A stretch of DNA of 64,000 bases from Haliotis rubra (GCF_003918875.1 NW_025766925.1:434001-498000); one strand, 5' to 3'; counted from the first letter of the stretch, positions 1 to 64,000 are shown. Numbers and translations: made by a program. The notes: a model not told the origin generated them from the sequence alone.

Positions 1-558
1 TTTTGCTATCATAGCATATTTAACTGACATATAAAGTCGTCGTTTGCAAAGTAGAACGTATCAAAGAGGGATAACATTTATCCTTAATTACTGATGTGTG
101 CTTATCAACGAAACAGTTGCATCAAGATATCAATATTTGCAATATAGATAAATTACGTCTATGTAAGAGAATGTATAGTCTTGATTATCAACAGCACCAA
201 ATTCCAATTGGCGTAAAGAGCAAAATAGCAGCTAATATTATATGAATTGATCACTCTAAATCCGTGATGACACCAGGTGTTCGTCAAAGGAGTAAGCATG
301 TCCTGGGCTTCAGGTACCCGCCACAACTACTAAAGATTCTCTAAATAGTTTTAAAAGATATTGCAATAATTTACTTATGCGTTCACAGCAATTATAACGA
401 ACAATTGACTATATATATGTTAGCTTCAAAAAACTGTATCCTGATTTATTCATGTTAATAGATGAATTATCTGATTTTCAAAAGCTGTAACACCTCCTTT
501 AAAAAAAGCCCTATCCACTCTTGATAGCTTGATGACAGAGAATTTCTATTTTTCGAAG

Positions 559-896
559 GTCCTCGATCCAGGAAGGCGAAGGCGCGAGAAAGACACCAAG
601 AACAACAGCAACAGGAGGACAAACGGCCAAGGACAGCGTTCACAAATGATCAACTCCAACGTCTGAAGAAAGAGTTTGATGACTGCCGGTATCTCACAGA
701 ACAACGGAGAAAGGATCTAGCTCTGTCTCTATCACTCACGGAAGCTCAAATCAAGATCTGGTTCCAAAACAAACGGGCAAAGATCAAGAAAGCAAGTGGT
801 TTGAAGAATCCATTAGCTTTGCATCTAATGGCACAGGGACTCTATAACCATTCTACTATGAGCATGCGTGATGAACTTATGGACGTGACGTCATAG
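559..896 (+). CDS. en: Engrailed-family homeobox gene, paralogue A: final coding exon (EH2 end, EH3, homeodomain, EH5); upstream exon lies left of the window
   Basis: Acceptor ttctatttttcgaAG at 557-558. Manual phase-1 translation: (G)[114 protein letters not shown] at 894-896. [19 protein letters not shown] and LMAQGLYNH are engrailed signatures. Not in the ORF track. Confidence 0.96.
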
Positions 897-2239
897 CTCT
901 AACCTTGACATCATCATGACGTCAGCGAATGAAAGGGCGTGAAAGCGACTGTGATGAAAGTATCGTGTATTAAGTATATCTTCTCGGAACACAAGTTTCC
1001 TTCTTATCATCAGTAAAACTCATCAGTTGTATGTATTATGTACACAGACAATAGGCTGGATGGACTTTTCATCCCTTAAATCCGCAACTTGTATTTTCTC
1101 TGAATTCTCGCTATTTCTTGAAACTATGTTCGCTGTTCGCCTGCTTGCCTCTTATGCATGCTCAGCTGTGATGTCATTGGAACACTCTGCTTCCTAATGC
1201 TGTGCCGTCATCACATCGTGACGTAACAACATGACGTCATTCGTGCTATACCACTGGATTCTGTACAGGTTGCTGTCCTTTGAGCGCATTCCAATATCAG
1301 GGTAAGAATTTTACATCCTTTTGATGTGATATTTCATGTTCACATCCTTTTAAACAAAAATCAAGTTGTTTGTTTCGGTGACAGGACGTTTATCGTTTAA
1401 TATAAGTGACAGAACCTCTTCTAGAATCACACTGCTCGTTTTGATAAGCTTCATGGTGCAATACTTGAACTAATCTAGACGTCATCTTCAGGTGCATGAT
1501 TCATCGCTGTCCATAACAGTGTGTAGATAGGCCGGTAACACAGATGTGATGTCCTCACGTCTATCGCGGATACCAAGCGTATTGTCGCATTCTTGCATCT
1601 AGATAGGGATCTTCTATCACGCCAGTCATCCAATCTGCTATCTGGAGTACCGAGACATTCACTATGTCTCGTTCATTCATTTTAACCCTGGTCTATGCTG
1701 TTCTGTACAGTTACGAATGTAAACTGTCATGCACAGAATGTATGCATCTCTAGTTGATCCTTGAAATGAAACAAACAAGGGCTTATTGAATTCTAATATA
1801 ATCTATTTAGAGGATATCAGGGTTGTGTTTTGGACCTTAAGTTTGAAGTGTTTCGGCTTTTTCACAACAAATTCAATTTTCAAGCAAATACTTTTTCCAC
1901 GGCACCATTGGAGTTTTTATCACAGTTACCATCACAGTTGGTGTCGCAATTAGTATATGCAACGCTGTAAAGGTCTCTGGATCTTGAGGAACACAAATGT
2001 GCAAACTGAATACCCCTATAACATGCCTGTTAAAATGCCCATCCGCTTTGAATCGTACTAACAATAACATGAAAACAAGACACATTTGATTTATAACGAC
2101 TTATTCTTTTGTCTGCAAAGAATAGTAGGGGTAACTGTTTGTCCCATCCTCGGATTGGGGAGCGGGCAAGAAACAATCCTGAAACGTCCTTGCAACATTG
2201 CAAACCTTTCTTGTGTTTTGTGTTATTACAACATACACA

Positions 2240-2240
<1 letters not shown>

Positions 2241-2287
<47 letters not shown>

Positions 2288-2288
2288 C
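2241..2288. repeat. (GCAC)n microsatellite
   Basis: About 12 tandem GCAC units; source of the HARTHART/RACV ORFs. Confidence 0.97.
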
Positions 2289-2398
2289 ATACACACCATC
2301 ACCACTAAACTTCCATCTTTTTAAGCATACTATTAAAATGTTTGATGCTGCTGCTGCTCTCGGGACTATTCGAACCTTATAAGAGCAGATTGTAAATT

Positions 2399-2530
2399 AT
2401 CGAGTCTGTTTCAAGCAATCCTTTGATTGGTTTGATGAGCATATTCCGATAACATCAATTAAGTCAGTGAGTCTGACCATCCGATACCGTTAGTCACCTC
2501 TTAAGACAAGCATGGTTTGCTGAAGACCTA
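2399..2530 (-). mobile_element. Degenerate fragment of SINE family 2
   Basis: Colinear with the minus-strand copy at 54381-54622 (aagtcag..gtctgaccatcc..ccgttagtc.cctctta.gacaagcatgg..ctgaaga). Confidence 0.65.
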
Positions 2531-3134
2531 TTGGAAACAGTATACTTCTTAAACATTTGTGTCAAATGTAAGGCAAACACAAAATTATTGCTAAACAATA
2601 ATATTACCAAAAGGACATATTTTATTATGCGCATTCAGCTAACGTTTTGTCGAATCCCTGTATGCACGTTTGATAAATCCAGTGTCCAGTATTGAGTATT
2701 GCACACACAGCACGTTACACATTGAGGGTCAGGTAGTATCACATCCTAATTTGGAGATATCACCGCAGTATCTGTAAGAAGTGTACAGACGGCAGGAGAT
2801 CACACCACCGAGATAACCCTCTGTCACATTGTCATATGTATCAATCAGACAGCACGTACTTCACATGCAGTGTGGGGCTACCTGGCACATAGGTCTGCCT
2901 CACAGCACGTATATACAGGGTCAAGCAATAAGGAAAACCCAGATCAATTTCCACACGGTTTTAACCAGAATTTTGTTAAACCAGCGTATGGAGAATTTAA
3001 ATAAATGAGAAAGTGTAATAGTATATAGTTTCAGTAGATACTAGCCGTGAACAATTACATAAAACAACCTGTAATTTTACTTTTCGGTATATTACCAATG
3101 GGATTGTTGACGTATTTATATTTCTTTCAGTATA

Positions 3135-3300
3135 GGGACGGTGGGGTAGCCTAATGGTTAAAGCGTCCGCTCGACATGCTGAAGACCCGGGTTCGATTCC
3201 CCACATGGGTGCAATGTGTGAAGCCCATTTCTGGTGTCCCCCACCGTGATATTGCTGGAATATTGCTAAAAGCGGCGTAAAACCATACTCACTCACTCAC
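3135..3300 (+). mobile_element. tRNA-derived SINE, family 1, full length
   Basis: A-box-like TAGCCTAATGG, B-box GGTTCGATTCC, tail gatattgctggaatattgct...gcggcgtaaaac(ACTC)n. 12-bp target-site duplication TCTTTCAGTATA at 3123-3134 and 3301-3312. Confidence 0.93.
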
Positions 3301-3339
3301 TCTTTCAGTATATGACGAATCGAGTCTGGAACAATCGAC

Positions 3340-3573
3340 CTATGAAGAGCCGGTTTAGAATTGATCTTCAGCAACCCATGTTTGCCGTAGGAAGCTATTG
3401 GTGGGAAGCGCGCTAACTTGGTTGACACGTGTCATCGTTTCCCAATTGCGTAGATCGATGCTTCAGATGCCGATCACTGGATTGTCTGGCCCAGACTCGA
3501 ATATTTACAGACCGCCGCCATATAGCTGAAATATTGCTGAGTGCGGGGTTAAACAACAATCTAACAAACAAAC
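3340..3573 (+). mobile_element. SINE family 2 copy
   Basis: Matches copies at 7477, 41206 and 54381: core cccaattgcgtagatcgatgct..atcactggattgtctgg.ccagactcg; 3' tail shared with family 1. Confidence 0.85.
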
Positions 3574-4139
3574 TGGTACAGACAATGATTAATTTCATGT
3601 TTAATGAAAGTTGATGTAGTTAATTATTGACATTTTGTTCACGCGATTTGAGACCTGTATTGTTTGTTTGCTTGCAGTGGCACGTTCATCAGCTGTCCAT
3701 CATGCGGCCAGTATCACCAGCCTCCACTGCCGGTATGTTTCCCTGCGGTATCTGTGATATCACTATGGGGGCGGAGCTACACAGTACTCACTTGCTACAT
3801 GCTTCCTCTCACATCTCTCACACCAGCACGTACATGACAGCGATGACGTCACACGACGTGTCCCCATCTGCTTTTTTCATTTATTTTGTTTTTGAGGATT
3901 ACTGGGAATTTCAGGAATTACCAGACTTGGAAAATATCGATGATGGCTTAAAATGTAGTTCCATATGAAAGCCGATTGTTTACATAAATGTATGTAGTAT
4001 AGATTCCTGGCAATCATGGAAAACGGGTAAAAGACTATTAGGATATGCCACGTTACAATTTAATGACTGAATGTAAAAACATATATATTAAAAACATAAC
4101 ATTTGGACATATATTCACTTGACTCTCATATAGTAATCG

Positions 4140-4203
4140 TTCCCCGTCGTAATATTGCTGGAGTCATGATGACAGCGGCGTAAAATCATATTCACTCACT
4201 CAT
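4140..4203 (+). mobile_element. SINE family 1, 3' fragment
   Basis: tccccgtcgtaatattgctgg...cggcgtaaaatcatattcactcactca. Confidence 0.7.
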
Positions 4204-6732
4204 GCAATATGATCACGTGGCAGTAAAGCACAGAATAATGTCATGACTGACATATAGACGTGCAATACTTAAGGACTACATAGTTGACAAAGGGAAATTA
4301 ACGACGGAAAGTTACCATGAGTGACTGTTTAAAAAATATCGTGTAATTGTACCATGATTAACACATACAAATTTATACCGTGAGCGCACCACGATATACG
4401 TTCAAATATACCACGTATAAGAACCATGATTCACCAAGAATTACAAAAAATATTTCATCGTTCCCCGTTGTTTCGTTGTACGTGAAGTATATGCATATAT
4501 GAAATACACAAGCATAGAGAAAAATTATACATAAATTGCATATATTTAATTAGCATGGGGCCTGTGATAGATTAAATCATCCCCTGAAGCTGGGCTGGGA
4601 AGTAAGGGACGCTGAGGGACACCAGGTACATTCAAATTGAAATGCCTGATGAAGATAACAGCATGTCACGTTGTCAGCCGGGGAGCATGTCTCGGGTATA
4701 ATGGTTGACACATCGCCTTCACCACGCTATTATCAAACATTGGTGATGTACGTGTAGACTGACATGTTAATACTGATTGTCTTGTCATACACATTTCAAT
4801 TACGAGAGATAAAAGATCTCATCAAGGCTTCATTGACCCACATGAAAGGAACGTACCTTTACGATTTGCATGGCACATTTGCTGACAACGTTCGGTAGCC
4901 TAGTTGTTAAAGTTATTCACGACGGAGACCGGGATTCGATTCAAATCAGTAAAATATGCTGAACTCATAATCGTAATTCTTATAAAAAGGAATTATTTCA
5001 GAAAGCATTGGAGAATGTTTCCTCATGTTTTACAAAAGTAAAGTTACATAAATTTTACCCCTGGTTTCCAGAATAGAAATGGGTTAGTTAGTCAGTCAGT
5101 TACCCCGTCCCCGTAGGTCCTTCACTCAAAGTCTAGTTGCTCTACCCTATATCTGAATACTACAGCAACTATACGGAGAAAGGTGCAATTCAAATTTTAG
5201 TCACTTGAAAAATATCGAACCAAAAAATATCTATACTGATGTACAAAAGAAAGTACACACCTGGTGTTTTGAGACTATGAAAACAACGTGAATATTTTGC
5301 TATCAATGTTCCAATTGGGTACGATATGTATGGTGTTATTACAACACATACACGATGTTTGTGACTTGTGAGTCGCAATCAAAACACTTTTCTAAATATT
5401 CCGCTGTTTTTAGGAAAACATTTTACCAAAGCAGCAGGTGTGTACTTTCTTTTGTAAGTCAGTTTATATAGATTTACGTTCACAATTATTTTTTAATTTT
5501 TTTTATTGGAATTTGCATATTTGTATGCAAGCATCACAACCCTCTGAACTACCTAACCCCCAATCCCGTTTACCAACACGGGGTAAAGGGCCTCATTATT
5601 GGCGTCATCTGTATTCAAGGTTGCGTAGTGTTGTATTCGCTTTCTCTCTGATGTATGTGTAATGAGTGAATTACGTCGTTTTGCAGAGACGAAACCGTAG
5701 TGAACTGATCACGTGACCGACATCAACCAACGAAGAGGGACCTTAAGCACAGTGGTACACGAGAGTGACCGTCAGTGTCGGGGCTAAGGAAAAGGACCGA
5801 TCGATGCTCCCCGATACGCACAGAAACAAAACAGACTGATCGTGAGTGCGCTGGTAAAGCAACAGGATCGGCGTGGAACGCGACCTGACAGGGAATCATC
5901 CGGCGTTCTAATGAGTGTACATTTACAACTCCATGTTGAACTCTTATTATGTCAGTTGGTTATTATTAACAGAATTATTTTCTTCATACAAGTGCTGACC
6001 GGTCAGCAGTATAAGGGCATTATGAATATCTCTGACATATCTAATATACATGTAAATAGTAATTATTGTTACGAGCACTATTTATATGTCAAAAGTCGAC
6101 AAAAGCAGGTTACATTAAGGTACCACAAACATCATGCAGGAGATATAGATGTTATAACCTTAGGTCTAGTCCCAGGTTTGTGATCCCGTGTAACATATGT
6201 TATATCTGTGATTATCCTTTCGTTGTAAAGTAAACATTCTAGTACCTTCAGGGGTTTGGTCCTATCCGGGACTCGATCCCACACTAAGAGCGAGGCATTA
6301 ATTCGCTGGAACAGAAAGTTAGCGATCTAGCCCAGTCAGCCGTTTTCTGATCGCACAATGGAACAATATCAGTGAAGGTATTTACAACGTAACTTGAAAA
6401 AGTCAAATTAAAGCAATGTAGCAGATACATATTGAACAAGTGAAGCATTTAGTATGAAGATTTAAGTATTCCAGAGTGATATAAATTTGATGTTTTTTAT
6501 TACATTTACCTGACGAGTGGCTTCACGGTTGTAGCTGAAGTCATATGAACAGAGTCTGGAGTCAACAGATCTACTTTTTCTTGTATCTTTTTCTTTTCTT
6601 TTTCCATGTATTCCCAATAGCATTGTTAATGCATTAATGTGTTACTATTTATTATAGCAAATCTTGACATTTGAAGAGAATAAACTACCATTTAATGGAG
6701 CGTCGTAGCATCATTTTTTCTTTAAAGTTATA

Positions 6733-6851
6733 TACTCATGCCAATAATGGTTGTCATCCCCCTCCCCACCCCAACCCTACACACCTCACCTCAACCCACC
6801 CTCTCCAATTAAAAAAATTGAAGGGGGTGACAACCATTATTGGCATGAGTA
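6733..6851. mobile_element. Tc1/mariner-type (Stowaway-like) MITE, copy 1
   Basis: Perfect 24-bp TIR TACTCATGCCAATAATGGTTGTCA, TA on both sides, C-rich interior; second copy at 19314-19431. Confidence 0.92.
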
Positions 6852-6905
6852 TATTCTTAACCTAGAAAATATAAGCCAAGCTTTTTTTTGCTGAATGCTA
6901 AGGAG

Positions 6906-7061
6906 TGAGTGAGTTGAGTTTGGTTTTACGCCGCTTTTATCTATATTCCTGCAATATCGGCGGGGGACACCAGAAATGGGTTTCACACATTGTACCCATG
7001 TGGGGAATCGAACCCGGATCTTCGTCGTGAGCGAACACTTTAACCACAAGGCTTCACCACC
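6906..7061 (-). mobile_element. SINE family 1, full length
   Basis: Reverse-complement match to the 3135-3300 element; 9-bp TSD GCTAAGGAG at 6897-6905 and 7062-7070. Confidence 0.9.
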
Positions 7062-7476
7062 GCTAAGGAGGTGGAGAGAGAGAGATGCAATTTTAATAGA
7101 AACTCCATTTATATTGAAAAGGCGCCCCAGTGTAATGCGAGATCTGGGGATAATCTAGACTTGCTCTGTTTAATGCTTCAGCATCACAGAAGGGGGTGGG
7201 TGGTAGGGAAATATGGTTCCGGGACTGCCAGAAAGACAATCTTACACTGACAGAGCTTTACACACGTGATTGTCGCTGAAACATCAATGTTTATGTTATA
7301 TACAGAGTCTGACAATACAAACATACACGTAGTCACTCTTTCTGTAACTACAATATCAGCCATGTTTGTTTGAGATGAGTGTTCATCAATCGTCAATCTG
7401 ACAGAACAAGCGTTTGTCATTTCGTTTGTCGAGGTAATAGTATCGACTAGTCACACCCACCTATTAAACCTATAGT

Positions 7477-7706
7477 GAAGGTGCGGGTTAGAATATTGGT
7501 CTTCAGTAAGAGGCGACTAACGGGATCGGGTGGTCAGGCTCGCTGACTTGGTTGACACATGTCATCGGTTCCCAATTGCGTAGATCGATGCTCATGCTGC
7601 TGATCACTGGATTGTCTGGTCAAGACTGATTATTTCAGACCGCCGCCATAGAGCTGGAATATTGCTGAGTGCGGCGTAAAACTAAACTCACTAACTCCAC
7701 TCACTC
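7477..7706 (+). mobile_element. SINE family 2 copy
   Basis: Family-2 core and (ACTC)n tail; flanking direct repeat ACCTATAGT at 7468-7476 and 7707-7715. Confidence 0.88.
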
Positions 7707-8045
7707 ACCTATAGTTCAAACTCAACTAATAGGTAACTATAATGTTTCCAAATTTCTCCATAACGTCTGCAAACATTTCGGCTCCAGATTCTCTAATATG
7801 TTTCTTTGGTATTTCCCTTTTACCTTTTTGATGTCTGTAACATCACTTCCATCTCACCTAAACATCTGCAGGTATTGAACTACCTGTATGACACCTGTAC
7901 TATTTAGATGTAACTTGCTGTGTTTCCTACCACAGCGCCCGTGTCCTGTACAGCACATTCTTCTGATAGTGTTATGCATTTCACACACATGTTGTTATGC
8001 AGAGCTGGAAGTTAATGCAAAATTGACGGCGTTGTGCATTGTGAC

Positions 8046-8317
8046 GTGACGTTATACTCATGTGTGACGTTGAACACTGCTATGACGTTATGCACATGTG
8101 TGACGTAATATGCATTTGGCTGTTATCAAAGCTTGCAGGCGTATGTACAGTTCTAACATCACTGCATTGATAATGCAGGCGTGACGTTATACTCATGTGT
8201 GACGTTGAACACTGCTATGACGTTATGCACAAATGTGACGTAATATGCATTTCACTGTTATCAAAGCTTGCAGGCGTATGTACAGTTCTTACATCACTGC
8301 ATTGATAATGCAGGCGT
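8046..8317. repeat. Two-copy tandem duplication, 135-bp period, TGACGT-rich
   Basis: gtgacgttatactcatgtgtgacgttgaacactgc... starts at 8046 and again at 8181. Confidence 0.9.
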
Positions 8318-8337
8318 ATGGCCGGCATATCTACGAG

Positions 8338-8540
8338 ACCGCTTATGTGGTCTAGTAGACGGCGCGTCTGCCCGAAAATTGGACAGTCGGTGGTTCGATC
8401 CCCTCGGGTTATACCAAAGAAAACACGTTCGTTATGGGAAAATCGAACCATATCGGCTCGGAGTCAGAACTCTGACTGTGTCTGAGTGGGAAAGTCCTAG
8501 CACTATAAAACTGACATAAGCTGGGGATAGCACAGACATA
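8338..8540 (+). mobile_element. Degenerate tRNA-derived SINE (third type)
   Basis: A-box-like TGGTCTAGTAG and B-box GGTTCGATCCC with tRNA-like spacing; no tRNA acceptor stem. Confidence 0.55.
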
Positions 8541-9099
8541 CACACACCCGATAGCTGTGACATTAGGATCATCTGTGACAATGTACATTACTATGGTGCT
8601 GATATCATATGATCATCTGACCAGTAAATAGTTAAGTGTCCTGAGATGACGCATCACTGAGAAAACAACACAAGGACAGTCTCTCAAGCGGATTCCTCAG
8701 ATGTGAGTCAGCTTGACAACAACATAGACGACAATGTTTACCTACTCTCTACAGTAACAAAAAGGTTGTTTTCCTTTAAAAAATAACGAGTGATGAGTCA
8801 CTTTAGTGACCTAGAATACCGGTTATGAACATATAGAAATGAGTAAGGGCAAAGGTCTGAGTGAGAGAGTGGGTTAGGTTTTGGGGCACTTTGAACAATA
8901 TTTACCCGGGTTTTACCAGGGCATATCAAATTACTTTCCTTGAAAGGAAGGGGGTAAATGTTGCCTTCTATGTTTGCCAGTTTGTTTAACACCACGGATA
9001 TAGATATAGTTGTATGAAACTGGTGATCATACTGGGCTTGTATCTTAGATTTGATCGCATGAGTGCGCTACTCCGTCGAGCACACAGAATATGAGACAT

Positions 9100-9242
9100 N
9101 NNNNNNNNNNNNNNNNNNNNNNNNNNNNNNNNNNNNNNNNNNNNNNNNNNNNNNNNNNNNNNNNNNNNNNNNNNNNNNNNNNNNNNNNNNNNNNNNNNNN
9201 NNNNNNNNNNNNNNNNNNNNNNNNNNNNNNNNNNNNNNNNNN
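9100..9242. other. Assembly gap (143 N)
   Basis: Run of n. Confidence 1.
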
Positions 9243-9720
9243 AGCTGTCTAAGGCGCCAGGCTAGTAATCCAGCGAGCTTGGAGGTGCCGGGATCGAGCC
9301 CACCTGTGACCGGGTGTAAAACCTTGGAGTCAACTTTGTGTGCAGACTCTTTCAGTGTTGTCACAACCCCTAGTGTACAGTACACAACCCTGTGCAATTA
9401 AAAGAACCCACGATTCCGTTGGTAGATGACCAGATGGTGGCCCAATGAATACGTGCAAAAACCTAATTGCGGGTACAGCAACGTGCAGTAAACTTGGACA
9501 AAGTACTGTGACTATGTGTCCCAGTCCACCCAGCTGTGAATGGGTACCTCGTAAGGATGGGAAAGCCACATTAACTCGGTGCGCCTAGTAGGCAGCAAGA
9601 GTAGTATGATCCCCAGGGAGTTGAGATTGAAAATACAATGTGCCGTTGTGACGTCCATCCAATGGACGAGGGAAAACAAAGCGCCTTTGAGCAGTTGTAC
9701 TGGATATCGGCGCTATACAT
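9243..9720 (+). mobile_element. tRNA-derived SINE with CORE-like centre and L2-like tail; 5' end lost in the gap
   Basis: B-box-like GGGATCGAGCCC, central ccagtccacccagctgtgaatgggtacc, tail aaagcgcctttgagcagt...ggcgctatacat resembling L2-clade 3' ends (recognition from memory, not a database match). Confidence 0.6.
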
Positions 9721-12628
9721 GAGGGGTATGACATAATATAGCCAATGAATTTAGATCAGTAATACGACTTGAAGTAGGTCTGTAGCAGATCAACATTACT
9801 TACTAGTGAAACTAAGTTTCGACCTGACTATCCAGTGACAGTACGACCCGGAACGGACTAGATTTGCCTGGCAATCGTGCAGAACCCGCTAAAGTACGGA
9901 CGTCAGAGGAAGCAACCTGCACCAGCCAGCAAGACCAACAAAATGTACCATGGACTAATCGGAATTTTCTACAAAAAGAAAAGTACGTGTAGCAATCTGA
10001 ACCAAAATAGAAGCTGTAGCCAAATAATAGCTACCCAAAGGTATCAATAAACGTTTACAACCAGAAATGTACAATTCGTAAGGCGCAAAAATGACCATAA
10101 ATTTAAATGTATAAGAAATATCTTCATGGTACTAGATCGCTACTTCGTTATGATCAAAGTGACTCAAATAATCTTCAATGCATGGAAGGGTAACCTTGGT
10201 AACGTCACCCAGTGGAAGTTGAGTGCATCTTACAAGGTTTTCTTCTAAATTCTGCGTCATCAACATCGTTGTCAGATCTTGTCAGATGTTTCGATATAGC
10301 GTGTACACCATTGCCAGTGCTTGGCTAACACAGTATCCGTGCTGTCCCTTCATATACACGTATCACAATTGTCTCTGTGCCATCCACGGCATTAGAGTGA
10401 CCTTGAGTGACCTCGAGTGACCTCAAGTGATCTTAAAAGTGTATTATTATCGAAGGAAGTATATCCGTTTCAATCAATTGAACAAATACGGGTTCGACTT
10501 TCACATATCAAATTTCTTCTCATAAAAACTTAAAAGGGTGTAAGCAAAATTAAATATCAAAAGTTATGTTTACGGGATGACGTTAACTGATACAGCTCAC
10601 GGGCCAGTTTTAGTTCAAATATTCACAAGTTGCAGTCACCATCTTTTCAATAGGTATCCCGTCAACGGAACAGACACGTTGACAGCTAAAAGCCTACATC
10701 TTTCTTTAGAACAGTTCCTTCTTATGAAACACATGGAAATACAAAAATGAGGTATTGTGGGTTAGTTAAAACGATATATAAGTACTTCTGAAAGAAGAGT
10801 GTGTGCGCGTGTAGAGGCACTTCTCTCGAGAGTATTTTCACGAAATAATCCCTAATTGTATTGAATGTGTTCTGAAGTTCGTATTCTTTATCGGCCGCGG
10901 AGATTGGTTAAGCCTACCTTTCAGCAATTAAACCGATTTCGTATGTAATGGCTACCGATGTGAGCCCGATGTTCATGAACCTATGCATTCATTGTTCGAC
11001 GTTCGTAGATTTTTACACCAGATAACGTTTAGGAGCATTTTAATTCCACAGCTGATAATTGAAGAGTCATAATGGTTTTGGACAGTTAAGCTACTGTATC
11101 GTTCCTCAACCTGGGGTGAGACATTGTTTCCCGTTCAGATCGTAATCGGGAACTTCAAAATACACCCATGTTTTATGTTTTCACACATTTCATAACTTCA
11201 GCCATTAACGCAAGGACTACATTTTGTATTATACTTTCATCAGATTACTACGTCACCTTGCACGGCGTGTCACATACGTATATCAATAAAACACTTTTAT
11301 GGTCCCAGATCATATTATGATGTTATGGTTTAAACCGGCCTGCTATCTTTCAATTCTAATCCTGTCCCGTCACGCCTTGTCATCACAGTCTCTGAAATAG
11401 TTCCCTTGACACTTTTAATAATACCACACTTTGCATATATGATTTAGACATATATTTAAAATGAGAAGAATTTAACACTTCGGGGTATTCAAGCTGGTCA
11501 TAAACTTGTGTATACTGTTATTATCAGAACATGAGTTATGGCGACAGGGATACTTGTAAGGGAAAGGGTTCCATCAACGCAGAGCAAATTATAATGGACT
11601 GCTGCACATTCGGAACAATTCAAGCGTTCTCATCTTGGGATATAACGTCGCGATGTTTTTTGAGCAACATGACAAATATTTGTTTTTGTATCGTGAATAT
11701 CACGAAGAGTGAATAGCCGAAGCTTTGAAAGATACAATCTTGAAACGTTGTCGCGTATTTGACAATAGTGGTCTTGTGGTTCTCGCTGCGGGAAAGAAAG
11801 TTGCATAAATTAAGTATGAGCCGTTTTGCATGAGAGATCAAACGCTTGCTGTGACACAGGCTGGACTCAGTCGGTTAATGTGCAAGCCAGCTGCTAACTT
11901 CACCATCAACATCTGAAGGACTTGTGGCACTATTGTGCCCACGTATGTCACCCATTGATACCACTGAATACTTCTTGGGGAAATATGCAACTTTACAAGT
12001 ATAACCACAAACTAATTGGAATTTGCATTTTATCACCAGAAATCAGCGTGTTTTGAAAATTTGTAATATGCAAATTCTGTAACAGACGTGACAAATTCTA
12101 AAGTGTTTCGACACCTACATGGGTCCTCACAAATGTAACCATCATCTGTTTATGCAAAAGTAATTTATGAAGTGTATTTCTCATATTTTTATTCAAAGCC
12201 TCGTATTATGAACGCCTTACCATGCATCTGCGGACAAATGATATCATACCTGGATCTTGTTCTGTCCTGATCCTATCAGCTATTATTGTTCAGGGGGCAG
12301 AGAACAGGTGTTGTAAACTTCACCTTCTACGTGATAAATTATGTAGCACTTTCTTAAAGAAAACAATTCAGAAGAAGTGTGCAACAATATCAAGAGCATT
12401 TATTGCTTGATTCTACCATAATATGTTTCTTCACCTGGATTGTGAACATCTTCAGTGCCTTTGTACATCAAGGTGATGTAAACAGCTGATATGTCCCAAG
12501 AAGGTGTCAGACCAGGATTTCTTTCTGATAATACTCGCGGCGCGTATTATTATGTTATTAAGGTTTATACCAAACATTATAATGTGTATGGCTGTCTAAG
12601 GATATTTGAAACGTTTGAAACGACAACG

Positions 12629-12801
12629 NNNNNNNNNNNNNNNNNNNNNNNNNNNNNNNNNNNNNNNNNNNNNNNNNNNNNNNNNNNNNNNNNNNNNNNN
12701 NNNNNNNNNNNNNNNNNNNNNNNNNNNNNNNNNNNNNNNNNNNNNNNNNNNNNNNNNNNNNNNNNNNNNNNNNNNNNNNNNNNNNNNNNNNNNNNNNNNN
12801 N
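12629..12801. other. Assembly gap (173 N)
   Basis: Run of n. Confidence 1.
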
Positions 12802-13104
12802 TCTAATCGTTTCTCTCCTCAATTAGGTGCTGACTCTCACGGTGTGGGTTCGATTCAGGATGGGACTCAACCCAACCAAAGTACTTTACTGAGAAAGCGT
12901 AATCAATATATAATATATCTCAAAGACGCAATTTTCCTGCATATCGGAGATGGTACATTTAATGTTCTCATTGTTTTTTTTGACAACTCCTGAGTAAAGA
13001 CGTGCTCCCAAACTCAGAATGGACCAGCCGCAACCTGATATCGGAGATGGTATGGTGTTCACCCCAAACCTGGTTGGAAGCATTCACATTAAAACGTCAG
13101 CAGG

Positions 13105-13981
13105 ATGCCGCGACTCAGGAACCAGGCGCTAGGAAGACTTGAAGCTGGCCACACTGCACAAGCCGTTGCCAATCACTTCCATGTCAACGTTCGGACCATC
13201 TACAGGCTGCAGCAACGTTTCCGGGACACCAACACCACAAGTGATCGCCCCCGTACTGGCAGACCTAGGGTGACCAGAAGACGACAAGACCACCATGTTG
13301 TGCAACAGCATGTACAGAATCCTTCATGCAGGCAACCAAAAAAGCACGACAGACAGTGGGAACACACGGAAGACCAATCAGTACTGATACAGTACGCCGA
13401 CGTCTTAACAGCGGGAACCTCCATTGCCGCAGACCTTACCGTGGACCTATCCTCACCCCTCGTCATCGGCGTGAACGTCTACAGTTTGCCCTACAACACC
13501 AAAACTGGCGATAAAGGCAATGGAGAACTGTTCTGTTCACAGATGAGAGTGGTACTGCGTACCAACTGCAGACGGCAGAACCAGAATATGGCGACGACGT
13601 GGCCAGCGTTACTCAGACCAATGTGTTATGGAAAGAGACTCATGGGAAGGTGCAAGCATCATGGTACGCCAGGCCTTTCTCAGAGTGTGGTTCCAGGTGC
13701 CAATGGCCTTCATCAATCGATTGGTGCACTCCATGCATAGACGCTGTGCTGCAGTTATTGCCGCTCGTGGTGGTCACACTAGATACCGAAGTCAAGGGTC
13801 TGAATGGACTGCAAACGTTCACGTAATGTCTTGGAATTGTGCTTAATAACTCATCGATGTGTCAAGATATTGTACACAAACAATGTTTTTGATCCTCTTA
13901 TTATGTCCATTTCTGTAATGATCTGATTACAGTGCCTATATAATTTTGAATTCGTACCGACGTTTTTTATGCTGCTGAGTA
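13105..13981 (+). mobile_element. Defective Tc1-family DNA transposon
   Basis: Paired-type HTH N-terminus (MPRL...GRPRVT), frameshifted continuation ISTDTVRRRL...W.TVLFTDES (first catalytic D), most of the DDE domain deleted, typical C-terminus LVHSMHRRCAAVIAARGGHTRY, right TIR-like end cgttttttatgctgctgagta-TA (13961-13983). Left TIR not identified. Confidence 0.9.
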
Positions 13982-14181
13982 TATGCTACATCTGACCACT
14001 TTCCAAATGGCATTGTGTGTTCAATTACTACATGTGCCCAATACATGTCGTATTGTCTTAGGGGTTCATTGAATAGACGCATTAGTGTTCTTATTCTAGT
14101 ATACAGTTATTGTGTTGTTTCTTAGGTATCTATATCTTCATCACAATCCATCTATGTCGCCCTTGTTTCATCAACGTAGGT

Positions 14182-16521
14182 AGTGTCTATTGTCATTGTG
14201 TTGTCATCGTCTCGAAATCAGCTTTCTCATCCACTTCCTCTCCAATATCACCATTTTCTCAATGCTAACTCTCATCCGTCTCCTCGTTGTGTTGTCAATA
14301 TCTGAGCTGGTTCATCAATATTATCATTATGTTTGCTAATCGTATTTTTCTGCATCCGACTCGTCAATGTGTTATCAGAATGTGCCAATATGTCTCGTCA
14401 ATGTCTTATCAAAATGTGAAAATATGTCTCGTCAATGTGTTATGAAAATGTGAAAATATGTCTCCACAATGTGTTATCAAAATGTGAAAATATGTCTCCA
14501 CAATGTGTTATCAAACTGTGAAAATATGTCTCCACAGTGTGTTATCAATATGTGAAAATATGTCTCCACAATGTGTTATCAAACTGTGAAAATATGTCTC
14601 CACAATGTGTTATCAAACTGTGAAAATATGTCTCCACAATGTGTTATCAAAATGTGAAAATATGTCTCCACAATGTGTTATCAAACTGTGAAAATATGTC
14701 TCCACAATGTGTTATCAAAATGTGAAAATATGTCTCGTCAATACTGTCATTTTGTGATCTGATCTCTATTGTCTATCCATCTCATCCCTGAGTTATTGGT
14801 ATTTACACTGTCTGTATCTATTATCTCACCAACAGCTTCATTGTGCTAACACCACCTCTAATCATCAGCATTGTTTCATCAGCTCTAGCCTCTGTAACAC
14901 TCAGCATCAATCAGTGAAAGGTTCATTCTAATCATGATTCGTTTATGTATGAAGTTATATGACGTGCAGGGAATTTTATGGTGGTTGTATCGCCCCTGTC
15001 TGACAGTCAACGCGGCGCATAAATTGCGGTGCTCACATCTCGGCCCTGAGGTTGTTGACCGTGCTCCTATCGTCATCAACACCAGGTGTCTTTATGACTC
15101 GACAGTTATAGGTGCCTGCTGCTGTCGGGTTTTACAGTCACAGTGTAGGGAGTGTCTATTGTCATTGTGTCGTCATCGTCTCGAAATCAGCTTTCTCATC
15201 CACTTCCTCTCATTGTCATCTATGTATGTGGTATTGTATAAGTATCATCATTTTCTCAATGCTAACTCTCATCCGTCACCTCGTTGTGTTGTCAATATCT
15301 GAGCTGGTTCATCAATATTATCATTATGTTTGCTAATCGTTTTTTCTGCATCTGACTCGTCAATGTGTTATCAAAATGTGACAATATGTCTCGTCAATGT
15401 CTTCTCACAATGTGCAAATATGTTTCCACAATGTGTTATCAATGTGAAAATATGTTTCCAAGTGTTATCAAAATGTGCAAATATGTTTCCACAGTGTGTT
15501 TTCAAACTGTGAAAATATGTCTCCACAATGTGTTATCAAACTGTGAAAATATGTTTCCACAATGTGTTTTCAAACTGTGAAAATATGTCTCGTCAGTGTG
15601 TTATCAAAATGTGAAAATATGTCTCCACAATGTGATATCAAACTGTGAAAATATGTCTCCACAATGTGTTATCAGAATGTGCAAATATGTCTCCACAATT
15701 TGTTATCAAAATGTGAAAATATGTCTCCACAATGTGTTATCAAAATGTGAAAATATGTCTCCACAATGTGTTATCAAACTGTGAAAATATGTCTCCACAA
15801 TGTGTTATCAGAATGTGACAATATGTCTCCACAATGTGTTATAAAAATGTGAAAATATGTCTCCACAATGTGTTATCAAAATGTGAAAATATGTCTCCAC
15901 AATGTGTTATCAAAATGTGAAAATATGTCTCCACAATGTGTTATCTAAATGTGCACAATGTCTTATATGTCTCCACAATGTGTTATCAAAATGTGAAAAT
16001 ATGTCTCCACAATGTGTTATCTAAATGTGAAAATATGTCTCCACAATGTGTTATCAAACTGTGAAAATATGTCTCCACAATGTGTTATCAAAATGTGCAA
16101 ATATGTCTCGTCAATACTGTCATTTTGTGATCTGATCTCTATTGTCTATCCATCTCATCCCTGAGTTATTGGTATTTACACTGTCTGTATCTATTATCTC
16201 ACCAACAGCTTCATTGTGCTAACACCACCTCTAATCATCAGCATTGTTTCATCAGCTCTAGCCTCTGTAACACTCAGCATCAATCAGTGAAAGGTTCGTT
16301 CTAATCATGATTCGTTTATGTATGAAGTTATATGACGTGCAGGGAATTTTATGGTGGTTGTATCGCCCCTGTCTGACAGTCAACGCGGCGCATAATTTGC
16401 GGTGCTCACATCTCGGCCCTGAGGTTGTTGACCGTGCTCCTATCGTCATCAACACCCCAGGTGTCTTTATGACTCGACAGTTATAGGTGCCTGCTGCTGT
16501 CGGGTTTTACAGTCACAGTGT
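14182..16521. repeat. Two-unit tandem duplication (14182-15150 and 15151-16521), each unit containing a 34-bp minisatellite array
   Basis: Unique flanks are repeated almost verbatim. Unit AATGTGTTATCAAAATGTGAAAATATGTCTCCAC occurs about 11 times at 14365-14741 and about 22 times at 15362-16113. Confidence 0.93.
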
Positions 16522-17478
16522 TTTCACTTGCAGTGTCTTATTATTACGGAAATAGTGGCTTTTATTTAAATAATCGAGCATGACCCTTTGTATCAAGATT
16601 TCAAAGAGTGTCATATGACTCTTGCTCAGAAGCAGTTCCATCACATTTAAGGGCACAGTAAAGCTTTTAGAAAGGTTTAGTTACCACCTTACTGACGAGA
16701 CCTAATTGATCTTAATTGGTCACACCAGTTGTCCCAATTTTGGCAGTGAGATACAACACCTGCATGGTCCAGTGCACAACAGACTGCCAAAAATGGGAAA
16801 TCACCGCAGACATGTTGAGGGCATTTCCAAATTTGAAGCATCAGTGACAACACGTTTGCCCGATACAATTTTATTTTGACTTGTACTAACCATTCTAATG
16901 GGGTTTTTCGGTGAACAATTGACTAGCCTTTGCATGTGTGTATGACGATGTCACCGGTGGGGCAGGATACGTGTGCAGCTTTTTGCGAACATCTGGTATC
17001 ATCATTATGGGATAGTAATTCATTCACATTTATCTTCATGATATGATCGGAATTGTACAATCGACTTTTAACACAGATATCTCGTGTACAGTGTACTAGC
17101 ATCTAGTAACCTGTAGGTCAGTATAACGTACACTGTACGTCCGAATATCTAGTTAGCTGTAGGTCTGTACCTAGTGTACAGTCGACCCAGTATCTAGTAA
17201 ACTGGATCTGTGTCTCATGCACAGCGTAACCAATAGCTAGTTAACTGAAGATCTGTAGTGTATCTAGTGTACAGTTGACCCAATATCAAGTAAACTGTAG
17301 GTTTGTATCAATTTATCAATCAAGTAAACTGTAGGTTTGTATCAATTTACAGTCGACTCATCATCTAGTAGATATTCCCATATCCACATTAGATGTGTAA
17401 TAAACATCGATATAGGTGGTATTCGTCATATCCGTAGCAGATTTGGCATGTGATAAAACTTCGCTATAATTGATATTA

Positions 17479-17837
17479 GGGCATCATTTTTGTATGTGTT
17501 TGACGTAGCCACCAAATTCTGAACATGGGTCGGTCGGTCGGGGAAAAATAAAAAAAAAAAAAAAAAAAAAAACTTAATTAAGACAAAATTATCCGAATAA
17601 TGTTCTTGATTCTCATTTATTGTAATTCTTATTACAATTTCTCGCAGCCATCTAATTTGTGGCAGCCATCTATTAAAACATTTTAGATAGATAAACATTA
17701 TATATGACGAGGCTGTACGTTTTAGGTTCGAGTCGGCGTGGTTGGAATGAAAAAAAAGTTTTTGGGGGGGGGTGTCGGCAATATAATTAGAAGGGTCGGT
17801 CGGGCGATGAGAAACACAAAAATTAAAAATGCTGCCC
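17479..17837. mobile_element. PIF/Harbinger-type (Tourist-like) MITE
   Basis: Termini GGGCATCATTTTT / AAAAATGCTGCCC (13-bp TIR, 1 mismatch) flanked by TTA at 17476-17478 and 17838-17840; non-coding interior. Confidence 0.8.
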
Positions 17838-18199
17838 TTAGGCATATCCGTAGTTTGTGTATACGGTCCTACAAGTGGTGTTACTCTTTAACCTACAACA
17901 TGGTGCGACCCACAGGTAAGGTCCAGGGTTGGGTGTAATGTTAAACTCCGTCCGATAATAAACGTCCCGTGGTTGTGTGGTTCACCGTGTACAGTGTATG
18001 TTACTAGCCTGTTTCTAGGGTAGGTAAAGTATATGATCCGACGGCGGTCAGAAAGTCGGGTATATCAGTCATACACAGCTAGATTGTATCTAGTACGTCA
18101 AGCTGAGCGAGATGTTAAGGTGATACTCTGTAATTAGTGTCCAATGCCAGGGGTGCGTGATTACTGAACCAACAAGTATATCACTCTGTACAGTGAGAC

Positions 18200-18465
18200 G
18201 TGTAGGGCACCCATATACCCGCTTCAGTCGGCGCAAGGACAGAGACCCACGCCCCTACCCGATCAAGATGGCGCAGGAACCCCCATACCCACTTCAGCTG
18301 TGGGGGACAGAGACCCAACCCCCATACCCGCTTCAGATTGCGCGGGGGACAAGGGCATCTACAATATTGCCCCTCCAGCTGGGGCGGGGGACAGGGAACC
18401 AACCTTCTCCCCTCCCACGCCATGCCCGCTTCCTTTACCGTGGGAACAGAGAACCAGCACCGCGC
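18200..18465. repeat. Degenerate GC-rich tandem repeat
   Basis: Recurring cccatacccgcttcag...gggacagaga units. Confidence 0.65.
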
Positions 18466-19066
18466 TCTTATTTCTATACACATTACAATCCAAATAAAGA
18501 ATACATCACAATGAAAAAGGTAGCTTTGATGGGAAATATGAACTGAAATCTATCAGATATTGTGATAGCAAGAGAAACCGACGCTATAAACAAATTCAAA
18601 ATATTGAAAATAAATGAGTAATCAAGTAACAGAAACAGTAACATTATTAATCAAGTTGTACAAAACGTTTTCGAAACTCTTTCAGGGTAAAGGATAAGTC
18701 TTTCTTCACATATAAGAAGTTCAACAGTTCTTTTTCTGGAAATGAGAATGCATCAGCTCTGGACAACCGATATGAAACAGTACAGAGGTAAAGTTAGGGC
18801 CAACAAGAGTCATCTTCCCAACAAAGAATCGACGCATTGGGATTTGTCATGGGCCTCTTTCTTTCTTTTTCGCTCTTTTTGTTGTTATGTTTTGTTTGTT
18901 GTTGTTTTGTTGTTTTTTGGAGGGGAGAAGGGGGATGGAGGATTTACTTGTTATCTGTTTTTAGTCTGCCTTGTCTATGTAATAGTTCAACTGGCCAGTG
19001 TTGTCACTTAGGAACGGGGCTTCAGAGGCTCTCGACAGGGAGAAGGGAACTCGATCCATTATTACT

Positions 19067-19098
<32 letters not shown>

Positions 19099-19790
19099 CG
19101 TTTATTTCGTAACAAGGCCTTAGGCCCACGTACAATACAAATAAACATGTGTCATTATAAGATAGTGGCATTTGACAATCATATGTATAAAGAACGCAAT
19201 GACAATGCTTCCTTAATGTAAGAAGAACAATTTGTTAGTGTTGAAAACTTGGTACAGGATAATGTGTTCAGATAGTATTGCTGATCTATGTAATTTGGTA
19301 ATGCTTTAAAATATACTCATGCCAATAATGGTTGTCACCTCCCCCCCCCACCCCAACACCCACACACCACACACCCACACCCTCTCCAATAAAAAATTTA
19401 AAGGGGGTGACAACCATTATTGGCATGAGTATACTTACAGCGCAAATCATGATAAACTTTACATTCAAATAGGAAATGAAATTCATTTTCTACAAAATTA
19501 ACATTACAAATATAACAAAGTCTTGGGTGCCTCTGAACTCCATCAAATCTACCGCTATTTTTATATGTTGGAAGTGCACCGATTCGTAACATTGTTATTC
19601 CACGCCTCGCATCTTTAGATTTCAATAACGTTAAATATGGTTCAATGCAAAATACACTTTTGATACTGGAATAGACATCAAGCGATGAACATTTGTGCAT
19701 TTCTGAAAATATGAATTGATTTTGACAATCACCAACTCTTACATGAAAATCTTTCAAAAACTGTTCCTCGTTGCCAACTCCTTGAAACTA
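19067..19790 (-). mobile_element. 5'-truncated LINE 3' end (ORF2 C-terminal Cys/His knuckle; probably RTEX-like), interrupted by a MITE
   Basis: RLCYICNVNFVENEFHFLFECKVYHDLR motif; stop at 19179-19181 after MITE removal; 3' UTR ggcc..ggcc hairpin, AATAAA and (TGAT)n tail at 19067-19098. Confidence 0.85.
19314..19431. mobile_element. Tc1/mariner-type MITE, copy 2
   Basis: Same TIR as 6733-6851; TA duplication supported by restoration of the host LINE reading frame. Confidence 0.93.
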
Positions 19791-21024
19791 AATTGATGAA
19801 TTACGTATTTCGCAGGACCCTTGGGATATATGAAAGATCTTTGTCAGCTCTACTGTCGTGAGGAAAAGGTTATTTCAAGCTAGTAATTGCCTCGAAAGGA
19901 CAGCTGCGACTGATCGTTTCACTTTCGGGTCACATTTCGTAAATACGTATTTAATAATTAATACATCAACTGTGTAATGACAAATAATAGTTTTCCATTA
20001 ATGGCGATACTGCTTTGGAAGTGGGGTTAAGATAACCTGGTTGCGAATGTTTTTAGCTGAGTAACGTTTTGACAATGATGTCATTCTTTGGTCAAATCCA
20101 ATTTTCAAGAGCGTACTTTCTGTTGTATCGCAGTTTGCATGGTGTACACACATCAACCTTTGACGCATTCCGTACTGTTAACGATAGTTTTAAAACGGTA
20201 TTATCAATATTCCATTGTTGATCGAAACAGCGATCTAAACTGTCAGCGCACTGAGTAATAGTGAAGGATGTATGTAACCGTTAATATGGCGTCAGGATAT
20301 CCCGTGATACAACATACATCACCTCACACTGAACACGCGACTTCACGAGAACATCGTGTTACGGTCTGTTACCAGAGCGATATTGACTGAAGCTCTCGTA
20401 CAATGTCCGTATGGGCCAGTCACTCGTGCGCTGGTGATTGTCAATACATTCAGATAAAATTAAATAATGAACTCATCTAAGATCATCAACATAAATATCG
20501 CATTTTACAATCCACAGGTTCAGGGTTAGGAAATAAATTCTTGAAACTTCAGATATATTTGTAAATATATTCTTATGGCATATATCAGAAAAAGCAAGAA
20601 TGATGATATCTGTTTCAGATTCCTTATGGTTTAAGCGACGTTTCACAGACACTTAGGCCAGTTTCATGCCGCCGCCAGAGGATATAGGGAATGCTTATAC
20701 TGTAGGTAACGATGCAACATCAAACGTTACCCTATTTTGTCTAGCCAAATTTCAAAGAATCTGTCGGTGTTGATTAAACACGCATGGTACATCTTAAATA
20801 ACTTTGTTGCGAGTTGAAGCGTAAAAAAACAAATAAATGATTACACAGTGTTAAATAGAAGCGGTGTCATGTGTAGTAATGTCTCCTCATTCTCTCGTTA
20901 AAGCACGGTCAATTACACTAAAGGTACAAAATAACCATCACAAATTCACAAGATTGATTTCAGATCGGCTTCCTTTGCATCAACCGGAGATCACGCGACA
21001 AATAAGTTCAATGTTTACTTAAGA

Positions 21025-21312
21025 TCACCTGTATAAGAACCAATGACAGCGTTAACAATGATACAACGATCGGGTCTTGCCCACAGGTAGGTATATCGGC
21101 GCTGCGTTGTAACAGGTGAAAAACCTTCTTAACTTGTGTCAACACGAGTCTGTGATGAGGTGTCAGGTGACTGACTACTCGTCATGGTCACGGTCACCTG
21201 TACAGGTGAACAGTCAACTCACCTGGCGGCATGCTTTTGAAGCCAGCGTCGAGGTTTGGGGGCACGCGAGCTGGGAAGCGAGAATAACTTTCGGGGAAAT
21301 TGTTACAGGTGA
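21025..21312. promoter_or_regulatory. Candidate enhancer: homotypic CAGGTGA E-box cluster
   Basis: Seven CAGGTGA/TCACCTG sites (E-box cores at 21026, 21113, 21164, 21195, 21203, 21220, 21306) in both orientations in non-tandem sequence. Confidence 0.45.
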
Positions 21313-21501
21313 ATGACCTTTGTATACTGGGCTTAGAAGTAAGTTCACAGTTGAAATAGCCCCTGTTGGTGCCTTTGTGAAAACGATGTGGCAAATAGAG
21401 AGGGGGGAGGTAGATGGAGACAAACAAACACAGAGAATGAGAGAGGAGAGATAGACAGAGGGAGAGAGGAGAAAGATAAATAGTGTGAGAGATGGCGAAG
21501 C

Positions 21502-21503
<2 letters not shown>

Positions 21504-21550
<47 letters not shown>
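21504..21550. repeat. (GA)n microsatellite
   Basis: Perfect GA run with a purine-rich left flank. Confidence 0.97.
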
Positions 21551-21554
<4 letters not shown>

Positions 21555-21977
21555 GAGGATAAAATAGACAGTGTGCTAGATTTTGGCTATTAGTCAATAC
21601 ACATCATATCATGATAACTGTTTGACAATGACTGAGATAATATAATTAAAACTGATATTTCATCAGCGTAACACTATACATGTATACGACTGTGATCTTT
21701 GACGTCATTGGTGTGTTTTTGAACTCATAGACGGAATCACTCGTATTGGACCACATCGTTTAAAGAAGGGCTGTGTATTTACAATAGGTTATTGCTCGTG
21801 TGGAGTTTTGGGTGCAGTTAATTGTCTTCAATTACGGGAGGGGCGAGAGTTTTGAGATACAGGTGCTGTAAGGAATCATGTTTTGAGATTTGAAAGTTTT
21901 GGGGATGGGGTGTGTACACGAGGTCTTCATATAACCCAGCTGCATTTACTGTGCCAACTTGGATCAGCTGTACATTC

Positions 21978-23040
21978 TGGTAGATACATTGGTTGTATCG
22001 TCCTGGATCAGGCGATAAGAGCCCATAACCCGCTGTTGTACCATGGTAGATACATTGGTTGCACCGTCTCGGAACAGGCGATAAGAGCCCATAGCCTGCT
22101 GTTGTACCATGGTAGATACATTGGTTGTACCGTCCTGGATCAGGCGATAGGTGCCCATTATAGCCCGCTGTTGTACCGTGGTAGATACCTTGGTTGCACC
22201 GTCTCGGAAAAGGCGATAGGTGTCAATAGCCCGCTGTTGTACCGTCTCGGAACAGGCGATAAGAGCCCATAGCCCGTTGTTGTACCGTGGTAGATACATT
22301 GGTTGCACCGTCTCGGAACAGGCGATAAGAGCCCATAGCCCGCTGTTGTACCGTGGTAGATACATTGGTTGCACCGTCCTGAACAGGCGATAAGAGCCCA
22401 TAGCCCGCTGTTGTACCGTGGTAGATACATTGGTTGTACCGTCTCGGAACAGGCGATAAGAGCCCATAGCCCGCTGTTGTACCGTGGTAGATACATTGGT
22501 TGTATCGTCTCGGAACAGGCGATAGGTGCCCATAGCCCGCTGTTACCGTGGTAGATACATTGGTTGTACCGAACAGGCGATAAGAGCCCATAGCCCGCTG
22601 TTGTACCGTGGTAGATACATTGGTTGTACCTTCTCGGAACAGGCGATAAGAGCCCATAGCCCGCTGTTGTACCGTGGTAGATACATTGGTTGTACCTTCT
22701 CGGAACAGGCGATAAGAGCCCATAGCCCGCTGTTGTACCGTGGTAGATACATTGGTTGTACCTTCCTCGGAACAGGCGATAAGAGCCCATAGCCCGCTGT
22801 TGTACCGTGGTAGATACATTGGTTGTACCTTCTCGGAACAGGCGATAAGAGCCCATAGCCCGCTGTTGTACCGTGGTAGATACATTGGTTGTACCGTCCT
22901 GGATCAGGCGATAAGAGCCCATAGCCCGCTGTTGTACCGTGGTAGATACGTTGGTTGCACCGTCTCGGAACAGGCGATAAGAGCCAATAGCCCGCTGTTG
23001 TACCGTGGTAGATACATTGGTTGCACCGTCTTGGATCAGA
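21978..23040. repeat. 66-bp minisatellite, about 16 copies
   Basis: Unit CCGTGGTAGATACATTGGTTGTACCGTCTCGGAACAGGCGATAAGAGCCCATAGCCCGCTGTTGTA; explains the 22-aa periodic ORFs on both strands. Confidence 0.96.
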
Positions 23041-24329
23041 TAGTAAGCCATCTCGCCGCCAAGACCGTGCCCATAGCCCCGGGAGACCGACCGACTCACT
23101 AATAAAGAAATGATCCAAAGGATAAAGCTTCACTGAAGTGGATATAAACTCCTGTTTATCTAGGATTGTGTTTCTAAAATAATGTTTTTACAAACAAACG
23201 CACCGCTGTGAATGTCCGCACCATTACTATAACCGCTGCTCAGATAGTGCTGGTTAGCGGGTATTGGTTTCCCTTTTGACAATTTCAGCTCTAGCGAAAT
23301 GATGAACTAATTTGCCATAATGAAGTTTTAACATGCGGTTTCGGGTATATTTTCATAGAATTATTATATTAGGAGATGATTGAGGATAATTTGCCTCGCC
23401 GTGGGATATTTCTTTTGAGGTTATTGGTGTTATTTAATAGAAAGTCTCCTTATTCTGGTATAAAGCGAATGCGGTAGATCGGAGCAATTATACAGAAGAC
23501 CCAGTGAGAACTGGATGGCCTTTCAATACTCTTCAAGCAGGTGGCAGAATTCATGCAGTCTTTCCTTTCATTGGTTAATTTATTCAGGTAAAACGATTTT
23601 ACAAATGACGCACATTGCGCAATTTATATAATAAACCCTTTCTTGCCTTGTTCATTATCTTCGTAGATGATTGCCTGAATTATTAGCAAATAATATTATG
23701 TTGGTAATGTTTGGGGAAAATGTTTAGAATTGTTTTAATTGGAAAATATCGGTCGATGACAATAAACGTATATGAATAGAGCACCGTTAAAGGCACCCCA
23801 ATGTGTGTGTTTGTGTGTGTTTGTGTGTGTCAACCAAAAAAACCTATAACGTATATTCTTCAATATTTCTCTACTGGGTAAACTAAAATACAATCATTGC
23901 TTTTACAGTTATGGAAATGAATTTGGGAATATATGTGACTGACATGATTCGTCCGAAACTATCATACACAGACCTGCATGCAACAAACCATTTCTATATT
24001 TACAAGAAATGTCAAATAAAACCGTAATCCGGTTTTATGATTCCGACTGTACCGTGTGCATGTGTGTATCAATCACAGTAACAAATGGTGATGATACATG
24101 TTGTTTGCGTACGCGTCACAAACACATGCAAAGGCAAGTCAAACAAAAACATCAAGAGAACACATGGTAACATTATTGAGTATGGTTCCAAGCAGATTAC
24201 CGAACTATAATGTTATGATTATTTATGATAGAAATGGGAAAAGGAATCGGGTCACAAACGTAAAAGAATTATTATTTTCTATTGGATTTGGTAATGCATG
24301 ATATGAAGAGCATATAGAAATCTCATTCA

Positions 24330-24866
24330 TTATTCCTGTTATCTGTTAAACAACGACTTAAAGATATGTACATCCATAACTGGAATGAAACTCACCTCTT
24401 TCTGGCAAATATTATTATTATAAAATGATAAAACAATCTATGCACAAAGAACAGTATCTGTCTCTGTTAAATTCGTAATCGGAATAAGCCTTGAGCAATT
24501 CCGCTGTTCATCTCATCTGGTAGGTATTTAGGCTTAATAAAAGAACATAGGATATGTAAAGAGTGTAATCTGAATGTAATTGAAGACGATATATCATTTT
24601 CTTTCTATATGTCCAGCCTATTATATGTTGAGAATTAAGTATATTAAGAGCTACTACTTTGTACATCCTGACATTAATGATTTCATATCACTTTTAAACA
24701 GTTCTAGTAAAGTACATTTGGAAAGATTATGTATGTATATCTACTACGCTACCACATACAGAAAAAAGTACAGTCTTATAAATTCTACTAACTGATGACT
24801 TGTTATTCACTGTATTTGTACTGTAGGCCTGTGGCCTCCTAAGTACGAAAATAAATAAAGTAAAGA
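24330..24866 (+). mobile_element. Degraded LINE 3' end, same type as 19067-19790
   Basis: Frameshifted RICKECNLNVIED..YHFLSICPAYYMLRIKYI motif, then tgtatttgtactgtaggcctgtggcc..aataaa 3' UTR like the other copy. Confidence 0.75.
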
Positions 24867-26043
24867 TTCTGTTTCATTGAGAACATTGAGGTGAGCAAGC
24901 ATGATGATCCCTGGCGTCTACGTGGTAACATCATACTTAATTGGTTCTCAAAAGGTTTAAAATGTTTGAACTATGCACCAGCGCTGCTGGAATATTGCTG
25001 GACATAAAGGGAAGTTTGATTATGGAAAGAAATCACTCTTGCCTTACATTTTGTGGCGAGTTTCTTTATATTAGTTGGCTGATATTTTCGTGTAGTAATG
25101 TTCCTAAACTAACTCCACAAGGGAAAGCCAAGAACTGACTCAACCACTGAAACTGTGAGCGAAATCGTCCACTTGCGTTTGTCGTTACGATTTAATATTT
25201 TCACCACTGGGCTTCCCTACCACCCCTCATCTGAACCAGTATGATCAGTGTCCTGTTACTCGTCAATACATTGTGGGGAAGCGTATCTCTGTTATGGGGT
25301 AAGAGAATGAGGCAATGAATGGCGCGCCACGTTCAAGAATAAGCCTACAGTTCCAGGTCCCGTGGAGGTGAAGGTCAAGCTGACCACATGGTTTATGCTA
25401 GTGTGAGGAATTTGGTAATACTTTGTAATACTTATCAATGTTGGGGATCCCAACAATGTCATTTCTAGGATTCCATCTAGGGTGCCTTTACGCGAACACC
25501 TGGTGTCATCGCTATTTGATAGTGATTCATAATCACATGCTCTGCCATGCTGTATCGCATGCTGGCAATCACTGCATTATCTGGTCCAGACTCGTTTGTT
25601 TACAAACAACATCGTACTGCTGTAACAAGTACATACTGTATAGTCAGAATTGTACGATCAACTCTGCTTTTAGCAGAGATTTCTTAAGGATACTGAAAGG
25701 GATTTGTCGCTTCTATATACACCAGATATCGGCCTCACACGTTCGTCCCAGAAAATAATTCTCTGGAATAACTTCAAAATGAAGCCAGTAAATACGCTAG
25801 GTTAAATTGATAGTTGTAAGTTGAAGAGGAAGACAAGAAGGAAGTACAGACAGTTGAAGAACGAACTCAAAATGAAATCTAAACTATAACCGTAAGTTAT
25901 ATGCATTTTGAGTACCCAGTTGATAGCAAGTTATAACGAACTCAAAATGATCACTTATCTAAGTTCGTCATAACCGTAGTTCGTTATATGCATTTTGAGT
26001 GAAACTGCACACGTGTCTGGGCCAAATATACAAAACGGTTCGT

Positions 26044-26328
26044 TATATTGGCAAGTTCGTGATAAGCGTATTTGTCATATTGGCCAGTTCGTGATAAGCG
26101 TATTTGTCATATTGGCCAGTTCGTGATAAGCGTATTTGTCATATTGGCCAGTTCGTGATGAGCGTATTTGTTATATTGGCCAGTTCGTGATAAGCGTATT
26201 TGTTATATTGGCCAGTTCGTGATAAGCGTATTTGTCATATTGGCCAGTCCGTGATAAGCGTATTTGTCATATTGGCCAGTCCGTGATAAGCGTATTTGTC
26301 ATATTGGCCAGTTCGTGATAAGCGTATT
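26044..26328. repeat. 32-bp minisatellite, about 9 copies
   Basis: Unit ATATTGGCCAGTTCGTGATAAGCGTATTTGTC. Its left flank (cagttgaa..cgaactc) resembles 53592-53610, so it may sit inside a MITE. Confidence 0.92.
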
Positions 26329-26749
26329 CGTGTACTGATTTTACTATTGCACCCGACTAATCGTTAAATGGGATTCCGAATTTAATTCATTCCTGGAACG
26401 CATATCGCCCCATATATTTTAAAATGGATTTCAAATTAATGATCATCGGTGTGGATACACTGACATGTCAAAAAGTTAAAAGATTCACGAAACACCACAG
26501 CTGAAGCTGCACAGTGAACACGAAACAATACCAGCACACACCCGGGAACTGTATTTTAAGAGGAGGATTACCATGTTATCTGTACAAGGTTATGTAACAA
26601 TGCAAATGTTTTGAAATATATTTTTCAACAATGACTGGACATTAAGACAATAATGACGTGGGCCACTACACCCTTTCCGCATGGATCATAAGTCCAAAGC
26701 AGAGTAATCTGTATTGTATATCAAGAGCATGTGTTTATGAATCAATATC

Positions 26750-26878
26750 AAATAGTGATGATACCAGGCGTTCACGAAAGGGTGAGCGTATCCTGCCCCA
26801 CCGGTTTCACCCGTCAAAGGCTGGTCAATTGTTCACTTAACAAAACAACCACGGGAACATATGGTTCAAGTGACAAAA
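26750..26878. repeat. Short dispersed repeat (retroposon-derived fragment); related copies at about 28217-28340, 260-325 and, inverted, 16955-17005
   Basis: Shared aatagtgatgatacc..gttc.c.aa.ggtgagc..tcctgcc.cacc and acgg.aacatatggt...agtgacaa blocks. Confidence 0.6.
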
Positions 26879-28849
26879 CAAATCTATTGCAATGTATGGA
26901 AAAATATTATCGGATATTAATCGAAAAAGTACGTACAAATATCGCTAATGCGATAAGCATCATCATTGTTATGTCAGGACTCATGTTGAAAGCTTTGAAA
27001 ACACACAAATGAAACCTCTCTGGGTATTGGTAAGGTTTTGGAAGATTCCAAATAAAAATATAACTTAGCTAAATCCGTCATTTTTTGTACTTCAGTGCAA
27101 GTTTCGAATCTCAACTTACTCTTTTCTAAAATACATACGTGTATCCATTTTCGAAAAAATGCAAATAAGATGTGAAACACTAGCCTTGGAAAGATATGTG
27201 TTATTATCAGTTTTGAATCAAGGATAATGTTGATACGGGTCTGGAGAATGATCACGAATCTTAGTGCTGTGTACTAGGCAACCTTGACGTCTACACGCTC
27301 GGCATGGTGGCATTGTGTCGAGCTGGGCTCCTGATGGTGGCCAAAAATGCTTAATTTGCTGTCAACAAAATTAAGCGGTTTGCACCTTTGCTCTGTGTTG
27401 AAGTCGCGCCTTCGCCGCGAGAAGCAATCATTTTACCTGAAACTTGTTGTCACCATATCAGCAGTATCCATCAAGCGCTCCGACAACCATCATTATATCT
27501 GTGAGTAGTTGTCAACCAAACAGCAGAGTCAATTGAGACAAGAATTAATATTATGGGAAAAGGGTTGAGTGCAAAAGCGTCCCCTGAACCCAAGTATCTT
27601 CACAGCGGGATCGCCACAACCTGAATAATAGCACAAGTTGGGATTTGTTGTTAGACAACTAGTACTCGACATTATTAAAGACTTCGTGACAAGAGCCAAT
27701 AAAAATATGGCCTTTTTTCTAATGGCACTGGGGCGTGTTAGATTAACCCGGCTGAATAGAAAAGAGGACAGTTTGATAACAAAGTAAACCTTATGCTATA
27801 CATCGTCACTTACCAGCGTCATCGATATGACCCTAGGCTACAGCATCAGTATTCAGCTCAACGATATCATTCACTCTTTGCCTCTCATGTCGACATTAAC
27901 ATCTTTGTCACTCACGATAAGCATTCAACATCTTTGTTTCACAACATTAACAACCATCATCTTGCCTCTCAGTATCAACATTGGTATCAGTTTTAGCTTC
28001 GGTGACTTTCCTCCTCACTATCAGCATCTATTCACCCTCAGTATTAGCATCGTTATCAGCTAGTATCTTTGCCTCTCAAGTTTCAGACGTTTGTCTCATA
28101 GTATTATATAAATAAAGCCACGAAGACCTGTCCTCGTCTATCTGAGCAGCCTATTGAACGATGAGTTGTTTATTATGCGATGATTCGGAATGTATCATGA
28201 TCATGATCCACGACAAAATAGTGATGATACTTTGTGTTCGCAGAAGGTGAGCTTGTCCTGCCTCACCGCCACAAACACATGTACAGACCGTTCAGTTGTT
28301 CACCTTAAACAAACACGGAAACATATGGTACTAGTGACAATAGTGTACTAGTAGGGAATAACATTGTACGTCATTTTTGTCACTGAGTCGTCAAATATGG
28401 AGTCTTTATTCAAGTGCTGAATCAACAGTTGTGAAAAGTAAACAGGAAAGGTTGGAGAAACAGCAATATTGTTAATGCTGTATTGGGAAGATTTAGTCAC
28501 GTCTTGTCATATTGCTTGATACGGGGGGTTTGTCTCGGTATCTTTGCCTCTTAGGAGGAGCATCCAAGATGTTTTAAATTGACTCTCAGCAGCAGCATTC
28601 AACATACTTGACACCAAGCAGAATCGTTCAACATATCTGACTCCTTGCCAAGTTCCTGTTTGTCGCTAAACATTGTTTGTGTCAACAATATAACCTTTGA
28701 TCCTTTGTGTCTCACCATCAGCATCAGCATCACACTGTCAGCATGATCTCAATGCACCCTTTTCTAGGCATCAACACCGTTTTTGTATCTATTCAAACCT
28801 CTCAGCATTACCCTCAGCCTCAACCTGAACATTTATCCGCACAGTATCA

Positions 28850-29280
28850 CATCATCATGAGAATCAGCAACACAACATCACCAACATCGACATCACCTCC
28901 CCACAGCATCACAATCAGCATTAACATCAGCATCAATATTAGTATCAGCAACACAACATCACCAACATCGACATCACCTCCCACAGCATCGCCATCAGCA
29001 TTAACATCAGCATCAATATTAGTATCAGCAACACGGCATCACCAGCATCACAAACCAACATCGCCACAGCATCAACATTGGCTTCGACATCAGCATCAAT
29101 GTTAGCATCAATATTAGTATCAGCAACACGGCATCACCAGCATCACAAACCAACATCGCCACAGCATCAACATTAGCTTCGACATCAGCATTAACATCAA
29201 CATCAACAGTATCAGCAACACCATCACCAGCATCAACACCAACATCACTACATCATTAGCATCTGTATTAGAGTCAGCAA
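28850..29280. repeat. Low-complexity CAT/CAG/CAA repeat with internal duplications
   Basis: Degenerate trinucleotide-derived tract. Confidence 0.85.
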
Positions 29281-30976
29281 ATTAGGCAATTAGTCTTTCA
29301 ATGTGTCAACAATGAATCAATATCATGGCATATGTCATCAATGTGTTGCATACTTCTATTAAATCAATATCCTTTAAGTCGATACAATATTTCACAAGCT
29401 TATAAATACAGTCGAAATGTATGTGAGAGCATTACCTCTTTCATTTCGAATGGTTGCTTTGCTGTATATCAATTTTGATAGGATTGACTTTAACAAATAT
29501 GTATCTCCCACTTGACAGTATGCTTAGCGGTAATTGATCCATTTAATAATTTTTATCAATAGAATTTCTGATTACTAGGTTTACAGAAAAAGCCGCCAAG
29601 CAAAACCACTTCTGTGTGTTACCCCGGGGCCATGGGTTTACCTGTGGGATGCTGTCTTGGGTCAGGGTAGATTGGCCCCTCCCCTGGGGGTGCGTCTAGA
29701 TGGCTCCCTGGGACAATGCTATGCAAACATCAACAAAGCTGATTATATTTAGACAGACGCCTTCTCTTCTGTGCGAAAATATCCCCTGATTTATTTCAGT
29801 CAAGTGTGACCCAAAATGAGCGTTTCAATTATATTCTCAGTTGGAGCTAGTTGTATGGATATCTCTATTCACAGCCGGACCCAGAAGTCCGTGCAAGGAT
29901 ATGATACCGCCATTCAACAAATTACCCACGATGCATCATATAGTCTGCCTCTTGTAACCGCGAACCTGTTGACATCCATTTGTAAATTATTTTCTAGCCA
30001 GGGAACTTGTATTTTTAAATTATAGTTATAACCCATGCAATATTCTACCACCAGCGTTACACTCTCACAATGAAAGTTTTCAACAGACAGTTTTTAATGT
30101 GAATTTCATGTTTGAATTATAATGGTAATTTTCCATCGATTTAATACATTGTTAAGCGAATGGGAAGTAGGGAAATGTATACTTGGGGATTTGAGCCTCA
30201 AACTGGGGTTTAATTTGGCGTGACGGAATTATGTGTCTTTTTCCCTTGGGCCTTTTAGAATCATAAATATATCGCATATAAAAACGTTGAACATTTATGT
30301 CATATCTTAATTCAAACGTTTGACATACTTGCCCCTATACAGTGTGTGGACAAAGGCGGTCTTTTGCAGTCAGTTTTATATGTGCCCCGTTTTTTATGGG
30401 GTCAGATACAAAGAAATAATTTTTAACGATTTCACATTGAAAAACACTTATTCTTTAAGTTTAATTATAAGAATGAGCATACACGTGTGTTTGTGTAAAA
30501 GCCATCTGTGTGTAGGTGTTGAAATTGATAATATCAAACTGCGAGTGTATAACTGACGACATGAACATTGTGCCAACTCCTTGTAGTGTATTCAGCATGA
30601 ATATCCCCGTACGGTCAAATGTTTGGCACGATAGTCTATAAACTATAACTCAAGCTAGGTGGCCATTGAACAAAAACTATATATTGCAAATTAAACATAT
30701 ATATTGCAAATTAAAATTGGCATTTTAAGTGTACAGACCTTGTTATGTCACAGTGCACACGTATTACCTTTTAAAATGCCCTAGAAGCAACATATGTCCA
30801 AATTATGAAATTCACAGGCACTCTCTTAATGCAAGTTGTACCAATGGCGGGTACAGCAGCACATGTTTTACTATTGCGGGAACAGTTGGAGTCAGATATC
30901 CATTCATGAAATCTCCCCACTAATTTGTCTTTACCCTCCAGTGGAATCTGTTTCAGTAGATAATCGCGACTGCAAA

Positions 30977-33900
30977 AGACCGTCAGATACAAAGGGCGTG
31001 GAGACTGTCAGATACAACAGTCCGTGGAGACCGTCAGATACAACAGTCCGTGGAGACCGTCAGATACATGAGACCGTGAAGACCGTCAGATACAACAGTC
31101 CGTGGAGACCGTCAGATACATCAGACCGTGAAGACCGTCAGAAACAACAGTCCGTGGAGACCGTCAAATACAACAGTCCGTGGAGACCGTCAGATACAAC
31201 AGTCCGTGGAGACCGTCAGATACAACAGGACGTGGAGACCGTCAGATACAACAGGACGTGGAGACCGTCAGATACAACAGGACGTGGAGACTGTCAGATA
31301 CAACAGGACGTGGAGACCGTCAGATACAACAGGACGCGGAGACCGTCGGATACAACAGTCCGTGGAGACCGTCAGATACAACAGACAGTGGAGACCGTCA
31401 GACACAACAGGACGTGGAGACCGTCAGATACAACAGGACGTGGAGACCAACAGACCAAAAGATACATCAGACTGTGGAGACCGTCAGATACAACAGACAG
31501 TGGAGACCGTCAGACACAACAGTCCGTGGAGACCGTCAGACACAACAGTCCGTGGAGACCGTCAGATACAACAGGACGTGGAGACCATCAGACACAACAG
31601 TCCGTTGAGACTGTCAGATACAACAGACAGTGGAGACCGTCAGATACAACAGACCGTGGAGACTGTCAGATACAACAGACAGTGGAGACCGTCAGATACA
31701 ACAGACCGTGGAGACCGTCAGATACATCAGACCGTGAAGACCGTCAGAAACAACAGTCCGTGGAGACCGTCAAATACAACAGTCCGTGGAGACCGTCAGA
31801 TACAACAGTCCGTGGAGACCGTCAGATACAACAGGACGTGGAGACCGTCAGATACAACAGGACGTGGAGACCGTCAGATACAACAGTCCGTGGAGACCGT
31901 CAGATACAACAGGACGTGGAGACCGTCAGATACAACAGGACGTGGAGACCGTCAGATACAACAGGACGTGGAGACCGTCAGATACAACAGGACGTGGAGA
32001 CCGTCAGATACAACAGGACGCGGAGACCGTCAGATACAACAGTCCGTGGAGACCGTCAGATACAACAGACCGTGGAGACCGTCAGATACAACAGGACGTG
32101 GAGACCGTCAGATACAACAGTCCGTGGAGACCAAAAGATACATCAGACTGTGGAGACCGTCAGATACAACAGACAGTGGAGACCGTCAGACACAACAGTC
32201 CGTGGAGACCGTCAGACACAACAGTCCGTGGAGACCGTCAGATACAACAGGACGTGGAGACCATCAGATACAACAGTCCGTTGAGACCGTCAGATACAAC
32301 AGACGTGGAGACTGTCAGATACAACAGACCGTGGAGACCGTCAGATACAACAGACGTGGAGACCGTCAGATACAACAGACCGTGGAGACCGTCAGATACA
32401 ACAGACCGTGGAGACCGTCAGATACAACAGTCCGTGGAGACCGTCAGATACAACAGTCCGTGGAGACTGTCAGATACAACAGTCCGTGGAGACCGTCAGA
32501 TACAACAGTCCGTGGAGACCGTCAGATACAACAGTCCGTGGAGACCGTCAGATACAACAGTCCGTGGAGACCGTCAGATACAACAGTCCGTGGAGACCGT
32601 CAGATACAACAGTCCGTGGAGACCGTCAGATACAACAGGTCCGTGGAGACCGTCAGATACAACAGTCCGTGGAGACCGTCAGATACAGATACAACAGTCC
32701 GTGGAGACCGTCAGATACAACAGTCCGTGGAGACCGTCAGATACAACAGTCCGTGGAGACCGTCAGATACAACAGGACGTGGAGACCGTCAGATACAACA
32801 GGACGTGGAGACCGTCAGATACAACAGTCCGTGGAGACCGTCAGACACAACAGTCCGTGGAGACCGTCAGATACAACAGGACGTGGAGACCGTCAGATAC
32901 AACAGACGTGGAGACCGTCAAATACAACAGTCCGTGGAGACCGTCAGATACAACAGGACGTGGAGACCGTCAGATACAACAGACCGTGGAGACCGTCAGA
33001 TACAACAGGACGTGGAGACCGTCAGATACAACAGACCGTGGAGACCGTCAGATACACAACAGGACGTGGAGACCGTCAGATACAACAGGACGTGGAGACC
33101 GTCAGATACAACAGGACGTGGAGACGTCAGATCAAGATACGTGGAACAGATACAACAGGACCTGGAGACCGCCAGATACAACAGGACGTGGAGACCATCA
33201 GACACAACAGTCCGTGGAGACCGTCAGATACAACAGGACGTGGAGACCGTCAGACACAACAGACCGTGGAGACCGTCAGATACAACAGGACGTGGAGACC
33301 GTCAGATACAATAGTCCGTGGAGACCGTCAGATACAACAGTCCGTGGAGACCGTCAGATACAACAGTACGTGGAGACCGTCAGATACAATAGTCCGTGGA
33401 GACCGTCAGACACGACAGTCCGTGGAGACCGTCAGATACAACAGTCCGTGGAGACCGTCAGATACAACAGTCCGTGGAGACCGTCAGACACAACAGTCCG
33501 TGGAGACCGTCAGACACAACAGTCCCTGGAGACCGCCAGATACAACAGTCCGTGGAGACCGTCAGACACAACAGTCCGTGGAGACCGTCAGATACAACTG
33601 GACGTGGAGACCGTCAGACACAACAGACCGTGAAGACCGTCAGATACAGCAGGACGTGGAGACCGTCAGACACAGCAGACAGTGGAGACCGTCAGACACA
33701 ACAGTCCGTGAAGACCGTCAGATACAACAGGACGTGGAGACCGTCAGATACAACAGACAGTGGAGACCGTCAGATACAACAGTCCGTGGAGACCGTCAGA
33801 TACAACAGGACGTGGAGACCGTCAGACACAACAGTCCGTGGAGACCGTCAGATACAACAGGACGTGGAGACCGTCAGATACAACAGGACGTGGAGACCGT

Positions 33901-34410
33901 CAGATACAACAGGACGTGGAGACCGTCAGATACAACAGTCCGTGGAGACCGTCAGATACAACAGTCCGTGGAGACCGTCAGATACAACAGTCCGTGGAGA
34001 CCGTCAGATACAACAGTCCCTGGAGACCGTCAAATACAACAGGACGTGGAGACCGTCAGACACAACAGTCCGTGGAGACCGTCAAATACAACAGTCCGTG
34101 GAGACTGTCAGATACAACAGGACGTTGAGACCGTCAGACACAACAGACCGTGGAGACCGTCAGATACAACAGGACGTGGAGACCGTCAGATACAACAGTC
34201 CGTGGAGACCGTCAGATACAACAGGACGTGGAGACCGTCAGACACAACAGACAGTGGAGACCGTCAGACACAACAGTCCGTGGAGACCGTCAGACACAAC
34301 AGACCGTGAAGACCGTCAGATACAATAGTCCGTGGGGACCGTCAGATACAACAGGACGTAGGGACCCTCAGATACAACAGGACGTAGGGACCGTCAGATA
34401 CAGCAGATTG
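30977..34410. repeat. 26-bp minisatellite, about 130 copies (3.4 kb)
   Basis: Unit CGTGGAGACCGTCAGATACAACAGTC with GTCC/GGAC/GACC/GACA variants. The consensus is stop-free in the + frames and produces all ORFs from 30836 to 34413. Confidence 0.98.
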
Positions 34411-36099
34411 TGAAGATTGTTCGTTGAGACTGTTAGATGAAATGTGACAAAGCTGAATACCCACAAGGAGGTTTTAACGACGTTTTGCCTTGATACCCGT
34501 TATGCCCTAAGCATATTTGTAGAGTCAACTGGTTCTGTTTCATAACGACGTAAATTCATACCATCTGTGATGGAACCTAGGGTGTTGTTGGAGTCAGAGG
34601 TCAGTGTGATTGAACCTTTGTCATGCCCAGTTCATACCTCAGCGTTCTACACTGTATTGACAGTGTGGCGTATGGTTGGTCATTGGTCATCCATACTCCA
34701 CAATCACTGTAGACTTTCAGTAGAACATACTTTATGATAGATACAAACACTTTGAAGCCTTCTGAAAACTGCCCGGGAGTTGCAATTGGTTCAAAGGTCG
34801 CGAGTAACAATGGGAACTGATTAGTTGGTTCTGCACATACGTCCTAGTTCAAGCCCCGAACATTATAACCTCCACTCGTAAACATTTAGGGCATTTCATT
34901 TAAACTTCTGAAATTATGTTATAGTTATTTTTATGTGCCTAATACCGATAAACAAGATCGATTTACTTTTCGGTTCCTTATTTAAGAAAAAAACTTTCAA
35001 GAAAGTACCTACAGTTTCGGAAAGTACAAATATAAAAGTCACCGAACGGAAACTTGTTTGATTGTGGTTGAACACTTAACAACCACATTGAACATATGAT
35101 AGTGATGTATTAATCACTATGGATATTGCATGCATCATATCAGTTATTGTCTAATGACAGGCAAGGACTGTAAAGTTTATATCAAATCCAGTTTAAAGCG
35201 CATATTGCTTTTGCGCGGTAGTTGTTAAGGTAATTCGCCTGAAGACTAAAGTGACGTGAAAGATTTATAGACACATGTTCATTGAATCGAATCCTTCAAT
35301 TATAGATCATGTATCTTTTCAAACTGTTTCGGTTACCTTTGCAACTCCATTTTACCCTGGCAACATTCACAAATCACCATCTCAGTACCTCTTTCAAATT
35401 GCAATCACAAAAAACTTAAAACATAATCGTTTTTCATCAAGTATCTTGCACACAGAAGTGCTCTGAAGTGATGACATATGTGCAACGTAAAATATTTAAC
35501 CGGCTCTTAACAACAAGACACTAATGAATCTTGTTAAAAGTCCCTTTCGTGAAAAAATAACGAGTAAAAGCATTTAGATGATGCTGACATTCGTGTACCT
35601 TTTGATGAGGAAGTTCTCTGAATTGATATCTTTCTGCATGTCAGCACTAGAATGATAAGGATAGAAATTTACATGCTGAAATGGAGCAGTGTTATTGACA
35701 AATATGCATGTCTACCCAAACATGTTCCTATAATAACGGGCTTATCGCGTATTCTCAAGCTTCAAATTACTTTACAAGATTCCCAAACCCTCCGCTATGC
35801 TTCTTCTGTCATCTAACATATTTTAACAAAATGTCTCTTTAGCGTTTAATGACTACCATTTAACAAAAGACTACAAAGTAATCTATATAGTGTTTGCCCG
35901 TGTGTTGTGAATGGTAGTTATTGTCGGCGGGTTGAGAGATGTTTACCTTGTTTATACCCTGGGGGAGGATGCTGAGGGGAGAAGATGCTTTGTAGCCAAA
36001 CACAACCATCAAAGTACCCAACTAACACTTCACATATTCAATTTCAAGTGACCCGTCGAAGGAAATTATTTCAACTAATGAAGTTCTCCTTTTGCCAAG

Positions 36100-36200
36100 C
36101 ATCAATTGACGGAAGCCGCGAGACGGGAACGGTTGGAGAGGAATTCTGTTGTTTGATTGGTTGCAGAAGGAATGATTGACAGACGCTCCGCCCATTTTGG
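36100..36200 (+). promoter_or_regulatory. Candidate proximal promoter of engrailed paralogue B
   Basis: Inverted CCAAT (GATTGG ~36155), GC box (CTCCGCCC ~36186) and CGGAAG ~36110, just upstream of the first in-frame ATGs. TSS not determined. Confidence 0.35.
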
Positions 36201-36362
36201 AGCGCAACTGTTGTAAGGTTGACAAGCATATTAGAGGTGATGATAGCATCACTTCCATCACGCGGGCAGATGCAGCATGGAGGCCTGACGCTTGCCCTTC
36301 AAACTATGGTTGCACAAAAACATTCATTTCAGTTGAACATACACTCACACGAGAAACATTTG

Positions 36363-36615
36363 ATGGTAAACACTGACGGGCGAGCAATGAAACACACGCG
36401 TTTCTTTGTGGAAGACATTCTCAGACCTGACTTCGGAACGGGTAACTCCCACCCGGTATCTCCAGAAGGTCATCAGGATGGGTCCCCTTCATCCTCACCT
36501 GATCACCCACGTAGCCAGGGGTCCGAGCCGCACCCTCAGGACGTGGGGGAAGGGAAGGTGAACCTATGGCCTGCATGGGTATACTGTACCCGGTACTCCG
36601 ACAGACCGTCCGCAG
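36363..36615 (+). CDS. en: Engrailed paralogue B, coding exon 1 (EH1 and EH2)
   Basis: EH1 FFVEDILRPDFG and EH2 LWPAWVYCTRYSDRPSA(G). Phase-1 donor G|GTAGGC at 36616. Start uncertain: in-frame ATGs also at 36240, 36270, 36306 and 36387. Confidence 0.93.
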
Positions 36616-39039
36616 GTAGGCCAAACAGTTCCGTATTCATGATCTAGTGTTGGGGCGGGTTGCCAAATTGGTCGTTAATCTTTTGGTCATTACAGTAATC
36701 TATATAAGGTAAATCAAGTATATATAACACACATACCATGGTTGTGCCAGCGACATGTCATGCATTTGGATATAAGCAACTGGATTAGAAACATAAATAT
36801 AACCTGAAAATTGATAAATGTAAAATATTCTTTCCGTAGGGGCATTTGTATGATAAACACATTTGAAAAAAGCTATTAAAGACTTAATCAAGTATTAAAT
36901 ATGTAACACTATCACTTGACTCACTTTAATATATATATTTTCAGAGGGTTACTATTAAATAGCTGAAGCAACATTATCATCACTGATACCAAATATTTAA
37001 ACAATTTAGATTTTTAAATTTTATTAGAAAATAAACGTTTAACAAATTGCTAATATTTCATAAATCAAAGGAACAAACTCATTCAAGATCTAATAATGAG
37101 AAGGTTAAAACAATGATCATACGTATCGGGATGGAAGTCATGAGGCGGAATCACACCCTGAGTTTTTGTATGATTGTTAAAAAATGTTTCTGAGTTTATC
37201 TATTTTAATTAATATTGGTATCGAATTCTAGACCAAAACTGTTTTCATCTTGCTATTAATTGTATTCCAAATATGTAAACATTCCCTTTCAATGCATTGT
37301 TGTGCAGTATATCTGCACTCCAGCATAATGTGATTGTGAGTCAGTAATGAGATACGTTTTTACACAATTTCTTACAAAAGACCTGGAATTCACCACGTCA
37401 AACAACATCTATATTTCATTCTTCGCACATTCCATGGGTTGAATTCCTGTTTTCACAATCAATCTCTCCATCTCCCCCTCCTGCTTCTTTTCTCTCTTGA
37501 ACTTATCTAAATGCATGTACTCGTAACATGGCATGTCTTGTGAGATGATCAAAGTCTCTCTAAATGCATGATGAATTTCCTTGATCCCAATAGGCAAGCA
37601 ACTATGTCTTTTATCCATAGAGATAGCATTCAAAGCAAAGGTATTTTTCCTAAAAATATGCATATTAAAGTTACTTTCATTTAAAATGACATACGTTAAA
37701 ACATACGCCGACATCCCGGGAAACATCTCGTGTCATAACTATTTGATTGTTATTCACGTGTTCAGAATGTAGTCCGACTCCTACAGCTGACTCAGCTTTT
37801 AACAGAGATCTCTTATGATTATGGAAAAGGTTTTGTCAGTTATATGTATGTACTACATCTCGCAGAGTCTTTATAGGCATTTAACAGTTGGATGTGAGAT
37901 GACAAGTAATATTATGAATAACAGCTGTTCTATTGTATCTACATCAGGTGATGAAAGAGCAAGAAGCTCTGAGACGTTGTGTATATATGATAAAGACGTT
38001 GTTACCCATAATATTCCTTGTCGTGACTACAATGATGCTGACAACATTGATCAGTGTATAAACTATTTCGGATAACTCCACTCTACATAGGGAGTCCTGT
38101 CTTGACATATGCAGCATCAAAGCATATTCACGTCCAGGAGTATAAATATATTTGTATAGGCTCCCTGTTGAGATATGTGTTAAAAGGAATGCTTAACACA
38201 AAGTATCTTTACAAATATTCAGTATATTGTGAGTTTGGTAGTTGTTTTTCCCAATTGCTTTGTTAAAATGTTATCATCTTAGTAATAGGTTTTTTTTCTT
38301 ATTACACTACTTTCCTATTTAACTCTTAATGTAAGTATACTTTTATACATACACATGGAAAACAAATATGTAAATTGAATAACGTTTTGATGGTATGTGG
38401 ACATGGAGAATGGTTCGATCAACATCGTCGTCAGCGGCTCTGGATACATGTATGTGTCAGTTTTGAGAGAGGGGAGTTTGACGAGAGATTTTGTAACGAA
38501 GATAAAAACAGATCGTGATAGCATCAAAAATCTGTCACTCAACGCAAACCCTGTGAATATCCTTCTGTTAACTGAAGAGACATTTCTATATAGAATATAA
38601 CGATAGGTCAGCAAAATATACCCGTACTGGGCCCTGTACCTCCCTCTTTATTACATTGCTGAACTTCACTGAAGTCACAGTTTGAACTCAGTAAACGTAC
38701 TGGTGGACGTCAGCTGGCGTTGATATTACATCAGGAAGGTGGAAGTTTACTGATGTTATTCTTGAACACCTGATCTCATCACTGACTCCGTGATAGACTC
38801 ATGTAATTATATATACAGTCATCATTTACGTAATCATTTAGTCACTCAATACTTTAAGTATGTAGACAACATATAACAAAAACGTATTCCGTAAATTAAC
38901 AAAGAGAAATACTTTGACCACAGTAAACAGGGCTTTCGTTTTTTTCAATGTCATCTTAGCTACGCCCTTACTTAAAGATTGAGGATGTTATATGTTTATC
39001 ATTTAATGTACCGATTACATTAAATGTAGTCACATATCT

Positions 39040-40020
39040 TTTGGTATATTTTTGCACTGTAATGTGGTCAAGGGGTATTATATTATATTGCATCAAAATG
39101 TACACTATGGTATGCATTTTATCATATATTTTACTGTAATGTGGTCAAGGAGCATTATATTATATATCAAAATGTACACTATCATATATTGCATCATTAA
39201 ATGTACACTATCATATATTTTTACACTGTAATGTGGGCAAGGAGCATTATATTGCATATGTACACTATATTGCATCAGGAGCATTAATATGTACACTGTA
39301 CACTATCATATATCTTATGTTTTATATTGCATCATTACACTGTAATGTGGTCAAGGGGTATTATATTATATTGCATCAAAATGTACACTATCATATATTT
39401 TTACACTGTAATGTGGTCAAGGGGTATTATATTATATTGCATCAAAATGTACACTATCATATATTTTACACTGTAATGTGGTCAAGGGGCATTATTATAT
39501 TATATTGCATCAAAATGTACACTATCATATATTGATACACTGTAATGTAATGTTGGCAAGGGGTATTATTATATTGCATCAAAATGTACACTATCATATA
39601 TTTTTACATGTAATGTGGTCAAGTGCATTATATCATATTGCATCAAACATGTATCTTTTACACTGTAATGTGGGCAATGGGCATTATATTATATTGCATC
39701 AAACGGTGCACTATTGTATCTTTTACACTGTAATGTGGGCAAGGGGTATTATATTATATTGCATCAAAATGTACACTATCATATATTGTTATACTGTAAT
39801 GTGGGCAAGGAGCATTGTATTATATTGCATCATACAGTGCACTATGTTATCTTCTAACACTGTAATGTGGGCAAGGAGCATTATATTATATTGCATCGAA
39901 CATTACACTATGGTGTCTTTTCACACTGTAATGTGGACAAAAAGCATTATATTGCATGGCATCGAACAGTGTACTATGGTGTCTTTTTACACTGTAATGT
40001 GGGCATGGAGCATTATATTG
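39040..40020. repeat. ~66-bp AT-rich minisatellite (intronic), degenerate
   Basis: Unit ACACTGTAATGTGGTCAAGGGGTATTATATTATATTGCATCAAAATGTACACTATCATATATTTTT. Confidence 0.9.
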
Positions 40021-41205
40021 AACAAATTTAAATTAATTTATCAGCAATTTTGGACCTCCTTAGATTATTTGGAAAGTATGTCACGTAAAATACATATAGG
40101 TTGTTTCAATAAAATAATTTAATTACCCAAACATTCGCATTAAACCAATTTGAATCAAGCGTTCGCATTATCTGCTACATTAGCATGGGCATAGATGGAT
40201 GCTTCGACATATAACATCATATCTCAGAGACGTATTTGCATATGTTAAACGAGGTAACATTACCCATTTCAAAGATACAGAAGGGTTTTATATCATCAGT
40301 GGTGAGAAAGGTATTAACTTAATCCATCATTGTCACCAGTAACACATTGTCTAGGACGTAATGCTAACAGATGCGATATAATTACAAAGTCATACTTGTT
40401 ATAAATCGACATGGTTTTTTAAAACTTAACGATATATCTGCATATCGCGGGTTCATCTCCGGGATGCACACTCCATCACCTTCACCATGCACACCAGGAA
40501 AGATTCATATCAACTTTGGTTTCAAGTAAAACGTACGATCTTTTAAGGAGAATGCACTGAAATACAGACATTTTAGATACAGTGCGTGTGTGAGCCACCC
40601 CACGTCTCCAAGTTGCTGGTGTAGGACACAATGCTTTATCTCTCCAGTTGAGGTAGCAGTGATGTGTAACGCCCTCTCAATACCGGGACAGTCGCACCGC
40701 TGATAGTTATGATAAACTTCATACAATGTATTTATTATAAACTACCTGGCGAAAGATAGTATACATTCATGTTAAAATATGATGTATTTGATACAGGTAT
40801 CATTGGCGACACTGGACCTTACGTTTACAGTGTCTCGGCGACTTTTTCAGCCTAGCACAGGTTTCATTGCGTTTTTAAATTTTTGTCAAATCCAGTTTTC
40901 AAGAATGTACTTTCTTTGGCCCGGTAGTCTATATCGAAGAAAGCGATAATGTATCTCCACAAAAGCGTTTATATGAGCGATAAGATATTTAAGAAGAGAA
41001 ACATGGGTTATCAGGAAACTTTGTGTTTACGATATAGTCATGCCATCATTGGTTGTGTCTAAAATAACGTGTTACAATTGAACAACGCGTCTTTTAGTGG
41101 GGATGACAGGTATTCAAAGTCGACAGCACATCCTGTCAGATACAAATTTGAATAACAGATACAGTATTTGAAAGTTATTTCTGTTATATTAGCTCAGTTA
41201 TATAC

Positions 41206-41418
41206 CGCGTAGATCCGGGTTAGAAGTGGTGTTCAGCAACACATGCTGTCGTATGAGACTTGGGTGGTAGACGCGTTGGCTTGATTGATACATCGTATCC
41301 CAGTTGCGTAGATCAATACTCATGATGTAAATCACTGGATTGTCTGGTCCAGTCTCGATTATTTACAGACCGCAGCTATATAGATGAATATTGCGGAGTG
41401 CGGAGTTAAACAATAAAT
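41206..41418 (+). mobile_element. SINE family 2 copy (diverged)
   Basis: gatccgggttagaa...gcgtagatcaat..atcactggattgtctggtccag...tattgcggagtgcggagttaaac. Confidence 0.8.
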
Positions 41419-43581
41419 GATACCTAAAACCGCAGTTACACAGATCTTAAGCATTTACCGGTCTTATGAACAAAGGAGCACGGGCTCAGTGCTGCCCAAA
41501 CCAAAGATATTCATGTAATCAGGATGAACAAGGATTCCAACCTACGATCACGAATCCTGACATATCGAAGAGACCTTTTCCATGCTCGTATTGTTGACGG
41601 GAACCAAGTTAATATTGTATCTATATTTTTCAAAAGAATATCAGAACGTGATGACTAGACTTTGATATATGAATGTCGGTAAGGAGAGGGTTAGACTAAC
41701 AACTAGTCTCTGAAATGAACATATTTTACTGGAAAAAGTTCATAGTAAAAAAAATATAATATAATGAAAAGGCGTCCTGAGACTTTCTTCATTTCCTGAA
41801 GCTGAGGAAATCTAGACTTGCCACATTTTCTAGACTTGCGTGGGCTTTCTTGGATATATTTGCTTCAGGGTCTGTACGACAGACTAGGAGAGGGTCCCAT
41901 TCATTGTATGTTTGTAACGCCGTCTAACATCTATGTGACAGTATATGACAAATAGTCAGACCACATCGGCCGGTTGCTGTGTCTATATTCCCATAGGGTG
42001 TAATGCTGTTTAACACGGGACTGTGTGGTAATTCAGTCATATTGATACGGTGTACAATGTACGATTCCCACATTCGCACAATGATGGCTTAATGGCGAAC
42101 ATTTTTATGAAGCATTCGAGCTGAAATTGGTTGTGTATAAAGACACTGTACTTGTCTTGTTTACCTATACGACAATCGCCTTTGAAATGAGATCCGTTCA
42201 GTTATACCGACAAACAAAAAGCCTTCAATAAAGAAATATGCCGACAATTGAGAAACGTGTAATTATGTTAACAGGCGGTTTGGGACTATTAATTTACACG
42301 GGGCTGACACAGTGTACACCAGTAATGTACAGAGTGACTACAGGGATAAATCTTGAATATCTGATATATTGCTGTAACGTGGGTAGAGAGCGGACCAAAC
42401 TGCTACACCTGCGGCTCATCCCCGCCGTCCCCACCCCACCTCTTTCCCACCCTCCCCACTGACTCGCCTGTATCGTCAAAGAATAGGGACAGGATGCTTA
42501 TATCATATCATTTAGTGTTATACATCACAAACTATATGCTTCTATACATTCAACCTTCGCTGAGATTAATTTAGCTCACCCAATCGAATCTGAGGCTTTA
42601 CAACATTATTACCACCCGTCATCGTACGTTTTTAGAATAATAAACTCTTTAAAATAAATAGGTTTTGTATAGTTATCCAAACTGTACTTGGTCCTTTACA
42701 ACAGTATCACTGCCTGTTTGATTAGGTACTGTATAAACAACAATAAAACAATAAACACGGTTAAATTCCCCTGACCCTAAAACGTGTATCCTGAAATGAA
42801 CAGGACGTTTTACAATAATGTCACTGTCTGTTATGAAAGTGGTTTTGAAAATAAAAAAATAGCAATGATATGACGCATTACAGTACAGAGTTACAGTTAC
42901 AGTTAAGATAGATTTATGAATGCAGTTTGATTGTTTGATCAAGGTGCGAGCTCAATGCCTTGGTAAGTTCAAGTCCGCATACATCATACACCAGACACAC
43001 GTATAAAACAACCCGATCGCCGTATGCTGGAGACACTGATACTACCACTGCCATGCTGGGGTGGGGCAATCTCGCCCCTGAAGGCGTGTGTTGAATTTGT
43101 ATGTTATATAGCATGATATTATCCCACCACGCACCCACCACCATAGCCAGCGTCCAATTGTAGTGGAGGTATCAGAGGCTTGCAATTACACATGCATGAA
43201 CTGTTTTCTCAAGGCACACCTTCCACTGAAGCGTGCATCAGTTAATAGGCAAATTATTTCTCTGCCACTTCCAGCCCAGGATGACACTTGTACAACTGAT
43301 TTTCTTGCTGAAGTCAATTTGCTGCGCCTCTGTATCAACATAGGGTCATTTAACTTCAAATTATTTCAATTATGTGCCACGCATGTCGACAGTTGCAGGA
43401 GTATCATATGAAAATTACGCCGCCATGTTCGCTCGGTGCCAAGATAACCTTACAACACAATATTGACCCCGCTTGCCAGGGTTCTCACAGAAGCATAAGC
43501 TCATCTTCACATTTAACTGTTCAAAAGTCTAAATCATTGTAGTACTTTTCTGTCGGACCAAACAATTCATATGAGATAAAG

Positions 43582-45860
43582 ATGTAGGGAACTTGTCCAG
43601 TTGCTAGTGACTGCTCTCATTTACATTGAAGGGAACTTGTCTAGTCGCTAGTGACTGCTCTCATTTACAATGTAGGGAACTTGTCCAGTCGCTAGTGACT
43701 GCTCTCATTTACAATGTAGGGAACTTGTCCAGTCGCTAGTGACTGCTCTCATTTACAATGTAGGGAGTTTGTCCAGTCGCTAGTGACTGCTCTCATTTAC
43801 ATTGTAGGGAGTTTGTCCAGTCGCTAGTGACTGCTCTCATTTACATTGTGGGGAACTTGTCCAGTCGCTAGTGACTGCTCTCATTTACAATTGAAGGGAA
43901 CTTGTCTAGTCGCTAGTGACTGCTCTCATTTACATTGAAGGGGACTTGTCCAGTCGCTAGTGACTGCTCTCATTTACAATGTAGGAACTTGTCGTCGCTA
44001 GTGACTGCTCTCATTTACAATGTAGGGAACTTGTCCAGTCGCTAGTGACTGCTCTCATTTACTAATTGAAGGGAACTTGTCCAGTCGCTAGTGACTGCTC
44101 TCATTTACAATGTAGGGAACTTGTCCAGTCGCTAGTGACTGCTCTCATTTACAATGTAGGGGAACTTGTCTATCGCTAGTGAACTCATTTACAATGTAGG
44201 GAACTTGTCCAGTCGCTAGTGACTGCTCTCATTTACAATGTAGGGAACTTGTCCAGTCGCTAGTGACTGCTCTCATTTACAATTGAAGGGAACTTGTCTA
44301 GGAGTGACTGCTCTCATTTACATTGTAGGGAACTTGTCCAGTCGCTAGTGACTGCTCTCATTTACAATGTAGGGAACTTGTCCAGTCGCTAGTGACTGCT
44401 CTCATTTACAATGTAGGGAACTTGTCCAGTCGCTAGTGACTGCTCTCATTTACATTGAAGGGAACTTGTCCAGTCGCTAGTGACTGCTCTCATTTACAAT
44501 GTAGGGAACTTGTCCAGTCGCTAGTGACTGCTCTCATTTACAATGTAGGGAACTTGTCCAGTCGCTAGTGACTGCTCTCATTTACATTGAAGGGAACTTG
44601 TCCAGTCGCTAGTGACTGCTCTCATTTACATTGAAGGGAACTTGTCCAGTCGCTAGTGACTGCTCTCATTTACAATGTAGGGAACTTGTCCAGTCGCTAG
44701 TGACTGCTCTCATTTACATTGAAGGGAACTTGTCCAGTCGCTAGTGACTGCTCTCATTTACAATGTAGGGAACTTGTCCAGTCGCTAGTGACTGCTCTCA
44801 TTTACAATGTAGGGAACTTGTCTAGTCGCTAGTGACTGCTCTCATTTACATTGAAGGGAACTTGTCCAGTCGCTAGTGACTGCTCTCATTTACAATTGTA
44901 GGGAACTTGTCCAGTCGCTAGTGACTGCTCTCATTTACATTGAAGGGAACTTGTCCAGTCGCTAGTGACTGCTCTCATTTACAATGTAGGGAACTTGTCC
45001 AGTCGCTAGTGACTGCTCTCATTTACAATGTAGGGAACTTGTCCAGTCGCTAGTGACTGCTCTCATTTACATTGTAGGGAGTGTGTCCAGTCGCTAGTGA
45101 CTGCTCTCATTTACAATTGAAGGGAACTTGTCTAGTCGCTAGTGACTGCTCTCATTTACAATGTAGGGAACTTGTCCAGTCGCTAGTGACTGCTCTCATT
45201 TATATTGTAGGGAGTTTGTCCAGTCGCTAGTGACTGCTCTCATTTACTTTGTAGGGAACTTGTCCAGTCGCTTGTAGTCTGTCTCACAGTCCCTGAACCA
45301 CATTATTTTCCCTTTTCCCTACTGCCAAGCCCTAAATAAGCAAGTCTAGAATCTCTGGTCTCCCTAGGGCTCCTTTTCAATTTAAATGGGCTTGTTTGTT
45401 ACCATCAAAATTATATATTCAGAGACTAAGCATAAGTCTAAGTCGCTTGTAACTGCTCTCATTTACATTGTAGGGAACTTGTCCAGTCGCTAGTGACAGC
45501 GGCGGTGGGGTAGCGAAATGGTTAAAGCGTTGGCTCGTCACACCAAAGGCCCGGGTTCGATTCCCCAAATGGGTACAATGTGTCAAGCCCATTTCTGGTG
45601 TCCCCCGCCGTGATATTGCTGGAATATTGCAAAACGCGGCGTAAAACCATATTCAGTGCTCTCATTTACATTGTATGGAACTAGTCCAGTCGCTAGTGAC
45701 TGTTCTCATTTACATTGTATGGAACTTGTCAGGTCGCTAGTGACTGCCCGCACTACATAAGATGGAAGGCAGTCTCTAATAACAGCCCATTGCATACATT
45801 GGAAGGAACTTGTCCGGTGCCTAGTAACAGCTCTCATTACATAAAGTGTACGTAATGTGT
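43582..45860. repeat. 44-bp minisatellite (intronic): about 38 homogeneous copies to 45272 plus degenerate interrupted copies
   Basis: Unit TGTAGGGAACTTGTCCAGTCGCTAGTGACTGCTCTCATTTACAA. Confidence 0.97.
45498..45656 (+). mobile_element. SINE family 1, inserted inside a 44-bp repeat unit
   Basis: A/B boxes and family tail; flanks read ...gctagtgac[SINE]tgctctcatttac. Confidence 0.92.
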
Positions 45861-47091
45861 CCATTCGCTGTTGCCCGCTCTCATTATTTGTTGTTTAGGT
45901 AGTGTATAGTCACCAACATAAGTTGTAAGGAAACCAGTCGACGGTAAGACTTTTTTTTTTTGCATCGTGTCAATAAAATATATTTTCAACTGCTGCTTCG
46001 AAACACAATCATTTCTCTTAACAAGTGTCGATCAGTTTAATTCTGCCCCTTAGCACACCCAGGATATGAAGCGAACAACTTATTGTTTTGGTAAAACCCA
46101 AAGTCCTAAGCTGAATGGGTGGGACTGATTACTGGGATAATCTTGAATATATTATTTCACGCCGCAGTTGTTCCAACATTGGGGTACCACTGAAACTCAA
46201 TGCATTTTGGTGTAATCTTCGAGTCCCAGATGATGGTATCTGTGGTGGAAATCCATGGCTAATTACATAGAAAATAAACATGTTACTCCTGTACATTGAT
46301 CAATGAAGTGATCCCGAAGCAGTAGATTGAGAAGCGAGAACAACTGTGTGAGCACAACAGCCTATTTGTCACGTTGTCTCGCTCACATATGTCAGCGTGT
46401 CTTGCCCTGATCACACAGATAAGGCACGACTGGCTTCAAACCATTCTCCTAACACTAATTCCGATTGCGAGTGATATAAGTGTGATATATAAATGCGAAG
46501 TCGACTTGAATTGTTATTCCTGAATATGATTTTGAATAAGACGATCTTTTGACTTGAGACATAATGATCGTATTGATAATCGACATTCGCTGTTTTATCG
46601 GGTTTAATGGGATTTTGTTTTATGGATTGTGCAGTTTGATCAAATACACATGGTTTTATTTAGGCATATTTTCTTCACAGACGGCTAATTCTTATAACAT
46701 ACTTGAAAAGTTGTTTAATACTCTAATGTGAAGACTTGTGTTTCAAGAATGAAAGCTTGGAATCTATACCACACAAAGGCATCAACATAATTGTCATTCT
46801 TCCTTAAACAACAGCTGCGGTCAACCCGATTCTCTCAACTATAGTTATAGCTGCAGTATAGTCAATTGGGTGGTCCTTGACTTCTTCGACTGGTATATAT
46901 ACATTGAATTGAATATATACAACCATGTGTTGTGAATTTCATTCTGTATTTTTGACTATAGGAATCTCTATTTTGGTGTTTATCCCGCATGTTTATATAT
47001 ACACGTTCATATTATGATTCACATGAATCATGATTTATATTAAAGGTATATGACACTATAGACACTTCATAAATAACCTTAAAAATGATAG

Positions 47092-47104
47092 TATGATGAT
47101 GATG

Positions 47105-47150
<46 letters not shown>

Positions 47151-47162
47151 GGTGGTGGTGAT
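47092..47162. repeat. (GAT)n(GGT)n compound microsatellite
   Basis: Direct reading. Confidence 0.95.
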
Positions 47163-50100
47163 AACAATTAACAGTGTGGCTATTATGATAATTATAATGC
47201 TGTCAGTTATCTGCGTATTGCCTTTGACTACCTCAAACAGAAATGGTAAAGGACAAAGGTATCATCAGCTGCAGAATGATTAAGAAAAAGCGCCATGTTA
47301 TAAATTATCAAGTGCTACAAACTATTTTCACTCTATCTCTCAACTTTACTGTAACATCTACATCAACGCGAAACCTTCTTAGGTAAATGAACATAGAACA
47401 AATGACTTTCTTTATTTGTGTAAACATACCGTTGTCTAAATTTCCTTCCAATCACAAAACAGTTTTAGAAACAAGAAAAACAAGCAAGCAGTTCCTCCCT
47501 TGCCTATCTATCAAGTCGTATACCTCGACAGGAAGTACTCTGTCAGGCGTGTTGAAATGCCCGCCTGGTAAGAAGACATTTAATTTCGGAGCTCGCTAGT
47601 CTCGGGGTGAAATTAGACGAAAAGCTGAGGAATCACAGTTGGAGAGGAGTTTTTCCTCTTCTGAAAAGACGAACAGAGGCGTGGAGTGAATTCTAGAAAC
47701 CCGCACACCGCGAGTTTAACTGAGTAATCATCTCCTCAGCGGTAGTCATGTTCTAACACCTAGTCCTTCATAAACCCGTCACCTTCGCTTTCACATACAG
47801 AAAAGTGAACGTTAGGACTGAATTATAGCTTGTATCTCTATCGGTGCTTGTCTATCTCAACTATCAGCGGTTATTTTCGTCCTATTAATTTCTATAGAGA
47901 TCTCTCGTCGGGCTGGGGATCCCCTGTCACAAGCTATTAACATGGTCATTTAGTTGTCTGTTAAAGCCACATGCAGTTGTCATATCAAAATAGAAAGCAT
48001 GTTTGTATATGTCCAATTAAACGTGGCCAAACACACCTGCAGACATATGCCCGTGTTGATGCTTTGTGTAGAAGGATGTAGTGGAATATTTCCTTTGGGA
48101 TACATTCACATTCTTTTCGGTCCAAACATTGCAAGAATTGTCTATAAATGTATACAGGGTTAATTTAAGATGCACTGGTCATCAAGGCCGCTCTATGTTA
48201 AGCTGTCGGCTGTCGACAGCTTTAATCGGTATAGTTAGATAAAGTGTTCAATGACCTTGTGCCCATATCCAGTGATGGTAGGCTGTCTTATTAGGGGTTC
48301 ATCCTTTGATATTCTTTTGTTAGGTGGGGCAGGGATTCTTGATTTGAGAATAATTACCTCCACAAATACAAATATATCGACATAAAAAATCCTAAATATT
48401 TCATGACGGGTACTCTGTGAGACTGAGTCACTGCCTAGATGTGATAAGAATAGCATTGTTCTGCTATGTTGATGTACATCTGTTCTCTCTTACGGACCTC
48501 AGAGCATATATTCTATGATTAGCCAGTCTTAAGCATCTACTGAAACAGATTCCGTTGGGTTTATTATAGCCTTGATCCAAGGCTGTACTGAATGCTAAGC
48601 CCATGAATGTATAGTAATTCTGTCCTTAAAAGAAGCAAGTCTAGATATATAAGGACGCCAGCCTGTTATTTATATATTATTTATTTTTTAGAAATTATAA
48701 TTGAAGCTATTAATTATTACCTTAGAGACTTGTCCTCGTCTAGGTTTGTTGAACATTATATGAATGGATCGCTGAACATCCGTGATGTTACTAGGTGTTC
48801 TGTTCTACCATTATATAAACATTCACCATGAATCTATTCTCATCCCTGGCACAACATGGCTGAAATACTGCCGATGTGACGTTAAATTTAATTGCTAGCA
48901 CTAATCTCCTTTTCAGATATGAAAATTATATGACTTGAGGGTTATATAATAATTGAGCGTTCTTTTACAGAATGAATTCACGTATCCCAATTTTCGACTG
49001 TATTTCGGGAACTATATGTCAATTTAATGTATACATACAATGAGTAATACAAAACTTCTTTTCTGAGACTGCAAAATTGTCTTGAGCATAATTTCCTATT
49101 AACAGCCTTTGTGGTACAATTTTTTTCTTCATCAAATGACTCAAAGGTCAATGGAAAGAACATCAAACATAATACAATATTCCGTGTCAATAGACTTTGC
49201 CTTTGTCAGTGCGTAGTGTCTATTGCCTGTGACTAATTAAGGCATCCTTACGATAAAGATGCGATGTGTTCGTTTGAAACTGGATTGAATGTCGATGTGA
49301 GTGCACTAGAGTGCACTAGACCGTCTCTCTGGAACTGCGTATATTTCACCTACCAGTGCCTTTCTCGTGAACAACTGTCAAAACCAAGAATTCAAAAAAT
49401 ATCAACCGTAAAAAAATACTCTCATAAAGAATAATCGCGTCACAACAAACAATAACTTGCAAACATTCAGTTTCTCACTAACGGGCATGATGTATTGCAG
49501 GGGGTCACGCCGAGAGCCAATCAGAATGATTTACAGCATATGTTGTCGCTTGTGACATGGACAAATATGTCGCTTAGATTGAGTTGTTGACAAGCGTTTC
49601 GACAAAGCGACAAGCGAATTCACTGGAATGAAATTAACGCCCAGAAACTGACGCAGCGTCTGTTGACTATGTCAGTGTTTTAATTGAGAGTTAAAGTCAA
49701 GCTATGTTATTTACCATGTTAATTAAGAGTATGTGCCTCTTTATTCTCAGCCTGTCATATGGACTATCTGTTCTGTCAATAGCAACATTCCCCCCGCTTC
49801 TGTTGAAATATAGGATATGTGCCAGACTGAGAGATATGTCCTCCAACATGTAGCGTGTAGCTATTGGTGCATAACTACAGTTCCTACATAACTTGTAGCA
49901 CCCTGAACAATGGCATTCATTATGGTAGGGTGATAAATGTCCATATCGTACAGTCAGGTTATGAAATACGATTCAATTTGGACATTTAAAAATGAATAAA
50001 TAGTTAAGTCATTTTTCAAACTGATTTAACCATCATCTTTATAGTCAGACTAAAATTGTTAAGATGTTCAGTACGGCTAAAATATCTCAATAGATTCATC

Positions 50101-50825
50101 TTGCTGGATTCATTATACGCCATAAATGTAAAACCATACATGTACTTTCTGATTTCTTTAAAGCTATAAGTTTTAGTCACTGGATGATGGTAGTCATAGA
50201 AATGTTTAGAATTTCTTAGCATAATAAAATGAATATGATATTTTCAGTTCACTTTGAAAATATACTGTAATATGCAGTCGTGTTGTAAAATGCCCTGATG
50301 ACAATTTCAATTATTTTACTTGTTGACTGTAAAATATATACGATTAATTATGGCAGCGACTACCAGAAGAGAATCATGCTGCTCGTCATTAATAACTATT
50401 TAAGGAGTGGCATTGGGTTTTTTTCTGTTTTGTTTTTTAATTTTGTTTTCATTTGCCAATACAGGGCTCTTCCTTGGGCCAGATCTACAACGTCTATAAG
50501 TCTTTTTCTATATGTACGATGACACATAGAAGCTCTGATATTCGTACATCTGTGATCGTTTATTGGAACGTGGCCCAGGGATATTGATCGATGCTTGTGA
50601 TGTTAATCACTTGATTATTTGGTCCACACTCTATTTATACAGCCACATATATATTATTGTTGAGTGTGGCGATGAACAACGAACAATTAAATACTAGGAT
50701 CCGTACCGACCGGATTAATCATTTTCATTCAGCAATTATTTTGCTAACCAAAAACACTTGTAAACAAAATCAGAGTGTATAAGTTTTGATCCTCAACCTT
50801 TTCAGCATATATTTTATATCAACAG

Positions 50826-51130
50826 GTCCCCGTATTCGCAAAATGAGGAAGAGAGAGAAGAGCACTGAGGAGAAGAGGCCCCGGACAGCGTTCACAACAG
50901 AGCAACTGGACAGACTCCGTGATGAGTTCAACGAGACCCACTACCTCTCGGAAGATCGACGCCGCGTTCTGGCAAAACAACTCAGCCTTAACGAAACACA
51001 GATCAAGATATGGTTCCAGAATAAAAGGGCGAAGTTAAAAAAGTCCTCCGCCTCTGTGAAACCTCTTGCTAATAAACTGATGGCTGAAGGGTTATACAAC
51101 CACTCAACATTCAAACCTGACGGAAGTTGA
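50826..51130 (+). CDS. en: Engrailed paralogue B, coding exon 2 (homeodomain and EH5)
   Basis: Acceptor ttttatatcaacAG at 50824-50825, phase 1, joins exon 1 to give RPSA-G-PRIRK. Translation includes [13 protein letters not shown]...[15 protein letters not shown]...[11 protein letters not shown]; TGA at 51128-51130. Spliced product is 185 aa from ATG 36363. Confidence 0.96.
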
Positions 51131-51844
51131 CGTCATGCAAATCAGTGATCCCAAAGACATGCGCATTTGACATTGCTGCGTTCCACTTGTGCGCAAAAAG
51201 ATACAGGCTTGAAGTGCGTGAAGATTATTGATCTATTGGTGCATGATGCAAACACTACCGTTATTCACGATATGCCTTTATGTATATATAGCTATTTCAG
51301 TACTCATTGAATGATTTACCAGTAAGCATGGGAACAATCGATCTTCAGTTTTGACGCCTGTGTCGGGACACCGGGTGTTTAACCAGCTTGAACAGTCACA
51401 GATTGCATCTATGTGTTGACGCCCTAGTCCTCAGATTAAAGTGGTATAACACCGAGGATATTGTACATAGTATACAGCACAGGTGTAACGTTGGTATTGG
51501 TACTGTCAAGTTCTTCATGCTTAACAAGGCAAATATGTAAATTCTCGTTTATTTGTGCGAATAAGGCTTTGTTAAAGAGGACGAAGTAATTGCGCACTTG
51601 AAATATCAAATTAAACAATTTCTAATATACTACTCAATGTTTGATAGGAATAATCAAATATTTTATTCTATTCAGTTAAACCTGTTGTATCATAAAAATC
51701 ATTTTGTTCATCGCGAAAAGACAAAACACAAAAACACATCCCTACAAAAGTGAAATAAGATATAATGCAAACAAAGGGTCCTTATCATAACACGTTCTGA
51801 ACACAAATTGCAATGTTCCTACCAATTTATAGTGTGTGACTATG

Positions 51845-51975
51845 TCGTTATATCCCAAATGCGCAGATTGATGCTCGTGTTGTCAATCATTGGATTGTCT
51901 GGTCCAGACTCGTTTATTTACAGACCGCCGTCAAGTAGCTGAAATATTGCTGAGTGAGGCGTTTAACAACCAAAA
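51845..51975 (+). mobile_element. SINE family 2, 3' half (another degenerate piece at 50585-50680)
   Basis: ggattgtctggtccagactcg...agctgaaatattgctgagtgaggcgtttaacaac. Confidence 0.8.
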
Positions 51976-52992
51976 TACAAAAATGACATTTATGGTATAC
52001 GACATTCTTCTGAGGCAGTAAACTTCAACATGGAATATGTTATAAATCAATTTGGGGAAAAATCCTGAGATTTTTATGTCTTCGATTTCCTGCATCTAGG
52101 ATGAAATATTTTCAAAACAGACACTTGCCCGAAACTGTTGTAGTGCTGTTCCCGAAATACAGGGAAGATAACACACCTTCCCTTGGACCAAGCAGCAAGT
52201 AATATGCCCCAGTCTCTAGTGTGCTGTCTTAGATGAAATCATCCCGCGAACAGACAGACAAACTGAATTATCTCTTTACGAATAAATTACACTATTTTGA
52301 CATGGTTTCTTGAGTTTATTTTCAAAAAATGCCTTTAAAATTCTTGATCGTCGACCTTATCTGGACCCACTGACAACAGCGCTCTCGACATTAAATGGAA
52401 GATTTAGTGCGAAACGAAAAAGAAAACGTTTTTGCATAAAGCGACTTAGTACAGATGAAAACCAAGTTCTCAGAATCACATAATGTCAGTATTAGATTAC
52501 TTTACCAACGCAGATGTTAAAAAACCTTTCTCAGTTCGTTCAGGTAGGAGTGCACAGTAACTGAAATGTCTTTGAATGAAGATAAAATCATGCCTTATAT
52601 CCTGTTCTTGTAATTTGCATACATGGATCTACTCTCAAATACAAATTATCGGCCCCAAAACAGATTGATAATGATGATGAGGGGTGATAGGTGGGTTCAT
52701 TGAATACATATTCTGCACCGGCAGTTATTTTAGTTCTCAGATCAAAGAACAGATACTCGACGCGAGGACGTGGGAAAAACACAGCAAACGATGACAATGC
52801 AAAACAGTTCATGAGATAATTAATCAGCATATTTACATCCTTTGTAATCTCACACTTTTAAGACACAAATTCACATTCAACATCAACTTTATAATTATCA
52901 GTCGGTACCGTCCGAGATTATCAACTTGTACAATGATCCTCCTGCTGACGTTCATTGGCGTCATGAAGACATCATGTTTTCTGATATTGACG

Positions 52993-53150
52993 TCACTTCC
53001 TCCCTGGTAGTCCGGGGATACTGCAGTGGCAGGCGTCTCCGCCCAGCTGGATGGAACACAGATAGTCGCAGATGTCTGTCGTGGTAGATGGCGCGGGTGT
53101 CGTCTGGGAGTGGTGGGTGTGATTGTTTTGAACTGCCCGTTCCTGGATAT
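52993..53150 (-). CDS. Secreted Cys-rich peptide precursor, last coding exon
   Basis: Acceptor ctttattcccAG (53152-53151). Phase-1 translation (H)IQERAVQNNHTHHSQTTPAPSTTTDICDYLCSIQLGGDACHCSIPGLPGRK*. Candidate AATAAA on the minus strand at 52320-52315. Confidence 0.82.
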
Positions 53151-53953
53151 CTGGGAATAAAGCGACATGGACGTTAAGAGTACAAGAAGATGGACATCGG
53201 TTACAAAATATCGATATATGCAGGATTAAAATAATCGAAGACGTACAATGGTTTCGCGGCTATTCACCCTTTACATATAGTCGTTACTCAATATCATCAC
53301 TGTTTCAAAGATCCAGCTGTATGATTTTAACAACTGTTTTGCCTTTCGGTATATTTGATTTGTTTAGCTATCTATCTCAAGACAATGTTTTGTCTTCAAC
53401 GCTCTATAGAATTTGTTTCTGCAAACAGACTGATTATTTTTGGCATTTACTTTGACTCAAACAAAGAATTACTATTCAACTTGGAGCTTTTAAGAACTTT
53501 AAATCAGTGTATGACAAACCTTTCTGGAATATTATATATTACACAAAAGAAGCTAAAGATCAACCGATGTTAGACAGGATATGCAGCAAGCCACAGTTGA
53601 AACGAACTCAAGAGGGATGTCTGATTCTAGTTCGATATAACCGCACTTTGTTATACGTTTCTCGACTAAAATATACAACAGGTGACCGAACAAAAGTTGG
53701 TTCTATCCGCCAGTTCGAACTCGTGACAAAACATTTATCCATCACCGCTACGAAATTTGTTCTGATATAACAAATCATCACCAGTAATCACAAATGTAAT
53801 GTGTTAAATCGAGATGATTAATAAACAAATAACAAAAATTATACACGCATATCGATTTAATTCTTTGTCACCTTTTAGAGCGAGTTTTACTTATCATCAT
53901 AAGTGTATGCATTCAAACACATAGGGGAAACAGAATAAAATCTTCGTACTAAC

Positions 53954-54128
53954 GATCAAATCTGATGAGGTCTCCACTCTTGACACTGGAACAGTCGCAG
54001 TGGTCCGGCGTCCTCACGTAGGGGAATTCATCCCCACGAGAACAGAAGATGACGCATACCAGTGGGGAGGCGTACACGTAGCACGCTGACAGCGCCAACG
54101 TTGCCAGGATGGGCACACACGACCGCAT
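53954..54128 (-). CDS. Secreted Cys-rich peptide precursor, first coding exon (signal peptide)
   Basis: ATG at 54128; MRSCVPILATLALSACYVYA-SPLVCVIFCSRGDEFPYVRTPDHCDCSSVKSGDLIRFD; phase-1 donor C|GTTAGT at 53953. An upstream acceptor gtttatttcccAG at 54198-54197 implies a further 5' non-coding exon. Confidence 0.82.
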
Positions 54129-54380
54129 GCTTGATTCAGTGGATTTCACCTCTTACAGTGTTCGACTTTCTTGAACGCAGTATGTATGGAACTGATCTGG
54201 GAAATAAACACATGGATCAAATACAAAAGAAGCATAAAGAAACCTAATTGTTGAAATCTACAAAATTAATGTTTTCATTTTGAATATCAATCGGATTCGA
54301 TGTTGCAGCATAGATACTACTGCACGGGTGCCCTTGTTCTCAAACATACATGTGCGACAACAGTCAGAAAATAGAGAATG

Positions 54381-54622
54381 AGTGAGTGAGTTCAGTTTTA
54401 CGCCGCACTCGGCAATATTACAGCTACATGGCAGCGGTCCTGTAAGTAATCGAGTCTGGACCAGACAATCCAGTGATCAACAACATGAGCATCGATCTAC
54501 GTAATTTGGAAACAATAACATGCGTCAACAAAGTCAGCGAGCCTGACCACCCATTCCCGTTAGTCGCCTCTTACGACAAGCATGGGTTACTGAAGATAAA
54601 TTCTAACCCGGATCTTCACGGG
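54381..54622 (-). mobile_element. SINE family 2, full length
   Basis: Reverse-complement family-2 sequence with (GAGT)n tail; possible short TSD AGAATG. Confidence 0.88.
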
Positions 54623-54742
54623 TAAGAATGTCATAAGAGCCTACAGCATACCCATACTTCAACTTATGAACTATGGATTAAACTAACACACCCAACACAC
54701 CTCCCTCTCTTACCATTTTAGTATCATAATGAGAATTATTTA

Positions 54743-55997
54743 ACTTGTTTGAGTGGCATTTTAGAAGTTGAGACGTACAATATATAACAAGTTTTATGGA
54801 TAACAACTTCTTTATAAGATCCAAAGCAGCTCCTCGCCCATCTCAACAGCCAACATCCCCGCATCAAATTCACCATTGAAACAGAGCAGAACAACCAACT
54901 ACCTTTCCTTGATGTCCTTGTGTCCCGCACCTCCTGCAACCAACTCCAGACCTCCGTGTACAGAAAACCAACTCATACGGATCAATACATCCACTACAAC
55001 TCCAACCACCCACCTAAAGTCAAGACCGGCGTCATCTCTACATTGACCAGAAGAGCCAGAAGAGCCAAAAACATCTGCTCAACAAACCTACAGGAAGAAA
55101 TTGAACACCTGAGGAAAGTCTTTGTGGAACGCAACCACTACCCACCTGAAATAGTCAACAGAACCATCGAAGCAACGCTTTCACCTCCTGCCAAAAGGTC
55201 TAAACCAGAATCAGCCCCCATCAAGATATCCATTCCCTACATTGGTAAACCATCACACCAAATCAGCCGACTCCTGAAACAACAGGCAGGAATAGACACT
55301 ACCTTCTCAGCGTCCTCCAGCCTCAACAACCTCCTCCATGCCAACGGAAGAAAACAACCCACCGTCAACAACAACAACCCGAAATGTGTTATTTACAAAA
55401 TAGACTGTGATTGTGGACAATGCTACATAGGTGAAACATCCCGACCCATCAACACCCGAGTCAAAGAACATCGCACCTCTGTTGCTAATTCCGACACCAA
55501 ATCAGCTATCTCTGACCACATCAAAGCCAACCCCAATCATCAAATAGAGTGGTCCGACATCACCATTCTCGCCAACAACCAAACGGACTTCACTAAACGC
55601 AAGCTCACAGAAGCCATTCACATCAAACGCCACAAGCCCACCATCAACCGTGACCAAGGATACTTCATTCCATCTGCTTATGATCCACTCCTCCACCAAG
55701 CCCAGTCTATTGTATAAACATCGCATCCATTGTATAAACATCTCATTGTAACTACATCTCTGGCTTCCACTCACTATCCTTTATGTACTTACTGGCTTCA
55801 TCAGCTTACTGCTTAGCCAATCATGGCAATTATGTTGTTTCCTTTGTCTATTATGTTGTTTCATTGTTATATACAGTATATATATGCAGCTCCTACACTT
55901 CATGTATCACTCTTGCTTGACAACGGTACAAGAATCTGTATCGAAACGTCGCACTCACGAAAATAAAGAAGTTGTTATCCATAAAACTTGTTATATA
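54743..55997 (+). mobile_element. 5'-truncated Penelope-like retroelement (RT C-terminus + GIY-YIG endonuclease)
   Basis: Open frame 54818-55717: LNSQHPRIKFTIE..LPFLDV, VYRKPTHTDQY, VIYKIDCDCGQCYIGETSR..RVKEH. 12-bp TSD GAGAATTATTTA (54731-54742, 55998-56009). 35-bp perfect inverted repeat 54781-54815 / 55963-55997. Confidence 0.95.
55914..55953 (+). ncRNA. Minimal type I hammerhead ribozyme-like motif (U3-A8 variant core) in the Penelope 3' repeat
   Basis: TGC-TTGACAA-C-GGTACA-AGAATC-TGTATC-GAAA-CG-TC-GCA: stem I TGC/GCA, stem II GGTACA/TGTATC, GAAA and a GUC cleavage triplet. Confidence 0.7.
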
Positions 55998-56486
55998 GAG
56001 AATTATTTACTAAATGATCTCTATCTATATCACTCAGAACTGCTTCACACCTAAGACATCTCAGAACAGAGCAATTAAATTCTATTTGCCTCTTAAGTCA
56101 GCTGATATAGACCTAATTTGTTTCATTATTTATGACAAGGTAAGGTCTGGCCTCTACCTTCCATAAACATGCCGTAAACCAGAGTACCACGCCAGGAGAC
56201 AGAAAACACATTGTCTGCTTGTAGCCAAGAACATTTGGTGGATCTTTATGTCTTAGGAGCTATGTTACACTAAGCCCGGATACAGGGCTATGTTTGTGAG
56301 CTACTCCACAAAGTGTTACGGTGGCAGGGGTACACTTATTTATGATAGTCGTAACGTAGTGCATTAAGTCCTTGTAATGTGAGATACCACGTCCCGCCTC
56401 TTATGTGACTTACAGGAATTCGCATTGATGGCCTTGTGGTTAGATGCCATGTGTAACAATCGTGGGTACGTCGTATATACCACAGC

Positions 56487-57497
56487 CAGATTCTACCACT
56501 GCTGGCGTGTACTGGAATCTATACGGTTCTCAAGTAGTCGTATATACTAACATCAGATTCTACCACTGTAACCATGAACTGGAATCTATACGATTCTCAA
56601 GTAGTCGTATATACTAACATCAGATTCTACCACTGTAAGCATGTACTGGAATCTATACGATTCTCAAGTAGTCGTATATACTAACATCAGATTCTACCAC
56701 TGTAACCATGAACTGGAATCTATACGATTCTCAAGTAGTCGTATATACTAACATCAGATTCTACCACTGTAAGCATGAACTGGAATCTATACGATTCTCA
56801 AGTAGTCGTATATACTAACATCAGATTCTACCACTGTAAGCATGTACTGGAATCTATACGATTCTCAAGTAGTCGTATATACTAACATCAGATTCTACCA
56901 CTGTAAGCATGTACTGGAATCTATACGATTCTCAAGTAGTCGTATATACTAACATCAGATTCTACCACTGTAAGCATGTACTGGAATCTATACGATTCTC
57001 AAGTAGTCGTATATACTAACATCAGATTCTACCACTGTAAGCATGTGCTGGAATCTATACGATTCTCAAGTAGTCGTATATACTAACATCAGATTCTACC
57101 ACTGTAACCATGAACTGGAATCAATACGATTCTCAAGTAGTCGTATATACTAACATCAGATTCTACCACTGTAAGCATGTGCTGGAATCTATACGATTCT
57201 CAAGTAGTCGTATATACTAACATCAGATTCTACCACTGTAAGCATGAACTGGAATCTATACGATTCTCAAGTAGTCGTATATACTAACATCAGATTCTAC
57301 CACTGTAAGCATGAACTGGAATCTATACGATTCTCAAGTACATCGATTCTATATACTAACATCAGATTCTTCTACCACTGTAACCACTGTAAGCATGTAC
57401 TGGAATCTATACGATTCTCAAGTAGTCGTATATACTAACATCAGATCTCTACCACTGTAAGCATGTTACTGGAATCAATACGATTCTCAAGTAGTCG
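56487..57497. repeat. 67-bp minisatellite, about 15 copies
   Basis: Unit AGATTCTACCACTGTAAGCATGTACTGGAATCTATACGATTCTCAAGTAGTCGTATATACTAACATC. Confidence 0.97.
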
Positions 57498-57819
57498 TGT
57501 AGCTGTGTTGTGCTGGTACCTAGATGCACTGCAGTGTTTGTTTGCTAGTTCTGTTGTTCATTTATGTACAGCTTCTGCAAGTTCACACATACGAATGACA
57601 TATCCTGTAGTTGGATACGTTTTCAATTACACGAGCTTTTATAACACATTATTTGAGAGAAACCTATGTCATGATAGGTTTGCTTGTTTAAAAACGAAAA
57701 TGAAATAATGTGTAAATCCAATGTTTGTTAGAAAGGTTGATTACTAAACAAGAAAAATATGAATATATATGGTGTTGCAGCTGTTGCTGAAAAAACCATG
57801 AAGCTTCCATATAAAATCC

Positions 57820-57935
57820 CAGACTGTGCGCTTCTGATTAGGAGTCAAAAGCCTTGGAACCCAGAGTGATGAAGCCTTCAGTTCCCTTACTGTATTGGCT
57901 GTGTGATGTCTAGTGAGACGTCGACCAACCGTAAT
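57820..57935 (-). mobile_element. Mariner transposase remnant
   Basis: KASSLWVPRLLTPNQKR matches the mariner WVPHEL linker motif. Confidence 0.65.
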
Positions 57936-58415
57936 CATATATATTAAAGATATGGCCCGAAATATATATGTTTTTAGAAACTTAAAAGTCTTTTTTCAAA
58001 AGTCTCAAGCATATTTATTTTTTCCAGACACTTTCGTCTTTCTTAAATGCTTTAATATAGAAAGTGACCGTTACTATATAAGAAGTGCATGTTACTATAT
58101 CGGAAGTGCATGTTACTATATAGGAAGTGCATGTTACTATATAGGAAGTGCATGTTACTATATAGGATGTGACTGTTACTATATAGGAAGTGCATGTTAC
58201 TATATGGGAAGTGACTGTTACTATATAGGAAGTAACCGTTACTGTATAGGAAGTGCATGTTACTATATAGGAAGTGCATGTTACTATATGGGAAGTGACT
58301 GTTACTATATAGGAAGTGCATGTTACTATATAGGTAGTGACTGTTACTATAGGAAGTGCATGTTACTATATAGGTAGTGACTGTTACTATATAGGAAGTG
58401 CCTGTTACTATATGG

Positions 58416-58470
58416 AGTGAGTGAGTGGGTTTAGTTTTACGCACTCAGCAATATTCCAGCTATATGGCGG
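58416..58470 (-). mobile_element. Severely 5'-truncated SINE family 2 tail
   Basis: agtgagtgagtgggtttagttttacgcactcagcaatattccagctatatggcgg flanked by CTGTTACTATATGG on both sides. Confidence 0.85.
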
Positions 58471-59462
58471 CTGTTACTATATGGGAAGTGCATGTTACTA
58501 TGTGGGAAGTTCATGTTATTATATAAGAAGAACATTTTACTATATAGGAAGTGCATGCTACTATATAAGAAGTGCATGTTACAATATTGGAAGTGCATGC
58601 TACTATATGGGAAGAACATGTTACTATATGGGAAGTGCATGCTACTATATAAGAAGTGCATGTTACTATGTGGGAAGTTCATGTTATTATATAAGAAGAA
58701 CATTTTACTATATAGGAAGTGCATGCTACTATATAAGAAGTGTATGTTACTATATGGGAAGTTCATGCTACAATATGGGAAGAACATGTTACTGTATGGG
58801 AAGTGCATGCTGCTATATAAGAAGTGCATGTTACTATATGGGAAGAACATGTAACTATGTGGGAAGTGCATGCTACTATATAAGAAGTGCATGTTACTAT
58901 ATGGGAAGAACATGTTACTATATGGGAAGTGCATGCTACTATATAAGAAGTGTATGTTACTATTTGGGAAGTGTATGTTACTATTTGGGAAGTGCATGTT
59001 ACTCCATGGTAAGTGCATGTTACTATATAAGAAGTGCATGTTACTGTATGGGAAGTGGATTTTACTATATAAGAAGTGACTGTTACTATATGGGAAGTGC
59101 ATGTTACTATATAAGAAGTACATGTTACTATATAAGAAGTGCATGTTACTATGTGGGAAGTGGATTCTAATATATAAGAAGTGACTGTTACTATATGGGA
59201 AGTGCATGTTACTCTATGGTAAGTGGATTGTACTATATAAGAAGTGCATGTTACTATATGGGAAGTGGATTTTAATATATAAGAAGTGACTGTTACTATA
59301 TGGGAAGTGCATGTTACTATTTGGGAAGTGCATGTTTCTCTATGGTAAGAGCATGTTACTATATGGGAAGTGGATTTTAATATATAAGAAGTGACTGTTA
59401 CTATATGGGAAGTGCATGTTACTATATGGGAAGTGCATGATACTATATGGGACGTTGATTTT

Positions 59463-60324
59463 ATCATCTAACGGAGGGCGTTATCGGTGCAATAAAGCAA
59501 TCTGATAAATTTGGTATCCAAATCTGATAACTATGCAAATTAGGTGAATCCACGAACTACTTTCACAAAACTCAAAACACGCCATGCGAATCCTAAAACG
59601 TTTAATATTTCATTGATGACGTCGTCGAGAGTTTACATTATTTGTAAACAAACATGGCTGCCCCCATTCTCAAAATTGGTGATTCTGTAAGAATTGATTA
59701 CCGAGGTTCTGGAGTCGTTACTGCAGTAATTGACTTTGGAAAACATGAAACGGAGTACTTCGTTCAAATTGAAGGTACGGATTATGAGATACGACTGAAA
59801 GGCAGTCGTCTAAGAAAGGTACCAACCAAGGATTTCGATCTATCGATCACAATACTGACGACGAATCCGTTCTGAAGGTATCAGAAACTGATATTGATGA
59901 GGTGATTACCCGCAGTGAAAATAGAAACACTGCCAGGAAAACCCTGCTCGATTTTGTTGTTCTTTTTAGACAGAAAGAACTTATTTTAAGCATGAGTTAT
60001 GTTTGCACTGTATTAGCGACTAGTCACAACTATATGCCGCCCTCATGAACGACCTTCACCTTGGTGTACCGCTGAGTATTCTTACGCGACTGCTCGATTC
60101 TATTCATATAAATTTACGTACGATTTGCTTCTATTTTTAGAGTAATTTTAAGAATGACATTATATGATAAAGAGATTATTAACCTCGTCTGTTTCCGTAT
60201 AATTAATATCATATATTAGGAATAAAAATTATGTATTATGCTCGCCAAAGGCTCGCACAATACAATTTTTATTCCTAATATATGATATTAATGATACGGA
60301 AACACACTCGGTTAATAATCTCTA
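59463..60324 (+). mobile_element. Internally deleted transposon, probably Crypton-like, with a long terminal palindrome
   Basis: Unique sequence splitting the 21-bp array. ORF 59654-59875, then a shifted frame VSETDIDEVITRSENRNTARKT that resembles the N-terminus of Crypton/DUF3504 tyrosine-recombinase proteins. ~150-bp inverted repeat at 60171-60323. Confidence 0.55.
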
Positions 60325-63300
60325 TTTACTATATAATAAGTGCATGTTACTATATGGGAGGTGCATGTTACTATATGGGAAGAGCATGTTACTATATGAC
60401 ATGTTGCTATGATGTAGGAAACACATCTGTTGTAGAATAAGGACAGGTGGCTATATAGGTCATGGCTCTGTGTAGCAAACATCATGCTTCTACTTCATGG
60501 GACGGACATGTTATATGGGGAATGGCAAGAGTTATGGTATATATATATTCCATGTTAGCGTACACGAAGACAGGTATCTGTATAGAAATTACAGGTCCTT
60601 GGTTCAGGCATGGACAGAGCTGTATATTAACTGTGCCTGCCTTTTACAAATGCCGTAATCGTTACCCCGAGACGGAATTGTAGGTGTTGGCTGCAATACT
60701 GGGTTGGTTTGTTGGAACTTTGGCTTCATTTCCTTCTTTGGAGTTTTCTTGTGAACTGTGTGCGAGTTTGAATATGACCTATGTGCTCTAACGTAAATGT
60801 TTCCAGTATGAACGTTAGTTTTGAGAGGCCATGATTTGCACAAGAATTGTTTTCTACTACCTTATTATACAATTCCGGATTCAACAGCTGTTATATTTTC
60901 TTTTAGGAACACGATTCTTAAGGAAGTATTACAGAACTTGGACTCGTTGGCTGTTGGTGTAAATTGCACTGCTTGTAGCTTCACATTTCTACCAGCATGT
61001 CGTATTATGTATTGTTTACATTGACAACTTTCGTCACCCACCCAACTTTACAACTGACTCTTAATCTGAAGATATTTCCATTCCGTTTCTTGTGCTGCAC
61101 TCCAGTCTTACACAAAGAGATAGATCCCACTGGGGTCAACAAACATACCACTTAATCTTATAAATTAGACCATACGTCGAATCACTGAACTCAGAGGACT
61201 TGTTTTGAGACAACCAGTTTCATTCCTGGATCAATATGGCATTTGTCACAAAATGTAATGATAGCTACATATTGTTGTTTCATCTCTGACTATCTTCAAA
61301 AGTTAAAGACAATTTTTTTAATTTGGAACCATTTGTCATCAACTGTTTAAGACAAATGGAGAAAGCTGGACCTTCAATGATCTGAGGTGAAATATTGGGA
61401 TTGGACGAAAAGCAAGGAGTAGTAAATGTGTATCAAGTGCGCTCCGTGCCTTTCTGACCTGTTTCTTTATGTATATGAATAAGAATTTCTACCTGAATTT
61501 CCATAACATTTGTCGCTGTTAGTTATCATAGGTTAGTGAGTGAGTGAATATTGCTTAACGCTGCATCAGCAATGTTATCACAGGTGAGGACCGTTTCAAA
61601 TTATCATTCTTAGGTGGCACATTTAAAAAGAAATAAAATTTAGTCTGTCTGAATTTCCAAAACTGTTCTTTGTTCTTCCCATATAAACATTAACTGTTCT
61701 CCACAGAAAGATAATGGTGGTCGGAAATATAGCACTATATGCGAATATATAGTTACTTTCTGTCTGAACAAATAATGGCCATAAATTAAAGATTGTAATT
61801 ACATAAAACTGTAATTCAATGACACGTTTGAATGAAGATGTTAGATAAATCCTCACATTGTTAAGTAATGTCATGACAGTCGCACTACATACAACCTGTT
61901 CTGAAGACTTCTAAATCTTATAAAAGCATGTTTTGTGTGTGTCCACACCTGCACCAAATATGTGTAATGACAGATAAATGTATCTTATGAAATGAAGTTA
62001 TCTTGAAATGGAATGTATTCCGTCAAAATGTATTTCGTGTGTCAAGGTCACGGGTTAAATCATAGAAATACAAATGTTATATAACATGTATATCAAAATA
62101 TATAAAACATATTCTAGAAATACGTTTCGATGTATCACTGAAATCATAATCATGTTAGTGTGAATATCAGGTGTCTTCCAGTTAGCAAAGTTCGTAAGAA
62201 GGCCACTGTCCAATACAGAGAAACGTGTGTACATACATAGCATATGGATTCATCCACAACTGCCATCATATTGTTCCAGTATGTACGTGTCTAATTACAT
62301 AACTCTGGCATACAAATTCACATACAGGTCTCCATAACATATGTTATATTATCCTATTACACATTCTCGCAATGTAACAATACACATAAGACAGATACAG
62401 GTGTCTTGTGTTCTTATAGGAATTACATATTAATGTAAAATGATATTCAAATTCTGTCCCTAATGATAATATTCCTGTAAATAAATAAATAAATAGATAA
62501 ATTTCACAACTAACCTTGTGCGCAATTATTTCAAGCCGGCAATATGTTGGTATGTGTGTGTTTGCTTGGCACTCCTCAGCACGATTGTCGGGACCGAGAA
62601 CCACATTGGCTGTCACAAGTATTAAGAAACCTAGTATCTAAATGCACTAGTTCTCCGAGCTGAGATCATTTTAATGACATTTTGCCAGGTGAGAGGGTTT
62701 CCGGGCAATTCCCTGCTGGAGTCGAGAGTACTAAAGGTAGTGTTGATGATCAGCCTGTATGTGGAGGGTCTGTTGACACAGTTGACGGAGATAAGTGACT
62801 TGTTGAGTCGCAATCACTAGATATATGTTCCTTCCATTTCGTGTGTTCAAACACGGCAGATTAGAACAAAGCTGAATCATCACCGGAATATAAAAGTGCA
62901 ACAGCTTCTTTCCTTGATGTAGTTTACCAAGAGATTACCGAATACGTTATGGAGGCACTTGGGGGTAGAATTGGGTATTTGAAGTACTGAGGTAATATTT
63001 TACCACTTGTGCCATGTTTAAGGTTCACTGACAGTAAGCGACTAAGGGAATGCTAATCAAATATAGTTTGCTGACTGATCTGGGTGGTAGTGGTGCTGAT
63101 CTAACTGACTTGTCATTCTTTTTATGTCAGCAGTGTTGAGGTAATTGTGTCACCAAAGTAGTAAATGTGTCAGACCTGCATCACTTGACACGCCTTGAAG
63201 TGCTCACAGCGGCCATGACCCCACCTCTCACTCACTAACTCTTTGGCCTTTCGGTTTGACATGGTTATGCACTTTCTGCTTCTTTTGCTGCATTTGCGCT

Positions 63301-64000
63301 TTGATACCACAAGATTTTCTTTCCCTGGGATCACATCAAATGTATTCCCAGAGATCTCTGCATCAAACAAAAGAGTGTGCCTGAAACATTTGTCTTTATT
63401 TATATACTATCCTATAACATACGTTTTGAAAACATGACACTTTTTATCATTATTGCAACAAAATATTCCGATGACGTTGTCCATGGAAGTGACTATTCAA
63501 TATACTACAATATGACACCATGGTACTTGTTTCATTTTTGTCACAAAGATATCACGTTGGCTCCATCAGAAACGGCTACTGAATTGTGCAACTTGATATG
63601 CCAGTGATATGAATCAAGCGAAGACACAACCACGACGTGGATGCGTTTACTTAGATCAGGGAGTAAACAGAAGTATCCTCTTCACTGTCTGCTGGGATGA
63701 GGACTGTCTGCTTGAATAACAACTGTCTGTTGGGATCAAAGACTCTTTACACAGTTGATGACAGATCCTGGTATTAAGGGATTGACTCCGGTGAAGAGGC
63801 GTAATGATGCATTGAATGAAGTTCTGCCCTGTCACAAGATGAGTCATGAGTCATGTTCTTTACCGAGTTAGATATATTCAGCCTAAAGTGTGCCATCTGT
63901 CCAGTATCTAAGCAGTGTAAAACCTTATAAGAGTTACTATGACTTCGTTCTGGAACGAGGACACACGCTGTATGCACGTGACGTGAGAACACTTCTACGT

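Follow-up and report, generated by a model that had tools for sequence, protein, structure and literature searches.

The window, a 64,000-nucleotide stretch of the Haliotis rubra genome (GCF_003918875.1 NW_025766925.1:434001-498000), carries on its minus strand a two-exon gene in which positions 54128-53954 are spliced to 53150-52993 and which, translated in the window, encodes a protein of 110 aa. The features of this locus, including its neighbour engrailed, are as follows.

53954..54128, minus strand: coding exon 1, aa 1-58 and the first base of codon 59, with the signal peptide and cysteine module 1; matches the RefSeq protein P0001
54069..54128, minus strand: predicted signal peptide, aa 1-20, ending in V-Y-A, as read from the sequence
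53991..54056, minus strand: module 1, C25-x3-C29-x14-C44-x-C46
53151..53953, minus strand: intron of 803 bp, GT...AG, phase 1
52993..53150, minus strand: coding exon 2, from the rest of codon 59 to K110 and the TGA stop, with the His/Thr/Pro linker, module 2 and the predicted amidation signal
53023..53070, minus strand: module 2, C86-x3-C90-x8-C99-x-C101, the family signature
52996..53004, minus strand: G108-R109-K110, predicted carboxypeptidase/PAM amidation signal, which would yield ...P-G-L-P-NH2
52300..52992, minus strand: probable 3' UTR, with an AATAAA starting at 52320
50786..51130, plus strand: engrailed homeobox exon (limits are those of the ORF, not of the exon), a convergent neighbour; Pfam Homeodomain 4e-22, Engrail_1_C_sig 9e-8

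Translation starts at the ATG at 54128 and ends at the TGA at 52995-52993. The donor after exon 1 reads GTTAGT, a pyrimidine-rich tract ending in AG (ttattcccAG) forms the acceptor with the junction at 53151/53150, and the phase-1 intron splits codon 59 into C and AT (His59). An earlier note, made from this DNA alone, had proposed the same splice model, and it proved exact: the product is letter-identical to P0001, the RefSeq entry "uncharacterized protein LOC124281370 [Haliotis rubra]" (110 aa). The cysteine spacings and the terminal G-R-K were likewise as described there, as was the observation that the ORF track shows only exon 1 and a wrong frame of exon 2; in the ORF list, exon 1 is covered by 53949-54149, and exon 2 only by the wrong-frame ORF 52833-53168. 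The note's description of the gene as hidden did not hold, because RefSeq already contains the identical model, as an uncharacterised protein without an assigned function. For database comparisons the exons were searched separately, with a 66-aa ORF over exon 1 (53952-54149, minus strand) retrieving P0001, and this database protein was then the query for full-length searches.

The gene is single-copy: across the whole genome (1.378 Gb, 2855 contigs) neither exon nor the family profile found a second copy, and exon 2 was the genome-wide best match of the 34-sequence family profile A2 described below (E 2.7e-17). One DNA run yielded a single 2466-bp contig spanning 51944-54404 at single-copy depth, carrying an allele in which Gln61 is replaced by Arg, the state found in H. 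cracherodii. On either side of the peptide gene lie inverted copies of a short repeat that is present in very high copy number. Contigs from three small runs presumed to be RNA fell solely on these flanking high-copy repeats, with none over 52036-54313, and are uninformative. Among the sequencing runs listed as containing the locus, none is recorded as RNA; the full-length abalone product had no match among Logan-assembled proteins.

The placement of the gene next to engrailed, also claimed in the earlier note, was confirmed by the match of ORF 50786-51130 (plus strand) to Pfam Homeodomain and Engrail_1_C_sig. The two genes lie tail to tail, with 1.86 kb between their stop codons, and the same arrangement was found in H. 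cracherodii and in Gigantopelta aegis, a neomphaline whose two called genes are ~0.8 kb apart. At six of nine loci, namely those of Babylonia, Patella (both genes), Aplysia, Crassostrea and Argopecten, no engrailed gene was present within 10 kb. Its retention in abalones and Gigantopelta and its absence at the other six loci indicate a linkage that is old in one gastropod branch and not family-wide, with the tail-to-tail arrangement apparently retained in vetigastropods and neomphalines. Nothing suggests a functional tie between the peptide gene and engrailed.

Orthologues in other abalones are intact. The H. cracherodii orthologue (116 aa) has an equivalent GT-AG phase-1 intron of 348 bp, a third abalone, closely related, has both exons intact on one genomic contig, and in all, three other Haliotis-group sequences are preserved in this way; orthologues retain the two exons, the phase of the intron and the eight cysteines. 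Between H. rubra and H. cracherodii, identity reaches 82% in exon 1 and 84% in exon 2, against 57% in the intron (479 gap columns) and 61% in the 5' flank, with 19 of the 20 signal peptide residues identical. Overall divergence (Nei-Gojobori) gave dS = 0.45, dN = 0.13 and omega = 0.29, and all eight differences in the last 28 codons (T83-K110, including module 2) are synonymous, none nonsynonymous. The gene is under purifying selection. The ~700 bp 3' of the stop are as conserved in this comparison as the coding exons (mostly ~83% identity over 52200-52999, falling to 68% in the 52600-52799 bin). This conserved stretch is probably the 3' UTR of the peptide gene; alternatively, or in addition, 52300..52992 may belong to the 3' UTR of engrailed, transcribed from the opposite strand.

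Beyond the abalones, the protein belongs to a mollusc family. A member in the caenogastropod Babylonia areolata was found by word search (2.9e-8), and its last 29 residues are identical to those of the abalone protein at 25 of 29 positions. We combined the two abalone sequences and the Babylonia sequence into a profile (A1) and searched it against 1.84 billion representative proteins, obtaining 51 matches at E ≤ 1e-3, 13 of these at E ≤ 1e-10. About 50 relatives conserving the cysteine spacing and the Gly end were found by this profile search. All named matches among the 51 come from gastropods (Haliotis, Gigantopelta, Patella with two genes, Littorina, Babylonia, Aplysia, Elysia, Lymnaea, Physella and Bulinus) or bivalves (Solemya, Mytilus, Pinctada, Saccostrea, Crassostrea/Magallana, Argopecten, Mactra with three adjacent genes, Dreissena with adjacent genes, Mya, Mercenaria, Potamilus and Sinanodonta). 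Several others are anonymous metatranscriptome contigs, and the names among the profile matches from the 1.84 billion proteins searched include none from a cephalopod, a chiton or an animal outside the molluscs.

The family is without a name or described function, and the abalone gene is an already-annotated member of it. Database labels are all "uncharacterised" or "hypothetical", with the exception of Aplysia NP_001191460.1/Q06AD3, which is called "putative pheromone precursor". Pfam searches with each exon (up to E 10) and with P0001 and P0004 (up to E 0.1) matched no family. A literature search by motif, accession or LPamide-type peptide name found no paper on the family, nor did we find experiments on any of its members. 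It is absent from the supplements of an abalone ganglia transcriptome/peptidome paper and of an oyster ganglia catalogue; in the accessible part of the supplements to a pan-mollusc neuropeptide catalogue it was likewise not found, string matches there being limited to an unrelated chiton sequence and Platynereis PPLPamide. That the family is missing from the neuropeptide catalogues searched, abalone ganglia included, argues against abundant neuronal expression.

Alignment of 34 family sequences, the abalone protein included (A2), revealed a common plan consisting of a hydrophobic N-terminus, module 1, a Thr/Pro-rich linker, module 2 and a short tail. The abalone signal peptide, judged by eye and by hydropathy (GRAVY 1.37, small residues at -3/-1), has counterparts in the hydrophobic N-termini of nearly all full-length relatives, so that the prediction of a secretory protein made in the earlier note appears sound. 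The CX3C...CXC pattern of module 1 recurs in nearly every relative, while its loop varies. The linker, 15-102 residues long, is enriched in Thr, Ser and Pro and often also contains runs of His; the Ser/Thr/Pro fraction is 0.19-0.67 across members and 0.33 in abalone. Module 2 (CX3C-X8-CXC) is the most constrained part, with C86, L89, C90, G95, G96, A98, C99 and C101 invariant in the 34 sequences. We are nearly certain that the locus encodes a real secreted member of the family.

The family tail, x-P-x-[LVI]-P-G, ends in a glycine (G108) that is invariant in the 34 sequences; in abalone the C-terminus reads I-P-G-L-P-G-R-K-stop. Glycine followed by basic residues is the established substrate signal of PAM. 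In 30 of the 34 sequences the protein ends with Gly, 0-2 Lys or Arg residues and the stop codon, and the basic residues following the glycine vary (RK, K, KK, R, RR or none). An invariant Gly with freely varying basic followers is the pattern predicted for an amidation donor, and is the strongest support for the amidation proposed in the earlier note; the C-terminus is probably amidated, in so far as the chemistry can be read from this conservation.

Four relatives (P0005, P0006, P0007 and P0010) contain two or three copies of module 2 each, most of them followed by G-K-R and most preceded by KR or another basic site, a layout which by analogy is classic for precursors that hold several copies of an amidated peptide; a 1.2-kb metatranscriptome contig carries one of these four relatives. 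The abalone precursor has no conserved dibasic site between its modules. The linker residue Arg63 has an Arg opposite it in both other A1 sequences, in a part where the alignment is poor, and we speculate that it might be a monobasic or RxxR-type cleavage site. The origin of both modules by duplication, as the earlier note suggested, is supported through an intermediate and not directly: module 1 of P0029 has the spacing of module 2 and scores E 5.6e-7 against the module-2 profile, whereas abalone module 1 does not match it significantly (E 0.46). What stands of that suggestion is one module per exon at eight of eight loci and homology via P0029; the direct relationship of the two abalone modules was not recovered.

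The genomic loci of relatives share the same organisation. At all eight loci compared (Haliotis, Babylonia, Gigantopelta, two in Patella, Aplysia, Crassostrea and Argopecten) there are two coding exons separated by a GT-AG phase-1 intron placed 0-13 residues after module 1, and since this structure is common to gastropods and bivalves alike, the arrangement of one module per exon is ancestral. Intron-free contigs with a full ORF were present in an Aplysia run and in a Crassostrea run, indicating that these relatives are transcribed and spliced as modelled; an intron-free contig also came from a metatranscriptome.

Structure prediction was informative at the level of secondary structure. With the 34 sequences, AlphaFold2 produced a model with a pLDDT of 65.7 and helices at residues 22-31 and 82-92, over both CX3C motifs; local confidence was 70-80 for the helix over C25-C29 and about 58-63 in module 2. 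We used this model solely for the positions of the helices, as the model made with three sequences (pLDDT 40) was unusable. A Foldseek search with the 34-sequence model returned no match in the PDB, the sole PDB match of the sequence profile was an irrelevant photosystem II subunit (E 1.6), and the scores of an ESM Atlas feature search (0.82 and 0.79) were at chance level. Membership in the CS-alpha-beta defensins or the insulin superfamily was not supported, with Pfam, PDB and Foldseek all giving no relevant match; a likeness of C-x3-C-x8-C to the insulin A chain was rejected on the lack of a Pfam insulin match and on the invariant Gly-Gly, which falls where insulin has a helix. A CX3C helix paired with a CXC is the cysteine-stabilised helix motif of scorpion toxins and defensins, and occurs in reversed form in apamin, tertiapin and the endothelins. 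By analogy with these peptides, we infer that C86 would pair with C99 and C90 with C101, and that module 1 would be bonded likewise. A mature product of 87 aa would have a mass of 9.5 kDa and a pI of 5.5; for module 2 alone the pI is 4.05 and the charge -3.6.

These observations are best explained, with moderate confidence, by a real single-copy gene for a secreted precursor, most likely of an extracellular signalling ligand (hormone, neuropeptide or pheromone). Removal of the signal peptide from the 110-aa secretory precursor would leave an acidic product of ~9.5 kDa, composed of a variable N-terminal CX3C...CXC module, a His/Thr/Pro-rich linker that is probably O-glycosylated, and a near-invariant C-terminal CX3C-X8-CXC module. 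Each module would form a cysteine-stabilised helix, in which the CX3C helix is pinned by two disulfides to the CXC. The terminal Arg-Lys would be trimmed and PAM would convert Gly108 to give ...Pro-Gly-Leu-Pro-amide, and the conserved C-terminal module may be the receptor-binding part of the ligand. A narrower version of this proposal, which we regard as plausible yet tentative, is that of an unrecognised hormone or neuropeptide system common to gastropods and bivalves, in which an amidated, two-disulfide ligand with the consensus D-I-C-D-Y-L-C-S-I-Q-L/M-G-G-D-A-C-x-C-S-x-P-x-L-P-amide would act on an equally conserved receptor.

Among the other explanations considered, an exocrine protein pheromone, borne by water or mucus and released whole like the albumen-gland pheromones of Aplysia, is unlikely, though it ranks above the rest. 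It draws on the name of the only named relative, the Aplysia "putative pheromone precursor" (NP_001191460.1/Q06AD3), on a product that is small, disulfide-rich, probably glycosylated and, in abalone, without an internal cleavage site, and on the absence of the family from the abalone ganglia neuropeptide lists. The label, however, is a depositor's guess for which we found no supporting paper. A module 2 that is nearly invariant from gastropods to bivalves would be unusual for a species-recognition signal, and both amidation and KR-flanked multi-copy precursors are typical of peptides of the regulated secretory pathway. Still less probable is a defence or structural role, whether as an antimicrobial cysteine-stabilised peptide or as a component of mantle, shell matrix or mucus. 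In its favour, cysteine-stabilised alpha-beta defensins are built around a CX3C...CXC core, the protein has a mucin-like Thr/Pro linker and a His-rich stretch, and the gene adjoins engrailed, which in molluscs is tied to the shell field. Yet module 2 is acidic, unlike cationic antimicrobial peptides, defence peptides usually diversify whereas this gene is single-copy and under strong purifying selection, neither a defensin nor any other Pfam family was matched, and the engrailed linkage is missing within 10 kb at most of the loci. The earlier note had left the choice between a neuropeptide-, hormone- or defence-like precursor open; the secreted precursor stands, while the defence option is counter-indicated by the conservation and the acidic module 2, and we moderately favour a signalling ligand (hormone, neuropeptide or pheromone) over a defence or structural protein.

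A relationship to the PXXXamide precursors, offered tentatively in the earlier note, is very improbable. PXXXamide belongs to the same family as insect PTH (iPTH) and QSGamide, and in the papers describing these peptides they are cut out between a KR upstream and a G-R-R downstream, from precursors that extend further towards the C-terminus, with no mention of cysteines in the peptide. The abalone protein shares with them a Gly plus basic amidation signal and a Pro at -4 from the predicted amide, so that its predicted end P-G-L-P-amide literally fits P-x-x-x-amide, but this Pro carries little weight because the iPTH paper calls it only "mildly conserved". Otherwise the architectures differ: the abalone protein has eight conserved cysteines spread over two modules, lacks an upstream dibasic site and has its stop codon directly after G-R-K, and the search with the family profile brought up no named arthropod, annelid or other non-mollusc protein among the 1.84 billion searched, even though iPTH occurs widely among arthropods. 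That the locus is a chance pair of ORFs or a mis-annotation is barely credible. No contig from the three small, presumed RNA runs covers the locus, and there is no Pfam domain; against this stand the intact orthologues in three other Haliotis-group sequences and ~50 mollusc proteins, a dN/dS of 0.29 with eight substitutions in the last 28 codons that are all synonymous, an intron phase kept at 8 of 8 loci and spliced transcripts in relatives.

The main outcome of this analysis is the family rather than the gene: ~50 mollusc proteins with a near-invariant four-cysteine module and a predicted amidated end. An identity of 25/29 in the terminal residues of an abalone and a caenogastropod is a level of conservation typical of ligands with a conserved receptor, and makes the family a testable orphan signalling peptide candidate in abalone, oysters, scallops and schistosome-vector snails, animals that are important in aquaculture or as disease vectors. 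For peptidomics, the mature end predicted here, ...PGLP-NH2 with its disulfides, would be a defined target. If the narrower hormone or neuropeptide reading is true, a peptide family has escaped the molluscan neuropeptide catalogues.

Among known systems, Aplysia californica Q06AD3 (NP_001191460.1; P0015) was matched by the abalone-Babylonia profile at E 4.8e-10 and is of the same family, having a signal peptide, a CX3C...CXC module, a Thr/Pro linker, a CX3C-X8-CXC module and an end of its own, PSLPGKK followed by the stop; its gene, like that of abalone, consists of two exons with a phase-1 intron, and is transcribed and spliced. The two proteins are ~38% identical overall, and differ in that the Aplysia linker is Thr/Pro-rich without His and the protein ends in KK, where abalone has RK. 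A separate database name, "pheromone Alb-1-like", suggests that Q06AD3 is probably not Alb-1.

With cysteine-stabilised helix peptides the abalone protein has in common the CX3C...CXC of each module and the predicted helix over CX3C, and its C-terminal module would, by analogy with apamin and tertiapin, be a small two-disulfide amidated peptide. It gave no sequence or fold match and lacks the third disulfide of the defensins, and in contrast to cysteine-stabilised helix toxins and defensins it is acidic rather than basic and carries two modules on a mucin-like linker. Finally, where multi-copy amidated neuropeptide precursors contain repeated peptides, the abalone precursor has a single module 2 at its very C-terminus; this layout, together with the lack of a conserved internal cleavage site, suggests that the abalone product may act as a whole small protein.

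Across the family, tail-to-tail pairing of the peptide gene with engrailed was common to Haliotis, including the second abalone H. cracherodii (L007:10001-13135), and the neomphaline Gigantopelta aegis (L014:10001-21811), and it was not found within 10 kb at six other mollusc loci. The surroundings of this pair in the H. rubra window contained the following features:

13105-13740 (+), 211-aa ORF that, by eye, looks like the DNA-binding N-terminus of a transposase of the Tc1/mariner type
21883-23133, long tandem-repeat ORF
30836-34328 (+), long tandem-repeat ORF
36219-36647 (+), ORF with engrailed EH1/EH2-like motifs (…EDILRPDFG…, …LWPAWVYCTRYSDRPS…)
51842-51923 and 54440-54521, inverted repeat copies flanking the gene (82 nt, 82% complementary)
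54920-55717 (+), 265-aa ORF containing a stretch that by eye resembles GIY-YIG (…CYIGETSRPINTRVKEHR…), located among moderately repeated sequence
57913-59467, long tandem-repeat ORF

The ORF at 36219-36647 is probably engrailed exon 1, with the homeobox exon following ~14 kb downstream; no Pfam model matched the ORF. On either side of this candidate exon, the tandem-repeat ORFs are mini- or macrosatellites with three kinds of unit, one of ~20-25 aa (...ETVRYN(S/R)(P/T)WRPSDTT(V/G)RGDRQIQQ(S/D)V...), one of GRYIGCTVSEQAIRAHSPLLY and one being (SACYYIG)n, and the 32-34 kb block of the window had a GC content of 0.54 and an AT skew of 0.43. The 265-aa ORF, which gave no Pfam match at E ≤ 0.1, is possibly what is left of a Penelope-like retroelement.

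The inverted copies flanking the gene belong to a very high-copy short repeat, with a summed contig depth reaching 10^6-10^7 in a DNA run, compared with ~58 over the gene itself. Many contigs joined the two flanking repeat parts, reflecting other genomic copies of the repeat. Within the gene, a DNA run with the same species label carried T>C at window position 53144 (plus strand), which changes Gln61 of the protein to Arg. Since H. cracherodii has Arg at the corresponding site, this is probably a segregating allele.

Elsewhere in the family, the Babylonia areolata gene has an intron of 2076 bp in which a 119-bp tandem repeat occurs 13 times (L008:10303-11864). Each repeat combines (TG)n/(GA)n runs with a duplicate of the end of exon 1 and its donor site (...CGCTGCCACTGTG|GTCAGT), so that the intron holds many pseudo-donor sites. 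Tandem arrays of family genes were seen in bivalves, namely in Mactra (ACF0H5_011693-5), Dreissena (DPMN_074502/3), and Solemya velum, where the 254-aa prediction P0008 looks like a fusion of two adjacent genes. In a Physella acuta family member (P0028 / P0056), a Cys domain that by eye resembles LDL-receptor class A takes the place of module 1, and its RefSeq names, 'sortilin-related receptor-like' and 'suppressor of tumorigenicity 14 homolog', are mislabels.
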